A stretch of 61,484 nucleotides of DNA, the filler included, from Bdellovibrionota bacterium (GTDB lineage Bacteria > Bdellovibrionota > Bdellovibrionia > Bdellovibrionales > JAEYZS01): NCBI GenBank assembly GCA_963169515.1. It is 6 parts of 6 records of this genome, joined end to end, with 100 filler letters (N's around TTAATTAATTAA, not from the genome) between each part and the next. Parts side by side here need not be neighbours in the genome. Positions count along the whole stretch, not along the records: positions 1 to 13,561 come from CAUJEF010000119.1; 5 more parts are not named here. The stretch is one strand, 5' to 3'. A model generated the notes under the pieces. It was given only the letters and a program-made list of their open reading frames with translations, made no database searches and was not told where the DNA came from. The translations under genes and the position numbers were made by a program. Within the stretch, counting starts at the first letter, position 1. Each line of letters starts with the position of its first letter. Positions 1-61,484 of the stretch are shown in pieces.

Positions 1-1979
1 AAAACGTGACCTGATGAAATAGGTCGATCCTTTGATTTGGCTAAAGCAACAAGTTCCGAGTCGTTGAAGCCGATCAAATTTTCATCATCAAAATTTCTAA
101 AAACATAGCTTTTATTAAGCGCATATTTTTCCCAAGCCACAAAATTTTTGCGTCGATTTATATTTAACGTCAAATCTTCAGGAGATCGGCGCCCCATCAA
201 ACCAACAACGCATTTTGAATATTTGGACGCTTGTGATGAATCCAGGGCAGCATCCGATCGTTTGACTTCATATTGATCATTGATCATAAGCGTATCAAAA
301 GCTGAACCACTTTTTTTCATAACGTGTAAAATCGTATACTGCCTGGTCTTACCTGAGACCGTATGATCTGCTGGCTCAATCGGATGAAACGGTTGAAGTA
401 ATAGTTCGGCATACGAATTAACCGCCGGAAATACATCTAATGATACTTTTTTGGTAACAAATCCAACCACATCGAACTCATAATTAATCTTTAACGGCGG
501 TCGCTTATCCATCGCCTGCTCAAGCGTTTCTGTCCTTGGTTTAAAAGCATACTGAGGCGCCACCTTTCCAATATGATAATAGGTTTGTGCGTAGTAGTTT
601 TTTATTAACGCCCCATTCCCATTTTGGCCCGCAGGATCTACAAAAATAGAAGATCTCAGAACTACATTCTTAAAATTTGACCTTATTTGTGGGACAGGAT
701 CTTTTACCTGAATTGTAAATTGGCGGTGATATCCTGGCGGCGTTGTAAGCCTTACTTCTGACGTAAAATTCGAAAGCGAGCTTACAAAATATTTATTTTT
801 TTCTGCCTGAGTCAGTTCATATGAGTTACTGAATCCGAATTCATTATCAAAAATTCGTTTTATAAGCACATAACCCAAATGATTTTGATAATTATCCCAT
901 GTCACATACGCCATTGGTGTCGCAGACGACAGGGGCAAATCGACATGGACCATGTCTGTCGGGTAAAAAGCCTTTGATGCATTAGCAAACCCAGAGCGAA
1001 GGGTTTCTTCTGGTCCTTTGGGCTCCGAATAGTACAAGAAATCCATACTGGCCTCGGGTACCCCGACAACCAGGTCATTTTCAAGAACCTTTGACTTCAA
1101 AAAACGGGATTTCGAAAGCCCCGTTAGGTTAAAATAGCGTATTCCACCCGACACGTCTTGTGGCGCCTCTAAAGATTTAAATACATCTGTCGGCAAGGTC
1201 GGTTCATTAATGTCAACAACCCCTAATCCAAAATTTAAAAGCATCCATCGCAATCGCGTTGGCTCTTGGCTGCCGATTGAGAGTTCATTTAGTTGCTTAT
1301 TCGGGAAGCCAAGTTTATTCAATACCCAGTTCATCAGACTTTTTTGGTTTAAATATTGATTGGCAAAGGCAGATCCCCAAAAGGGGGTTCCAATACTGAT
1401 CAGATTTTTTACATTACGCGGAGATTGAAAATTGGCCTTTCGTTGGAATGCATACGTCAATCGTGCTTTCAAATTTGGTTCAACCTTTTCAAGCCACTTT
1501 GGTCGTTGATAGGGGTCAAACCAGCCCGCCTTTTCAAGCTGATCAATACCCTCATAATATTCACAATACTTTTTGTCTTCTGGGTTAATTGGCAACTTGG
1601 TACACGTATTGATATATCTCATCGCAATGGTACCACCCTGACTGTGGGCAACAAATGAAATTGGCGTGTCGCTCGGTAAATTCTTTTCTATAAAAAAGTT
1701 AATCATTTGAGTATTCGCAATAAGAGCGAACTCATACGGAACCATTCCATTTATGTACTCAGCTTCACCCTGATAAGGCCGTGAGGGATAAAAAATTTCT
1801 TTGAAATAAACATTTTTTGAATTGGCGTAAGCACGCGCTAAAATTTGAGGCAGGTTTCCAAAACTTGAGTCATCTCCATAAAAACCGTGAATCAAAAACA
1901 CGACGTGTGGTTCCCGATTTTTTTGTGCATGAACATTTAAGGATAAAAAAAGCCCCAAAACAAAAAGTAACACCTTCAT
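1..1979 (-). CDS. Secreted alpha/beta-hydrolase (lipase/esterase-like), 3' end runs off the window
   Basis: Not in the ORF track, presumably because no stop lies in the window. Manual translation from ATG 1979 (GAGAGGGG upstream): MKVLLFVLGLFLSLNVHA signal, VFLIHGFYG oxyanion motif, FVAHSQGG nucleophile elbow. The same frame is open at the window start; the middle was not fully read. Confidence 0.8.
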   Translation of the reverse strand, partial: MKVLLFVLGLFLSLNVHAQKNREPHVVFLIHGFYGDDSSFGNLPQILARAYANSKNVYFKEIFYPSRPYQGEAEYINGMVPYEFALIANTQMINFFIEKNLPSDTPISFVAHSQGGTIAMRYINTCTKLPINPEDKKYCEYYEGIDQLEKAGWFDPYQRPKWLEKVEPNLKARLTYAFQRKANFQSPRNVKNLISIGTPFWGSAFANQYLNQKSLMNWVLNKLGFPNKQLNELSIGSQEPTRLRWMLLNFGLGVVDINEPTLPTDVFKSLEAPQDVSGGIRYFNLTGLSKSRFLKSKVLENDLVVGVPEASMDFLYYSEPKGPEETLRSGFANASKAFYPTDMVHVDLPLSSATPMAYVTWDNYQNHLGYVLIKRIFDNEFGFSNSYELTQAEKNKYFVSSLSNFTSEVRLTTPPGYHRQFTIQVKDPVPQIRSNFKNVVLRSSIFVDPAGQNGNGALIKNYYAQTYYHIGKVAPQYAFKPRTETLEQAMDKRPPLKINYEFDVVGFVTKKVSLDVFPAVNSYAELLLQPFHPIEPADHTVSGKTRQYTILHVMKKSGSAFDTLMINDQYEVKRSDAALDSSQASKYSKCVVGLMGRRSPEDLTLNINRRKNFVAWEKYALNKSYVFRNFDDENLIGFNDSELVALAKSKDRPISSGHV

Positions 1980-2109
1980 ATTGCCCCTCTCGACTTAAGC
2001 CGTCGTATTTTATATAGTTATTGTCGAATTCACCACTTACAGAGACCGTTATTGCAATAATTACCACCTATCATTTGATTTCTAGCGACAGATCTGCGAT
2101 CTATACGCC

Positions 2110-3603
2110 ATGGACGAGGAAATACAGCGTTGTATCGAGACCATCAATAGCCTAGTGAACGACCGTAACCTCCTGTCGTCACTTACAAAAGACCAAAAAA
2201 TCGCCCTTATGACAGCCGCAGGACGCCTCTCCCGCCCTGATAAAAAAGAGATTCGGTTACAGCATAAACTAAGAAATCAACACCTTCGTCGCCTGAAAGA
2301 TCCGGATCGTAAAGCCCGGGCAAATACCGGAATTCGCAAAGCTCGGGAAATTCCAGTATTCGTGGCTCCTAACCGTGTGGAAGAGCCCTCTGCCGCAACG
2401 GATTTGAATTCGCCCCGCAACTGCTATGTTTGCAAGGCAGAATACACAAAACTTCATTATTTCTATGATTCCATGTGCGAGCGCTGTGCTGAGTTTAATT
2501 ACCAAAAAAGATTTCAGACAGCCCCGCTCACGGGGCAAGTCGCCGTTATTACAGGATCGCGCTTGAAAATTGGCTACCAGGCCACACTGATGATGCTTAG
2601 AGCGGGCGCACACGTTATCGCAACGACTCGGTTTCCGAACGATTCAGCACTTCGTTTTTCAAAAGAATTAGATTTCAACAAATGGAAAAATCGACTTGAA
2701 ATTTACGGATTGGACCTGCGCCATACACCAAGCATTGAAATTTTCACTCGGTATCTTGCTCAGAAACTGAATCGTTTGGATATTCTTATTAACAATGCTG
2801 CTCAAACGGTTCGAAGGCCACCAGGGTTCTATAGTCATTTGATGGAAAACGAAAAAAAAACCATCGAAATGCTTCCCGAGGATGCACAAGGCCTTCTTCG
2901 ATCTTTTGAAATTTGTAAGCGACAGTTAAGCTTGAAAAACACAAGTGATGCAGAATCTGCATTGACCGCATGGCATACGACAAACCCGGGTATCGGTCTG
3001 ACTTCATCTGCGGCATTATCGCAAATTCCTTATTCGTTCGACCGCTCCATCAGTGCCGAAGAAATTTTTCCTGAGGGACAACTTGATGCCGACCTTCAAC
3101 AGATCGATTTAAGAACTACGAACAGTTGGCGTTTGCGCGTTGACGAGGTCCCAACGCCTGAGATGTTCGAGGTGCAGTTGGTCAATTCGATTGCGCCTTT
3201 TGTTTTGTGTAGCAGGCTAATCCCGATCATGAAGCGGGATTACACAGGTAATAAGCATGTGGTGAATGTTACGGCGATGGAAGGCAAATTTCATCGCTTT
3301 AAAAAAGCGGATCGTCACCCGCATACCAATATGGCTAAGGCGGCATTGAATATGCTGACCCACACGTCTGCAAGCGGGTTGGCCAAGGATGGAATTTACA
3401 TGAACGCAGTCGATACGGGCTGGGTTACTGACGAAGATCCTGCCCAGCTATCGCAACACAAGCAAACAGTTCATGATTTTCAACCCCCGCTTGATATTGT
3501 TGATGGCGCAGCCCGTGTGTGCGACCCATTCTTTGACGGTATTCTGACCGGAAAACACTGGTGTGGAAAATTCTTAAAGGACTACTTCCCTATTGATTGG
3601 TAA
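2110..3603 (+). CDS. SDR-family oxidoreductase with N-terminal Cys4 (CYVC..CERC) extension
   Basis: [37 protein letters not shown] motifs. Confidence 0.85.
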
Positions 3604-3662
3604 AAAAATTTTCATTTGAGTAATCCTAAAAATGTGTTCAAATAATCAGGTTAGGAGAAAAA

Positions 3663-4115
3663 ATGAAAAAGACTTTGGAACAGTGGTTACACGAATACGC
3701 CGAATCCCATCAAAACCCAAGAAATATATTGATTCATAAATTCTGCGTTCCATTGATATTTTTTTCGATCATCGGCATGGGTTCAACATTTCACATCTGG
3801 AGATTTTCGATCTCTGAATGGATTTTCTTACTGGCGCTTCCATTTTACTTTCAATTGGGGCGCAAAGCGATGTGGCTATACGCCATATTCTTTTTTGTGT
3901 GTATGTTTGTCGTACGCTTCCTAATGCCCTGGGTCCCAATGTTTCCTGTATCCCTAGGAATCTTCGTTGTAGCCTGGATTGGGCAATTTATAGGGCACAA
4001 GCTAGAGGGCAAAAGTCCTAGCTTCCTCAAAGATCTTCAATTCCTTTTGATTGGACCTCTGTGGGTGTTTTTGGGCCAAAGCGCCAAAGCGGCCGACAAT
4101 ATCAAGCATCCGTGA
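3663..4115 (+). CDS. DUF962/Mpo1-like membrane protein
   Basis: YAESHQNPRN, HKFCVPLI, WIGQFIGHKLEGKSPSF...LLIGPLW; RBS AGGAG. Confidence 0.9.
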   Translation: MKKTLEQWLHEYAESHQNPRNILIHKFCVPLIFFSIIGMGSTFHIWRFSISEWIFLLALPFYFQLGRKAMWLYAIFFFVCMFVVRFLMPWVPMFPVSLGIFVVAWIGQFIGHKLEGKSPSFLKDLQFLLIGPLWVFLGQSAKAADNIKHP

Positions 4116-4133
4116 ATTCATGACCAACGTCTG

Positions 4134-4161
4134 TAAAAGTAGCCACCAAACACTCCGATAA
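4134..4161 (+). promoter_or_regulatory. Putative sigma28 (FliA)-type promoter of the GGDEF gene
   Basis: TAAAAG-N14-TCCGATAA versus consensus TAAA-N15-GCCGATAA. Confidence 0.45.
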
Positions 4162-4193
4162 AATAGTGTTAATAGACATCAAGGCTGGTAGAT

Positions 4194-5300
4194 TTGAAAC
4201 AATGGCTTCGCAAATTATTGGAGCAGTTCGAAAACGAACCTCAACGCCGAACCACTGATACAAAAAACATTGATATCACTGAAGATCGTGCAACGGTTCT
4301 GTATATATTGGATGTTTACAGTAAACATCTGATTGATATCGATGGTCATTCGACTCGCAAAACACGCGAAGCTTTGGATGATTTTTTAAAAGCATTGATT
4401 GACCTCGACACGCCGAACGCTGACAAGCTTTTGTTTCGCATTCGACAGTTCTTTTCCACCTATCGAATAGATGAATATACTTACATTCAAAAAACATTTG
4501 ATGATTTTAAAAATATTATATGGGATTTCGCAGATCAACTGTGCGAAGATCTTCGGTTTGAACAGGAAAAGGAAGTTACTGTAAAAAAGAATCTCGATCA
4601 ACTTCGCGAAGCCGTCGAAGCAAATTCTATTGTCGAGCTCAGAAATAAATCGCGCGAATTGATTGATTTTTATATCGAATATCAAACGGAAAAGGAAGAA
4701 CACAGAACAAAAAGCTTAAATTCGATCCAAAAAAATTTAGACACGGTAAAAAAGAAACTTACAGAAGCTAGCACAAAAATGAATATTGATCACCTTACGG
4801 GTGCAAATAACCGCATGAGCTTTGATGAACAATTGAAGAACCAGGGCCGCCTTTTTCAAATAACAAAGTCTCCAGTCACCCTACTGGTCGTCGACATCGA
4901 TTTTTTTAAAAAAATCAACGATACCTTTGGACATGACGTGGGCGATTTTGTCTTAAAAGAATGTGTTCGCCTCATGAGGTCCATATTTCACGCACCCGAA
5001 CAGATCGTTGCACGTATTGGCGGGGAAGAATTTGCGATTATTTTGCCCGGTATAAAATTAGAGGACGCTGTGAAAAAAGCCGAAGAAATGCTGGCTCTTG
5101 TTCGCAAAGAAGTAATTGTCCATCATGATTTCCAAGTGAAATACACTATGTCTGCGGGAATTTCTCAGTTGCTTGAAGGCGAAACTGTAGAGCAATGGTT
5201 AAAGCGTAGCGACCAAGCTCTTTATAAGTCAAAACAATCAGGCCGTGACCGAATAACGATCGCACCGCATGACCTAAAAGGTGAAAAAAAGATCGCATAG
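4194..5300 (+). CDS. Diguanylate cyclase (GGDEF domain) with helical N-terminus
   Basis: DHLTGANNR, DIDFFKKINDTFGHDVGD, ARIGGEEF, DQALYKSK; no RxxD I-site. Confidence 0.95.
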   Translation: MKQWLRKLLEQFENEPQRRTTDTKNIDITEDRATVLYILDVYSKHLIDIDGHSTRKTREALDDFLKALIDLDTPNADKLLFRIRQFFSTYRIDEYTYIQKTFDDFKNIIWDFADQLCEDLRFEQEKEVTVKKNLDQLREAVEANSIVELRNKSRELIDFYIEYQTEKEEHRTKSLNSIQKNLDTVKKKLTEASTKMNIDHLTGANNRMSFDEQLKNQGRLFQITKSPVTLLVVDIDFFKKINDTFGHDVGDFVLKECVRLMRSIFHAPEQIVARIGGEEFAIILPGIKLEDAVKKAEEMLALVRKEVIVHHDFQVKYTMSAGISQLLEGETVEQWLKRSDQALYKSKQSGRDRITIAPHDLKGEKKIA

Positions 5301-5304
5301 CTTA

Positions 5305-5328
5305 TCGACGGTGCCTGGCACCCGTTGA
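5305..5328. repeat. Short REP-like palindrome GGTGCCTGGCACC
   Basis: TCGACGGTGCCTGGCACCCGTTGA just after the GGDEF stop; a related motif lies at 39162. Confidence 0.45.
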
Positions 5329-5397
5329 CAGGCATGGTAAGTGTCAGTCATCCGTAAAGAATTTCACACATAAAATACGCTTATAGTGCTCATAAGC

Positions 5398-5413
5398 TGG
5401 CCTTTGGTTTGCA
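5398..5413 (+). promoter_or_regulatory. Putative sigma54 promoter
   Basis: TGGCCT-TTGGT-TTGCA has exact -24 GG / -12 GC spacing; inverted repeat TGACA-N11-TGTCA at 5326-5346 upstream. Confidence 0.55.
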
Positions 5414-5426
5414 TTTCATTAAAAGT

Positions 5427-6416
5427 ATGAAGTCGCAACTCTTCTTCATCCTCACCCTCCTACCCCAAAACACAAAAGCAGATGTGAACATGAAAGATGC
5501 GAGCTTCCGACACTCGGTGTTTGATCTCTCCATCCTGAATAGGACGTACAATAGTCGGTCTTTACATAACGGATACTTCGGTTTTGGTTGGTGCACAGAA
5601 CTTGAAAAATCAATTAAAAATCTTGGCAGTGAACTCGTGCTTTCTGATTGTAAACTGGATGGTGATATTACTTACAAAATAGTCTCACAGAGCAAAACGT
5701 CAACCATCTATCAATCAAACTTGAAATCAGACGACAAAATAGAATATCAAAACGGTATCTACACACGCCGATTTGGCTTTATACAAAAATACAATATGTG
5801 GGGCCAGCTGAACGTCTTCTCGAGTGGAGGAGGGACGGTCTATCTCTCCTTTGAGGAGTCCGGTCGCCTGGATCGAGGGGTCCTTCCAGGCGGCCGGGTT
5901 CTTCAATTTTTTTGGGATCCCAATGGTCGAATTACTTCAGTTAAGCTAGACTCAAAAGTTCTTAACTATGCCTACGAAAATGTAAACCTCTCGACAGTCA
6001 GTCAATCACATGAAATCCTATACAAGTACAATTATGATTCCCTAAATAATCTTGTATCAATCATCCACCCAGACAAAACTCGTGAACAAATAACATATGA
6101 TTTTAGAAAAGATTGGGTCACACGGGTCCAAAATCAATGTATCGAAAACTATTCTTTTAAAGCCTCCGCAGAACAAGGTTTGACAAGGCAAACAGCCACG
6201 CAAGCACAGCAATGTCCAAATCAAGGAGTCCTTATCGCACAGTATGATTATTGGTTTAAAGACAATACATTGACTCGCGCACGAATCACAAAAGATTCAA
6301 GTACGATTGACATCCAGTTCGATCCGACCGGAAGCCCGAGCAAAATAAGCAAAAAGAATTTCTCTGTAACTTCACAATTTCTTGGGGGTACGAAATGGAA
6401 CTCATTCTTGCGGTGA
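5427..6416 (+). CDS. Secreted DUF6531/YD-(RHS)-repeat protein
   Basis: Signal peptide from ATG 5427, RTYNSRS..GYFGFGW motif, YD-like repeats (YNYDSLNNLVSIIHPD). Confidence 0.75.
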   Translation: MKSQLFFILTLLPQNTKADVNMKDASFRHSVFDLSILNRTYNSRSLHNGYFGFGWCTELEKSIKNLGSELVLSDCKLDGDITYKIVSQSKTSTIYQSNLKSDDKIEYQNGIYTRRFGFIQKYNMWGQLNVFSSGGGTVYLSFEESGRLDRGVLPGGRVLQFFWDPNGRITSVKLDSKVLNYAYENVNLSTVSQSHEILYKYNYDSLNNLVSIIHPDKTREQITYDFRKDWVTRVQNQCIENYSFKASAEQGLTRQTATQAQQCPNQGVLIAQYDYWFKDNTLTRARITKDSSTIDIQFDPTGSPSKISKKNFSVTSQFLGGTKWNSFLR

Positions 6417-7432
6417 TCTTGTTTAACCTACCAGTTCTCGCTCAATCCCAGTGGGCACTTGACCAAATCGACGCGCTTCGCGCCCAAGCCATCAAAAATC
6501 CGCAAGAAGAAGTTCTGGTCGCAGTCATCGACACTGGGGTTGATCTCTCTCACCCTTTCCTTCGGGACAATCTTTGGAAAAACCCGAAGGAAATTCCCTT
6601 CAACAACAAAGACGATGATAATAATGGATTTATCGACGACGTTTATGGGTGGAATTTTGTACAGAATACAAACAATGTTTCAGATCTCCACGGTCACGGT
6701 AGCCATATCAGTGGAATAATTAAAATGGTCTCTGGAGCAAAAGTGAAAATTATGACTTTGAAATATTATGATTCGGGAAAGCTGTCAGAAAAAAATTTAA
6801 ATAACACAATAAGAGCGATCCAATACGCAATAGCGATGGGCGCGCAGATCATAAATTATTCTGGCGGCGGATTTGAAAAAAGTGTCGAGGAAGAGGCTGC
6901 CATTCGTCTGGCCAGCAGAAAAAATATTTTATATGTCGCGGCCGCTGGGAACGAGCGAACGAATTTAGATTTTAATAGGTTTTACCCAGCAAGCTATGAT
7001 TTGCCAAATGTTCTCAGTGTAGCCGCAATTGAAGAATCTGGGGGGCTACTCAGTGCTAGCAATTACGGACCACATACTGTTAGGATCGCAGCGCCAGGTC
7101 GAAAGATAACCTCAACCCTTCCATTCGGCCGTTTTGGGGAAATGGATGGGACCTCGCAAGCAACGGCGTTTGTTACTGGCGCTGCCGCATTGTTAAAAAG
7201 CACTCATCCTAATCTTAAAAATCCCCAAGATATAATTCGACGATTGATACAAACTGGAATTTCAAATCCACGGCTCAAGGGAAAAACGTCAAATCAGCAA
7301 GAATTAAACATTTTTCGCGCTATTGCCATGGAAGAAAAGGGAACAACAGCCTTCGGCCAACGCCCCCAGAACATTCCAAACATTCCAGAAATATTCTGGT
7401 ACGCCGTTCCCTTTCAGGAGACGATGCATTAA
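6395..7432 (+). CDS. Secreted S8 subtilisin-like serine protease
   Basis: VAVIDTGVD, HGHGSHISG, AAAGNE, GTSQATAFVTG triad. The last ~11 codons and stop come from repeat copy 1. Confidence 0.95.
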   Translation: MELILAVILFNLPVLAQSQWALDQIDALRAQAIKNPQEEVLVAVIDTGVDLSHPFLRDNLWKNPKEIPFNNKDDDNNGFIDDVYGWNFVQNTNNVSDLHGHGSHISGIIKMVSGAKVKIMTLKYYDSGKLSEKNLNNTIRAIQYAIAMGAQIINYSGGGFEKSVEEEAAIRLASRKNILYVAAAGNERTNLDFNRFYPASYDLPNVLSVAAIEESGGLLSASNYGPHTVRIAAPGRKITSTLPFGRFGEMDGTSQATAFVTGAAALLKSTHPNLKNPQDIIRRLIQTGISNPRLKGKTSNQQELNIFRAIAMEEKGTTAFGQRPQNIPNIPEIFWYAVPFQETMH

Positions 7433-7486
7433 CAATAAAGAAAAGGACACAATAATGCGTTGTCTCCTGAAAGGGAACGGCGTACC
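7398..7486. repeat. Long palindromic element (REPIN/MITE-like), copy 1
   Basis: 34-bp arms GGTACGCCGTTCCCTTTCAGGAGACGATGCATTA / TAATGCGTTGTCTCCTGAAAGGGAACGGCGTACC with two G-T pairs. Confidence 0.95.
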
Positions 7487-7494
7487 TTTTCCGG

Positions 7495-7959
7495 ATGGAT
7501 TTGCAGACGTGGGAGTTATTAAGTTATATGGTCACGGTGATTGGATTGCCGTTTGCGCTCATCGCCTTCTATATGCAGCAAAGAAAAGAACGCCAGAATG
7601 AAGAGGCTGAAATTTATCAAAGCTTATCAGACGAATACGCAGACTTTCAAAGACTACTCCTTCGAAATGCAGACCTTCAACTGACCTTGCCTACAAATAT
7701 CGACAACTTGACCCCAGACCAACGCGAACGCAAGAAAATCATATTTGATATTTTGATTTCGCTATTTGAACGAGCCTTTATTCTTGTTTACGAAGAAAAT
7801 ATGAGCAAGCAAACCGCCCGCCTATGGGCTAGCTGGGAAGATTATATTCGCTCGTGGTGTTCCAGAAAAGATTTTCGAGACGCCTTGCCAGAGTTGCTTC
7901 CTGGGGAAGACCCCGATTTTGAAGATTATATTCGTAAACTTTTGCAGAAAATCCCTTAG
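7495..7959 (+). CDS. Small protein with one N-terminal TM helix and a helical domain (DUF4760-like)
   Basis: 154 aa; hydrophobic VTVIGLPFALIAF, then LFERAFILVY and WASWEDYIRSW. Confidence 0.75.
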   Translation: MDLQTWELLSYMVTVIGLPFALIAFYMQQRKERQNEEAEIYQSLSDEYADFQRLLLRNADLQLTLPTNIDNLTPDQRERKKIIFDILISLFERAFILVYEENMSKQTARLWASWEDYIRSWCSRKDFRDALPELLPGEDPDFEDYIRKLLQKIP

Positions 7960-8046
7960 GTACGCCGTTCCCTTTCAAGAGACGATGCATTAACTTTAAA
8001 AAAATGACACGTTGATGCACTGTCTCCTGAAAGGGAACGGCGTACC
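7959..8046. repeat. Long palindromic element, copy 2
   Basis: Same termini; fills the gap between convergent stops TAG (7957-7959) and TAA (8048-8050, minus strand). Confidence 0.95.
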
Positions 8047-8047
8047 T

Positions 8048-9982
8048 TTAAGCCACTTTTTTTAGGTTTGAATTTGAGTTAATAACAGATTTCAATTCTC
8101 GATGAACTTGATCCGCGTTTGCGAATCCAAAGAAGAACCGATTAAAAAATCCCTTGTTGGTCTCTAGGTAAAGACCTTTTCTAAAAAATGCCAAATCAAT
8201 AAATCGATAGCGAAGGCTTGGATATTTTCGAAGGCGCCAAACGCGGTAAACCTTCATCATAGTGATTTTTTCCAACGGTATAGAGTACGAATAATACGTC
8301 AGACTCTTTATGACTAATTTATCCCCTACGATCATAATTTTTCGTGGCCAAAAAGCTAAGTAAGATATCAATGTCCCCGCAACACCGATCCATACAATAA
8401 ACATAAACAAATAGCTGTTTGTAAACAAATAGGCCTTCAGATTCATTAGATCCCATATCCACCGCACAGCATAGCTCGCCACATTTAAAAATAACAACGG
8501 TAAGCCAACAAAAGTGAAAATCATAAACACAGTCATCGGTGCGTATTTTATTTTTCGAATATATCGTACTTTAGTGTGATCAAACTTTTTTATGAAGACA
8601 GATTTAAAAATAAAAAACATTAAAACAGCAAATAAAACATTTGTAGCATAGTCATCACCGCGGAATAGTATCGGTGGAGCATAAAATTCTTCGTATTTTT
8701 GTACAGACTTAAACATTTTTGCAAGGCGCTCTCGATATTCGGTGGCAGAGGTTTGTTTTAAAACCTGGTATGGTGATCGAGTTTCTTTGTAGTCCTTGCC
8801 AAATTGATCAATACCACGTGCAAGTCCCAATAAACTCATTGAGTCCGTATCAACAATTTCAAACTTTTTCAGATACAGCCGCTTTGCCTCTTCAATTTGT
8901 TCATCTGCAATCCCCCCCCGACGGGCTTCGCTTTCGATGTGGTTACGAACAAGCTCTAAATTCGAATGATAACGATCACGCGTTGTCTGCAGGGACACTA
9001 ATCCATAACCATAACCTTGGGTTAAATTAATTTCATCCATTGCCGTATAGGTTTCACCTGTTAAATTTCGAATTTCCTTCATTAATCGATGTGAAAGATA
9101 ATTCAAATAGGATCGCATAATCATTTCGTCTGTCGCATTGATATTCCAAACCTTCGTACCCAAACTTATATATGTATCGCGCTTAGCAATTCGAGCGACC
9201 ACGTATGGCCGTTTACGTGGCACGGGCGCACGCGAAATCCGCCCGTCCTTTCCACTTTTTTCCATTTTCCCGAATGTGTTTTTTATTTTTATTTTGAATT
9301 TAGCTACATCAAAATCGCCGGCAACGAATATCCTCATATTTTGCGGATGATAATAGTCGTCGTAAAAAGCCTGAACACTTTTCTCTGTTAAATCTTTAGT
9401 GTTATCCCTAATTAAATCTTCATCATAGTCCCGATCGGGAATTCCAAATTCAGTTTTCCAAAACCCAAGGCTCGGCATTTTGACTGGAGACAATACTTTT
9501 TTAAAAAACAAATCGAATTGGTTTTCCTTTTCGCCTAGCTCCAGCATGACCTCTTTGCGCCCCTTGTTGACATCATCAAATTTGATCTTCCGATCGATAA
9601 ATAATTTGGCATACCAATTCAAAAGCCAGTCAGCTTTGTCACTTCGGATGGTTGTAAAATAAGATGTGGACTGTTCCATGGTATAGCCATTACCAGTTCC
9701 CCCCTCTTCTTTGACGACTTCCATAAATGACATGTTTGGTGGCAGACTATCGTGCCGAAACAATGTGTGTTCCAACAGGTGGGCAACACCCATATTTTTA
9801 TTATTTTCTTGTTCCCACCCAACGCCGTATTCGACCTGTATAGTGACCGTGTTTGCCCGAGTACCCGGAGCAAAGTAAACTGCTAGGCCGTTATCTAAGA
9901 CCGTTTTAGAAACGATATCATAGGGATCAGCAGCAGCATTCGAGTTTAAAAAAAGTCCAATCAGGACCAAAAGATAGGTCAT
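8048..9982 (-). CDS. M16 (insulinase) zinc peptidase with signal peptide, C-terminal TM helices and PH-like domain
   Basis: GVAHLLEH, NGYT, FYDDYYHPQNM..VAGD. Start taken as ATG 9982 (MTYLLVLIGLFLNSNAAA); the ORF-track extension runs into repeat copy 3. Confidence 0.85.
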   Translation of the reverse strand: MTYLLVLIGLFLNSNAAADPYDIVSKTVLDNGLAVYFAPGTRANTVTIQVEYGVGWEQENNKNMGVAHLLEHTLFRHDSLPPNMSFMEVVKEEGGTGNGYTMEQSTSYFTTIRSDKADWLLNWYAKLFIDRKIKFDDVNKGRKEVMLELGEKENQFDLFFKKVLSPVKMPSLGFWKTEFGIPDRDYDEDLIRDNTKDLTEKSVQAFYDDYYHPQNMRIFVAGDFDVAKFKIKIKNTFGKMEKSGKDGRISRAPVPRKRPYVVARIAKRDTYISLGTKVWNINATDEMIMRSYLNYLSHRLMKEIRNLTGETYTAMDEINLTQGYGYGLVSLQTTRDRYHSNLELVRNHIESEARRGGIADEQIEEAKRLYLKKFEIVDTDSMSLLGLARGIDQFGKDYKETRSPYQVLKQTSATEYRERLAKMFKSVQKYEEFYAPPILFRGDDYATNVLFAVLMFFIFKSVFIKKFDHTKVRYIRKIKYAPMTVFMIFTFVGLPLLFLNVASYAVRWIWDLMNLKAYLFTNSYLFMFIVWIGVAGTLISYLAFWPRKIMIVGDKLVIKSLTYYSYSIPLEKITMMKVYRVWRLRKYPSLRYRFIDLAFFRKGLYLETNKGFFNRFFFGFANADQVHRELKSVINSNSNLKKVA

Positions 9983-10014
9983 TGTTCCTGTTCGGAATAT
10001 CCAGAGGAAAGTAA

Positions 10015-10107
10015 AGGTACGCCGTTCCCTTTCATGAAACAATGCAAAAAAACGTCCATTTATTGGACGTTTTTTTGCATTGTTTCATGAAAGGGAACGG
10101 CGTACCT
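10015..10107. repeat. Long palindromic element, copy 3 (perfect 44-bp stem)
   Basis: AGGTACGCCGTTCCCTTTCATGAAACAATGCAAAAAAACGTCCA-TTTAT-exact reverse complement. Confidence 0.97.
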
Positions 10108-12799
10108 AGTTGGATTCGCGTGAGAAGAAGCGGAGCCAATTTTCACGTGAACGGAAGAATACTGATGGATACCCGTCATCGTTAATTACAAGCGCAGGAA
10201 ATTGCCCCCCTAAGCTTGTGTATGCCCCGCCTGACGTATCAGTATCAATATACTCATGCGTCCATGTGCCACTTGAGCGTGTCGACAACTGCAACGCTTG
10301 GTAAGTCATACTGTAGAATGCTGCATACACAGTGCCAGAAGAATTCACTCCAATAGACGGAATCATACCATCTGTCGCTGTGGCAGGACCAGGAGCTGCA
10401 ATCTCTTCAGCCGAAAATGCTGAGGCACCGGTTGTAACCGCAGTCGCAATGTCAGCCGATGTGTAAACATAACGATAACGTGTTTGCGTAGAATCCAAAT
10501 GCACAAGATTCAACTTGTCTCCAGAACCTATCGCCATATCGATACCGGTACCACGAGTATTTCCACTCGCATCCAGATTTAAACACGTCCACGTATAGGT
10601 TGCGCTTGTGATTGCCTCTGTTGCATAAGCAAGCCATAAAGCACCATCACGTTGATAAGCAATAACCGGACGACCTGTTGAATCAAATCGCACTCGCGAA
10701 TACTTACCAGCGTCTGACGTGGTTGAACAGCCTGTGCCCGTTGCACCCGTCGTTCCGTCAACTACAAAGTATCTCCATCCTGAAGATGGATAGTATTTAT
10801 AAAAACGAAGTGCAGTATTTGCACCAGTCGAATCATAAACTGACACCCCAACCCCACCTGTGCCGTAAGTTGCAACACTTGTGTAACCTACGGATGTGAT
10901 TGTTGCTAAATCATTTAATGTTTCAAACTGCCAGCTTGCACCATCATTACTTGTGCGAGCAACAAACACGTTGAGCTCGGCTGCAAGCATATTGATACCT
11001 GCAATAACTGGTTGGCTTGCGCTATTAAACGCAATCGACGGATGCATACCAGGTGCAGCCGTAGCTCCCGTTGGGTCTGCATAATTGATTACGTTTCTTT
11101 CACCAAAGAACGGATCCAAATCTGATCCGCCTTTCATTGTATAAAAAGTTTTTGTTTCCGAATTCGCAGCATCTTGATAGGCATATACTGCACCCATTTT
11201 TCCACTAGAGGTGCTTGCTGCCGAAAGAACTGGTATCGCAGTAGACGGGAAAACTGTCACCAAGTTATCAACAATCACATTTGGGACAGCAAGGTTCATC
11301 GCTGCGCCTAAATCATCAGGGTCAAGGAACGCAAGCTTTATGTCGTTACCTGTCGCTGTTGCGGCAGCGCCAGGTAATTTTGCATAAGACATATAGAAAA
11401 TATCATTTGTAGTGTCATAGACTGAATCCACACCTTCCGAAGAAACAGTCGTTGTTTCAACGTTCGTCAATAGGTTTGTCCAATTCGTACCATCATAGCC
11501 CGTCATCTGAACTGTTGTGGTTGAATCAAGCAATGCCATCAACCAACGATCAGCCGTTTTATATGCCATTTTGAAACCATTTAGACCACCACTTGAAGCG
11601 TCGATCGTCGCAAGCGCTCCCCACGAACCCGCAGTTGCGGGCTGTGCCGTTGCGCAATCATTGACAGCTTTTGCAGCAAGCAGTGTATTAGCAGGTGTTG
11701 CGGTTGCATACCATGCAAGAACGGGTTTATCGTCTGCTTCATTGATAATCACATCTGAACGGATACCTTGGTTACCTGCTGCTGTTATACCTGCGCTGTA
11801 ACATGCTCCCGCGCAACCTGAAATTAAGTTCGTATCTGTTATTGCACCACCCAAACCGCTCGCACCAACCGAACGCTGAAAATAAGCAGGTTGAGAATTG
11901 GCGGCATTTGTTCCAAGAGCATGCGTACCGACCAAGTACTCGGTTCCACCAACTGAACACATCGCAAGACCAATTTGGTTTTGGTTGATACTGAGTGCCG
12001 TATAAGTTCCCGTACCCGTTACAATTGCAGGACCATTTGTTTCAGTCCAAGAGCCTGCCGAATTTCTAAAAAGATGTTTTAAATACGAGTTATTTAACGG
12101 AGTTTGCGCGTACCACGCATACATAATGTGCGGCCGATCTGCGGAATCAAGTACCAAATTGATAGCTTTGATTGGATCCACAGTCGCCGCAAATGCGACG
12201 TTTGTAGCGCCCGCCGCCGCACTGTAACTTGCAGCCGTAGACAGCGACCAAACGCCCGCTGTTGAACGTTCTGCTACTTTAACATATTTATAAACAGCAG
12301 CGGCAGCCGTTGTGCTCGCACCATAGATATAAGCAATGATCGGCGTGCCATTAGACTTAAATTTAAGTGAAAGTATATTCGCACGCGGGCCATTGGCGTT
12401 TGTTGGGGCCCCAACACACGTTGAGCCTACTGCACCACATGCTGCTGTGCCGTAGTTTAAATCTACGACTTCTATATTCCACACACCGTTTGCATCCATG
12501 TAAGCATATTTCAATGCTCCTAAGGCTGTCGTTCCCGTCGCATGATTTTTGTCATAGTAAACAACGGCTGGCAGATGCGTTACCGGGTTGAGCCCCATAT
12601 TGTTGTAACCACCCGTCAAGTTTTGGAAAGACATCGATGGACCAAAAGAGATAGTTTCTTTCACATCAGTCGTGGATGAACCAGCCGCTCCGCCTGATGA
12701 GGAAAAATCCGTTCCTAATTCACCGCCGCCAGAGCAACCAAAAAGGGCTGTCGCCAGAAGCAGAACTGCCAATGCAGTAGTTAATTTATTACTTAGCAC
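10106..12799 (-). CDS. Large Ala/Gly/Thr-rich lipoprotein, probable beta-propeller repeats
   Basis: AGGAGG + GTG start, lipobox LFGC, recurrent D...G.Y/F..I/L.....G.P.I.Y blade-like motifs. Confidence 0.8.
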   Translation of the reverse strand: MLSNKLTTALAVLLLATALFGCSGGGELGTDFSSSGGAAGSSTTDVKETISFGPSMSFQNLTGGYNNMGLNPVTHLPAVVYYDKNHATGTTALGALKYAYMDANGVWNIEVVDLNYGTAACGAVGSTCVGAPTNANGPRANILSLKFKSNGTPIIAYIYGASTTAAAAVYKYVKVAERSTAGVWSLSTAASYSAAAGATNVAFAATVDPIKAINLVLDSADRPHIMYAWYAQTPLNNSYLKHLFRNSAGSWTETNGPAIVTGTGTYTALSINQNQIGLAMCSVGGTEYLVGTHALGTNAANSQPAYFQRSVGASGLGGAITDTNLISGCAGACYSAGITAAGNQGIRSDVIINEADDKPVLAWYATATPANTLLAAKAVNDCATAQPATAGSWGALATIDASSGGLNGFKMAYKTADRWLMALLDSTTTVQMTGYDGTNWTNLLTNVETTTVSSEGVDSVYDTTNDIFYMSYAKLPGAAATATGNDIKLAFLDPDDLGAAMNLAVPNVIVDNLVTVFPSTAIPVLSAASTSSGKMGAVYAYQDAANSETKTFYTMKGGSDLDPFFGERNVINYADPTGATAAPGMHPSIAFNSASQPVIAGINMLAAELNVFVARTSNDGASWQFETLNDLATITSVGYTSVATYGTGGVGVSVYDSTGANTALRFYKYYPSSGWRYFVVDGTTGATGTGCSTTSDAGKYSRVRFDSTGRPVIAYQRDGALWLAYATEAITSATYTWTCLNLDASGNTRGTGIDMAIGSGDKLNLVHLDSTQTRYRYVYTSADIATAVTTGASAFSAEEIAAPGPATATDGMIPSIGVNSSGTVYAAFYSMTYQALQLSTRSSGTWTHEYIDTDTSGGAYTSLGGQFPALVINDDGYPSVFFRSRENWLRFFSRESN

Positions 12800-12808
12800 G
12801 GTAACCTC

Positions 12809-13561
12809 CTAAAATCGGAATCGTAATTCAAACGGTATAGCGTAACTCATTCCAGTTTCCGCTATGTCTGTACCACGCGTTCCGGCTCCTTTATATTTCA
12901 TGTAATCAAAATTAAAATTAAAACCGACGACTAAATCCAATAATTTTGTGTATGGAAACACCAGCCGCAAATTAACCTCTGGCATAATACCCATATTGTA
13001 TCGACCAGACGTCACATCCGGTTCATCCATATAAAACGGAAGATTTAAAAATAAATCTGCTTCCCAATTAAATATTGATGACATCTTGCCGGACGAACCC
13101 ACCGCAAGCGTTGGACCGATAAATTTCTGATCAACAAGAACAGGTTGGGACAGCGTCTCACTTAATTTCTTTGTATAATAATAAGCGCCAATGCCCACGT
13201 AAAAATTTGAATGAGTAATACGAAATTTTGTCAGGAAACTATACATATCTTTGTTGTATTTAAACAAATCCGGCGTAAAACTTGGAAGATCCCGATACTC
13301 GGCAGAGGTATGCTTGTATCGAAGATGGTAAGAATAAGCCGAGTCCTTATTCCTCCAATTTAAAGCCGTTGAATAAAAAATATTTGTCGATGGATCAAGG
13401 CTTGTCGTCGATCCACCCGACCCGCTGATGGAATTTGAATCAAATGACGGGCCAGCAGTTAGATACCAATTAAACCCCTCGTAGGCCAAGCTGTCATTTG
13501 CAAAATCCGCGTCCAACACCTGATCTTCAAGCGGATTGCCTTCACCAGGAATAATTTCCTG
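12809..13561 (-). CDS. Outer-membrane beta-barrel protein (5' truncated by linker)
   Basis: Frame open to the gap; amphipathic strands; C-terminal ELRFRF. Confidence 0.65.
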   Translation of the reverse strand, partial: QEIIPGEGNPLEDQVLDADFANDSLAYEGFNWYLTAGPSFDSNSISGSGGSTTSLDPSTNIFYSTALNWRNKDSAYSYHLRYKHTSAEYRDLPSFTPDLFKYNKDMYSFLTKFRITHSNFYVGIGAYYYTKKLSETLSQPVLVDQKFIGPTLAVGSSGKMSSIFNWEADLFLNLPFYMDEPDVTSGRYNMGIMPEVNLRLVFPYTKLLDLVVGFNFNFDYMKYKGAGTRGTDIAETGMSYAIPFELRFRF

Positions 13562-13661
13562 NNNNNNNNNNNNNNNNNNNNNNNNNNNNNNNNNNNNNNN
13601 NNNNNTTAATTAATTAANNNNNNNNNNNNNNNNNNNNNNNNNNNNNNNNNNNNNNNNNNNN
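13562..13661. other. Artificial contig linker
   Basis: N-run + TTAATTAATTAA + N-run, 100 nt. Confidence 0.98.
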
Positions 13662-13880
13662 GGACTTGCGGTCGGTGGAGCCTTGGGGACAAATATGATC
13701 ACTCAGTGTGAGGCTGCCTTAGGCGTGGGGAATTGTGCAACTTTTGATACGGCTTCGGTGAGCAATGCCGAACGCTGGTTTATGCGAGGATCTTTGGTCG
13801 AAACAGATGACAAAATTGGGTTGGCAGTGAGAGCGGGTAATACGGCTCTTAATGCAGCGGATCCGCAGTGTCAATTGTAG
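13662..13880 (+). CDS. 3' end of hypothetical protein
   Basis: Frame open from the contig start to TAG 13880; the stop overlaps the next RBS. Confidence 0.55.
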   Translation, partial: GLAVGGALGTNMITQCEAALGVGNCATFDTASVSNAERWFMRGSLVETDDKIGLAVRAGNTALNAADPQCQL

Positions 13881-13887
13881 GAGATTG

Positions 13888-15006
13888 ATGAAATTTATTT
13901 TGAGCTTACTTTTTTTAATGCCTGTTCCATCGTACGGAGTTGAATTATACGAAATTCATCGATCCGTGCGTGCGCTTGGAATGGGGAATGCCTTTACTGC
14001 CGTGGCTCAGGGAAAAGATGCATTGTTTTATAACCCAGCGGGACTTGCTAAAACGACAGATCTAGCATGGACAATATTTGATTTTGGTTTGGGCGTTAAT
14101 GGGCAAGAGGCCTATGATACAATTAATGGTCTTCAGGATCAGGCGACATACGAGGATAAACTTCGTAGCGTATTTGGCAAATCTTTGTGGCTTGGGGGGG
14201 AGGCTATTTCTGCTATTACTGGACCGGGGTTTGGCGCGAGTGTCTATGAGTCTTTCAATCTTTCTGCAGATCTTTCTAACCCGGCGTTACCGACTTTTGA
14301 TTTAGGGTTGCTGAATGATTTTGGTTTTAATGGCGGATTTGGATTTGAACTTATACCCGGGTTTAATGTTGGCGTTGTGATCTCTAGGATTTCTCGATTA
14401 GGTTCAACGGTGCCAATCGGTGTAGAAACCCTGGGTACTGTTGATAGCGATGATCTGTTGAATCAGATCCGCAATCAAGGCGTCGGTTATGGTATGGATT
14501 TGGGGATGAGTATGACAATGCCAACTTCGATGAAGCCAACCTTTGCATTAACGTGGAGAAACGTGGGGCGTACTTCATTCACACAAGATAGTGGTGCGGC
14601 AAGGCCGCCGTCGACTCCGGATGAAATGATTTTAGGTTATTCAATGCTTATTGATTTGCCGGGTTTGGATATTACGCCAGCTGTGGATTATCGATATATG
14701 AATCGATCCGATATCCAGCTTACAAAAAAAGTCCATTTTGGTGTCGAGTTTGCATTTCCGTTTATTCAAGCGCGGGCGGGATTTCACCAGGGGTATTATA
14801 CGCTTGGAGTCGGAGCAAATCTTGGCGTTCTTGATCTGCAGGTTGCAACCTATGGCGTTGAGCTTGGAGAGTATCCGGGGCAGCATGAAGATCGGCGTTA
14901 TTTACTCGAGTTTAAATTTGAACTGGGGCTCGGTGTTGGTGGGGGCAAGGGCGATGGAAGATTGAAAAACGGGGGCTCCAGTAAAAGTTTGAAACAGCGG
15001 CGATAG
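13888..15006 (+). CDS. Outer-membrane beta-barrel (TraF-like/FadL-like)
   Basis: AGGAG RBS, signal peptide, RALGMGNAFTAVA...ALFYNPAGLA plug motif. Confidence 0.8.
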   Translation: MKFILSLLFLMPVPSYGVELYEIHRSVRALGMGNAFTAVAQGKDALFYNPAGLAKTTDLAWTIFDFGLGVNGQEAYDTINGLQDQATYEDKLRSVFGKSLWLGGEAISAITGPGFGASVYESFNLSADLSNPALPTFDLGLLNDFGFNGGFGFELIPGFNVGVVISRISRLGSTVPIGVETLGTVDSDDLLNQIRNQGVGYGMDLGMSMTMPTSMKPTFALTWRNVGRTSFTQDSGAARPPSTPDEMILGYSMLIDLPGLDITPAVDYRYMNRSDIQLTKKVHFGVEFAFPFIQARAGFHQGYYTLGVGANLGVLDLQVATYGVELGEYPGQHEDRRYLLEFKFELGLGVGGGKGDGRLKNGGSSKSLKQRR

Positions 15007-15023
15007 TGTATTAGCTTATTCGG

Positions 15024-17753
15024 ATGCTTAAGTTGCAGCATTTAAGATCCCCGGCCGATTCAAAAAAATATTTTGATACTCTGAATTTAGAGCATACAAC
15101 TTGGGTCGTTTCAGGTTTGGATTCTAAATTAAAATTAAGAGAGGATCTGTTAAAAACTCGACCTGTGATTGCAGATGATACCGTTTTGCGCGTCCATGAA
15201 TTGTGGAAAACCATTTTACGACGTATTCACCCGAAGCTGCGATTTATTTCCCGCGATACCGCGTTGGCCTTTGTTTCTAAAAAACTTGAAAAGTTTCCAG
15301 ATCATTTAAATAAACCAGGCACCCCGGATCTCGTGTTAAATTATATTTCTTATTTGATGCCGATTCTAAGCCACAACACGGGCTTAGAAGCAATGAGAGA
15401 TTATTTTTCAAAAAATAGAACCAGCAAGACCAAGTGGGGACAGTGGTACGCGCTTTCTCAAGATATTTTTTCAGATTTTACAAATGAACATTGTGTTCTT
15501 CTTGATTGGGCGAGTGGATTGTTGGTGAATCAAGGTAATTTAAACAGAGCTTGGAAAAGGAATTTATTTTTCGATTTGAGCGCAAATCTCACGTCGCTTG
15601 AATCAGAGTTAATACTGACTTTGAGTAAATTTGTCGATATTACGGTGCTTGTGCCCAGTCCGCCGTGGGAAGAAAAAAGTGCTCTGACTGCCTACAAAAT
15701 TTTAGATCCTGACTTATTTCAAAAGTATGAGCCAGCGGGGCCTAAAAATGCCCAAGACTATTTAAAGCTTTCCACCCAGTTGGGTGAAGTTAAAGCCGCG
15801 GTGACAACCGTGCGGGGATGGCTCGATAGTGGCCTGAAAACTTCGGAGGTTGCAATTGTTGCCCCGGATATCGGAATTTATTGGACCGCACTGAGTGAGT
15901 TTCTTAATGACGAAGGAATTCCAACACAGCGACCAGTGCGGGCCCCTATAAAAACATTTTCAAATATTCAGAGCTGGCTTTCAAAGATGAAGCTAAATCT
16001 CGCACGGCAGTCACAGATCCTTTCAAGCGATTTAGAGACGTCTTTATATTTCCAGGGTACAAAGGAACCGCTGTTGCCATTTGATTATTTCAAACAAACC
16101 TTTTCAAGAGTTTATGATTGGACGGATCTTAAGAGAGACCGTATAGTTTGGAATCATTTTGCAAGCGCAGAAACAAGTCAGATCGAGATCACAAAAGATG
16201 AATTTGCACGTTGGTGCTCGCAGCTTTGGGAGGGACCGGATACAGTTGTGCTGCAAACTCTTTTGAGTGCATTTTACCAAGAAGCTTTGGATACGACCCG
16301 TCTTCGCGCACGTCAGTGGTTCGATATTTTAGATTCTATTGCTGGACGTAAAGAGGTTGAAGTTTTGCCGGGTTGTAAGGATGGACTTGAATGCCTTGAT
16401 ATTAGCTCTGCAAAGGAAGTTTCCGCAAAAAAAGTATTCGTGCTTGGAATGTCTGAAAACCAATTAAGGACCCAGTTCGCAGTGCACCTGGACGAACAGG
16501 ATATTTTTAATCTTAAGGCTCAATATGGTTTTATTTTGCCACAGCTTGAAAATGTGAATTTGGAATTTGAGGCAAAATGGCTTTTGGAAAATTCTGCCAC
16601 CGAATATACCTTATCGTACGCACAGTCGGACTTCGATGGTAATGCCTTGGCCCCTTCGATAAATTGGTTGCGTGGTGCAGTTTCAAAGTACGGCAATATA
16701 CAGTTGCCATTCGCAAATTTTAAAGATCGAAAGTCAGAATTGTATTTAAATACAGAGGCGTTGAAGTCGGAGAGAAAGTGGACAAATCATCAATTTGTAA
16801 ATATGGAAAAAAGGATTTTGCAAGATATGGGGATAAAGGAATTTGAAAAAATTCAATTTTTCCCAAGGCGCGTATCCCCATCTTCAATTGAAGATTATTT
16901 AAAATGCCCCTTTGTTTTTTCAGCAAAGAAAATTTTGCATCTGACAGATCAACCAGAAATTGATTTGGATATTGATTATATGACTAGTGGGCGGCTTCTT
17001 CATGAAATACTCAATATAGTAGTTAAGGAGCCATTTTCATCCAGCTACAGTGATGAACAACTGTTCGAAATTATAGACCAGGCAAGAAGCTCGATTGGTT
17101 TTAAAATTGGTGAAGAGCAGCTGTGGGGTTCGTATAGAAAAAGATATTTACAGTTTGTTCGGCAGTTCATCGAGTTCGAATATGACTGGAGAAAAAAATT
17201 TCCGAAAACAAATACAAAATTTAAAGAAGCCGTACTTAATGGATACCTGAACCTAGACACAGGGGAATTGAGTTCGAAAGCTTTGCCAAATTCTGTTGAA
17301 TTTAAAGGAAAGCTGGACCGATTGGATTTGAACGATAAAAATCAAGTGGTATTGATTGATTACAAACTTAGCACACAGTCTTTGTCGAATTATAAGAGCT
17401 GGGTATCAAATCACGAACTTCAGCTTGCATTGTATGCTATGGCTATCGAAAAAGGATTGCTTGGCTCTGATTTTTATGAGGTCGTTGGCGCCGTTTATTT
17501 TTCAATAAAGGATCTTGATCGAAACAAAGGTTTTGTTTTGGACGGCGACTTTGGCTTGTTTGAAATAAACTCGCGAAGAAAAAACTACGGCAGTGACAAA
17601 GAAAAAATGGATCTTTTTAAAAACATTGAGGCAGTCACAAAACAAGTGTTGTCTGATATGTCTGCAGGAACTTACGACAGTAAACCCACTGATGTTAAAG
17701 AATGTGAAAATTGCAAATGGAGTAAGATGTGTCGGGCACCTCACCTGAACTAA
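15024..17753 (+). CDS. addB: AddB-like PD-(D/E)xK nuclease with 4Fe-4S staple
   Basis: SPSSIEDYLKCPF, GRLLHEIL, GKLDRLD..LIDYK, QLALY, CENCKWSKMC. Confidence 0.8.
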   Translation: MLKLQHLRSPADSKKYFDTLNLEHTTWVVSGLDSKLKLREDLLKTRPVIADDTVLRVHELWKTILRRIHPKLRFISRDTALAFVSKKLEKFPDHLNKPGTPDLVLNYISYLMPILSHNTGLEAMRDYFSKNRTSKTKWGQWYALSQDIFSDFTNEHCVLLDWASGLLVNQGNLNRAWKRNLFFDLSANLTSLESELILTLSKFVDITVLVPSPPWEEKSALTAYKILDPDLFQKYEPAGPKNAQDYLKLSTQLGEVKAAVTTVRGWLDSGLKTSEVAIVAPDIGIYWTALSEFLNDEGIPTQRPVRAPIKTFSNIQSWLSKMKLNLARQSQILSSDLETSLYFQGTKEPLLPFDYFKQTFSRVYDWTDLKRDRIVWNHFASAETSQIEITKDEFARWCSQLWEGPDTVVLQTLLSAFYQEALDTTRLRARQWFDILDSIAGRKEVEVLPGCKDGLECLDISSAKEVSAKKVFVLGMSENQLRTQFAVHLDEQDIFNLKAQYGFILPQLENVNLEFEAKWLLENSATEYTLSYAQSDFDGNALAPSINWLRGAVSKYGNIQLPFANFKDRKSELYLNTEALKSERKWTNHQFVNMEKRILQDMGIKEFEKIQFFPRRVSPSSIEDYLKCPFVFSAKKILHLTDQPEIDLDIDYMTSGRLLHEILNIVVKEPFSSSYSDEQLFEIIDQARSSIGFKIGEEQLWGSYRKRYLQFVRQFIEFEYDWRKKFPKTNTKFKEAVLNGYLNLDTGELSSKALPNSVEFKGKLDRLDLNDKNQVVLIDYKLSTQSLSNYKSWVSNHELQLALYAMAIEKGLLGSDFYEVVGAVYFSIKDLDRNKGFVLDGDFGLFEINSRRKNYGSDKEKMDLFKNIEAVTKQVLSDMSAGTYDSKPTDVKECENCKWSKMCRAPHLN

Positions 17754-20734
17754 GGACTAAAATCTACAGGGCGGGCGCTGGAGCTGGGAAGACGACCTCG
17801 CTTATTGGAGAAGTGTACGATTTTTACAAGCATCATCGTGCAAGTCACAAGAGATGTCCTCGGGTCGTGTTGACGACATTTACGCGTAAGGCGACGCAAG
17901 AGATGCGCGAACGGTTAATGTTGAAAGCTCAGGAGCTTAAGGATGACGAATTTCTCGAATTTGTTTTATCGAAAAATAATCTGCATATTTCTACAATACA
18001 TGGTGTGCTGCAAATTTTTTTGAAGCAGTACGGGCATATGATCGACCTAGACCCAGGTTTTTCCATAAGTTCTTCAAACGATACATTTCGGTCGGCAAGT
18101 CAAATTATGAAGACAATTTTGGTATCTGAAGAGAGATTTCAAAACGTCTTGGATCATTTTGAATTTAAAAGTCTTGTTCAAAACGGGCTGAGGTTTTTTG
18201 AGCATTTCATGATCAATTCGAACTTGACAGCCCCCCAGATGATAAATTTTCAAATAGTGATGGAAAGTGTGTTCAATGAATTAACAACGGAAGTGCAATT
18301 TGCTGCGGATGATATTTTAAAACAAACTGATGACGTGAAATATGTTGAGGCCGCAAACCATTTGTTGAAGCTAAAGCCTATACTAAATGTATCAAATTGG
18401 ATGGAGAGACGCGAAGAGATTTTGAATCATATTGATGAAATATCTATTCCAAGAAAGAATCCAAAAAATCCAAAAGTTTCAGAAGAGTCTCATGATAAAA
18501 TGAAGTCCGTTGAAAAGGCATTGAGAGAGTTGGAGGATCCCCTCTACTCGCCAATAACGTGGGCGCATCAGGTAGAAAGCCACTTAAAGCTGGAGCAGTT
18601 GTTTAAAGTATTTCATGGTAGATTTTTGGAACACAAATGCAATAGTGGGGAATTGCAAATGTCGGATTTAGAAATCTTTTCACACGCGCTTTTGAAAAGC
18701 AAGCCAGAGGCGCTTACTGATTTTTCTAAACAATGGGACTACTGGCTGATTGATGAGTTCCAAGATACGAGCCCACTGCAAGTCTCTATTTTAGAGAATT
18801 TGATTCGTGCCACGCCCCATTTCATTGTGGGTGATCCACAGCAAAGTATTTATTTTTTTCGGGGCGCGCGGCAGGAAGTGTTTTTCAATAAACAGAAACA
18901 AATAGAAAGTAAAATGGGCATACTTAAGAACCTGTCAGTGAATTACCGTGCAAATCCCAATTTATTGTTATTTAAAAATGAAATGTTTCGCAGTTTAGGC
19001 TTTATGCCTATGACAACAACAAAAACGGCTTCTTTGACAGCAGATCCAGCGGCGTTAATTGTTTCCAATGGAGACCAAATTCAAGAAATCCAATCTATTG
19101 CTTCATATATTTCTGACCTGATTCAACAGGGTGTACGCTGTGAAGAGATTTCTGTGATTTCTCGAAAAAATTCAGATCTAGCGTTAATTGCAGCGGCGCT
19201 TGAGACAAATGGAATTCCATATTTTCTGCATGCAGCAGCAGGATTTGGGGGGCGGCGAGAAATTTTGGATGCTTTGGCGCTTTTAAAGTTTTTAGTGCAT
19301 CCATTTGATAATGAAAACCTTGTGACATTGCTACGGTCTCCATGGTTCCATATTCCAGACGATGTCTTGGCATCTTTTTTAAAAGACAATGAATATTTTT
19401 GGTATCTTTTGTTAAAGGAATTTGAAGAGCATCCAGATAAGTTAGAAAGTGTCGGGCGACTGAAGCTTCTTGTGGAATATTCTAAGTCCGCAGGCATCTC
19501 TCGGGCTTTTGAAAAGGGTCTTTTTAGTTCTGGCTTGCTAGATAAAAGTTTTCAGTATGATCCTTCTGGGCGGAGAGAGGCAAATATTTGGAAGTTACTT
19601 GTTCAGTTGAGAACTGAGGAGCATCGCGCCGGATTCAATTATGTTAATTTTATTAAAAACTTTGATAAAGCGGATGACGCCAGTGACGATCAGTCCGACG
19701 CGGTATCCTCTATAGAGCCAAACCGAGTTAACTTGATGACAGTCCATGTATCAAAGGGTTTGGAATTCCAATATGTTATTTTGCCATTTATTTCTAAATC
19801 TCAACAAATACGCCCCCCTAAAATTGTTATAAGCGAAGGATGTTGGAACATACCCACAAAAACTATTGAAAATCCAAAGCAAGTTTTGCCATTATCCGCA
19901 AGGCTTGAGCTTCAAAAAATTCAAGAAGAAGAGCTGGCTGAAAATAAGCGTTTGCTTTATGTCGCGGCAACTCGAGCAAAAAATCAATTATTTTTTAGTT
20001 ATAGTGGTGAAGCAAAGAAGAACTCATGGTTGAGCTATCTTTCATTTGATTTGAGCGTGGGGATGCATGAAAGAGAAGGGTATAGGTACCTCGTGACGGA
20101 CGGTTATACGGGGAGGGTTCGCATCGATAAAAATGATTCAAGGATAGAGACTCCAAGGCCACTGTTTCAGAATCCGGCAACATGGATTTTAAATGCGTCA
20201 AAGCAGTCAGTTACTCAATTGGTAGAAACAGATTCGATTACTTCTATAGAAACGATACTTCAATCACTAAAAAAGTCTGAGCAAGGTATTCAGATACACC
20301 GACTTTTTGAATTGATTCATTATGAAGGGGAGCAAGAAGCTCTGGATATTGCAAAAAGTTGGTCGGAAGAAACTTTTACTACTTTTTCAAAGGCGCTCCA
20401 GTTTGTTAAAAGGCAAACCAGCGTTCCTTTGTTGAAGCTTGTCGAAACCGGGAATGTAGAATGGGGCTTTATCGTTAAGGGGGACGAAAGGGATATTGAA
20501 GGGCAGGTTGATCTGTGGGGGATTTATAACGAAGAGGTTTGGATCGTAGATTATAAAACAGGAAATCCTAATTTTAAAGAAAAAGCATTTAAGCAGTTAG
20601 AACTATATTCTCTAGCGGTTCAAAAATTTGTGGGTCCTCGCAAAGTGAATCTCTGTGCCATTTTTCCGAACCATGAAGCTGTCGAGGTCCGTCAAAGTCC
20701 TACCCTTAAAGATTTAGAAAAAAAATTTATTTAG
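17729..20734 (+). CDS. addA: AddA-like UvrD helicase-nuclease
   Basis: AGAGAGKT, TFTRKA, IDEFQDTS, VGDPQQSIY, TVHVSKGLE, YVAATRAK, GQVDL..IVDYKTG. Confidence 0.85.
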   Translation: MSGTSPELRTKIYRAGAGAGKTTSLIGEVYDFYKHHRASHKRCPRVVLTTFTRKATQEMRERLMLKAQELKDDEFLEFVLSKNNLHISTIHGVLQIFLKQYGHMIDLDPGFSISSSNDTFRSASQIMKTILVSEERFQNVLDHFEFKSLVQNGLRFFEHFMINSNLTAPQMINFQIVMESVFNELTTEVQFAADDILKQTDDVKYVEAANHLLKLKPILNVSNWMERREEILNHIDEISIPRKNPKNPKVSEESHDKMKSVEKALRELEDPLYSPITWAHQVESHLKLEQLFKVFHGRFLEHKCNSGELQMSDLEIFSHALLKSKPEALTDFSKQWDYWLIDEFQDTSPLQVSILENLIRATPHFIVGDPQQSIYFFRGARQEVFFNKQKQIESKMGILKNLSVNYRANPNLLLFKNEMFRSLGFMPMTTTKTASLTADPAALIVSNGDQIQEIQSIASYISDLIQQGVRCEEISVISRKNSDLALIAAALETNGIPYFLHAAAGFGGRREILDALALLKFLVHPFDNENLVTLLRSPWFHIPDDVLASFLKDNEYFWYLLLKEFEEHPDKLESVGRLKLLVEYSKSAGISRAFEKGLFSSGLLDKSFQYDPSGRREANIWKLLVQLRTEEHRAGFNYVNFIKNFDKADDASDDQSDAVSSIEPNRVNLMTVHVSKGLEFQYVILPFISKSQQIRPPKIVISEGCWNIPTKTIENPKQVLPLSARLELQKIQEEELAENKRLLYVAATRAKNQLFFSYSGEAKKNSWLSYLSFDLSVGMHEREGYRYLVTDGYTGRVRIDKNDSRIETPRPLFQNPATWILNASKQSVTQLVETDSITSIETILQSLKKSEQGIQIHRLFELIHYEGEQEALDIAKSWSEETFTTFSKALQFVKRQTSVPLLKLVETGNVEWGFIVKGDERDIEGQVDLWGIYNEEVWIVDYKTGNPNFKEKAFKQLELYSLAVQKFVGPRKVNLCAIFPNHEAVEVRQSPTLKDLEKKFI

Positions 20735-21281
20735 TTTGATCGTCTTTGCTGTCGCTTCCGTCTGCACGTAGCTCGAAACCAAAACCGAAATACATGGATG
20801 TCCCGGGTGAGACGTTGAACTTCATTAAGATCTTAAACCAAAGATTGTCTGCAATGTGCGCATTAATCCCGCCAGATACATGTCCTCCACCTGCGGCCTT
20901 GTTTTTGGGGGCAGGATCTAGGGCTGTGGCGGGTGGGGTATAAAGATGGGCATCGGCTCCAATTCCTGCTGTCACAACAAGATCGTCTAGTGGAAAATCT
21001 CCACGGACTTCAGCAAAAACATTGTAATATTTTACGCCATGCGCGTTTCCAGCAAGACCACCGAATTCGATAAACCCGCCCCGTGAAGGAATCGCGTACG
21101 AAGCGCCCCACATTGGAATGACTTCCGTCACTCCTTCGATTTGATTTGGAAGGAACGAACCAAGGTGTGCACTCAGGATGTATCCCGGTTTTTTCTTGTC
21201 GTTGTCGTTTTGATTTTCTTGGGCGAATGCAGTTGTGGTGAAAGTGATGCTCAACAAGACGCAGTATCTCAAGTAGTTCAT
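20727..21281 (-). CDS. Small secreted outer-membrane beta-barrel-like protein
   Basis: Signal peptide (..TAFA); about 8 amphipathic strands. Confidence 0.65.
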   Translation of the reverse strand: MNYLRYCVLLSITFTTTAFAQENQNDNDKKKPGYILSAHLGSFLPNQIEGVTEVIPMWGASYAIPSRGGFIEFGGLAGNAHGVKYYNVFAEVRGDFPLDDLVVTAGIGADAHLYTPPATALDPAPKNKAAGGGHVSGGINAHIADNLWFKILMKFNVSPGTSMYFGFGFELRADGSDSKDDQTK

Positions 21282-21360
21282 AAGTTAATTATAGATAGAA
21301 TTGTTGCGCCTTGACCACCTAAAAATATCGAATACCATAGATCAACAGGTACAAAACACT

Positions 21361-22227
21361 ATGATTTCACGCACAGAAGGCTATTTTAAGGGCTATAATG
21401 ATTTCGAACTTTTCTACCAAGCGTGGATTCCGGAGCAAGTCGATTCTACCTTGGTCGTAACCCACGGTTTAGGGGAACATTCTGAATGTTACAATCGCTT
21501 GGCAGAAGCTGTGACTGCGCTTCCGGTTGAAGTGTACACATGGGATTTGCGCGGCCATGGTCGATCTGAGGGTAAGCGAGGGGTTGTTCGCTCACTGTCT
21601 GATTATTGCGAAGATCTGCTTAGTTTCTTGGAACAGATCAAAAAATGTAAGAGAGGTAAAAAAACTTTTCTTTTAGGTCACTCAATGGGTGGTCTAGTGA
21701 ATTCTTTGACCCTCATTAAAAAAGGAGGGCTAGGGCTTTCCGGTGTATGCTTCAGCTCGCCGTTAATGGGTATAGCTGTTGAAGTGCCAAAATTTAAGAA
21801 AAAAGCGGCAACCTATATATCAGAATGGCTTCCGAATATAACTTTGTTTAATGAAATTGCCCACAAGGAGCTTTCGCAGGATAAGGACGTTTTGTATGAA
21901 TATGGTCGAGACCCTTTGAGACACGACCGTATTAATCCACAGCTTTTTTTGGATATGCTTCAGTACACAGACTATGTCAGAAAAAATGCGGATAAAATAG
22001 TGTTGCCTGTGCTTGTTCAACAGGCGGGTCACGATAAAGTTGTTAGCGTTCGAGATACTCGTGAGTTTTTTGAGCGGTTGGGATCGCCGGACAAATCCTA
22101 TAAAGAATATGAGCATTCGTTTCATGAGATTTTTAACGATGTGGAAAGAAAAAAAGTTTTTAACGAATTAAACGAGTGGCTTACTCAACATATGAAAGAA
22201 AAGGCTTATGAAGCAGGAACTCATTGA
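21361..22227 (+). CDS. Lysophospholipase/monoacylglycerol lipase (alpha/beta hydrolase)
   Basis: HGLGEHS, DLRGHGRS, GHSMGG, HEIFND; ATG 21361 follows TTGACC-16-TACCAT. Confidence 0.9.
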   Translation: MISRTEGYFKGYNDFELFYQAWIPEQVDSTLVVTHGLGEHSECYNRLAEAVTALPVEVYTWDLRGHGRSEGKRGVVRSLSDYCEDLLSFLEQIKKCKRGKKTFLLGHSMGGLVNSLTLIKKGGLGLSGVCFSSPLMGIAVEVPKFKKKAATYISEWLPNITLFNEIAHKELSQDKDVLYEYGRDPLRHDRINPQLFLDMLQYTDYVRKNADKIVLPVLVQQAGHDKVVSVRDTREFFERLGSPDKSYKEYEHSFHEIFNDVERKKVFNELNEWLTQHMKEKAYEAGTH

Positions 22228-22611
22228 GCTGATACGTAATCTTTCTTATGAAAAGAGGGAAGTGACCTTGGCATCTGGCCAGAAAAGTGACTTCTATATC
22301 GACCTGAAGCAAACATTGTTGAATGCAAAAGGTATTTCGCTTGTTTCGCAGATGATAACAAAAGAATTGAAAGAATTTGACGGTCATTTAAAAGGTGTGG
22401 GCGGCATGACAATGGGGGCGGACCCGTTGGCAACGTCGGTGTCACTTGCGACTCTGAACTGGAAGCAACCACTTCATGCGTTTTATATTCGGAAAGAGCC
22501 AAAGGGGCACGGAACTGCGCAATGGGTAGAGGGAATAAAAAATTTCAAAGCCAATGATCCAGTGTTTATATTGGAAGATGTGACCAGTACAGGAGGATCT
22601 AGTTTAAAGGC
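22208..22611 (+). CDS. pyrE: Orotate phosphoribosyltransferase (3' truncated)
   Basis: TLASGQKSDFYIDLK, GADP, IRKEPKGHG, ILEDVTSTGGS. Confidence 0.92.
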
Positions 22612-22711
22612 NNNNNNNNNNNNNNNNNNNNNNNNNNNNNNNNNNNNNNNNNNNNTTAATTAATTAANNNNNNNNNNNNNNNNNNNNNNNNNNNNNNNNN
22701 NNNNNNNNNNN
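22612..22711. other. Artificial contig linker
   Basis: N/TTAATTAATTAA/N. Confidence 0.98.
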
Positions 22712-22808
22712 ACCCCTCTTGCTCTAATGCCTTGGTCAAAATAAACAAAATGTCATGGTCATCATCAACAACAAGCAAATGACGATCCTTTGGGACGATC
22801 TTTGACAT
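22712..22808 (-). CDS. Response-regulator receiver protein, N-terminal fragment
   Basis: MSKIVPKDRHLLVVDDDHDILFILTKALEQEG. Confidence 0.75.
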
Positions 22809-22956
22809 TCTATTATGGTATTTCAGGATTTTCGCTTTGAACACTTGGCCTATTTGGATTTAACTGAAAGTCTAGGCATTTTTTGCCGCGGCAAATTGCA
22901 GTAAATAAAGGTCATAGTGTTCGTGACTGCGTTAAGAGAAGTTGGTAATAAACGGT

Positions 22957-25347
22957 ATGGCATACAATCATTTGGAAATCGAAAAAAAATGGCAGCAGGC
23001 GTGGGAAGAAAAAAATGCGTTTAAAACCACTTTGGACGTAAAAAAGCCAAAATATTATGTCCTCGATATGTTCCCATACCCTTCTTCTCAAGGTTTGCAC
23101 GTTGGCCATCCTGAGGGCTACACTGCGACCGATATAGTCGCCCGTTACAAGCGAGCTCAAGGATTCAATGTCTTGCATCCCATGGGCTACGACGCATTTG
23201 GGTTGCCAGCAGAACAGTACGCCATTCAAACTGGGGTCCATCCGGCGATTACAACCGAAAAAGCTATCCAAAATTTCAGACGGCAGCTTCAGTCTTTTGG
23301 TTTTAGTTTTGATTGGAGCCGCGAGATTTCGACATGTGATCCAAAATATTTCAAATGGACACAATGGATTTTTTTAAAGTTATATGAACGAGGTCTCGCC
23401 TATCAAAAAGAGGTTCCTGTAAACTGGTGTCCAGCTCTTAAAACAGTTTTGGCGAACGAGGAAATTGTCGACGGGAAAAGCGAGCGCGGCGGTCATCCAA
23501 TAGTACGTATGCCGATGAAGCAGTGGATGTTGAAAATCACTTCTTATGCCGACCGTTTGCTCGAAGATCTAGATAAAATCGACTGGCCTGATCGCACAAA
23601 AGAAGGTCAACGCAATTGGATCGGCAAAAGCCAAGGAGCACAGATTTTTTTCGACATCGAGGGCTCAAAGGATAAAATTGAAGTCTTTACGACACGACCA
23701 GACACTATTTTTGGCGCGACCTTTATGGTGCTGGCGCCGGAACACCCTCTTTCAAAGTCTGTTTCAAAAAACAAGGTCGAAGTTGAAAAGTATGTGCAAA
23801 AATCCAGTGCAAAAAGTGAAATAGACCGCCAGGCAAGTAAAGACAAGACGGGCGTATTCACAGGGGCGTATGCAATCAACCCATTTACAAAAAAGAAAAT
23901 TCCAGTTTGGATCGCAGATTACGTACTTATGGGGTACGGCACCGGAGCAATCATGGCGGTTCCTGGTCACGATGATCGTGACTATGAATTTGCCAAGGAA
24001 TTTGGGCTTGAAATTATACGCGTCATCAAATCTGCAGAGGATCTTCCTTATATGGGAGATGGCCAGATGGTTAATTCAGATTTCCTCGATGGCATCAACA
24101 CGAAAGAAGATGCCATTACCAAAGCCATTGACCGACTTGAAAAAATGGGACTTGGAAAACGAATGGTTCAGTACAAACTTCGCGACTGGTTATTCAGTCG
24201 TCAGCGCTATTGGGGCGAACCATTTCCACTTGTTCACTTCCCCAAAGGCGAAATCCATACCGTACCCATAAATGAGCTTCCAGTTCTGTTGCCAGATGTA
24301 GCTGACTATGAACCTTCGGAAAAGGCAGAATCGCCATTGGCTAAAAATACAGACTGGCTGAATTACAAAAAAAATGGCCGTCGAGAAACAGATACAATGC
24401 CAGGCTCTGCAGGTTCATCGTGGTATTTTTTACGATATACGGACCCCCACAATGATAAGGAACCTTTTAGCTTCGAATCCCAAAAATATTGGATGCCCGT
24501 CGACCTCTATATTGGTGGCGCAGAACACACCGTGGGCCATCTGCTCTATGCTCGATTTTGGCAAAAAGTTTTATTTGATGCGGGTCTTGTTTCAACCGAC
24601 GAGCCCTTCAAAAAGCTTGTCCACCAAGGAATGATTTTGGGTGAAGACGGCGAAAAAATGTCGAAATCTCGCGGAAATGTAATCAACCCAGATCTTGTTA
24701 TCGAAAAATACGGAGCGGATTCACTGCGTATGTATGAAATGTTTATGGGACCGCTGGACCGAGATAAGCCCTGGTCAGACACTGGAATCGAAGGAATTCG
24801 TCGATTCCTAGACCGCGTTTGGCGTATGTGGATGGATGAAGCCACTGGCAAACCAGTCGCTCTTCAGGATGTGGAACCGTCGCTCCCGGTAAACAAAATG
24901 CTTCACAAGACGATCAAAAAGGTTACCCAAGACATTGAAAATTTAAGCTTTAACACGGCAATCAGCCAAATGATGATTTTAACAAATGACCTTTATAAAA
25001 CAGGCGAACGCCCACGCAAAACGCTTCAAACATTTGCACAAATTCTAATGCCTTTTGCACCACACCTGGCCGAAGAAATGTGGCACACTTGCGGCGGCAT
25101 AGGTTTAGTTTCATTAGCACCCTGGCCCAAATTCGATCCCGCTTTATGCGAGGACGATACCGTTGAAATGGGGGTCCAAGTCCTTGGAAAAACTCGCGGA
25201 AATGTACATCTACCTAAAGACGCATCAGAAGAACTTGCAATGGCAGAGGCAAAAAAGCTTGTACCTGTTCAAAATGCCATTTCGGGCAAAAAGATCGTAA
25301 AGGTAATCTACAAGCCAGGACGAATTTTAAATATTATTGTGCAGTAG
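22957..25347 (+). CDS. leuS: Leucine-tRNA ligase
   Basis: MFPYPS..LHVGH, FTTRPDT, GTGAIMAVPGHD, KMSKS. Confidence 0.98.
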   Translation: MAYNHLEIEKKWQQAWEEKNAFKTTLDVKKPKYYVLDMFPYPSSQGLHVGHPEGYTATDIVARYKRAQGFNVLHPMGYDAFGLPAEQYAIQTGVHPAITTEKAIQNFRRQLQSFGFSFDWSREISTCDPKYFKWTQWIFLKLYERGLAYQKEVPVNWCPALKTVLANEEIVDGKSERGGHPIVRMPMKQWMLKITSYADRLLEDLDKIDWPDRTKEGQRNWIGKSQGAQIFFDIEGSKDKIEVFTTRPDTIFGATFMVLAPEHPLSKSVSKNKVEVEKYVQKSSAKSEIDRQASKDKTGVFTGAYAINPFTKKKIPVWIADYVLMGYGTGAIMAVPGHDDRDYEFAKEFGLEIIRVIKSAEDLPYMGDGQMVNSDFLDGINTKEDAITKAIDRLEKMGLGKRMVQYKLRDWLFSRQRYWGEPFPLVHFPKGEIHTVPINELPVLLPDVADYEPSEKAESPLAKNTDWLNYKKNGRRETDTMPGSAGSSWYFLRYTDPHNDKEPFSFESQKYWMPVDLYIGGAEHTVGHLLYARFWQKVLFDAGLVSTDEPFKKLVHQGMILGEDGEKMSKSRGNVINPDLVIEKYGADSLRMYEMFMGPLDRDKPWSDTGIEGIRRFLDRVWRMWMDEATGKPVALQDVEPSLPVNKMLHKTIKKVTQDIENLSFNTAISQMMILTNDLYKTGERPRKTLQTFAQILMPFAPHLAEEMWHTCGGIGLVSLAPWPKFDPALCEDDTVEMGVQVLGKTRGNVHLPKDASEELAMAEAKKLVPVQNAISGKKIVKVIYKPGRILNIIVQ

Positions 25348-25355
25348 GCACATTA

Positions 25356-25646
25356 TTAAACCAGCGCAGTAAACCACTCAATTTTAACAATTAAGCCATT
25401 TTCGATGACCAGCAGTTCGTCATGCATTTTGAACGAAATGCGGATTGCATTTTCGATTGGGGCCCTAACAACCTTTAAAAACGGTTCATTGCAAAGGGCG
25501 TGAAGTATCCGTTCACGTCCAATTAGCACTTGGGTCCCGCGAACATATACGCACTGCGGATGCAAAAACGCTCCGGCAACCTCCGGGGGGTTTTGGTGTG
25601 TACGGCTACTTGCAAATTGTCGCCCAATTTCGATCAAATTCTCCAC
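25356..25646 (-). CDS. Small hypothetical protein, possibly NTF2/SnoaL-like
   Basis: 95-96 aa; FLHPQCVY...LIGRERI and LLVIENGLIVKIEWF; AAGGG RBS. Confidence 0.5.
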   Translation of the reverse strand: MENLIEIGRQFASSRTHQNPPEVAGAFLHPQCVYVRGTQVLIGRERILHALCNEPFLKVVRAPIENAIRISFKMHDELLVIENGLIVKIEWFTALV

Positions 25647-25835
25647 GAATCCGCCCTTTAGTTTCCAAATGACACTACAACACTAAACGTGGGGGAATTT
25701 CATCAAAAAATTCTTAAAAAAAATGAAAAACAAAAATGGGCCAAAGCTGTAAATTCTTTGTGAAAAAGTATTTTATTGTTGCAATCTGTCGTCAATCTAA
25801 TACATTTCCCCCACTGATCGATATTGAGGAGCAGG

Positions 25836-27836
25836 ATGACAAAGGAAATGGATTTAACCCACGAGAACGTGCGCCAAGAAAACATGCGCGCCCTTAACGG
25901 TAACCGCTTTACAACTGAAATACCAACTCCTGCAACCCCACCGGTGGAAGAATGGAACTCCGAAGAGAGCGCAAAACTTTACGGTATCAATACTTGGGGC
26001 GGGGGTTACTTTCGAATAAATAAAAAAGGTAATGTTTGCGTTACCCCGCAGGGCAAGCTGGGTCCGCAGGTCGATATGCTACAGTTAATGGAAGATCTTT
26101 GTGAACGCGGTATTCGTCCTCCGATCTTAATCCGATTCCCAGACATTATTCGATCTCGTATTCAATTACTCGCTAGCTGCTTTTCCAGTGCGATCGCAGA
26201 ATACGGCTACAAGGGCAAATATCAGGGCGTTTACCCTGTCAAAGTAAATCAACAAAATCACGTTGTTAGCGAAATCATTAAACACGGCAAAATGTCTTCG
26301 TTGGGGCTAGAGTGCGGCAGTAAGCCTGAGCTTTTAATCGGCTTGGGCATGATTGAAGACATGAGCAGCTTAATCGTCTGTAACGGTTTTAAAGACAGCG
26401 AATATATCGAAACAGCGTTGTTATCTCAAAAATTGGGACGAAACACGATCATCGTGGTCGACCGTTTCTGGGAACTAACAGAGATCGTAAAACGCGCTAA
26501 GATTTTAGAAATGAAACCCCGTATCGGCTTCCGCGCAAAACTTGAATCTAAAGGCAGCGGAAAGTGGATCGAAAGCTCAGGCGCACGATCTAAATTTGGC
26601 TTAACACCGCCAGAAATTGTTTCCGGTATTAACCTTTTAAAATCTGAAAATATGTTGGATTCTCTAATTCTTCTTCACTACCACGTGGGATCACAAATTA
26701 ATTCAATTCAAGCTATTAAATCTTCTATCAAGGAAGGCGCTCGTTATTACGTTGAAATGCGCGAACTCGGCGCACCGATTCAATATGTTGACGTTGGCGG
26801 TGGATTGGGCGTTGATTACGATGGAACGGGTAAGGGTTTTAACTCAGTCAATTATGATGAAAAAGAGTACGCAAACGATGTTGTTTCCATCATACAGAGC
26901 GTGTGTGATGAAAAAGATACTCCTCATCCAACACTTGTAACGGAATCCGGGCGCGCTCTTGTTGCCCATCACTCTGTTTTAATCTTCAATGTCCTCGGCG
27001 TGAATGAATTGATTCAAAAGAAAAATGAAATCACCGTTACGGAAGACGATCACGAAGTAATTCACAATTTGTTTGAAATATACGAAAAAATTTCTAACGA
27101 AAACCTACACGAATTTTATCATGATACCCTACAGTTAAAAAATGATACGCATCAGTTGTTTTCGTTTGGCTATATGAACTTGGATCAACGTGCGAAGGCG
27201 GAACGCATCGTTTGGGGCATTTTAACAAAAATGTATCAAATCAGTCAGGGCATGGAAGACGCCGTCGAAATTATGGAAACCCTGAAACAAGAGCTTTCAG
27301 ATACGTACTTTTGCAACTTCTCTGTATTTCAGTCCGTACCGGACTCTTGGGCGGTCGAGCAGCTATTCCCTGTTATGCCGATCCATCGTTTGACAGAGCG
27401 ACCTAATCGCCGTGCAGTTCTTGTCGATCTAACCTGTGATTCGGACGGGAAATTGGATCAGTTTATTGAATATGAAGAAAAAAAGCACGCGCTCGCCCTT
27501 CACGAACATCAGGAAACAAAGCCCTATTTCCTAGGAGCGTTTTTATTGGGTGCATACCAAGAAATTCTGGGCGACCTACATAACCTTTTTGGTGACACTG
27601 ACGCAGTTACAGTCGGTATTAACGAAGTCGGCTACACCATCGAACACGTTGAAGAAGGTGATACAGTTACCGAAGTATTAAGTTACGTGCAGTACAATCG
27701 AGGCGATCTTGTTTCACGTATGCGGAAAGCCACCGAAGAAGGTATCCGCAACAAGAAAATCACGACCCAAGAAGCTCGTCAATTAATGAAGAACTACGAA
27801 GATGGCTTGTCTGGGTACACGTATCTCGAGGAATAG
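25836..27836 (+). CDS. speA: Biosynthetic arginine decarboxylase
   Basis: YPVKVNQ, GLECGSKPEL, HYHVGSQI, DVGGGLGVDYDG, ESGRA, DLTCDSDG. Confidence 0.97.
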   Translation: MTKEMDLTHENVRQENMRALNGNRFTTEIPTPATPPVEEWNSEESAKLYGINTWGGGYFRINKKGNVCVTPQGKLGPQVDMLQLMEDLCERGIRPPILIRFPDIIRSRIQLLASCFSSAIAEYGYKGKYQGVYPVKVNQQNHVVSEIIKHGKMSSLGLECGSKPELLIGLGMIEDMSSLIVCNGFKDSEYIETALLSQKLGRNTIIVVDRFWELTEIVKRAKILEMKPRIGFRAKLESKGSGKWIESSGARSKFGLTPPEIVSGINLLKSENMLDSLILLHYHVGSQINSIQAIKSSIKEGARYYVEMRELGAPIQYVDVGGGLGVDYDGTGKGFNSVNYDEKEYANDVVSIIQSVCDEKDTPHPTLVTESGRALVAHHSVLIFNVLGVNELIQKKNEITVTEDDHEVIHNLFEIYEKISNENLHEFYHDTLQLKNDTHQLFSFGYMNLDQRAKAERIVWGILTKMYQISQGMEDAVEIMETLKQELSDTYFCNFSVFQSVPDSWAVEQLFPVMPIHRLTERPNRRAVLVDLTCDSDGKLDQFIEYEEKKHALALHEHQETKPYFLGAFLLGAYQEILGDLHNLFGDTDAVTVGINEVGYTIEHVEEGDTVTEVLSYVQYNRGDLVSRMRKATEEGIRNKKITTQEARQLMKNYEDGLSGYTYLEE

Positions 27837-27903
27837 ATCCTTTCGACAACATTCAATTTACGATTTCAACTCGGTTATCGTTAGTCAGCGAAACAAAAAA
27901 TTC

Positions 27904-27932
27904 TTGACAATACGTACGTATTTATGTACGCT
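27904..27932 (+). promoter_or_regulatory. Sigma70 promoter with palindromic operator of the Phd-RelE TA operon
   Basis: TTGACA-17-TACGCT; the spacer holds palindrome TACGTACGTA and a second GTACG. Confidence 0.7.
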
Positions 27933-27938
27933 TAATAC

Positions 27939-28193
27939 ATGAAAATGAAAAAAACCATTCCAGCAACTAATCTACGCGAAGAACTTTATGATACCCTAAA
28001 AAAAGTATCTAATGGCGATTCGCTTGTTATCACTCATAAACAAGGTGCCCCTGTGGTTTTATTATCGCAGGATAAGTTAAATAAAATCGAAGAGGAAAAT
28101 GAGGTTTTACGTCAAATCGCGATTGGCGCTACTTCTTCAGAAAAATTTTCTCACGCTGAAATAGTTAAACGACTGAGAAAGATTGTTAAATAG
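27939..28193 (+). CDS. Phd/YefM-family antitoxin
   Basis: IPATNLREELY..LVITHKQG.PVVLLS. Confidence 0.85.
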   Translation: MKMKKTIPATNLREELYDTLKKVSNGDSLVITHKQGAPVVLLSQDKLNKIEEENEVLRQIAIGATSSEKFSHAEIVKRLRKIVK

Positions 28194-28486
28194 TGAAGCG
28201 CTCGATTTTTTGGAAGCGCCCAGCTCTTGAGCGTCTTGAAGAGATCGCTCATTTTATCAAAAAAGATAATCCTGGGCGTGCCTCTTCATTTATAGAAGGG
28301 CTTATTTTAGCCACGGAGCAACTGGAAGACTTTCCTTTTTCTGGCGGCATTGTCCCCGAGAACGCAGCTTTTCGACAAATTGTTTATTCGGGTTATAGGA
28401 TAATTTATTTAATTCCAGATGATTTCGAAGTACATATTATCGCTGTAATTTCGCCGTATATGTCAGGAAAGGAAATCAAAAAATGA
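28193..28486 (+). CDS. RelE/ParE-family toxin
   Basis: IFW...A.ERLEEIAHFIKKDNP..A, LEDFPFSG.IVPE, YRIIY. Confidence 0.88.
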   Translation: MKRSIFWKRPALERLEEIAHFIKKDNPGRASSFIEGLILATEQLEDFPFSGGIVPENAAFRQIVYSGYRIIYLIPDDFEVHIIAVISPYMSGKEIKK

Positions 28487-28644
28487 TGGTTAATGTTCCC
28501 AAGTTAAAAATATTTCTTGGGTGCATTTTATTTTTTCTTTTGGGCTGCGATCCGGCGGTTACCCTGCTAAATGCCACAGCAGTGGGGAATGGCATTTTTA
28601 CACTTGTTACATACACATTTTACATTTCGAAGCTTAACCATTAG
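28483..28644 (+). CDS. 53-aa ORF with lipoprotein signal (possible truncated gene)
   Basis: MMVNVPKLKIFLGCILFFLLGCDP...; ATGA overlap with the toxin stop. Confidence 0.35.
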   Translation: MMVNVPKLKIFLGCILFFLLGCDPAVTLLNATAVGNGIFTLVTYTFYISKLNH

Positions 28645-28695
28645 CCGCGTCAGAACCGTATGCTATGTTCCCCCTTCATTTATCGAGGTGGTAGT

Positions 28696-30186
28696 ATGGG
28701 CGTATCGGGGTTACTGTTCTTATTCCTTGTAGTTTTTCAAAGCCCTGTATTTTCGGTGGGATTGGACGACAAAATAGAAGATTCAAAGGCGGGTGTTGTC
28801 TGCAAAGCCGTAGGTACACCGCTTGAGTTCTGCACCTATCAACGACGATATGCAGACACACAACAGATTCTAACCCAAGCCCTGTACGATATTGGAAAGC
28901 AATTTGGAACGCCAGGTTTTATCCCTGAAGAAAAGGGATACGTTCGTATCGGAAAGAACTCTAAAATCATAGCCTTTTCCTTTGTAGACAAAGCGCTTAT
29001 GGACATGTTTAAAAAATACATTGTCGAAATCGACGAGTCACCCGCACCGGTCAAAAACAAAGAAGCCCATTTTAAAATTACGGTGAACCTTCTTTCTACT
29101 GAAAAGGCTCTGGAACAAGGGTTTAATATCGACTTTGTAAAAAACGGTGTTATTGAGGAAAATACCCCCCGCCTTCTGAGCACTGCCAATCTTTTGAATT
29201 GGAATATAGGGAACCTTGTAAACCAAGTTCTTTCTATTACATTTGGACGTGCACGCACGGCAGGAATTATTCTCAACAACGAAACTCTCGAATTTACGGC
29301 AGAACACGGGAACAGTTCCCCCTTTTCGTCAGAACAGATCTTCTATCGCGATGGAAAGTCTGTCAGCACAGATAAAGAAACGGCCCCTCGCCAAGTTACT
29401 GGGACTGTATCGCTTGACCCTTCAAACCCTAAACGAATTGTATTCCTGAATTTCAATATGCAATTCTACATCCCAATAACAAAGGACAATAGCCTTATTC
29501 GTACTGTTTCTATCAGCAAGCCCGCGCTTTATCTTGAATCCGGCGTGCAACAAATGCTCGTCAGTAACGACGAAACCACCCAAGCAGTATCTCGAGAAAC
29601 CGGCATCTTAAGTTTGCAAACAACCCAAGCCTTAAATCAATTTAAAATAGTGGCTTCGATTGTGGGTTATACGGATGACGATGCAAAAAAAGTGGGCGTC
29701 GAATTCGAACAAGCTCGCAACCTTTATACTTATAAACCAGAACAAGTCGCAAGAATGTCTGTTGGAACAAATTCCGATATTCAAAACACCCTTCACGCCG
29801 ATCATTTGAAATATCAAATTATTAAATCCCCGATAGGTTATCTGGGTGAAGCCATCGCCCTTCAGTTTACCCCCAACGAAGTGACACAGAGTATGCTTAA
29901 AGCAAAGGTACTCGTAACCGTTAAAGCCAAAGGGTTGAAATCAAAACCCATTCCACTTTCATTTGAAAACTTACTCGCAGGCCCGTTGCTTTTAGATTCA
30001 AAATTCTTTGATACTGCATTTTTGGTTAAAAACCGTGAAAATAGAGTTCCATTTCAACTGACAGTGGCAGAAGATACATACTACACAGCTATTCACCGAC
30101 AAGCAGGCATTGCAGCGTTTTCTCATAACTACAATTTTATTTATAATTTAAGAAACGGAACATTGGATTTGGTATCGGAGCGATAA
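28696..30186 (+). CDS. Secreted protein, divergent secretin-like
   Basis: GAGGTG RBS and signal peptide; secondary-structure pattern matches secretin N3 plus beta-barrel by eye (see findings). Confidence 0.55.
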   Translation: MGVSGLLFLFLVVFQSPVFSVGLDDKIEDSKAGVVCKAVGTPLEFCTYQRRYADTQQILTQALYDIGKQFGTPGFIPEEKGYVRIGKNSKIIAFSFVDKALMDMFKKYIVEIDESPAPVKNKEAHFKITVNLLSTEKALEQGFNIDFVKNGVIEENTPRLLSTANLLNWNIGNLVNQVLSITFGRARTAGIILNNETLEFTAEHGNSSPFSSEQIFYRDGKSVSTDKETAPRQVTGTVSLDPSNPKRIVFLNFNMQFYIPITKDNSLIRTVSISKPALYLESGVQQMLVSNDETTQAVSRETGILSLQTTQALNQFKIVASIVGYTDDDAKKVGVEFEQARNLYTYKPEQVARMSVGTNSDIQNTLHADHLKYQIIKSPIGYLGEAIALQFTPNEVTQSMLKAKVLVTVKAKGLKSKPIPLSFENLLAGPLLLDSKFFDTAFLVKNRENRVPFQLTVAEDTYYTAIHRQAGIAAFSHNYNFIYNLRNGTLDLVSER

Positions 30187-30187
30187 G

Positions 30188-31192
30188 ATGAATTTCTTAA
30201 TTGCTCTGCTGATTGCAACCGTGCCCGCAAGCGCAGCTGAAATCGCATACGAAAACTTTATAAACGATCTTGTCGACGCGTTCCGAAAACCTTTCCAAGA
30301 AAAGCTTTGGCAAATCAGTACAAATAACTTTTTTGAGCTAAACAATTCAGGCACTCAAGTTCGATTTTACTCCGACGATCCAAGCGTATGTCCTAATTTA
30401 GTGTCGACAAGCGACCGCATCCCCGTTGCAGCGATTCGAATGTCGGTAAGCTTTAAACCCACCCAAGCATACCAGCAGGTTGAATACACGGGGTGTGATA
30501 GCACACTTCCCATTTTTAATGAGTTCTTGCTTATAACGGGGGAAAACCTTTCAGAACCAAACCTAACTGGGCTTTATAAACGTAACTTGGACATGACCTT
30601 AAAGCCAAACGAAACAGGAAAAAGTTATTTTGTTCAATATAAAGGCGTGCGCATTTTTCAAATCACCTCTAAACGAACTAGCCCAACAGAATACCTAACT
30701 CGGTTTGAAATGACATCAACACCAATAATCACAGTTTTCACCAATATTACAGCAAATCACGCCCGACTGACATTAAGGGCCCATTCATTTCTTCATCAAT
30801 ATATGGGGAGCACTGATTATTACAGGTCAAATATCAATGGCGGAGAATATTCAGATTTTGTAGCCGAAGCAACCGGAGAGAGCGCACTTATTAAGTATTT
30901 TAACTCTGCCCTCAAACCAATATCTAAGAAAGAATTCGATGAAAATTACAATGAATTATTTTTAGAATCAATCAATGGAACAGTTGGAGCTTACTTCCGT
31001 TCATTTATTAGTCGCTTTCCACGGACGGAAGCCATCGTCGATACCCGAGGGAGCACGATGTTCCTAAATAATCTGAAAGAGGCCTACAATTTGATATTGC
31101 TGGGGCAAACCCTAAATGCTCAAAAAATTATCGAGCTCTTAATTTCCAATATTGAAAGCGGCAAAACGCAAGTTACAGAGCGATCCCAATGA
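30188..31192 (+). CDS. Secreted hypothetical protein (paralog A)
   Basis: Signal peptide ..PASA; Cys pair; starts 1 nt after the upstream stop. Confidence 0.8.
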   Translation: MNFLIALLIATVPASAAEIAYENFINDLVDAFRKPFQEKLWQISTNNFFELNNSGTQVRFYSDDPSVCPNLVSTSDRIPVAAIRMSVSFKPTQAYQQVEYTGCDSTLPIFNEFLLITGENLSEPNLTGLYKRNLDMTLKPNETGKSYFVQYKGVRIFQITSKRTSPTEYLTRFEMTSTPIITVFTNITANHARLTLRAHSFLHQYMGSTDYYRSNINGGEYSDFVAEATGESALIKYFNSALKPISKKEFDENYNELFLESINGTVGAYFRSFISRFPRTEAIVDTRGSTMFLNNLKEAYNLILLGQTLNAQKIIELLISNIESGKTQVTERSQ

Positions 31193-31968
31193 TATTGATA
31201 TTTGCGCTTTTCTTATTTATCCCAAGCTTTTCTTTTGCTCAAAATGCCCTTGAACCAACTATAGATGATTTTGATAAAATTATCTTTTATATGAATTCTG
31301 AATATCAAAGTTCTTTGAAAGATATATATGAGGGTCTCGCTATTACAGACGATAGCGATATGACCACCCAGATTACATTTGTTGACCCCGACATGCCCAA
31401 CTGTTCATTTTTTTTGAGGTTAACCTTAGAGCGTAAGATGACTCCAAATTCAATGGACGAAATTTTACATTTCACAAACTGTAAGGGCGCAGACCATGCT
31501 CTTGTTATCAGACGTCAGGGTAAAGACCTAAAGCCCGCATCGATAAATGATTTGATGTATCTGCGCTTACCGAAAGTAGCTGGAACAACGCTGTATACAG
31601 TAGTATTTGATTTATTGGGAGCAAAAATTTTTTATCGCAAATCCGACCTTATCGAGGAAGCTAAATACGAATTTCTGTTCCCAAAATTCAGCTGGTGGCT
31701 TGAATACAAAAAGGTTGCCCTTCCTGAGGAAGACTCTTCTGTTTCCTACAAAGGATTTTATAAAATGCCTGGGCTAGATTTAATAGCCGATACCAATGCG
31801 GATTTGGATGTTTTAATAAATACGCATGGAAAAGCAACTAGCTTTACATACTTTAAAAATAACGAAGAGATTCGTTATTATGATTTTATAAATTATTTTC
31901 AAACTGTAATGCTGATATATAGAAATACTTCTTTCTCTCTAGATTTCAATTATTTTCTTAGAAATTAA
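31189..31968 (+). CDS. Secreted hypothetical protein (paralog B)
   Basis: Signal peptide ..SFSFA; ATGA overlap; similar to 30188-31192. Confidence 0.8.
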   Translation: MILIFALFLFIPSFSFAQNALEPTIDDFDKIIFYMNSEYQSSLKDIYEGLAITDDSDMTTQITFVDPDMPNCSFFLRLTLERKMTPNSMDEILHFTNCKGADHALVIRRQGKDLKPASINDLMYLRLPKVAGTTLYTVVFDLLGAKIFYRKSDLIEEAKYEFLFPKFSWWLEYKKVALPEEDSSVSYKGFYKMPGLDLIADTNADLDVLINTHGKATSFTYFKNNEEIRYYDFINYFQTVMLIYRNTSFSLDFNYFLRN

Positions 31969-31977
31969 TATGTGCAC

Positions 31978-32991
31978 TTACTTTGGCGAAAAGGCGTCTC
32001 GGAAACCTTCTCCGATTAAATTCAAGACTACAAGTGTGACAAAAAGGGCAAGCGATGGGTAAATCGCAAGCCATGGGCTGACAGAAAAATATTTTTCAGA
32101 TTGACCCAAAAGCTCGCCCCAACTGGGTGTCGGTGGTGGCAGACCAAATCCCAAGTAATCCAATGCCGCAAGCGCCGCGATATTACCTGCAATTGTAAAT
32201 GGGGAAAATGTCAAAATGGGCCCAATTGCATTGGGAAGAATCTGTTTAAAAACAATCGCAGCGTGGCCGCTACCAATTGCCCGCGCCGACTCTACAAATT
32301 CTAGTTTTCTTAGTCTTAAAAATTCAGCACGAATATAGTAGCTTATGGAAATCCAACCAAACAGAGTCGAAATCAAAATCAATAACCACATCGCAGGATT
32401 AAAAATTGCGACCAAAATGATCATCAGAAAAAACTGAGGCACAGTGCTTAAAATTTCTGTGATTCTTTGACCCGTCAGATCTAACCAACCACCAGCATAT
32501 CCCATTAAACCGCCCAATATTGTTCCGACAACAAAACACAACACCCAAACCAGAATGGCAAAGGTCATGCTCGTGCGGAAACCATAAATCAACCGAGACA
32601 AAACATCCCGACCACGGTCGTCGGTTCCTAGCCAATTATCCTTTGACGGAGCCCCGGGATAGCTTTCAATAGCCTTGTTTGTTTCAAAAGGATCCCATTT
32701 AATGACTGGCCAAACTATGAAATCACCGTCTTTCATCTGAAGGGATCTATAATCCATAACCATAATATCTTCGCGCGCGAATTCTGTTGGGTGATATTGC
32801 TTGAAAACCGGAAAATAAGATTTTCCGTTGTAGCTAAGATACAGCGGTTTGCTATTAGCCCACATCTCAGCTGTAAAACTGACGATACACAAAAAAATAA
32901 AAACCCAGCAGGCAAGTATTGTGGCCTTGTTGGCCTTAAAGTTTCTCCAACGTCTTAGTGTCAAATCATTTTTTATCAATCGTTCGATCAT
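31978..32991 (-). CDS. Peptide ABC transporter permease (YejE/OppC-like)
   Basis: WLGTDDRGRDVLSRLIYG, EFVESARAIG, PTPSWGELL. Confidence 0.92.
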   Translation of the reverse strand: MIERLIKNDLTLRRWRNFKANKATILACWVFIFLCIVSFTAEMWANSKPLYLSYNGKSYFPVFKQYHPTEFAREDIMVMDYRSLQMKDGDFIVWPVIKWDPFETNKAIESYPGAPSKDNWLGTDDRGRDVLSRLIYGFRTSMTFAILVWVLCFVVGTILGGLMGYAGGWLDLTGQRITEILSTVPQFFLMIILVAIFNPAMWLLILISTLFGWISISYYIRAEFLRLRKLEFVESARAIGSGHAAIVFKQILPNAIGPILTFSPFTIAGNIAALAALDYLGFGLPPPTPSWGELLGQSEKYFSVSPWLAIYPSLALFVTLVVLNLIGEGFRDAFSPK

Positions 32992-34010
32992 ACGAAATCG
33001 ATCCTTGGATTAATAAGAACGTACAAAATATCGCTGATCAGGTTCCCAACAAGCATAACTAGGCTTTGTATAAATACGAGCCCCATAATTACGTTATAAT
33101 CGCGGGACAAAACCGAATTGTAGCCAAGAAGCCCAATCCCATCTAGCTGGAAAATTTTTTCTATAATCATAGATCCTGCGAAAAACAACGATAGAAACCC
33201 ACCGATTCCGGTAGCAATTGGAATCAACGCATTTCTTAATGCGTGTTTCATGTAAACGACATTTTCGTCGAGTCCCTTGGATCGGGCAGTACGGATATAG
33301 TCTTTGGAAAGCTCATCCAGCAAAGAGTTTTTCATAAGCATTGTAAGCACCGTAAAGCTTCCAATCATGTAACTGATCGTTGGAAGCGTAAAATGATGGA
33401 TTCTATCCCAAATTTTTTCAAAAAAAGACATACCTTCGTAGCTATCAGAATATAAGCCCCCCAACGGGAACCAATCAAAATATGATCCTCCGGCAAAAAA
33501 AACAAGAAGCAGGATAGAGAGCATTAACGGGGGGATTGAATATAGTACAAAGAGCATCACGGTCGACGCAAAATCAAACGACGTTCCATTTTTAATTGCC
33601 TTTTGGATTCCCAACGGAATACAAATCAAATAGGTTAAGAAGAAGGAAATAATACCAAACTGCACAGAGACCGGAAATTTGCTAACGATGACATCAATCA
33701 CTGGTTCTTCAAAAGAAAAACTTTCCCCGAAATCCATCCGAGAAAGATTTTTAAGCCAAATCCAATAACGCTCTAAAAGAGGTTTATCAAAACCATATTG
33801 TTTTTTGAGCGCCTCAACAACTTCAGACGACACCCCTTGCTGTCCGCCTGTCCCCCCACCACTGCTGACCGATTCTGAAAATTGAAGCTGTTTGAGCTTC
33901 TGTTCTATTGGTCCGCCAGGCGCGAGATTTATGATTACAAACACGACAATCGTTATCCCAAACAACGTCGGAATCATCAACAGTATGCGCCTAAGAATAT
34001 ATTCAAACAT
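32988..34010 (-). CDS. Peptide ABC transporter permease (YejB/OppB-like)
   Basis: YILRRILLMIPTL, APGGPIE, YGFDKP, YIRTARSKGL, HALRNA. Confidence 0.92.
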   Translation of the reverse strand: MFEYILRRILLMIPTLFGITIVVFVIINLAPGGPIEQKLKQLQFSESVSSGGGTGGQQGVSSEVVEALKKQYGFDKPLLERYWIWLKNLSRMDFGESFSFEEPVIDVIVSKFPVSVQFGIISFFLTYLICIPLGIQKAIKNGTSFDFASTVMLFVLYSIPPLMLSILLLVFFAGGSYFDWFPLGGLYSDSYEGMSFFEKIWDRIHHFTLPTISYMIGSFTVLTMLMKNSLLDELSKDYIRTARSKGLDENVVYMKHALRNALIPIATGIGGFLSLFFAGSMIIEKIFQLDGIGLLGYNSVLSRDYNVIMGLVFIQSLVMLVGNLISDILYVLINPRIDFV

Positions 34011-34016
34011 TTTTAT

Positions 34017-35633
34017 CTACTTCGCGACTGACCACCAGTAACCCGTCCCGACCCCATAAGTGAATGTGTCCTTTGGTTTTTCGACCTCATTTGTATACGC
34101 ATATAGCGTTTTCACCGTACTGAACATAAACAAATACGGAGCATCGTCGGCTATAATTTTAAAAATTTCCTGACAAATCTTTATTCGTTTGGATCGATCC
34201 CATTCTACATTTGCCCGATCGATCAATTCGTCTACTTTCTTATTGCTGTAATTGATTCTATTGGAACCGCCTTTTGCACTGCTTAGCGTGTGCCATATCT
34301 GACGCAATCCCATATCTGGATCGATATCGCCCGCGCCCCATGCCATAATAAATCCGTCAAATTTTCTGTCTTCTAAAAGTTTCAAGAACGCGTTCCATTC
34401 GATGTTTTTAATTTCTATGTCGACACCAACTTTTTTTGCATCTTCTTTATAAACTGTTAGAAATTTTTCCCAAAAATTCGTTGGCATCATGATCGAAATT
34501 TTTAAATTTGTTTTTTTCCCATCTATCATCTTATCCAAAACACCGTCTTTATCTGAATCAACCCACCCTGAGCTGTTCAAAATCTTCAGAGCTTTCTTTG
34601 GGTCAAAATCATATCCAACAATTTTTGGGGCATATTCGCTGACGGGTGAAATCGGGCCATTCACAGGCATAGACATATTATAAAGAAATTTTTCAATCAT
34701 CAGCTTTCGATTCATTAAATATGCAAGCGCTTGCCGAACCTGCTTGTCACCCAAAATCGGATGCTTCTGATTCCATCCGATATAATTGTATCCTTTTGGT
34801 GATTTGTTTGAGGTTTCAATTTTAAAAAGAGACTTTCCCCACTCAGGCCCAGATGTCTGCTTCATAAATGTTTCTGGGCGCAGACCCAAGTAATCAATTT
34901 CTTTTTTACTCAACATCTGCATTTGAACTTCAGGCGTTTCAACAAATCGCATTGTAATGCTATCAAAATTGTATTCCCTATCTTTAATGGATTGTTCTAT
35001 TCCCCAGTAGTAGGGATTTCTTTTCAGAACGATTCGCTTTCCCTTTTCATATTTATCAATCATATACGGGCCTGCACCAACCAGCACGCGCGTATATTTT
35101 TCGTTTGGATTTTTATACACATGTTTTGGAAGAATTTTTAAAATCCCACCAGCAAGTGCATCGAAATTCTTATATTTTAGGTCTTTAAAATAAAATTTTA
35201 TGGTTTTCGGATCAATAATTTCAGCGCGATCGATTCCGCTTAAATACTCACGCATTACAATCGCTTTATATTTTAGGTCCTTTATGGCATCAAAGCTAAA
35301 TTTAACGTCGTCAGCAGTAACCGGTGTTCCATCAGAAAATTTTGCATTGTCTCTTAAAAAAAATGTCACTGACTTTTTATCTTTTGCGATTTCCCATTTT
35401 TCAGCTAGGCCGGGTTTGTGTTCATAGGTATTAATGTCTATATTGGCAAGAGGTTCCAAAATATACCCCTCGATTGCTTGTGCGTACCCATCCGATGACG
35501 TAAATGGATTTAATGTTGCAGGCTCTGCATCTAATGTTAAAGAAAATATTCCGCCACGGGGTATCGCCGCATACGTCGATAAAAAAAGAGAGGACAAAAA
35601 CAGAATCGTTAAAACAAAGATGAGTTTCTTCAT
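34017..35633 (-). CDS. Peptide ABC transporter substrate-binding protein (family 5)
   Basis: Start ATG 35633 (MKKLIF..); PGLAEKW, FSDGTPVTADDVKFS, VGAGPY. Confidence 0.92.
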   Translation of the reverse strand: MKKLIFVLTILFLSSLFLSTYAAIPRGGIFSLTLDAEPATLNPFTSSDGYAQAIEGYILEPLANIDINTYEHKPGLAEKWEIAKDKKSVTFFLRDNAKFSDGTPVTADDVKFSFDAIKDLKYKAIVMREYLSGIDRAEIIDPKTIKFYFKDLKYKNFDALAGGILKILPKHVYKNPNEKYTRVLVGAGPYMIDKYEKGKRIVLKRNPYYWGIEQSIKDREYNFDSITMRFVETPEVQMQMLSKKEIDYLGLRPETFMKQTSGPEWGKSLFKIETSNKSPKGYNYIGWNQKHPILGDKQVRQALAYLMNRKLMIEKFLYNMSMPVNGPISPVSEYAPKIVGYDFDPKKALKILNSSGWVDSDKDGVLDKMIDGKKTNLKISIMMPTNFWEKFLTVYKEDAKKVGVDIEIKNIEWNAFLKLLEDRKFDGFIMAWGAGDIDPDMGLRQIWHTLSSAKGGSNRINYSNKKVDELIDRANVEWDRSKRIKICQEIFKIIADDAPYLFMFSTVKTLYAYTNEVEKPKDTFTYGVGTGYWWSVAK

Positions 35634-35768
35634 GATGGCCTTTCCTGAATGAAATAAATATCTTAAGTAGAATAAATGGTTTCGCAAAGCCTGTGTATCA
35701 ACGCCGCAACAGTCACATACCAAAGACTAGGTTTACAGCTTATCTAGGTTAGAATAAGATAAGTGCCC

Positions 35769-36779
35769 ATGAAAGACTATATTTTCGCCGTACCTGCAGA
35801 TTTAGAAACATCTAAAATTATATTAATTCCCGTTCCATGGGATGTGACAACGTCTTACGGTAGTGGTGCCAGCGAAGGCCCTGAGCTGATTTTTAAAGCA
35901 AGTTCTCAGGTCGATCTTTATGACCTAGAGGTCAAAGAATCATATCAATCGGGCTATTTTATGCTCGGAATTCCACATGAGCTGAAAGATCAAAATAAGG
36001 CCCTTAGAAAAAAAGCAACTCCGGTTATGGCGACCCTTAATGAGGGGGGCGAACTCAAAAGTACACACCTTAAAGCGCAAGCCGAGATCAATGAGGCCTG
36101 CGAGCAAATGTGTACTTGGGTTTACGAAAAAACAAAAACTCACCTTAAAAAAAATCAAATTGTGGGTATCGTTGGCGGCGATCATTCGGTTCCGCTGGGC
36201 GCAATTAAAGCGATTGGTGAAAAGTACCGTGGTGATTTTGGAATTTTACATATCGACGCACATTTAGACCTAAGAAATGCCTACCATGGATTTAAACATT
36301 CCCACGCTTCGATTATGTACAATGTGTTCAATTCACAGCACCGGCCAAAACAAATCACACAATTTGGAATCCGTGATTTTTGTAAGGAAGAATACGACCT
36401 TGTCCAAAAAAATCCGGATTACTTTGACTGCCACTTCGATACCGAGGTTCAGAATCGCAAATTCAAAGGCGAAACATGGATGGAAATTTGCGAAAAGGCT
36501 ATCGCAAAAATGCCCGAAAACATTTATATTTCATTTGATATCGATGGATTAAACCCAACATTATGTCCAGGTACCGGAACTCCCGTCCCTGGTGGCCTAA
36601 ATTATTCTGAAGTGTTAGTGCTGCTATCCTTGTTAGCAAAAAATAAGAAAAAAATTATCGGGTTTGATCTTGTCGAAGTCGCCCCCGGTGCCAACAATGA
36701 CGAATGGAATGGGAATGTTGGCGCCCGTTTGTTGTTTAAACTTTGCGGCTGGGCTGTTCAGACCAATAAACAGTCCTAA
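35769..36779 (+). CDS. speB: Agmatinase
   Basis: GGDHS, DAHLDLR, SFDIDGL.P..CPGTGTPVPGG, DLVEV. Confidence 0.9.
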   Translation: MKDYIFAVPADLETSKIILIPVPWDVTTSYGSGASEGPELIFKASSQVDLYDLEVKESYQSGYFMLGIPHELKDQNKALRKKATPVMATLNEGGELKSTHLKAQAEINEACEQMCTWVYEKTKTHLKKNQIVGIVGGDHSVPLGAIKAIGEKYRGDFGILHIDAHLDLRNAYHGFKHSHASIMYNVFNSQHRPKQITQFGIRDFCKEEYDLVQKNPDYFDCHFDTEVQNRKFKGETWMEICEKAIAKMPENIYISFDIDGLNPTLCPGTGTPVPGGLNYSEVLVLLSLLAKNKKKIIGFDLVEVAPGANNDEWNGNVGARLLFKLCGWAVQTNKQS

Positions 36780-37147
36780 ACGCCCCGAGCGTAGCGCTTA
36801 CTGACTGCCTCACGAATCTCAGCGCCTTCTATACTTAGTCGTGTCCAAGGAATTGCCAGCAAACGCTCTGCCTCGATTGCTTCTTCTGTTTCCTCACACA
36901 AACCATAAGATCCATTGTGGATGCGCGCCAATGCGCCTTCGATCTCAACAAGACGCGTACGAAGGCGTTCTTGCTGACTGAGATATTCACCTTCTTGGAT
37001 TAATCGCATGGTCTGATCGGCCTCATCGCCCCCACGGTCGTCTATGTGAATAGTTTCTCGACCGTCTCTAAACCGATTCATGATATCGGCTTTTGCTTCT
37101 AAGAGTCTTCTTTTACACTCTAGAATCAATTTTTCAGTCGGCTTCAT
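36776..37147 (-). CDS. dksA: DksA/TraR family protein, degenerate zinc finger
   Basis: GDEAD coiled-coil tip, ALARI..GSYGLCEETEEAI..RL.AIPWTRLSIEG; start ATG 37147. Confidence 0.85.
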   Translation of the reverse strand: MKPTEKLILECKRRLLEAKADIMNRFRDGRETIHIDDRGGDEADQTMRLIQEGEYLSQQERLRTRLVEIEGALARIHNGSYGLCEETEEAIEAERLLAIPWTRLSIEGAEIREAVSKRYARGV

Positions 37148-37371
37148 CTTGTTACCCCCCAGTAAAGAGTGATGCCATTTGTCGCTCTTGCGACTCACGA
37201 TTAAATTGTTAGTTCACTTTTGTGCCCTAATAAAATAATGAAATATTTACACCCGAATTGGAGATTCTTGGCAACTGAAAACTTAAATCGTCTGTAATTT
37301 TATAAGACATTGATATTTCGGCATAAATTTTCAAAAATTTTTTAAATCCATTTTTAAAATTTAAAGGCCGT

Positions 37372-37380
37372 TGTGGATAA
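37372..37380 (-). promoter_or_regulatory. Consensus DnaA box
   Basis: TGTGGATAA (TTATCCACA on minus) in AT-rich intergenic DNA. Confidence 0.4.
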
Positions 37381-37487
37381 CTGAAATTGTCTGTCAAACT
37401 GGTCTAATTTCTTTGTCACGTATTTTTTGCTGAAACAATAATCAAATTAACAAAAAAAATTTTTATGATAGATCTAAAATAAATTGA

Positions 37488-37787
37488 TCATTCCGCAGTG
37501 TTTTCGTTGTTTAGCGCTTCGCGCAAATTAGAATTACTTATTGGAGTCACGTCAATAATATTTTCTGTCGTCGGGGTGACATCTCTCATTTGGGTGCTGA
37601 ATTTGCCATTTTGAAAGTGAAAACTGCGATAATAAACATGACCATTTTTAGACATCTTTTGAAACTTCTTATTTAAAAAATAAGCTGCCAACCTTCGAGT
37701 TGGTGGAAAAATAAAAAATAAAAATAAAACAACAATTGGAAAGAAAAATAAAAGCGCAATAAAAAGAAAAAATAATTTAATAATCAT
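37488..37787 (-). CDS. Small membrane protein (FxsA-like)
   Basis: Hydrophobic N-terminus, FPPTRR, IIDVTP tail; coupled to xth. Confidence 0.6.
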   Translation of the reverse strand: MIIKLFFLFIALLFFFPIVVLFLFFIFPPTRRLAAYFLNKKFQKMSKNGHVYYRSFHFQNGKFSTQMRDVTPTTENIIDVTPISNSNLREALNNENTAE

Positions 37788-38554
37788 TACACCCCTTCAA
37801 TCTCTAATGTTATTGGACAGTGATCCGACCCATCAACATCATCTAAAATAGAAGACGACTTTAAGTGGGGCCTCAAATTTTCTGTGGCACAAATCAAATC
37901 GATTCTCCAACCGCGGTTCCCAATTCTTCCGCGCTCTATTTGATTCCACCATGTATATCTATGTTTTTCATTTGGGTGAAAGTGGCGAAATGTATCTATG
38001 AAACCAATTTTCAAAAATTGCTGAAACCACTCTCGCTCTTCGGGTAAAAAACCGCTCGTATTTGCAAGACCGATTGGATCAAAAACATCAATCTCTTTCG
38101 GTGCAACATTGTAATCACCCAACACGATAATCTTTTCTCCGCTTCTTACCTTTGGGATCAGGTATTCCGTAAAGCTAATCAAAAACTCTTGCTTGTAGGC
38201 TTGGCGTTCGATTCGCGCTCCGTTCGGGAAATAGACATTGTAAATTGAAATGTCGTCAAACTTTGTAACGACAAATCGCCCTTCGCTATCAAATTTTGAA
38301 ATTCCTATGCCGTGATTCAGCTGATCGGCATCTGTATGTGAAAATGTCGCTGTCCCAGAATAGCCCTTTTTCTCTGCCGAGGACCAAAAGCTTTTCATTC
38401 CAAGAGGCGCGATTTGATCTTGTGAAAGTTGGTCGACATGACATTTAGTTTCTTGTACGCAGAAAATATCAGGCTTTTCATTCTCTAAAAATGCCAATAG
38501 CCCCTTTTTGTATGTAGCGCGGATACCATTGACATTCCATGAAACAATTTTCAT
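37787..38554 (-). CDS. xth: Exodeoxyribonuclease III
   Basis: SWNVNGIR, QETK, GDYNVA, WRID, SDHCP. Confidence 0.97.
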   Translation of the reverse strand: MKIVSWNVNGIRATYKKGLLAFLENEKPDIFCVQETKCHVDQLSQDQIAPLGMKSFWSSAEKKGYSGTATFSHTDADQLNHGIGISKFDSEGRFVVTKFDDISIYNVYFPNGARIERQAYKQEFLISFTEYLIPKVRSGEKIIVLGDYNVAPKEIDVFDPIGLANTSGFLPEEREWFQQFLKIGFIDTFRHFHPNEKHRYTWWNQIERGRIGNRGWRIDLICATENLRPHLKSSSILDDVDGSDHCPITLEIEGV

Positions 38555-38641
38555 AGCCTTTCATATCAAAGTGTGAGAAAAATAAAAATCTTGAATTTGT
38601 GAATTACCGAATAACACATCTGGCCATAAGGAGTATTTATT

Positions 38642-39163
38642 ATGCCAATGATCGGTCACCCCGCCCCACAATTTACAGCACAAGCTGTTGTTGATGGTGG
38701 CGATTTTAAAAACATTAATTTATCAGATTTTAAAGGAAAGTGGGTTGTTCTATTCTTCTATCCCCTAGATTTTACATTTGTTTGCCCAACTGAGCTTTTG
38801 CAATTCAAAGAATTCGGAAGTCAATTTACAAAATTAAATGCTATTGTTCTTGGATGTAGCATCGATTCTGTCCACTCACATAAACGCTGGATTAAAGACG
38901 ATCTCGGCAATTTGGGTTACCCGCTTATTGGCGACGTAACCAAAAGAATTTCCCGCGATTATGGGGTCTTACTTGAAGAGTCTGGTATTGCAACTCGTGG
39001 AACATTTGTTATTGATCCGGAAGGCATGATTCAATACATGGGAATTCATAATCTGAACGTCGGCCGTGACGCGACAGAAATCCTTCGTGTTTTGACCGCA
39101 TTACAGTCTGGCGAGCTTTGCGCTGCTGGCTGGAAGCCAGGCGACAAACACGTAAAAGCTTAA
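38642..39163 (+). CDS. ahpC: 2-Cys peroxiredoxin (AhpC/Prx1)
   Basis: FFYPLDFTFVCPTE, GELCAAGWKPG; AGGAG RBS. Confidence 0.93.
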   Translation: MPMIGHPAPQFTAQAVVDGGDFKNINLSDFKGKWVVLFFYPLDFTFVCPTELLQFKEFGSQFTKLNAIVLGCSIDSVHSHKRWIKDDLGNLGYPLIGDVTKRISRDYGVLLEESGIATRGTFVIDPEGMIQYMGIHNLNVGRDATEILRVLTALQSGELCAAGWKPGDKHVKA

Positions 39164-39182
39164 GGTTCCAGGTTCCTTTTTT
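39162..39182. repeat. Short REP-like motif
   Basis: AAGGTTCCAGGTTCCTTTTTT at the ahpC stop; resembles 5310-5322. Confidence 0.35.
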
Positions 39183-39217
39183 GCGTAAATTTGTCCGGAT
39201 AGCGGAATATTATTAAG

Positions 39218-39250
39218 ATAAAAAGCCGACTCGAAAGGTCGGCTTTTTAT
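39218..39250. terminator. Intrinsic terminator after ahpC
   Basis: ATAAAAAGCCGAC-TCGAAAG-GTCGGCTTTTTAT. Confidence 0.8.
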
Positions 39251-39273
39251 TTCAAGTTGTTAACAGTGGACGC

Positions 39274-40395
39274 ATGAGCTTACTATCAAATATGACATTC
39301 CGAGACGATCTCAAAGTTTTTGTGGAAAAGAATTTTCCAATTTGGAAAAATACTTTTGATCCCGCGCCGACGATTATTTCTGATGCTATAATAGACATTA
39401 AAAAATCGACCTTCGCCCAGATCGAACAAATAGTTAGGTCTTTCTATAATTTACGACACAATAAAGATTATGTTGCTTCCATTCTAAAAAATCACCCAAG
39501 TCTATTGCCACAATGTCACTATTCCGTTTTGATGAGCTTTGATTTTCATATTATAGATGGAAGCCCCAAATTAATTGAAATAAACACCAATGCTTCTTTT
39601 GCGCTTTTGGCTTATGTGGTTGATCAATATGGTGCAAAGCTGAGCCCCCAATTTTTAGAAAAACTGCAAAACAGTTTTATTAATGACTATAAACTGTTTT
39701 CAAAAAAATCAGATATTCGAAGGATCGCAATTGTCGATGAGAACCCTCGAGAACAAAAGGCATACTTTGAATTTCTGATGTATCAGGAGCTTTTTAATTT
39801 TTGGAATTGGGATTGTGATATTTTGAATATTGTCGATGTCGAGCCTGGGTATGACTTTATATATAACAGACATACGGACTTTTATCTAAGCCAACCAATT
39901 TCAGCGAAGCTAAAGACGCTCTATGATCGCAAGTTAGCGTGTCTTAGCCCACACCCAACAGAATACGCACTGCTTGCGGACAAGACGCTGTTTCTTAAGT
40001 TCCAAGACAAGAACTTCTTAGAAAAGTTTGTTTCATCTCAAGACACAAATGTAATTTCAGCGTGTATCCCAGCCACTTTTGAATTCAATAACACAGACAC
40101 CGATGATATTTGGAACAAAAGAAAAAAATATATTTTCAAACCCAAGAACTCATTTGGTGGAAAGGCAATTTACAAGGGCGATTCGATAAGCAGAAATAAA
40201 TTTGACGACATCAGACAGGGCGACTACCTGGTCCAAGAACTGCTCCCGCCCCCAAAACACGACGAGCTAAAGTGGGACTTGCGTTGTTACGTTTATAATG
40301 GAGACATACAAGTATATGGGGTCCGCACTTACCACGGCCAAATTACAAACTTTAGAGAACTTGGCGGTGGCTTCGCACGCATAAGAGCAACCTAG
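39274..40395 (+). CDS. Circularly permuted ATP-grasp / glutathione-synthetase-like ligase
   Basis: SFDFH..PKLIEINTNA, IFKPKNSFGGKAIY, VQEL, DLRCYVY, TNFR..GGGF. Confidence 0.75.
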   Translation: MSLLSNMTFRDDLKVFVEKNFPIWKNTFDPAPTIISDAIIDIKKSTFAQIEQIVRSFYNLRHNKDYVASILKNHPSLLPQCHYSVLMSFDFHIIDGSPKLIEINTNASFALLAYVVDQYGAKLSPQFLEKLQNSFINDYKLFSKKSDIRRIAIVDENPREQKAYFEFLMYQELFNFWNWDCDILNIVDVEPGYDFIYNRHTDFYLSQPISAKLKTLYDRKLACLSPHPTEYALLADKTLFLKFQDKNFLEKFVSSQDTNVISACIPATFEFNNTDTDDIWNKRKKYIFKPKNSFGGKAIYKGDSISRNKFDDIRQGDYLVQELLPPPKHDELKWDLRCYVYNGDIQVYGVRTYHGQITNFRELGGGFARIRAT

Positions 40396-40457
40396 GGAGC
40401 AAGAAACACTTCTGAAAAATATTGTATTAAAATAAGACGTTTGTATCTCGATATACT

Positions 40458-40484
40458 TAAGTACGCGATTTTTCAGCCCGATAT
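40458..40484 (+). promoter_or_regulatory. Putative sigma28-type promoter
   Basis: TAAG-N15-CCCGATAT, 6 nt before GTG. Confidence 0.5.
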
Positions 40485-40490
40485 ATAATC

Positions 40491-42362
40491 GTGAAACACG
40501 GCAAACGAGGGGCCGCAAAGGTCCTCAAACAGTTTGAAAGACAACCTACATTTGTTGATCCGTACAGCAAGTTTGATCAAATCAATGGTCAACATCCTTG
40601 GATGCAAGAGTTAAAAAATGCAGTCGTTCCATACAAAGTTCGGGAACTCCAAAAGGGCAAGGTAACATACTTCAATTACGATTTGGCACGCGAAATGGGG
40701 CTCATAGAAAAAAACCATCCAAATAAGATGACGAAGGACCTTGAAAAAAGAGTGCTAAAAACATTTAACATTCGAATTATAAATGAATATGACGTTAAAA
40801 ATAAAATGATGTTTGATTTAAAAACAGTTAAGCCAAATGAACATATGGCCACACGGTACTTGCAGCTTCAGCATCCAAACAGGCAAGGTAGAACCTCTGG
40901 CGATGGTCGCGGTATCTGGAATGGTATTTTTAAGGGCAATGGAAAAATCTGGGATATTTCTAGCCGAGGTACAGGCGTAACATGCCTTGCTCCGGGAAGT
41001 GTTGAATCGAATCAACCCATTCGAACAGGAGACGAATCATTTGGGTATGGCTGCGGATTACTCGATTTAGATGAATTGTATGGAACCGCAATTTATTCAG
41101 AAATTTTTCACCGCCACAATATTCTTACAGAGCGAATTTTAGCCATTATAGATTCTGGCAAAGGACACGGCATCGGCGTGCGGGTGGGAAGTAATCTTTT
41201 CCGCCCTGCCCATCTTTTTACCTTCCTAAAGCAAAACGACCTTATTGGCCTGAAAAAGGCTGTCGATTTTCTTATCCAAAGACAGTTTCAAAACAAGGAC
41301 TGGGATTTTGATATTCATTCTAAGAAAAAATATGATTATATGCTTGAAAACCTTTGCGTAAATTTTGCGAAATTTGCCGCCCGCTTAGATGTGGATTATA
41401 TTTTTGCATGGCTGGACTGGGATGGAGACAATGTTCTATTTAATGCTGGCATTATTGATTACGGCAGCATACGTCAATTCGGCGTTCGCCATGACCAATA
41501 TAGGTATGATGACGTCGATCGATTTAGCACAACACTCAATGAACAAAAATCTAAGACAAAATTTCTTGTGCAGGTGTTTGCACAAATCACGGAATTTTTA
41601 AAAACTGGAAATAAGCCCTCACTGCAATTGTTAAAAGATCACCCGATCTTGAAACAATTTGATACCCACTTTAACCACTACCACTTAAAATATCGTTTGC
41701 ATAACATTGGCTATCAAAAGAACGATCAAGAGTATTTGCTGGCTCAGCACAAAGAAACTGTGGAAAAATTTGAAGCCCTGTTCAAGTATTTTGAAAAACA
41801 AAAAACAGCAAAGAAAATTATGAAAATTCCTGATGGTATTAATCGCCCGGCAATATTTAATATGCGATCGTTATTGCGTGAATTGCCCGTCCTTCTAAAA
41901 AATAAGGATTTACAGACATTTGTTGATCCAAAATTTTTATTTGACCTTATGGTTGTGCCCAGCGCCAGTCGCATTGATAAAAAAATGACATTAATACAAA
42001 GCGAAAAGCTGATCGAATTTCAAAAGGTTTATAAGGAATTAATCGAATCCACCCGTCGATATCGTAGTTTTGCACGTGTAGTAGATGAAATCGAAGCCCG
42101 ATCACGTGTTATAAATCGCGCCGATCGCGTGACTGGAAACGGCATTATCATGGTTGTAGACAAAGTCATGAACCTGATGAAACGCGGATTTTCGCATGAA
42201 GAAGTACAAAAGGTTGTGGATTCGTTCATTCAGACCCAAGTTCTTTTGCCCAAAGAAGGCCTGGATGATCCAGAACTCGTTCTTAAACGGAAATCGGTGA
42301 CACATAAAAAGCTTTTACGAAAGATTTTCTCTATCGTAAAGGCGTATAAAGATGATATCTAA
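40491..42362 (+). CDS. Divergent SelO/YdiU-like pseudokinase (AMPylase)
   Basis: SGDGRG, SEIFHR.NILTERIL, DGDNV....IIDYG correspond to SelO GDGRG, SEAMH..GIPTTRAL, NTDN...TLDYG. Confidence 0.7.
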   Translation: MKHGKRGAAKVLKQFERQPTFVDPYSKFDQINGQHPWMQELKNAVVPYKVRELQKGKVTYFNYDLAREMGLIEKNHPNKMTKDLEKRVLKTFNIRIINEYDVKNKMMFDLKTVKPNEHMATRYLQLQHPNRQGRTSGDGRGIWNGIFKGNGKIWDISSRGTGVTCLAPGSVESNQPIRTGDESFGYGCGLLDLDELYGTAIYSEIFHRHNILTERILAIIDSGKGHGIGVRVGSNLFRPAHLFTFLKQNDLIGLKKAVDFLIQRQFQNKDWDFDIHSKKKYDYMLENLCVNFAKFAARLDVDYIFAWLDWDGDNVLFNAGIIDYGSIRQFGVRHDQYRYDDVDRFSTTLNEQKSKTKFLVQVFAQITEFLKTGNKPSLQLLKDHPILKQFDTHFNHYHLKYRLHNIGYQKNDQEYLLAQHKETVEKFEALFKYFEKQKTAKKIMKIPDGINRPAIFNMRSLLRELPVLLKNKDLQTFVDPKFLFDLMVVPSASRIDKKMTLIQSEKLIEFQKVYKELIESTRRYRSFARVVDEIEARSRVINRADRVTGNGIIMVVDKVMNLMKRGFSHEEVQKVVDSFIQTQVLLPKEGLDDPELVLKRKSVTHKKLLRKIFSIVKAYKDDI

Positions 42363-42365
42363 AAA

Positions 42366-42453
42366 GGTACGCCGTTCCCTTTCAGGAGACAACGCATTAT
42401 TGTCTGCGTTTCAAAGGAATAATGCGTTGTCTCCTGAAAGGGAACGGCGTACC
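42366..42453. repeat. Long palindromic element, copy 4
   Basis: Perfect 41-bp arms including A5/T5 flanks (42361-42458), 16-nt loop. Confidence 0.97.
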
Positions 42454-42461
42454 TTTTTCTG

Positions 42462-42482
42462 ATGATTATAGTTACTGGCGCT
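42462..42482 (+). CDS. Start of probable NAD-dependent epimerase (7 codons only)
   Basis: ATG ATT ATA GTT ACT GGC GCT = MIIVTGA, a Rossmann-fold start, cut by the linker. Confidence 0.35.
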
Positions 42483-42582
42483 NNNNNNNNNNNNNNNNNN
42501 NNNNNNNNNNNNNNNNNNNNNNNNNNTTAATTAATTAANNNNNNNNNNNNNNNNNNNNNNNNNNNNNNNNNNNNNNNNNNNN
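42483..42582. other. Artificial contig linker
   Basis: N/TTAATTAATTAA/N. Confidence 0.98.
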
Positions 42583-42584
42583 AT

Positions 42585-44066
42585 CTAGGCTCGACAATTC
42601 TCACATGGTCCAATCTAATCGCATGCGTTTTGCTTGGACTTGCATTGGGGAATTTCACCTCTGGCTATACAATAAAAAAAAGTGTAGTTGTGATCGACTC
42701 GTTTTTTCTTAATATTATTTTGCTGATGGCGGCACTTTCAATATTAGTAGTTGGCGTAACCTACAAGACCTATTGCAAAGAGCTATGGGCGCTTCCATGG
42801 GGCACTTGGTATAAAGTCTTTTTACTGACTTTTATTACCACATTTCCGGTCTCCTATCTTCTGGGATTGTTTCAGCCACTGCTGTATCAATTGTCCCTCA
42901 AAGAGCTGGGCCGTGCCGGTGAAACTGCAGCGATCCTTTCTGCGACAAATACAATTGGGAGCCTGTTGGGAGCGCTATTTTTGAATTTTATTTTGTTATA
43001 TATTTTAAGATTATCGATCGGAGAAACTTTGACCGTATTTAGTGGGCTATTGCTAACCCCAGTCGTTTTGTCGTACTTTTTATTTAGATATACATGGAAA
43101 CAAAAAACTGCATTATGGGCTTTTACGCTTCTTGTGTTTGGTATCGGTATAGCATTTTTGGCACGGCGTATAGATGATAGAGCCGTTAAGTTTGTATTAC
43201 ATAATCCATATCATAGTTTGCAGGTTGTAGAGTCTAAAAATATTCGGTTTTTGAGGATAGGTGACTCCGGATTCAATCATACAGCAGTGAGTACGGATAA
43301 CCCTTTGCTGCCGGCAGTGGGTGGGTATACGGAGACTATTCGGCTGGGCTGGGCTTTTAATCGCAACATTAAAAGTATCTTGATTTTAGGTTTAGGTGGC
43401 GGAATTATGCCGCGGGATTTGGCTCGATCAAAGACAAAAGCAGAAATTGATGTCGTAGAGATTGATAAGAATATGTATAAAATTGCAACGGATTACTTTG
43501 GCTATGTTTCATCGAATCATATACATGAAAATGTTATAGACGCTAGAAGTTTCATAATAAGTACGGCTAAAAAATATGATTTAGTTTTTCATGACTTGTG
43601 TGGGGATGGGGCGGCTTTACCGGAACATTTGTTTACGCTTGAGTATTTTAGGCAAATAAAAGATCGACTGTCCCCTCGGGGCGTTTTTTTTCTGAACTTT
43701 TTTGCTCAAGTTCCTACAGACTCTGAGGCGAACAGCCAAATTTTAGGAAGAGCAATCTATTCTACGCTAAAAAACGCTTTTCCTGATTATAGTATTTTTC
43801 CAGTTGTTGCAGATAAATTACACAGGGATGAGGCGGTGATTCCCTTATGGGCAAGAACAAATATAGTGTTTGTGGCTGCGCCCACGAGACCGAACCTTGT
43901 GGGCTTGGCCGATTTTTTAAACAATAACGATTATGGCTTTCCAATCGAATTTGATGTGTCAAAGTTTTATCGAACTCTCGTGAACTTTAAGTATGATCAG
44001 AATCTTGTCCAGACAGACGATCGCAATCTAATAGCATTCTATCAATATTTTGCGCGCAATCGCTAG
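42585..44066 (+). CDS. Fused membrane domain/spermidine-synthase-like SAM-dependent transferase (5' truncated)
   Basis: GSTILTWS, TIGSLLG TM helices; ILILGLGGG, VVEID, IDAR, PEHLFT.EYF, TDDRN. Confidence 0.85.
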   Translation, partial: LGSTILTWSNLIACVLLGLALGNFTSGYTIKKSVVVIDSFFLNIILLMAALSILVVGVTYKTYCKELWALPWGTWYKVFLLTFITTFPVSYLLGLFQPLLYQLSLKELGRAGETAAILSATNTIGSLLGALFLNFILLYILRLSIGETLTVFSGLLLTPVVLSYFLFRYTWKQKTALWAFTLLVFGIGIAFLARRIDDRAVKFVLHNPYHSLQVVESKNIRFLRIGDSGFNHTAVSTDNPLLPAVGGYTETIRLGWAFNRNIKSILILGLGGGIMPRDLARSKTKAEIDVVEIDKNMYKIATDYFGYVSSNHIHENVIDARSFIISTAKKYDLVFHDLCGDGAALPEHLFTLEYFRQIKDRLSPRGVFFLNFFAQVPTDSEANSQILGRAIYSTLKNAFPDYSIFPVVADKLHRDEAVIPLWARTNIVFVAAPTRPNLVGLADFLNNNDYGFPIEFDVSKFYRTLVNFKYDQNLVQTDDRNLIAFYQYFARNR

Positions 44067-44123
44067 TTGTGTCATTGTGAGTTTGATCTTTCTAAAAGAC
44101 TACAAGCGTGTAAATATCTATTC

Positions 44124-45443
44124 ATGAACCAGTCACGTTGCGTTCTCATTTCTGCCAGCGAACCCTCAATTTGGGGTAGCTGCAAAATCATTACGCCGAA
44201 CATCGAGGCGGCTTACCGGCGCACGTTAGGTCGCCGGTTTAGAAGAATTAGATATGATAAAAATCAAACGCCCAGCCAAATTTTTGAGCTTGCTCGTAAA
44301 ATCAAAGCAGAGAATCTGGATAAACTTATTTTTGCGGATCATGCCCCGCATCCTTATGCCTTGTTGGTTGCGTTGGGACATGTGGGTATATCCCGCTGGC
44401 CAGAGATTGTCTTTCATGTTTACGGCGATTTTACTTTATTCATTTCCGATTGGCTTAAATCAGAAAAAATATTAGTAGGCAAAAAAGTAACATGGGTGGT
44501 CGCCTCAACACGACAAAAACAACTTCTCCAAACCATGCTTTCCTGGGTCCCAAATAGTTCTATTATTGTTTGCCCATTTCCTGTCGACCAGGATCGATTT
44601 AGCTTCGATGCAAGTAGAAGATTTACGACAAGGGCGGAGTTGGGCCATTGTGATACAGATAAATTGATTTTTTATACGGGTCGACTGTCATTACAGAAAA
44701 ATGTTATTCGGATGGTTTGGGAGTTTCACAAATATATCCTTGAGTCCAAAAGTAAGAATGTTTATTTGTACTTAGCAGGCGCTTTTGACGATATTGGTGC
44801 GCCATTTTTTGGCATTGGCTCTGGAACGATCTCATTTCAGCGGCACTTACGCAGAGCAATTGAGAAAGCTCCTGGGGTTGTCCGCGAACGCATACGCTTT
44901 CTTGGAGAAAAGGATAATTTGATTTTAAGTAATTACTATTGCGCTGCGGACCTTTTTTTCAGCCTCAGCACACATCATGATGAAGATTATGGTATGTCGC
45001 CAATTGAGGCTTTGTGTTGCGGCACCCCAGCTCTGCTTTCAAGTTGGGGCGGGTTTGGGGAGTTTTGTTTTGATCAAAGAGTATGTGATTTGATACCAGT
45101 TACGTTTTCACAGCAAGGATTGGCCATGTCGAGCGGTTTAATCCAGGCGAAATTGAATCAGAAATTAGCAAATGAAACTTCATTGCGCGAGAGAGAGCTA
45201 ATATCTGAGTTTTATTGTCAGCGCTTTTCAATAACAGCAGTTCAGGCGGTCATAAAAACTATAGTAAATGCTCAGGGGCCCCATTTCTCGGGTTTTTCCA
45301 CAATCGCGGGGCAGTTGAAAACACGCATGGAGCATTATGGGAACCCATTTGGAAATAGGTTTGACAAGAAGTCTTTATATTTTAAGATTTACAAAAACTA
45401 TGTAGAGGATTATGGCTCAGGCAAGACAAAGACCGTATTCTAA
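44124..45443 (+). CDS. GT4-family glycosyltransferase
   Basis: YTGRLSLQKN, AADLFFSLS..HDEDYGMSPIEALCCGTP. Confidence 0.85.
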   Translation: MNQSRCVLISASEPSIWGSCKIITPNIEAAYRRTLGRRFRRIRYDKNQTPSQIFELARKIKAENLDKLIFADHAPHPYALLVALGHVGISRWPEIVFHVYGDFTLFISDWLKSEKILVGKKVTWVVASTRQKQLLQTMLSWVPNSSIIVCPFPVDQDRFSFDASRRFTTRAELGHCDTDKLIFYTGRLSLQKNVIRMVWEFHKYILESKSKNVYLYLAGAFDDIGAPFFGIGSGTISFQRHLRRAIEKAPGVVRERIRFLGEKDNLILSNYYCAADLFFSLSTHHDEDYGMSPIEALCCGTPALLSSWGGFGEFCFDQRVCDLIPVTFSQQGLAMSSGLIQAKLNQKLANETSLRERELISEFYCQRFSITAVQAVIKTIVNAQGPHFSGFSTIAGQLKTRMEHYGNPFGNRFDKKSLYFKIYKNYVEDYGSGKTKTVF

Positions 45444-46443
45444 AAAACTGGAATCCATTTTTTCCCAATGGTTTTTCCAAGGAAAGGAAATTCGAGAAGG
45501 GTTGGCTCAGTTACCGCAGACGCCACAATTTAAAGCTTTCTTGGGCGAGGGGTGGCCTGCCACAAACCCCATTAGATCTCAAATTCCCCCCATTTATTTA
45601 GTTCAAGTTATTGCCTTAGAAGTCTTAAACCAAAGGCCCGAATGGTTAGTTTGCGATGGCGTGGTGCCCCTTTTATGGTTTTTTAAAAATAATCCAGGTC
45701 CCAAAGGCATGAATTCACGTTTATATGTGCACCAAGAGATTCTACCATTTGTGCCGAGAGATTGGCGCAAATCTGTAAGCCCCTATAGGATAGTAAGCGT
45801 TAGGCCGCAATTTGAACCCGTACATGAATTGAATACCGTTATTCTCACAGGCCTCATGTCGGATGTTTATTGCTCGCTTGAAAATCTAGAAAAGCTATTG
45901 GAAAAAGCTAAAAAAATAATTGCTGGCCACAAAATTAAAAACCTTAAGATTAAGACGGTGCTGCCCCTAAAATATTTCTCACATTCGACTGATTTGGGCC
46001 AAGTTTACCACATTGAATACATGAAGCGAATAATCGACGCCTTTGGAAAGCGTATCGAACCCATGTCTTTCTCGCAATTTATGGCTTATGACAAGTTTTC
46101 GTCTGCGCTGGTATTTGATATGAATGATCTGCATTTTTTAGGCCTATCTTTTTTGTTAAATTTCGCCCTTTCAAAGGGAGCTGTCAATGGACACCACTAT
46201 CGAAGAAGCAGTGTACTTCCAAAAAACTTTCGTCCTTTGTCACCATATCACGGTCTGGTGTTGAGTGGGGCAAAGGACAGAAATGGAAAAGGTTTGTTAG
46301 ATCTTGGCGAGCTCTATGCCGCGGCAGAAAGTTTTCATGAAAAAGTGTTTATGGTTATGAATTCAAGTGCAAACTTGAATTTACCGTGGCCGCATTGGTT
46401 TTCTGAATGGGTACGTGCGACTGACAGTTTAAAGCATTTCTGA
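45412..46443 (+). CDS. Hypothetical protein
   Basis: 343-aa ORF overlapping the GT4 stop, in the operon. Confidence 0.7.
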   Translation: MAQARQRPYSKKLESIFSQWFFQGKEIREGLAQLPQTPQFKAFLGEGWPATNPIRSQIPPIYLVQVIALEVLNQRPEWLVCDGVVPLLWFFKNNPGPKGMNSRLYVHQEILPFVPRDWRKSVSPYRIVSVRPQFEPVHELNTVILTGLMSDVYCSLENLEKLLEKAKKIIAGHKIKNLKIKTVLPLKYFSHSTDLGQVYHIEYMKRIIDAFGKRIEPMSFSQFMAYDKFSSALVFDMNDLHFLGLSFLLNFALSKGAVNGHHYRRSSVLPKNFRPLSPYHGLVLSGAKDRNGKGLLDLGELYAAAESFHEKVFMVMNSSANLNLPWPHWFSEWVRATDSLKHF

Positions 46444-47448
46444 ATGGAAAATAGTTTTGAGGTAACAGTTGCTGTTTTAACATACAAGAATAACTCGGAG
46501 CTCCGGTGTTGCTTGCAATCAATAGACAAGCAGTTGGTTGATTTTTCATTCGAGGTAATAGTTATTGATAACTCTTCGGGAGAGGCGGAGGTAGTTCTTA
46601 GCGAGTTTGTAGGGATAAAATATTTTATTAATAAAAAGAACAGCCTGGGCCTTGCTCGTGCTTATGCAGTTGAAAATGCTGCTAGCAGCTTGATTGCATT
46701 TCTTGATTCTGATTGCGTAGCGCCAAGGAATTGGTTGCAAACACTTGTAAACGAGTATCGATATTACAACACTTTAGAGGCGCCAGCCTTGGCTGCAGTT
46801 GGTAGCGGGAACAGGCCTCCAAGTGCAGGCCGGTTCTATGATTCACTTTTACTTATGCGCAAAGTCTATTGGGGACATTTAAGCTCAGCTCAGCAAAAAT
46901 TATTTTCAAATGTCTGTTTTGTAGAGCATTTACCAACAACAAATGTCTTATACAATCGATTCGCTATTATAAATTCAGGAAATTTCAATCCTAATGATAC
47001 AAGAGTGGGCGAAGATTTAGATTTGAGTTTTAGGCTGCGGCGGCTTGGGTATCGATTAATGTACACGCCCAATGCGGTTGTTGAACATTACGAGGTGGAT
47101 ACCCTTTGGGAGTGGACAGCGCGAGCATTTCGGTTTGGTCATGCACAGATCAAACTGTTGTTTCGTTATTGGCACCCCGCAACTTTGAGTGAAAGAATTA
47201 TTTTTCCACAGATATTTTTTTCGGCTATGTTTCTGTCGATTTTGTGTGCGTTTCAGAGCCCCGTGTCGCTTTTTATTGTCGCAGCATATTTGGGTTTTAT
47301 ATTGGTCTCGAGCATACTTTTGTGTTTTGTGAATAAAAAAACGCGCTGCATTTTATTGCTTTTTAGCTTATTTGTTTCAACCCATGTAAGCTATTCCATG
47401 GGTCAGATGGTTTCGCTTTTTAGGCATGCCTTCGGACGTGGGGGGTAA
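46444..47448 (+). CDS. GT2-family glycosyltransferase with C-terminal TM helices
   Basis: EVIVIDN, FLDSDC, GEDLDLSFRL. Confidence 0.9.
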   Translation: MENSFEVTVAVLTYKNNSELRCCLQSIDKQLVDFSFEVIVIDNSSGEAEVVLSEFVGIKYFINKKNSLGLARAYAVENAASSLIAFLDSDCVAPRNWLQTLVNEYRYYNTLEAPALAAVGSGNRPPSAGRFYDSLLLMRKVYWGHLSSAQQKLFSNVCFVEHLPTTNVLYNRFAIINSGNFNPNDTRVGEDLDLSFRLRRLGYRLMYTPNAVVEHYEVDTLWEWTARAFRFGHAQIKLLFRYWHPATLSERIIFPQIFFSAMFLSILCAFQSPVSLFIVAAYLGFILVSSILLCFVNKKTRCILLLFSLFVSTHVSYSMGQMVSLFRHAFGRGG

Positions 47449-48831
47449 GTGGATCGAATTAAATCAGCGGAAACAGTGCGGGACCATCTTAATTCTGTAT
47501 CACCAAGTTTTTGTTTGGCAAAGTGGCTTCAGGTAACTGTGCATTTGCAGAATGGTCATACGCATTCATGCCATCATCCCAAAACTCACAAAATCCCCAT
47601 CGAAGAATTGAAGCGAGATCCATCAGCACTTCACAATACGATTTATAAAAAAAAACAAAGACAAACGATGAAAGATGGGGTTCGACCAGAAGAATGTGGA
47701 TATTGCTGGAACATCGAAGATATTGGGAGTGAACAAATAAGTGATCGACATTTGAAATCAGCCGAAGATTGGGCATTGCCTCACTTTCAAGAAATTGCAA
47801 CGGCCCCCAAGGAATTGAACATCACACCGACTTATATGGAAGTGAGTTTTAGCAATGTTTGCAATTTTAAATGTGCGTACTGCGCTCCGCACATTTCTTC
47901 GAAGTGGATGGAAGAGATAAACAAATTTGGACCATATCCGACACATAATAAATTTAATAGCTTGGACCATGTGAAAGAAAACGACCAAATGCCTTATCAT
48001 ATTGACGAGGCGAATCCCTATGTTGAAGCGTTTTGGGAGTGGTGGCCTAAATTATATACTCAATTAAAAGTGTTTCGCATTACAGGCGGGGAGCCACTAT
48101 TAACTGACAATACATTCAAGGTGCTTGACTACATTAACCAAAATCCACGACCAGATATGGAGTTAGCTTTAAATTCGAATCTGGGTGTTCCATTCAAACT
48201 TATAGAAAAAACAGCGGATTATATGGAGTCGATTCTCAATAATAACAAAGTAAAACAATTTATGCTTTTTACCAGTGTCGACACAATAGGTGAGCAGGCA
48301 GAATACATTCGATACGGTTTAAAATACGAGCAGTATATTGCAAACTTAGAGTACTTGTTAACACGATTACCTAAATTACGCGTTATAGTCATGTGTGCAT
48401 TTAACGCTCTTAGCGTTCCCAGATTTCATTTATTCCTTAAACAAATTCTAGATTTTAAAGTAAAATACTTTGAAATGCACAATTCGGCTCAGTCTCCGTT
48501 GTTGCTTGATATCCCCTACTTACGCTACCCTGAGTTTTTAAGCGTCCAGGTCCTCTCTGATGGGCTTATCGAAAAAATAAGGAACAGCTATAATATGATG
48601 GAGTTTTTTTCTGAAAAAAAAATGGGTCAGCAGAAGGGCTTTGAGGATATTGAAATTGTAAAAATGCATCGGTTGACCGAATGGGCATGCGCTCCAAAGG
48701 ATCCACGGTGGGTAAAGCATATTCGGCAGGATTTCGTTTCGTACTTTACTGAATATGATAAGAGAAGGGGAACCGATTTTTTAGAAACATTCCCAGAAAT
48801 GTCCCAATTCTGGAACCTCTGTCATGAATGA
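47449..48831 (+). CDS. Twitch-domain radical SAM protein
   Basis: N-terminal FCLAKW..SCHHP..ECGYCW; CNFKCAYC; ITGGEPLL. Confidence 0.88.
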   Translation: MDRIKSAETVRDHLNSVSPSFCLAKWLQVTVHLQNGHTHSCHHPKTHKIPIEELKRDPSALHNTIYKKKQRQTMKDGVRPEECGYCWNIEDIGSEQISDRHLKSAEDWALPHFQEIATAPKELNITPTYMEVSFSNVCNFKCAYCAPHISSKWMEEINKFGPYPTHNKFNSLDHVKENDQMPYHIDEANPYVEAFWEWWPKLYTQLKVFRITGGEPLLTDNTFKVLDYINQNPRPDMELALNSNLGVPFKLIEKTADYMESILNNNKVKQFMLFTSVDTIGEQAEYIRYGLKYEQYIANLEYLLTRLPKLRVIVMCAFNALSVPRFHLFLKQILDFKVKYFEMHNSAQSPLLLDIPYLRYPEFLSVQVLSDGLIEKIRNSYNMMEFFSEKKMGQQKGFEDIEIVKMHRLTEWACAPKDPRWVKHIRQDFVSYFTEYDKRRGTDFLETFPEMSQFWNLCHE

Positions 48832-49747
48832 CTTGAGATTTTTGGTTTCGCGCCTGGTGCCAAGGTCTGTTGGCAAAGCTCTTTATTATTCTGGGTTTAT
48901 CCCTCTAAAGACAATTTTGAGCACAACTCATCCAAAAATAAATATCTCAATCCGCAATAGTTTTTTAAGCTCGGCGTTTTCTCCTTTTGTCAGCGATATA
49001 GACATGACAGTTATACTTCCCAACCGTTATGGTGTGGATCAAACACAAGATGCATTAAAAACAATTCTGCAATATCGCAATTTTTTCCCAGTCTTGGGAG
49101 AAATTAATAGTTATTCATGGGCTGAAATAGAGAAATTTAAACCCTGTCTCAATCCTTTGGAGGGGGCTCGGGATCCCGTTTTGCATCCCTTCCTGCGTCA
49201 GACCATAAAGCCAGAAGATAAATTTACTTTTTTACTTCGTATGATTGAAGCGGACTCTGCAAACCTCTTGCATCGTCCTCTGTATAGGTGGAAAAAATGG
49301 GAGCGCCATTTGTCTTCTTGTGGTTTGACCGTGCCCAAGCGATTTGACCTTGAAATATTGCTCAAGATTGTTATGGATACATTCCTTCCCGAGCATGCCG
49401 ATCTTGCGACAGAAACCGTGTTCAATTTCCTACGCCTTGTTAAACAAGGTACAACCTACGACAAGTTTGATTTAAATCTAATCTTGTGGGCCATATTTCC
49501 CAACCGGTTTTGCTTTCACCTAGAGACCAATATAGAGCTCCCAGCTTGGTTAGCTCAAATTCAAGAGGCCCAATTACAATGGGAAACATGGGGGCTAATG
49601 AGCCAACGACGGATCTATTTGCTTAAAGATACTGAAGACCAAATGAACTTACTTCAACATATAGATAATTTGATAACTGTTTTTCCCCAATATAGCTATC
49701 TAAAAGACTTAAAAAATATATGTTTGGTTCAAGATGAAAGCATTTGA
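48824..49747 (+). CDS. Nucleotidyltransferase-fold protein
   Basis: RNSF......VSDIDMTVI resembles the Pol-beta GS..DxD motif. Confidence 0.6.
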   Translation: MNDLRFLVSRLVPRSVGKALYYSGFIPLKTILSTTHPKINISIRNSFLSSAFSPFVSDIDMTVILPNRYGVDQTQDALKTILQYRNFFPVLGEINSYSWAEIEKFKPCLNPLEGARDPVLHPFLRQTIKPEDKFTFLLRMIEADSANLLHRPLYRWKKWERHLSSCGLTVPKRFDLEILLKIVMDTFLPEHADLATETVFNFLRLVKQGTTYDKFDLNLILWAIFPNRFCFHLETNIELPAWLAQIQEAQLQWETWGLMSQRRIYLLKDTEDQMNLLQHIDNLITVFPQYSYLKDLKNICLVQDESI

Positions 49748-50462
49748 TATTTACGGCGTCATTGTTACGGTAGAATCTGATTTATTTCCGAACGTACTAA
49801 ACCGACTTGAGTTTGATTTAAAATACTTTGTGATCTCCAACGTATCTTTAGAACCACATCTAAAAATTGTTGCAGTTGCATATAGTGAGGCGAAGTCTGG
49901 GGTGGTCGCCTTTGAAGGACAGAGCTATAGGGCCTATGGCTGGATATTACCGCGAACAGTTATATATGACGATGGCTCTTGTATTAAATTTTTCAAAAAT
50001 GGTATCGGAAAAACTGTAGAAATCTTATCTAAGGATGAAGACCGAGTTTATGAGTTGTCATTTCTTTTGCTACAGTCATTGGTCGGAGAAAAGTTAGAGT
50101 CATCTGGTTGGCTGAGGCTTCATGCGCTTTCTTTTAAAGAAAAGCGTGCGGGAATTGTACTTCTTCCATCGAGTGGCGGAAAATCTACGCTGGCGTATAT
50201 GATGGCTCACTTAAACTGGAAGGTTTATTCCGATGAGTTGACGCTTGTTAAAGCAGGAAATCTCTACCCATTCCCATGGAGGATGGCATTTGATGAAAGA
50301 TCTCAACAATATTTAGGAATAGAGGGGGGGGCTTATTTCCAGCGGAGAGGGGGAAAGAATAAATCGCTTGTTCCTTTTAATCTTGTTGTGGGTCCGACTC
50401 CGGATATACTGGTGAGCAGTTCTGGTGGTGGTATTTCTAATAAAATTCAAATTAGTGTTGAG
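49734..50462 (+). CDS. HPr-kinase-like P-loop protein (3' truncated)
   Basis: LRLHA...LLPSSGGKSTLA...YSDE...YPFPWRM. Confidence 0.7.
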
Positions 50463-50562
50463 NNNNNNNNNNNNNNNNNNNNNNNNNNNNNNNNNNNNNN
50501 NNNNNNTTAATTAATTAANNNNNNNNNNNNNNNNNNNNNNNNNNNNNNNNNNNNNNNNNNNN
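50463..50562. other. Artificial contig linker
   Basis: N/TTAATTAATTAA/N. Confidence 0.98.
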
Positions 50563-50563
50563 T

Positions 50564-50650
50564 TTTATTAATGGCGAATTTATAGGTGGATTCACAGATC
50601 TGATTGATGCCGACAACGACGGCAAAATCGACCTTATGTTAAAAAAATGA
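50564..50650 (+). CDS. Glutaredoxin, C-terminal fragment
   Basis: FINGEFIGGFTDLIDADNDGKIDLMLKK*. Confidence 0.75.
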   Translation, partial: FINGEFIGGFTDLIDADNDGKIDLMLKK

Positions 50651-51210
50651 AAATGATTTTGGCCGCTCTCATCATTAGCTTTCTCATTTTTTTAGGATTG
50701 TCACTTATGGCAGATAAAGCGCTCAATCGTCTTGCAATGCCGTTGAATCAATCTTCACAAATTGATTGGATTGTTGTTTTGGCAAATGGGTCTCGGTTAA
50801 CCCAAGGGCTAAAAATGCGCTTAGATAATGCAATACTCGCTCACCAACTGTGGCCGCAGGCAAAGCTGCTGCTAACCGGAGATTCTGCGCACGGGGAAAT
50901 TTCGGTGATGAAAGACTATCTGATAAAAAATAACGTGTCTGAATCCAGTATTTCAGAAGATCAGCATAGCACTTCGACTTGGGATTCGTTTAAAAATATA
51001 AAGCAGTTCATTAAAAACTCGGAATTTATGCTTATTGTTACTAACGAATTTCATCAGCGTCGGGCAATAGCAACCGCAAATCTAATGGGCTATAGCGCTG
51101 CCCTGTTTGGCAAAGATACGGTCACACTGGATCGTAATGCTTTCTATGCCATACGGGAGCAGCTAAGCGCAGTTAAGTGGTATATCCAGTATCTTTTATA
51201 TAAGGTATAG
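50647..51210 (+). CDS. YdcF/DUF218 (ElyC/SanA-like) protein
   Basis: N-terminal TM, IVVLA, RLD.A, LLLTG, E..STST, VTNEFHQRRA, REQL. Confidence 0.88.
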   Translation: MKMILAALIISFLIFLGLSLMADKALNRLAMPLNQSSQIDWIVVLANGSRLTQGLKMRLDNAILAHQLWPQAKLLLTGDSAHGEISVMKDYLIKNNVSESSISEDQHSTSTWDSFKNIKQFIKNSEFMLIVTNEFHQRRAIATANLMGYSAALFGKDTVTLDRNAFYAIREQLSAVKWYIQYLLYKV

Positions 51211-51341
51211 TTATAGTTCGAATAAAATATTTCAATTTGCTTGATTTAAATCATCAAAATATAAGGTTTTGTTATAAGGGGTCAGAGGGGAAATAGAAGG
51301 TTGTTCGGGGGCGATTCAACCTTCAAATATCATAAGTTTTT

Positions 51342-51373
51342 AGCCCGGGTTGTTCATCACCCGGGCTTTTTTT
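51342..51373 (+). terminator. Intrinsic terminator
   Basis: AGCCCGGGT-loop-ACCCGGGC-T7. Confidence 0.8.
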
Positions 51374-51408
51374 ATGTTTAAAATCTCATAATCGACCGAT
51401 AAGAATCG

Positions 51409-52509
51409 GTGAAACATTTTTTAAAATACTTCAATCTGTTTATCGTAATTGCCACGGTTCTGTTGTTCAATAACTGTGGACAAAGCTTTAAAGCATTGCA
51501 TATTGGTGCTTCAAAAAGTTTAGACATTTCACCCACACCGAATATTTCGCCCGCCCTATCGCCGAGCCCGCGTCCAAATACTCCGACTCCTACTTTAAGC
51601 CCAGTTGTCGATGACGGCTATTTCCCTGCTGATACCCCCTGGTATCGAGACGTTACCAACGCTCCAGTCGATAGCGAATCTTCGGTTATCATCAATTGGC
51701 TAGCGAGCAATGGCGGCTGGGGTACTGGACGCATGCAGGTTGATTTTAGTTTTCATATTCTGACAATGGATTCGGGAACGCCCTTTATTCCTGTTGTTAG
51801 AAATTCCGATTATTATATTCCAGATTGCGATGCAAACACGACGTTTCCTTTGCCTGCAGGTGGAGCTATTGAAGGTTCTGACAATTACTCTTGCACAGGT
51901 GGAGATTGCCATCTTCTTGTCCGTGACCTTGCGAATAAGAAAATTTACGAGTCTTATGTTTCAAATGTTGTTAATGGCAGCCTACACACTACATGCATTG
52001 CTGTTTGGAGCTACAAATCTTACCCTGAAACGCTCCGAGGGGATCAGTGCACAAGCACTGATGCGGCTGGATTTCCGATCACGCCACTTCTTTTTACCGC
52101 CGACGAAATCGCAGCGGGCGAGATCAAACACGCGATTCGATTTATTTTGCCAAATGCAAGAATGAGAGCTCGCGTTTATGTGCGTCCTGCCAGTCACGCA
52201 GGCGGACCATCTGGCCCTGCACAGGCTGTTCCCTATGGGGCGCGCCTGCGTTTGAAATCAAGTTTTGATGTTAATAGGCTCAACCCAGCAGCCCGGGTTG
52301 TAGCGCGCGCAATGAAAAAATATGGAATGCTTCTTGCCGATGGTGGTAACATTGCTCTAACGGCTGCAAGCGATCAATACACTACTGCAAAGTGGGATCA
52401 GGTTGGTTTCGGCCCCCGGGATCTTGATACACTTCAAGTGACAGATTTTGAAATGATTGAAGCTGGCCCACGAATTCCACTTACGTATGATTGCGTTCGC
52501 AATCCATAA
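51409..52509 (+). CDS. Lipoprotein with Pro-rich linker and Cys-containing domain of unknown function
   Basis: LLFNNCG lipobox, PTP/PSP linker, DCHLLV, DAAGFPI, IKHAIRF, MKKYGMLLADGG. Confidence 0.8.
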   Translation: MKHFLKYFNLFIVIATVLLFNNCGQSFKALHIGASKSLDISPTPNISPALSPSPRPNTPTPTLSPVVDDGYFPADTPWYRDVTNAPVDSESSVIINWLASNGGWGTGRMQVDFSFHILTMDSGTPFIPVVRNSDYYIPDCDANTTFPLPAGGAIEGSDNYSCTGGDCHLLVRDLANKKIYESYVSNVVNGSLHTTCIAVWSYKSYPETLRGDQCTSTDAAGFPITPLLFTADEIAAGEIKHAIRFILPNARMRARVYVRPASHAGGPSGPAQAVPYGARLRLKSSFDVNRLNPAARVVARAMKKYGMLLADGGNIALTAASDQYTTAKWDQVGFGPRDLDTLQVTDFEMIEAGPRIPLTYDCVRNP

Positions 52510-52603
52510 AAATTGGGGCTCCCGCCTGTGGGAGTTTAGAACTGCGCGTACGAATCGGTAGGATTTAAAAGGCCATAAAGAATTTATGGCCTGCTTTGAG
52601 ATA

Positions 52604-53254
52604 TTAGTTCTTTTTTTGAACTTTAAATTGATCTTGGTATTCAGGTTTGATGTCAGTTTCAATAGAGCAGTCTAAATAACGGAAGTAAGTTCCAATATCG
52701 CCCTGTGTTTTGCTAGAAAAGTTAAGAGCCACATCTTTAAGCTTTTCATTTACGCTTCTTTGACCTGAACCTTGACCGCTAATTGTAGCACCGTTGATGT
52801 GAATAGCAGACTCTTCGTAAGAGTAAGCGTATTCAATAACTGGAGTATGTTCCATGATGTAAACCGTGCCGTCTACGTCAGTGTGGTGAACATGGCTAAT
52901 TTTTAAAGCGTTTACTTGAATAGAAACATCAACTGTTTGGTCTTGAGATTTACCTGACAATTTTAGTTCGCCTTGAGTTGGGTCTACTTTTAATAAATCT
53001 ACCGAAAAAGAATCATTTGGAGGGTTTGATTTATTCAATTCGCCACCAAATTGAGTCCATAAATTACAGACAAGTTCAGCTTTATTGTATTTAGTTTGAA
53101 GAACTTCATCTGTTGATTTTCCCTCTAGATTTTGGGCAGTTGGGCCTTGTGGTGTTGGTGCATTTTTTTGTGAATTATTATCGTTATTTTTTGCACAAGC
53201 TACAAAAATTAAAGCACATAAAATAACAGAGATATTTTTTAAAGAGTCTAACAT
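52604..53254 (-). CDS. Hypothetical lipoprotein
   Basis: GGAGG RBS, ATG 53254, lipobox FVAC. Confidence 0.8.
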   Translation of the reverse strand: MLDSLKNISVILCALIFVACAKNNDNNSQKNAPTPQGPTAQNLEGKSTDEVLQTKYNKAELVCNLWTQFGGELNKSNPPNDSFSVDLLKVDPTQGELKLSGKSQDQTVDVSIQVNALKISHVHHTDVDGTVYIMEHTPVIEYAYSYEESAIHINGATISGQGSGQRSVNEKLKDVALNFSSKTQGDIGTYFRYLDCSIETDIKPEYQDQFKVQKKN

Positions 53255-53391
53255 GATTCCTCCGATGGAGCGAATCACTTAACACAACCCCAAGAAACAG
53301 CCAAGTCCTAAAATCATTAGGTGAGCTTATTACCCTAATTGGCCGCAAAGACTCAACATAGAGTTGGCACTACTTCGGGTCTCAGGTCGCC

Positions 53392-53619
53392 GTTCATTCC
53401 ATATATAAATTTGATCGCCTTGATTTACTACGTTTTCAAACCAGGGTTAATTTCAGAACCGGTTTAGCTAAAAATCCAGATGTTGTTATTCCAGTTCAAG
53501 GAATGGTTGCACAATCGACGGCAGACGAACTCACAAAGTTAAATGCTCTCAAAAACCAAGGAATTTTAACGGATGAGGAATACGCCCAAGCCAAATCAAA
53601 AGTTTTAAAAGCGGTATAA
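53392..53619 (+). pseudogene. Remnant of a membrane (DUF805-like)/SHOCT-domain gene
   Basis: FIPYINLIALIYYVFKPG in one frame; STADELTKLNALKNQGILTDEEYAQAKSKVL* (SHOCT) in another; no proper 5' end. Confidence 0.55.
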
Positions 53620-53636
53620 TATGAAGTTATGGATAA

Positions 53637-54053
53637 TTATTTTAGTGAGTCAAGGCGCAAAAGGAAACTCGATGGCGGTTCAATCAAGATGCCGTTGAAA
53701 GTTTTAAGTGGTAGCAAATGCCGCTTATCGCCTGTAACCAACACATCACAACCTCCCATGATTGCTAATTCTAAAATCAAATTATCACCTTCATGTTCGA
53801 TGTAACTGGTTTTTCCGCTTGGAACAAAAACTGAGGACACCTCTGAAATATCAAAAAGGAATTGTTCCACACGGTGCTTATTTAAACCAAGTTTGCCCAA
53901 CAAATTACGCCTGACTTCTTGTAGAATATTCGGACCTGTGACCAATAAAAATTCACGATTTAAGGCACGTTTTAAAACCTCAAAAGGTTTTCCATTAAAG
54001 GCGATCCCAGATATAAAAACATTGGCATCAAGGCAGGCCGTGATTTTTGACAT
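53637..54053 (-). CDS. PIN-domain toxin (PIN_3 type)
   Basis: CLDANVFISG, ILQEV, DNLILELA, LVTGDKRHLL. Confidence 0.9.
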   Translation of the reverse strand: MSKITACLDANVFISGIAFNGKPFEVLKRALNREFLLVTGPNILQEVRRNLLGKLGLNKHRVEQFLFDISEVSSVFVPSGKTSYIEHEGDNLILELAIMGGCDVLVTGDKRHLLPLKTFNGILIEPPSSFLLRLDSLK

Positions 54054-54064
54054 ATATCAATTTC

Positions 54065-54289
54065 TCATTCTTGAAAAGGGCCACCGAAATCTTTTGCAGT
54101 TAGTTTCTTTTTCTTTACTGATTTTCTACCATCAGCAGCCAACGCATTTAAATTGCGCTGCGCCTGGTATTGACGAAAGGCTTCACGGATAAGTTCACTG
54201 ATAGTTCTATGCTCTTCTTTTGCTACCTTTTCAATTTCTTTCCCCATGGCAACAGGTAAGGAAATAGTTATAGTTTTAAGTGACGGCAT
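54065..54289 (-). CDS. Ribbon-helix-helix antitoxin
   Basis: TITISLP...IEKVAKEEHRTISELIREAFRQY; GGAGG RBS. Confidence 0.9.
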   Translation of the reverse strand: MPSLKTITISLPVAMGKEIEKVAKEEHRTISELIREAFRQYQAQRNLNALAADGRKSVKKKKLTAKDFGGPFQE

Positions 54290-54302
54290 GGTTTATCCTC
54301 CA

Positions 54303-54335
54303 AGGATAAGAAAAAATCTTAATTAATCTTATCCT
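54303..54335. promoter_or_regulatory. Inverted-repeat operator of the RHH-PIN operon
   Basis: AGGATAAGA...TCTTATCCT. Confidence 0.6.
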
Positions 54336-54512
54336 ATTCATAGAATGTTGTAAAGATATACTTTTAGATTTGAGACCCGTGTATCAAGATGAGACGGCAT
54401 AGTGACCCAAGGTCACGCAAGATCGGCCAGTTTTGGATCAGTTTGGACACTTTGGCTTAGCTTCTATATAATTTTGTATTTACATTGTTATTACTTTATA
54501 TTACACTGAATT

Positions 54513-54787
54513 GTGGAATTTGAATGGGACGACGCTAAGGCAGAAGTGAGCTACAAGAAGCATGGCGTGCGCTGTCCGAAGCCGTTACCATTTGGCTTGA
54601 TGATCGCGCTCTTGAAATGCCCGACCCTGAGCATTCAGACAAAGAGGACCGTTGGATACGTATGGGAATATCAAGAAATGCAAGAGTTCTGATTGTCGCC
54701 TATGTTGAAAAAATCGAGGGCGAACGGATTCGAGCCATTTCTGCCCGGAAAGCTAACAAAAATGAAGAAAAACAATACACGAGGTGA
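54513..54787 (+). pseudogene. brnT: BrnT-family toxin, frameshifted
   Basis: MEFEWDDAKAEVSYKKHGVR, then after a 1-nt loss near 54573 SEAVTIWLDDRA..HS.KEDRWIRMG...RIRAISARKA. Confidence 0.85.
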
Positions 54788-54790
54788 TTT

Positions 54791-55036
54791 ATGAAAGACG
54801 AATATAATTTTTCAAAAGCCAAGAAAGGGAAAAAAGCAAAGGAACTTAAAGTGATAAAAACTTTTCGACTTGATCCTGATGTATTAGATTGGCTCGAGAT
54901 TGAGGGAAACAAGCAAGGCATGGGATACCAAACATTTTTGAACTGGTTTTTGAGGAAATCAATGGATCAAGAAACCTCTGTGGAGGCTCGTTTAGAAAAA
55001 ATCGAACAAGCTGTTTTTCACAAAAAGGCTCGTTAA
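54791..55036 (+). CDS. brnA: BrnA-family antitoxin
   Basis: MKDEYNFSKAKKG, TFRLDPDVLDWL, GYQTFLN..LR. Confidence 0.9.
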   Translation: MKDEYNFSKAKKGKKAKELKVIKTFRLDPDVLDWLEIEGNKQGMGYQTFLNWFLRKSMDQETSVEARLEKIEQAVFHKKAR

Positions 55037-55055
55037 GAACCGTAGAACCCAAAAC

Positions 55056-55132
55056 TGGTGCGCCCGACAGGACTCGAACCTGTGACCCCTACCATGTCAA
55101 GGTAGTACTCTAACCAACTGAGCTACGAGCGC
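55056..55132 (-). tRNA. tRNA-Val(GAC)
   Basis: GCGCTCGTAGCTCAGTTGGTTAGAGTACTACCTTGACATGGTAGGGGTCACAGGTTCGAGTCCTGTCGGGCGCACCA; 77 nt, CCA encoded. Confidence 0.98.
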
Positions 55133-55149
55133 AATGGGGACAATAAAAC

Positions 55150-55640
55150 TCAAACTGTTTTTGGGGTCAAATTATTTTTTAGCTTTTCCACCCAAATACT
55201 GAAAATCTCTTTGGTATTCTTAGTGCTGAAGTGTTTGGTTTGATCCAATTTTAGATCCTTTACTCCACATGATTTTATAGTTTCAAACAACGACAGATCA
55301 TTTTCAACATTGATCGAAATCCCATGGCGGCTGACGCCTCGATCAATCCTAAAACCAAAAAATGCAATTTTCCCATTTTTTGAATAAAGGCCGGGCGAAT
55401 CTTTGAGGCTTTTTGTGGGAATACCAATGTGATTTAAAGTATCCCTGGTCGTGCGCTCCATCAAACCAAGAAAGTCACGCACACCGAGAGAATGCTTTCT
55501 CAAAGACACTATTGGATAAATCACGAGCTGCCCTGGCGAATGCAACGTGGCCATTCCCCCGCGGTCCGTTTTTGTTACAAAAATGTCCTGATTTTCAAGC
55601 TTCGATCTCGAAAAATTCACTTCGCTTTCAAAACTTGCCC
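55150..55640 (-). CDS. lipB: Lipoyl(octanoyl) transferase (5' truncated)
   Basis: TDRGGMATLHSPGQLVIYPI, KIAFFG, HGISINV. Confidence 0.92.
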
Positions 55641-55740
55641 NNNNNNNNNNNNNNNNNNNNNNNNNNNNNNNNNNNNNNNNNNNNTTAATTAATTAANNNN
55701 NNNNNNNNNNNNNNNNNNNNNNNNNNNNNNNNNNNNNNNN
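55641..55740. other. Artificial contig linker
   Basis: N/TTAATTAATTAA/N. Confidence 0.98.
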
Positions 55741-55817
55741 CGGAACTCGTTTTTGCAAGAAAAACAATAAGTTAGATGCCTCGAATCCTTTTTTACCAAC
55801 ACACAAGTAGGCCAGTT

Positions 55818-56105
55818 TTAGTATTTTACACCAGGGGCAGGCGTAGGCAGCTCTTCAACAATTTCCGAGCGAAAGTTTGTACGAAATTTAACAAAGTTTG
55901 AAAGTTCATTCTTCTCGCGATTAAGAATTACAAGACGATCGTCGTTAATCAATTCTCCCTTAACTTCTAAATCGTCCAAATCCAATTTATTCTTCGCATT
56001 TGCGGTCTTGTTGTTGAGCAGTATTAAAACGACAATACCAAGCAGGATGATAATCAATGGGTATATTTTTTCAAGCTTCGATCTGTTTGGCAGTTTACTG
56101 AGCAC
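55818..56105 (-). CDS. CglF/GltF-like small secreted gliding-motility protein
   Basis: Signal/TM, then LDLDDLEVKGEL..D...I..R....SNFVKFRTNF, like CglF IDF.D..IEG.L...NLIRIR.DF (recalled consensus). Confidence 0.6.
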   Translation of the reverse strand: MLSKLPNRSKLEKIYPLIIILLGIVVLILLNNKTANAKNKLDLDDLEVKGELINDDRLVILNREKNELSNFVKFRTNFRSEIVEELPTPAPGVKY

Positions 56106-56259
56106 TGTTTCCTCTTAGAGATTCTACACCTACATTTCTATAATAGGCAGATGTATTATATTCGGGAAGTCCTGAATTTTATTCAAGTGGAATTTTGTAA
56201 TTTTTTAAAAATGCTGTTTTGTTTTTCCCATCGTCCGGCGTCGGACGCCTAACGAGATT

Positions 56260-56367
56260 CTAAAACAAGTGAGAAAAAAAGTTAAACGTCGAAAGCAAGA
56301 GAATGCTGATGACGACAGCTATGGTTACTCTTTCCGTCAGAACAAGAACCTTTTCAAACGATTTCAT
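56260..56367 (-). CDS. 35-aa single-TM small protein
   Basis: AAGGAG RBS, MKSFEKVLVLTERVTIAVVISILLLSTFNFFSHLF*. Confidence 0.55.
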   Translation of the reverse strand: MKSFEKVLVLTERVTIAVVISILLLSTFNFFSHLF

Positions 56368-56618
56368 AGTAGCTCCTTACTTTGGTTTTTAGGATTCTAA
56401 ACCAATTGACGTGAATAAGGGGTTACATGAAAGTCTTTAAAATCCCTGTTAATGATTAAAAAAGCAAAACCAAGACCAGCCAGGCCAAGGTAAACAGCAG
56501 GTAATGTTTCGGTTCTTGTCCAACAGTATGATACGTAAAGTTATTTTTCGTTTTTTACATTCGTTTTTACACAGTCTCAAAATGATGCACATCACTCTAT
56601 CGAAAATGAAAATTCAAT

Positions 56619-56643
56619 AAAAAAGGCCCAATTCCTTGGGCCT
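56619..56643 (-). terminator. Intrinsic terminator after the vWA gene
   Basis: Minus strand AGGCCCA-AGGAAT-TGGGCC-T6. Confidence 0.65.
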
Positions 56644-56724
56644 CTGGGATTAAAATAGAGTAAAAAATAGAGTTTTGGTAAAGGCTTCTTTGTTAAGAAA
56701 CCCTTTTCATTTTGGGATTAAGGG

Positions 56725-58371
56725 TTATTCAAATTTTCCCACCTTTTTATATACTTCATAGGGTGTGAACATTTTGTTTTCAACTTTCAATCCTGCCGCT
56801 GAACCCATGCTGGATTGTTCTTCTGCGTTTGCATCCAATATTTGGAATGACGACATATAAATGCCTTTTCCATTTGGATCCTTAAATTTGGTTTGTATAA
56901 AATAAACCAAGATGACGTTCTCATTGGCTCCGTGCCTCAGCAGTGGGTGCGTCTTTTCCACCGCTTGGACCGGATACAGTTTCAGCTTATCTTGTTTGAA
57001 ATTGTAGCATGCTCGCCCGTCTGTAATATCACTCTGCAAATCAATTTTGGTATCATATTCAAACGCAGTGCCCGCATCATTTTCCAAAGGATTCCTGTGC
57101 AACTGAATCTGACGGAACGCAATTTCTTTATCTCCGTCCCAAACTTGGTTAATTCGATCATCCATTGCCCAACCCAGATGATTTCTGAAAACCATAGCCT
57201 CCAGCCCATCTATTACACCATCATTGTCAGTGTCGGGGTCTACCGGATTCCCTGATGTCCATACATTGCCCTTTGGCCACTCTGTCCCGCTTGGACTTAA
57301 GTTTGACAGAATTGCCTCTTCACAATCGTTAAGCAGATCCATATCAGCATCCAAGCGACCTTTTTCATCACATTTAGGAAGCTCACGCTTCCCTTTCATG
57401 ACAGTCAGATAGTATATGTAATCCGAATATCCTGTGTCGTACAAATTACCATCTTTATCTTTTTGTGGGGTTGAACGATTGAGTGGATCTAAATTATAAG
57501 TGACTTCATCACGGTCGCACATCCCGTCTGCATCAGAATCCACATCATAACGCTGATCTTCACAGATCGCAGAATTCAAATTGTAGACAAAAAATGTATC
57601 TTTTTTCAGAATCCACGCTTCAATGGTTTCGCCACCCACAATCAGGTCGTTAAAATTAACATTTTCACCCTTGTCAAAGTTTGCAAATTTGCCATGTCCA
57701 GCCTCAGCCATCCTGCGTATGCGATCTTCAGCACTTGCGGATTTGCGGCCGTAAAACGCGGCGCTAAAATAAATATCCCCCGGTGCAATCAGTTGCCCTA
57801 CTTTTGTAACAAGACCGTTAGTATCTTGTGGATTACCCACATTGGGCTCTCCATCTGTAATAAAGAAAACAGCATAGAGATTTTTTTGCCCTGGATCGAT
57901 AGCATTATTTTTTGCAATCGCACTACCAGTTAAATCGATTGCATCCGCATAATTTGTCGATCCTCCGTGGCCTTTTCTTCTAAGAGTATTAAAAGCATTT
58001 TCAACAATTGTTTCATCATCTGTAAAAATAGGATTATTTCTATTTCCATCATTTATAATTGCCTCTGCATCACTATCGAATGTCAGAATCCCCCAGCGCA
58101 TATAATTTGTCATTTTGTTGGCAGTATAAAACTCATATGCCTTATCAATACGCCTTTTTTTAGGATCTGTGCCTTCGCTACTATTGCTGCCAGAGTAATC
58201 TATTACAAATAAAAAGTTGGTGTAGGCGATCGAAGATTCTGGGTTGAACGTGCAAAAGCCGCCGACACTTGTTGCGTTTATGGTTTGACCAGGCACTCTT
58301 TCAAGATTGAAATTCGAGCACGATATTGCAATTACGGCGACTAAAAGGGCTAGACATACGTGCTTTATCAT
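56725..58371 (-). CDS. vWA-domain lipoprotein with thrombospondin type-3-like Ca-binding repeats (CglD/MtsD-like)
   Basis: Lipobox AISC, MIDAS DYSGS..T..FITDGEP, DSDADGMCD, DADMDLLND, DTDNDGVIDG. Confidence 0.8.
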   Translation of the reverse strand: MIKHVCLALLVAVIAISCSNFNLERVPGQTINATSVGGFCTFNPESSIAYTNFLFVIDYSGSNSSEGTDPKKRRIDKAYEFYTANKMTNYMRWGILTFDSDAEAIINDGNRNNPIFTDDETIVENAFNTLRRKGHGGSTNYADAIDLTGSAIAKNNAIDPGQKNLYAVFFITDGEPNVGNPQDTNGLVTKVGQLIAPGDIYFSAAFYGRKSASAEDRIRRMAEAGHGKFANFDKGENVNFNDLIVGGETIEAWILKKDTFFVYNLNSAICEDQRYDVDSDADGMCDRDEVTYNLDPLNRSTPQKDKDGNLYDTGYSDYIYYLTVMKGKRELPKCDEKGRLDADMDLLNDCEEAILSNLSPSGTEWPKGNVWTSGNPVDPDTDNDGVIDGLEAMVFRNHLGWAMDDRINQVWDGDKEIAFRQIQLHRNPLENDAGTAFEYDTKIDLQSDITDGRACYNFKQDKLKLYPVQAVEKTHPLLRHGANENVILVYFIQTKFKDPNGKGIYMSSFQILDANAEEQSSMGSAAGLKVENKMFTPYEVYKKVGKFE

Positions 58372-58463
58372 TCAAAACTCCCGTTAGATTTTAGTAGGTC
58401 AAGTTACTTACTTAGGTCTATCGGGTGAAAGTCCGTATCAGCTTTAAGTCTTAAGCCTTTTTT

Positions 58464-59696
58464 CTATGTTTTCTGTGCCTTGGCCCAGTCCAGGGCTTGA
58501 TTGATGTCACGCAGCTTTTTTTCAAGCTGCAAATAGTAGGCTTCTTGCAACAACTCTTTGTACTTTGGTCCAGGTTCGATTTTCAGCCGTATCAAATGCT
58601 CTCCGGTCAAAATCGGTTTTGGCAATTGAATCCATTCCTTCTTTAACCCGACCGCATAGCTGTAGCTACCAAGGTCCTTATTTTCAAGCTGCTGTATCGT
58701 TTTGTATAGCTCCAGGCCACGTTCTGTATAGCTGGTGTAAAGGTGGCCCAACGCAATCCCCCTCCGAACTTTACTTATCTCTAACATAAAGTCATAAAAT
58801 TTTAATAATCCAAAAACCTCTGTTTCAAGTTGGTTCGAAAATTTGAATTTCCTAAAAAACGTATGAAGTTCTTCACTTCTGGGGCCTAGTTCATTGAAGG
58901 AATAGAAAAACAAATATGCCCACTGCGTTGCCAAATCCCCAGCGTGTTCCAACAATTTTAAAGTTTTCCCCCAATTTGTCGCAATGGGGAGTGCTCCAAA
59001 AATTTCTGTAAGCAATCCTAATTCTTTCAATAACTCAAAACCCATTGCCCGCCGATTCATTTCTAAAATTTTATTAATTTCATTTTGAATCCTCTCGACA
59101 GAGACCTGGTGCAAAGTGTTTTTATACTTTTTGATGGCTGCCATTGTCGGTGGATCAATTTGGAAATTAAGTTGTGTCGCAAATCGCACAGCACGGAGCA
59201 TTCTAAGTTTGTCTTCGGAAAAGCGCTTTTCAGGATCTCCCACAGCTCGCAAAAGTTGTTTGGAAAGATCTTGCTTTCCATTTACGAAATCATGAATCCG
59301 ATCCGCCACGGGATCATAGAAAAGTGCATTAATTGTAAAGTCTCTGCGTTCTGCGTCTTCCTTGGGTGTTGAAAAAACAATACGGGAAGGATGCCGTCCA
59401 TCAAGATACTCGCCATCAGATCGAAATGTTGCAATTTCTATTTGAAAGCCATCGAAGGGAACAATAATCACACCAAATTGCTTCCCTACATCCAGGCCAT
59501 TAGGGAATAGGCCCAAAACAATGTCAGGTTTTGCGTCCGTCACGATGTCGAAATCTTTCGGTTGAACTTTTAAGAGAAAATCCCTGACACATCCGCCAGC
59601 GAGCCAAGCCACATAGCCGTTTTGGCTTAAAACATCAATGATTCCTTGAACCGCCGACCAATGAGGATGATTTTTCACCAAATCCATAATATACAT
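58464..59696 (-). CDS. cca: tRNA nucleotidyltransferase (CCA-adding type)
   Basis: GGCVRD, DFDI, EIATFR, RRDFTINAL, EDKLRMLRAVRF. Confidence 0.9.
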   Translation of the reverse strand: MYIMDLVKNHPHWSAVQGIIDVLSQNGYVAWLAGGCVRDFLLKVQPKDFDIVTDAKPDIVLGLFPNGLDVGKQFGVIIVPFDGFQIEIATFRSDGEYLDGRHPSRIVFSTPKEDAERRDFTINALFYDPVADRIHDFVNGKQDLSKQLLRAVGDPEKRFSEDKLRMLRAVRFATQLNFQIDPPTMAAIKKYKNTLHQVSVERIQNEINKILEMNRRAMGFELLKELGLLTEIFGALPIATNWGKTLKLLEHAGDLATQWAYLFFYSFNELGPRSEELHTFFRKFKFSNQLETEVFGLLKFYDFMLEISKVRRGIALGHLYTSYTERGLELYKTIQQLENKDLGSYSYAVGLKKEWIQLPKPILTGEHLIRLKIEPGPKYKELLQEAYYLQLEKKLRDINQALDWAKAQKT

Positions 59697-59704
59697 TTAT
59701 CATT

Positions 59705-60709
59705 ATGGTATCAGATTTAAAAGAAATCATTGAAACAGCCGGATTTGATCACTACGGTTGGGCCCGCTTAGAAAGACCCAGAACTTTAGAGTATTACAAA
59801 ACCTGGATTTCAAAAGGTATGCATGGGGACATGGAATACCTGGACCGGCATATTCCGTTGAAGGAAAATCCACAAGGTACTTTTCCAAGAGCGTCTACGG
59901 CCATTGTGTTTACAAAAAGTTATACAGAACTTCCGCCCAAAGACCTCCCACTTGATAATGTTCAGATCGCAATGTATGCCCAAGGCCAAGATTATCACAT
60001 TTGGTTTCAGCAGCAGCTGGACAGTTTATGTGCGAAGCTAAAAACAAAATATCCCGACCACGACTTTGTTGCATTTACTGATTCAAAGCCGGTCATGGAA
60101 CGCGATCTGGCTTATCGCGCAGGGCTGGGCTGGATCGGGAAAAACACCTGCCTGATCAACGAAAAACGTGGCAGTTTGTTTTTTATCGGCGAAATTTACA
60201 CATCGTTATCAATTGAGGCCACAATGGACATTGCGCCAGATCGCTGTGGAACATGTACCCGATGCATCGATGTTTGCCCAACTCAAGCCCTGACCCCACG
60301 AGTTTTGAATGCAACGAAATGTATTTCCTATTGGACGATTGAAGCAAAAACCATCCCACCGGAGTCGCTAAGAAAAAAATTTGATGGCTGGTATTTTGGG
60401 TGCGATATTTGCCAAACAGTTTGTCCATGGAATCAAAAAGCTTTGGGAACAAAGCTCAATCATAAAGATGTGGATAGGGCCGCCTTAGTAAATGAAATTC
60501 GAGAAATCTTAGAATCCTCAGACGCGAGTATTAAAAGACTATTCACAGGAACGCCTCTAGAGCGGGCAAAGCCATGGGCACACAAGCGGAATGCTCTAAT
60601 TTTAGTCAGCCATCATCGTCTAAACGAACTTTCTGACTCGATTCGTCCGCTGCTTGCCCACGAAAAGCTGAAGGAGCTCGCGGGTTGGGCACTTTCAACC
60701 CTAAATTGA
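59705..60709 (+). CDS. queG: Epoxyqueuosine reductase
   Basis: YAQGQDYH, AGLGWIGKN, CGTCTRCIDVCPT, CISYWTIE, GCDICQTVCPWN. Confidence 0.95.
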   Translation: MVSDLKEIIETAGFDHYGWARLERPRTLEYYKTWISKGMHGDMEYLDRHIPLKENPQGTFPRASTAIVFTKSYTELPPKDLPLDNVQIAMYAQGQDYHIWFQQQLDSLCAKLKTKYPDHDFVAFTDSKPVMERDLAYRAGLGWIGKNTCLINEKRGSLFFIGEIYTSLSIEATMDIAPDRCGTCTRCIDVCPTQALTPRVLNATKCISYWTIEAKTIPPESLRKKFDGWYFGCDICQTVCPWNQKALGTKLNHKDVDRAALVNEIREILESSDASIKRLFTGTPLERAKPWAHKRNALILVSHHRLNELSDSIRPLLAHEKLKELAGWALSTLN

Positions 60710-60806
60710 AACCAGACTTCAGTCTCGCTGACAGATAAATCCAAACACTTTACTCTGGTTACGTATTTGCCATTATTTCCTTTGTAAAATGACGAGTGTA
60801 GCTCGT

Positions 60807-60840
60807 AAAACTCGAGAGAGAAATCTCTCGAGTTTTTTTT
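60807..60840. terminator. Probably bidirectional terminator between queG and SRPBCC gene
   Basis: AAAACTCGAGAGA-GAAA-TCTCTCGAG-T8. Confidence 0.8.
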
Positions 60841-60853
60841 ATCTTAGATGTAT

Positions 60854-61306
60854 TTACTTTAAGAAATGCGCCCGAACATTTTCATGAGATTTTTTAATTA
60901 TTCTTATTAAGTCATTTCGAACAAAAAGATCATCCAACAGGGTGCCAATTATTCCCACTGGTAGAGAAAATTCTATTATACTCGTTAGCACAGTTGTGCC
61001 TTCGCCGTGCAGCTCTAACTTTGTCGTATGAAGCCATTCCTCAAAGACCCCGCTGACTTGCCGTTCAATAAATTGGTGCGGCGGTTGGTAATCCTCGATC
61101 ACATATTCCAAAGGATATTTTAAGCCAAACCGCGTGACTTGAATTTCGTAGCGAACGCCCTTTCCCATGGTTACCGCTGGGGCCAGTAGTTCTATATGCA
61201 AGTCATCCTGAGGGACGATTGCACTACGGTTATTGTAATCGCTTACATAGTTAAAAACTTGATCTAAGGGGGCCGGAATTACACTTGAATATTGAATATG
61301 ACCCAT
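60854..61306 (-). CDS. SRPBCC (START-like) protein
   Basis: I.AP.DQVF, I.DY.PPHQF.E.Q..GVF.EW.H, LP.GIIG.L.D. Confidence 0.85.
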   Translation of the reverse strand: MGHIQYSSVIPAPLDQVFNYVSDYNNRSAIVPQDDLHIELLAPAVTMGKGVRYEIQVTRFGLKYPLEYVIEDYQPPHQFIERQVSGVFEEWLHTTKLELHGEGTTVLTSIIEFSLPVGIIGTLLDDLFVRNDLIRIIKKSHENVRAHFLK

Positions 61307-61484
61307 GCTAAGCGAGACTACCCTCGCTAACGCTATAGGTCAACAGAAACGACTTTGACATTAAATGCCAAGTCATCCTAAACATTGCGCAATATGCTTA
61401 ATTTATGGCTTGTTTTACTGTCACTGTCCGTGCAGGCAAAAGTGCTTGAGGGTGATGTTGTTATTAGCAAAAGCGGCCAGTACT

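Follow-up and report, generated by a model that had tools for sequence, protein, structure and literature searches.

Does a long palindromic element that stands between consecutive genes move those genes, as in an integron, or does it come to rest beside them? The question is raised by a window of 61,484 nt, that is, the whole stretch of Bdellovibrionota DNA analysed here (GCA_963169515.1), which consists of six contigs joined via N linkers and carries a hairpin trio wholly on contig C119. The first-pass annotation had seen consecutive genes separated like cassettes, and had offered either gene capture or REPIN-like insertion at stop codons; this interpretation is partly supported by the analysis. 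Three copies are indeed present (table below), the ATG of the 154-aa gene lies 8 nt after copy 1 and its TAG contributes the first G of copy 2, and a single nucleotide (1 nt) separates the M16 peptidase stop from copy 2. The boundary drawn between the protease and copy 1 has to be given up: copy 1 sits inside the protease gene, its left arm overlapping the last 35 nt of the ORF and terminating it, and its right arm points at the 154-aa start.

Positions, along the window, of the hairpin copies, arm cores, neighbouring genes and predicted promoters
Feature	Position	Strand	Description
Sister family D arm core	5310..5322		9 nt past the stop of a GGDEF gene
S8 protease	6395..7432	+	last 11 residues and stop supplied by copy 1; ~30 native residues absent relative to family orthologs
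Copy 1	7398..7486		89-nt head-to-head dimer of the family-A terminal inverted repeat
Predicted sigma70-type promoter, copy 1 right arm	7460..7488	+	TTGTCT, 17 nt, TACCTT, 6 nt to the 154-aa ATG
154-aa protein gene	7495..7959	+	outside any Pfam/NCBIfam family
Copy 2	7959..8046		88-nt dimer, flanked by two convergent stop codons
M16 peptidase gene	8048..9982	-	644 aa
Predicted promoter, copy 3 left arm	10014..10042	-	TTGTTT, 17 nt, TACCTT, facing the M16 gene
Copy 3	10016..10106		91-nt dimer, perfect 43-nt arms, of the other subtype
Lipoprotein-like gene	10106..12799	-	897 aa; TAG overlaps copy 3, as first annotated
Sister family E arm core	39164..39176	+	flush with the AhpC gene stop
Copy 4	42366..42453		dimer on contig C123, 3 nt past a stop

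All four copies fold as long DNA hairpins (z -10.7 to -19.2; 0/200 shuffles equally stable). Copies 1 and 2 agree at 89% over 92 nt in the same orientation (0.80 in the interior) and are mutual best matches among 14 dimers; beyond the right arm of copy 4 an ATG follows at 8 nt, in an ORF cut at the contig end. Protease orthologs of the same family are ~30 residues longer at this end in 4/4 examined, and no trace of the lost tail was found beside RNase H or elsewhere. The M16 start is most likely the ATG at 9982, 33 nt from copy 3 and not within it; a search of genome contigs for the M16 peptidase gave zero matches. The 154-aa protein has 1239 homologs and is present in 26/200 genomes of the order and 0/6 of the family, the C-terminal part of M16 in 22/250 and 0/6, and the C-terminal half of the lipoprotein in 7/200 and 0/6. 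All three genes to the right of copy 1 in this window are accessory which, like the duplication of copies 1 and 2, is what capture would produce as well.

It is extremely improbable that the arrangement is an assembly artefact in which repeats fused unrelated genes. Run X2 has contig breaks at each of the three copies and several genome contigs end in arms, but the copies are shorter than 100 nt with distinct interiors, copy 1 is crossed into its right end by contigs of X4 (7167-7489) and X13 (7158-7489), and copy 2 is crossed by X4 (7569-8865); copy 3 is crossed solely by overlapping short pieces of run contigs. An impression that some low-share runs hold only the M16 gene proved wrong, four of them showing thin cover of the whole stretch. 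Runs X19 and X20 have identical cover tables, and runs X1-X8, drawn from 4 studies, contain the species.

Genome-wide mapping, a check suggested by the first-pass annotation, yielded 38 arms of the repeat family concerned (family A, within 2 mismatches), including 14 dimers of 68-91 nt, together with four sister families. The window's contigs gave zero Y1 or tyrosine-recombinase matches, in agreement with the annotation, and the motif-flanked RAYT-like enzyme that it had envisaged is found on contig C152, where arms at 26326(+) and 27149(-) enclose a 236-aa PF01797 gene scoring over the Pfam cut-off. This gene is framed by a 24-bp perfect inverted repeat and encodes the motifs NHFH (HUH) and YLYRNP (catalytic Tyr). 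Its nearest structure is TnpA-REP 4ER8 (E = 2e-6); its score of 58.4 bits on the NCBIfam REP-associated tyrosine transposase model is below the cut-off of 80, and a C-terminal tail of 80-90 residues is present, Pfam reporting Y1_Tnp alone. Length and motifs agree with those listed for TnpA-Y1 subclass 2.1 in Table 1 of PMC6006769. Three Y1 paralogs lie on C139, C105 and C96, and the repeat families specific to them number 17, 14 and 39 arms in the genome, respectively. In all, 2.4 Mb hold four enzyme-repeat pairs and a fifth repeat family, with a defined 13-nt core. Among the best Y1 homolog loci, inverted repeats flank 25/30 (own locus counted), NH[FY]H occurs in 30/30 and YxxxNP in 29/30; Y1 homologs occur in 137/201 genomes. 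The arm is the terminal inverted repeat of the C152 Y1 gene, with one repeat family per Y1 paralog.

The repeat consensus is approximately AGGT(A/T/G)CC(A/T)G(C/G)TTCYTTTT; family A starts GGTACG, and GTAG is held by sister family C only. The short arm core is widespread (58/301), so that a search of 40 relatives with a 19-mer at 2 mismatches, which gave two single matches, was too strict. The single match of the exact 19-mer in metagenome contigs lies in a coding region without a partner arm and is ascribed to chance. A TCCG-N5-CGGA motif ahead of the four local Y1 genes was dropped, as it recurs at only 4/30 homolog loci, and an Rfam scan of the element returned nothing at gathering score, with sub-threshold hairpin matches only.

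By its sequence features the system is a TIRtron/TIRYT, as described with its TIR repeat families by Di Nocera et al. (2013; PMC3733652); TIRYT, which is Bertels group 1, was equated with TnpA-Y1 subclass 2.1 by Quentin et al. (2018; PMC6006769). Shared traits are a ~236-aa Y1 enzyme with NH[YF]H and YxxxNP inside terminal inverted repeats, gene-flanking repeats unrelated to GTAG REPs, and several paralogs in one genome that each possess a separate repeat, with moderately abundant, dispersed singles and dimers. In contrast, the consensus here is not GGGGWSAS, a motif of the majority of described TIRs but not all, unrelated TIRs being allowed (PMC3733652). For the C-terminal helix-turn-helix domain of subclass 2.1, Pfam gave no match in the 80-90-residue tail. 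Junctions flush with stops, replaced spacers, rewritten flanks and promoter variants do not feature in the cited portions of the published description, which do state that the ends of GTAG REPs supply TAG stops (PMC3733652). With REPs and REPINs and their RAYTs (TnpA-REP 4ER8; Bertels and Rainey) our dimers share a pair of inverted arms separated by under 130 nt, the hairpin, a location near gene 3' ends and the fold family of the enzyme. They differ in that family A lacks a GTAG or CGTC tag, the enzyme is framed by single arms and not by REPIN arrays, copies number tens and not hundreds, and the C152 Y1 falls short of the NCBIfam REP-transposase threshold.

Long terminal inverted repeats are also MITE-like, an 8-bp end at one empty site resembles a target duplication, and the genome holds five tyrosine recombinases, so the arms might belong to a DDE insertion sequence or a tyrosine-recombinase site, with the Y1 gene as a passenger. 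This is very improbable: every Y1 paralog is matched by a separate repeat, a pairing seen again and again across the order, family-A dimers lack flanking direct duplications, and zero arm pairs surround the recombinases, none of which is near the window and whose catalytic parts (matched portions scanned) score best with Xer-type models. Correia elements are linked to DDE insertion sequences. Like these and MITE-Aba12 (PMC6382973), our elements are small and non-autonomous, bear inverted repeats at their termini and carry promoter-like sequence that points outward; the tie there is to DDE enzymes, whereas here the partner is HUH and only start-facing ends have the promoter variant.

A stop codon lies within -1 to +3 nt of the outer end in 42/123 arms of all families and 14/35 of family A, against 2.5% for a null of context-matched non-coding sites, and in 35/104 sister arms of other genomes, against 1.9%; the null pools rest on our own gene caller (86% coding) and are therefore probably too low, and with doubled nulls P is still 5e-10 for stops and 0.003 for starts. 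TGA accounts for 1/42 stop-flush junctions, compared with 475 of ~1990 stops. Thus the earlier suggestion of REPIN-like insertion at stops is borne out genome-wide, and the neighbours of arms include polA, valS, tsaD, mutY, speB, selD and flagellin. The coding sequence beside the arms has a strand-specific skew: over the final 20 codons of the 43 genes that abut an arm, A+C at fourfold sites is 0.68 versus 0.51 (per-gene P = 4e-6), and the mirror image, G+T 0.68, is seen at 13 abutting starts. Outer flanks of dimers are symmetric past the repeat in 12/29, with 1.9 expected. Flush stop junctions, shortened tails and local duplication are all directly visible in these data.

Relatives available for comparison belong to other genera or to a sister genus, and the empty site described below is one of the latter, not that of a window copy. 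The mutY-speB gap measures ~88-121 nt in 4 relatives; here it is 104 nt, of which 88 is the element; between maiA and fahA an element stands here where 5/5 relatives have a ~260-aa gene, for which this assembly gave no match; and at divergent pairs the entire native spacer is gone. At several sites, then, the element occupies the place of the native spacer. In the sister genus, 11/42 genomes have arms at most 7 nt from both native stops of one locus, two of them with just Y1 remnants (307 and 411 nt) between the arms; an empty site retains one 8-bp end, and tail loss forms a graded series.

Arms that face gene starts read TTGTCT-17-TACCTT-5/6-ATG, a predicted leaderless spacing. An ATG stands at 7-9 nt from 5/10 TTG arms versus 1/24 other arms (P = 0.005, the arms of a single dimer not being independent), and in 0/38 arms of family D, which lacks TAnnnT, at that spacing. 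In other genomes, TTG is found in 4/4 arms with an ATG at 7-10 nt versus 1/100, a class chosen after the earlier counts had been seen and representing 2 independent sites, as three of the four cases are one orthologous gene, reading TACCTC. The predicted -10 is weak (3/6 positions), a generic promoter scan left the copy 1 right-arm promoter unflagged, and polA (4 nt) and tsaD (1 nt) misfit the spacing here. Native leaderless spacing occurs in 6/25 homologs of the 154-aa gene, in 1/4 for speB and in 0/3 for maiA. At some gene starts, arms likely serve as a replacement promoter.

Could plain insertion at any TA-purine site, followed by purifying selection, account for the tight junctions as small operon gaps, without overwriting or a promoter role? 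The bases upstream of arm ends are mostly AA, AG or TA, one sister-genus dimer lies in an operon gap of 0-8 nt where it is absent, and the sister-genus empty site differs through a clean loss. However, context-matched draws touch a stop in 2.5% of cases against 40% observed, divergent pairs have no native spacer left, flank skew and symmetry need local rewriting, and TTG variants track start-facing ends; we regard this explanation as quite improbable.

In an integron-like version of gene capture, a circle of one gene and one element would be brought by the HUH enzyme into a resident element, duplicating it, so that the 154-aa gene (and M16) would be cassettes and copy 1 would give the 154-aa promoter. 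A single accessory gene without a promoter of its own lies between copies 1 and 2, which are near-duplicates in direct orientation, and with that gene removed the usual layout of an element between two 3' ends is restored. Genes bracketed by two family-A elements number 3 against 0.21 expected (P = 0.0006), so pairing around single genes does exceed chance. Aldehyde dehydrogenase, which precedes the GTP cyclohydrolase gene in 3/3 relatives, is apart from it here, between direct family-C arms, and 2/11 arm-bearing sister-genus genomes carry different 3-gene blocks from the Y1 arm to an extra direct arm. As in integrons, genes sit tight between hairpin repeats and the upstream site possibly gives a promoter.

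Nevertheless, the window's elements end in GGTACG ... CGTACC, without attC (RYYYAAC ... GTTRRRY) ends, as first annotated, no IntI match adjoins, repeats are scattered at core genes and gene orientation is mixed. Extra genes occupy the same sister-genus interval in 21/30 genomes without these arms, one "cargo" gene being at the same place in four of those, and this 42-genome control weakens a reading of the extra genes as cassette accretion. Genes bracketed in one sister-genus genome are unbracketed at the same place in others, fahA and the glcD-like gene, both bracketed, are represented by orthologs in 5/5 relatives, and at the testable sites relatives keep the order without the dimer (mutY-speB and ftsB-polA, 4/4 each). 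A motif-free bracket test with a positive control detected a long hairpin or a repeat common to both flanks at 0/25 homologs of the 154-aa gene, visual inspection past the stop codons of 10 homologs of M16 and 8 of the lipoprotein showed no arm, and the window genes are unremarkable in GC, GC3 and codon score. The genes did not turn up as cassettes elsewhere, and no excision joint that would mark precise gain or loss was found in contigs of 8 runs, which drop rare forms; two joints that skip 524 and 526 nt, linking copy 1 at its end with the copy 2 right arm, have sides of 26-27 letters and are repeat artefacts. Two apparent rearrangements also fell away: fahA is divergent in relatives too, and the glcD-like orientation, differing from 4/5 relatives and matching the fifth, shows nothing. 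Capture is unsupported as a general mode, and the integron-like version is unlikely. So is, in our judgement, an HUH-driven, integron-free gene shuffling in Bdellovibrionales, whereby Y1 enzymes would set their end repeats flush against gene boundaries, these repeats would replace promoters and stops, and a gene trimmed to a bare ORF would move with one repeat into another repeat, taking a leaderless promoter from the upstream arm, as the 154-aa gene would show with its duplicate copies 1 and 2 on either side.

We consider it probable that the hairpins are non-autonomous passengers of the C152 Y1 which join TAA or TAG stops and overwrite spacers or dispensable tails, and do not capture cassettes. 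The Y1 enzyme would nick arms as single-stranded DNA, and dimers may come from internal deletion of a Y1 element plus copying. Repeated nicking and repair would rewrite ~60 nt of outer flank, eroding outward until selection halts the erosion at a stop codon or just ahead of a start codon. At genes deprived of their native promoter, arm variants reading as an outward -35/-10 pair (TTG..-17-TACCTT) would be retained and drive the gene, the 154-aa gene being a predicted case of such arm-driven expression. Short-range hopping would bracket single genes, and the resemblance to cassettes likely results from this local spreading as a side effect.

Among these enzymes, TIRYT/subclass 2.1 ranks second in size (PMC6006769), and the cited portions of the literature on the group report no enzyme assay. 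With four enzyme-repeat pairs, a fifth family and a 13-nt core, substrate and specificity are therefore directly testable. New here are the start-facing TTG-17-TACCTT arms as a predicted outward leaderless promoter, and the strand-specific flank skew. If overwriting does reach gene boundaries and housekeeping promoters (mutY, speB, fahA, maiA) are taken over, the repeats would be hard to lose, which would offer a concrete candidate explanation for the retention of such enzyme-repeat systems by their hosts, and the repeats would act locally as a source of mutation that remodels the tails of genes.

The three hairpins on contig C119, which forms window positions 1-13561, as one of six contigs linked by stretches of N, and belongs to a 2.38-Mb genome in 173 contigs, were verified in the sequence together with all distances reported for them in the first-pass annotation, and each folds far more strongly than shuffled sequences. 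Mapped genome-wide, the 19-nt arm that forms them head to head occurs at 38 sites (at most two mismatches), as 14 dimers plus singles. The search for a RAYT-like enzyme flanked by the motif was successful, as two single arms on C152 enclose a 236-aa Y1/HUH gene. Three Y1 paralogs (C139, C105 and C96) each possess their own inverted repeat, dispersed in the genome, so that each enzyme is paired with a cognate repeat. By exact core, the C152 repeat (family A) counts 36 arms, those of C139, C105 and C96 count 17, 14 and 39, and a further family, E, counts 19; no family E enzyme was found in the assembly. The hybrid dimer on C14 suggests cross-family joining.

Coordinates of the hairpins, genes and intervals discussed
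Feature	Sequence	Position (strand)	Remark
S8 protease	window, C119	6395-7432 (+)	
Hairpin copy 1	window, C119	7398-7486	
154-aa gene	window, C119	7495-7959 (+)	one N-terminal membrane helix by eye
Hairpin copy 2	window, C119	7959-8046	
M16 peptidase	window, C119	8048-9982 (-)	start corrected, most probably to 9982, 33 nt from copy 3
Hairpin copy 3	window, C119	10016-10106	
897-aa lipoprotein	window, C119	10106-12799 (-)	
speA-oppC interval	window, C123	27836-31978	several genes without assigned function, no clear arm
Hairpin copy 4	window, C123	42366-42453	
Arms enclosing Y1/HUH gene	C152	26326 (+), 27149 (-)	
Hybrid dimer	C14	8709-8810	left arm family C, right arm family A; occupies entire ftsB-polA gap
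fahA-maiA dimer	C48	1471-1558	sole DNA between the divergent starts
Aldehyde dehydrogenase unit	C105	9829-12155	between two direct family-C arms, beside Y1 element
RNase H	C39	35261-36283	fused to a presumed GNAT-like domain; separate gene beside S8 protease in 4 family relatives

Of 201 genomes examined in the order, 137 have Y1 homologs, and inverted repeats flank 25 of the 30 best homolog loci, the C152 locus included. These repeats share a core of about AGGT(A/T/G)CC(A/T)G(C/G)TTCYTTTT, and the family-A core itself occurs in 58 of 301 genomes (6/6 within the family). A small TCCG-N5-CGGA-like palindrome lies upstream of the Y1 genes on C152, C139, C105 and C96 and within families D and E; by strict pattern, it is found at only 4 of 30 Y1 homolog loci. 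The genome also carries eight copies of a second Y1-like family (C69, C145, C128, C7, C137, C84, C1 and the more distant C110), of ~180 aa with NHIH and YIKVN motifs and no NP, several of which adjoin a ~100-130-nt hairpin repeat and are not framed by inverted repeats (two 15-16-nt probes, five matches each).

Arm positions were determined against 2368 genes (86% coding) from a purpose-made gene caller, for the 123 of 125 arms with full flanks. A stop codon lies within -1 to +3 nt of the outer end in 42 arms (14/35 in family A), only one being TGA, against 2.5% at context-matched non-coding sites. Of the remaining arms, 19 are entered by a reading frame, 13 lie no more than 10 nt from an ATG, and 49 fit no class. 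Flush stops recur elsewhere: among 104 distinct sister arms from other genomes, some of them orthologous and part of several hundred listed, 35 have one, against a null of 1.9%. The option of REPIN-like insertion at stop codons, as first proposed, is well supported. Neighbours of family-A arms (26 proteins scanned) include polA, valS, tsaD, mutY, speB, selD, fadJ, flagellin and fahA/maiA. Gene labels such as ychF, pgpA, oppC and hldD are presumed from protein sequence.

Copy 1 does not separate the protease from the next gene, as had been described, but overlaps its last 35 nt and supplies 11 new residues and the stop. Orthologs in 4/4 family members are ~30 residues longer and followed by an RNase H gene; the missing tail was not found in the genome, including beside its RNase H. 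Genes that adjoin arms show a codon skew: over the final 20 codons of the 43 genes with their stop at an arm, A+C at fourfold sites reaches 0.68 (C 0.40, G 0.10) versus 0.51 in 1644 others (per-gene P 4e-6), weakening by codons 40-60. In the 13 genes with their start at an arm, the initial 20 codons are skewed in mirror fashion (G+T 0.68, 104 sites). Across 29 dimers, symmetry of the outer flanks continues past the repeat (mean 2.9 versus 1.5 nt; at least 4 nt in 12 versus 1.9). Skew and symmetry together point to strand-specific repair beside the outer end as the probable cause. In the 154-aa gene the skew is absent (0.46), in keeping with a junction that formed recently.

The element also replaces native spacers. 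Gene order is kept without a dimer in 4/4 relatives at both mutY-speB and ftsB-polA (at the latter, one has an extra gene and one an arm-like end before polA), and because gaps are alike in size with and without the dimer, the element occupies what is spacer in the relatives. The C48 dimer has identical 10-nt flanks on both sides, ATG included; in 5/5 relatives the maiA-fahA interval holds a further gene of ~260 aa, which has no match in our assembly, where the element occupies its place.

In the sister genus (44 genomes, a different repeat with the same core), both anchors of the speA-oppC interval, which varies there and frequently contains a Y1 element, were present in 42/44 stretches. In 11 genomes each native stop has an arm no more than 7 nt away, and the Y1 gene occurs in either orientation between the same two stop codons (loci L146, L149 and L151; genomes G062, G098 and G155), reflecting inversion or replacement between arms. 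Two genomes retain Y1 remnants only (307 and 411 nt), which outlines a probable route from the complete element to a dimer. Two of the 11 carry differing three-gene blocks edged by an extra direct arm; arms are nevertheless unnecessary for gene gain here, since extra genes are also present in 21/30 genomes without those arms, three of them with an arm of another family. In the same genus, two genes bracketed in one genome keep their place in others with one bracket or none, one dimer is missing from a close genome in which a single 8-bp end remains, one arm pair surrounds the native terminator, and one dimer occupies an operon gap that measures 0-8 nt where the dimer is missing. One gene forms a graded series: in some genomes its tail is long and ends at a native stop, in others the reading frame continues into the element, and at the far end of the series the arm carries a new TAG.

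The first-pass annotation likened the bracketed genes to integron cassettes. Single genes are bracketed nine times versus 3.2 expected (P 0.004), seven of nine by the same arm family, and three have family A on both sides (0.21 expected, P 0.0006). fahA (5/5), glcD-like (5/5) and aldehyde dehydrogenase (3/5) are found in family members, the 154-aa and M16 genes in none (0/6 each); of the other four, one is an aminopeptidase P by Pfam and three have no family. A GTP cyclohydrolase gene follows aldehyde dehydrogenase in 3/3 relatives; here the two are apart, the former starting 8 nt past a family-A dimer on C54. The 154-aa family matches nothing in Pfam or NCBIfam and has 1239 homologs (top 120 at 64-82%, those named from Bdellovibrionales), strongly conserved yet patchy (26/200 genomes of the order). 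Judged by the named homologs, the host probably belongs to Bdellovibrionales as well. Its capture as a cassette is possible but improbable: copies 1 and 2 are mutual nearest relatives, a local duplication, and each of the three genes to the right of copy 1 is accessory, but their composition is ordinary, relatives keep mutY-speB and ftsB-polA dimer-free, and none of 25 full homolog loci has a long hairpin or repeat common to both flanks (control locus positive). An excision joint was absent from contigs of eight runs, which could miss rare circles.

The right arm of copy 1 reads outward as TTGTCT, 17 nt, TACCTT, 6 nt, ATG. Genome-wide, TAnnnT peaks 6 nt upstream of ATG (3.4% versus ~2%) and TTG 17 nt above TAnnnT (10/59), indicating that leaderless promoters of such layout exist here. 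An ATG stands 7-8 nt from seven of the 35 family-A arms. Of arms carrying TTG in the -35 position, 5/10 face an ATG, versus 1/24 of those lacking it (P 0.005; one arm removed for a contig end, copy 4 uncounted yet fitting), and family D, lacking TAnnnT, gives 0/38. In other genomes TTG is present in 4/4 arms with ATG at 7-10 nt versus 1/100 others, three of the four being one orthologous gene reading TACCTC. The spacing does not fit at our polA and tsaD, and a generic promoter scan did not flag the copy 1 site. Native leaderless spacing, seen for polA (4/4), is less common in the 154-aa family (6/25), mutY (2/4), speB (1/4), fahA (1/5) and maiA (0/3), which counts against the promoter reading. 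Judged from these patterns, the chances that the arm may act as an outward leaderless promoter are about even.

The hairpin feature is real and belongs to a known, little-studied kind. The C152 layout is that of the TIRtron/TIRYT described by Di Nocera et al. (PMC3733652), where TAG stops supplied by REP ends are stated, and which Quentin et al. (PMC6006769) linked to subclass 2.1; the main text of neither mentions Bdellovibrio. For group 1, flanking 16-mers average 12 (Bertels 2017, 10.1101/119735). PMC6382973 predicts promoters that point outward from a MITE and lists work on Correia promoters among its references. In the literature covered, which took in only a minority of subscription journals, nothing linked Bdellovibrio with RAYT or REP repeats with outward leaderless promoters. 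The host benefit is stated to be unclear (Bertels 2022, 10.1101/2021.07.10.451892). By analogy with IS200/REP enzymes, Y1 would nick single-stranded arms, flank erosion would proceed up to a limit set by selection, and arm variants forming a promoter may be retained.
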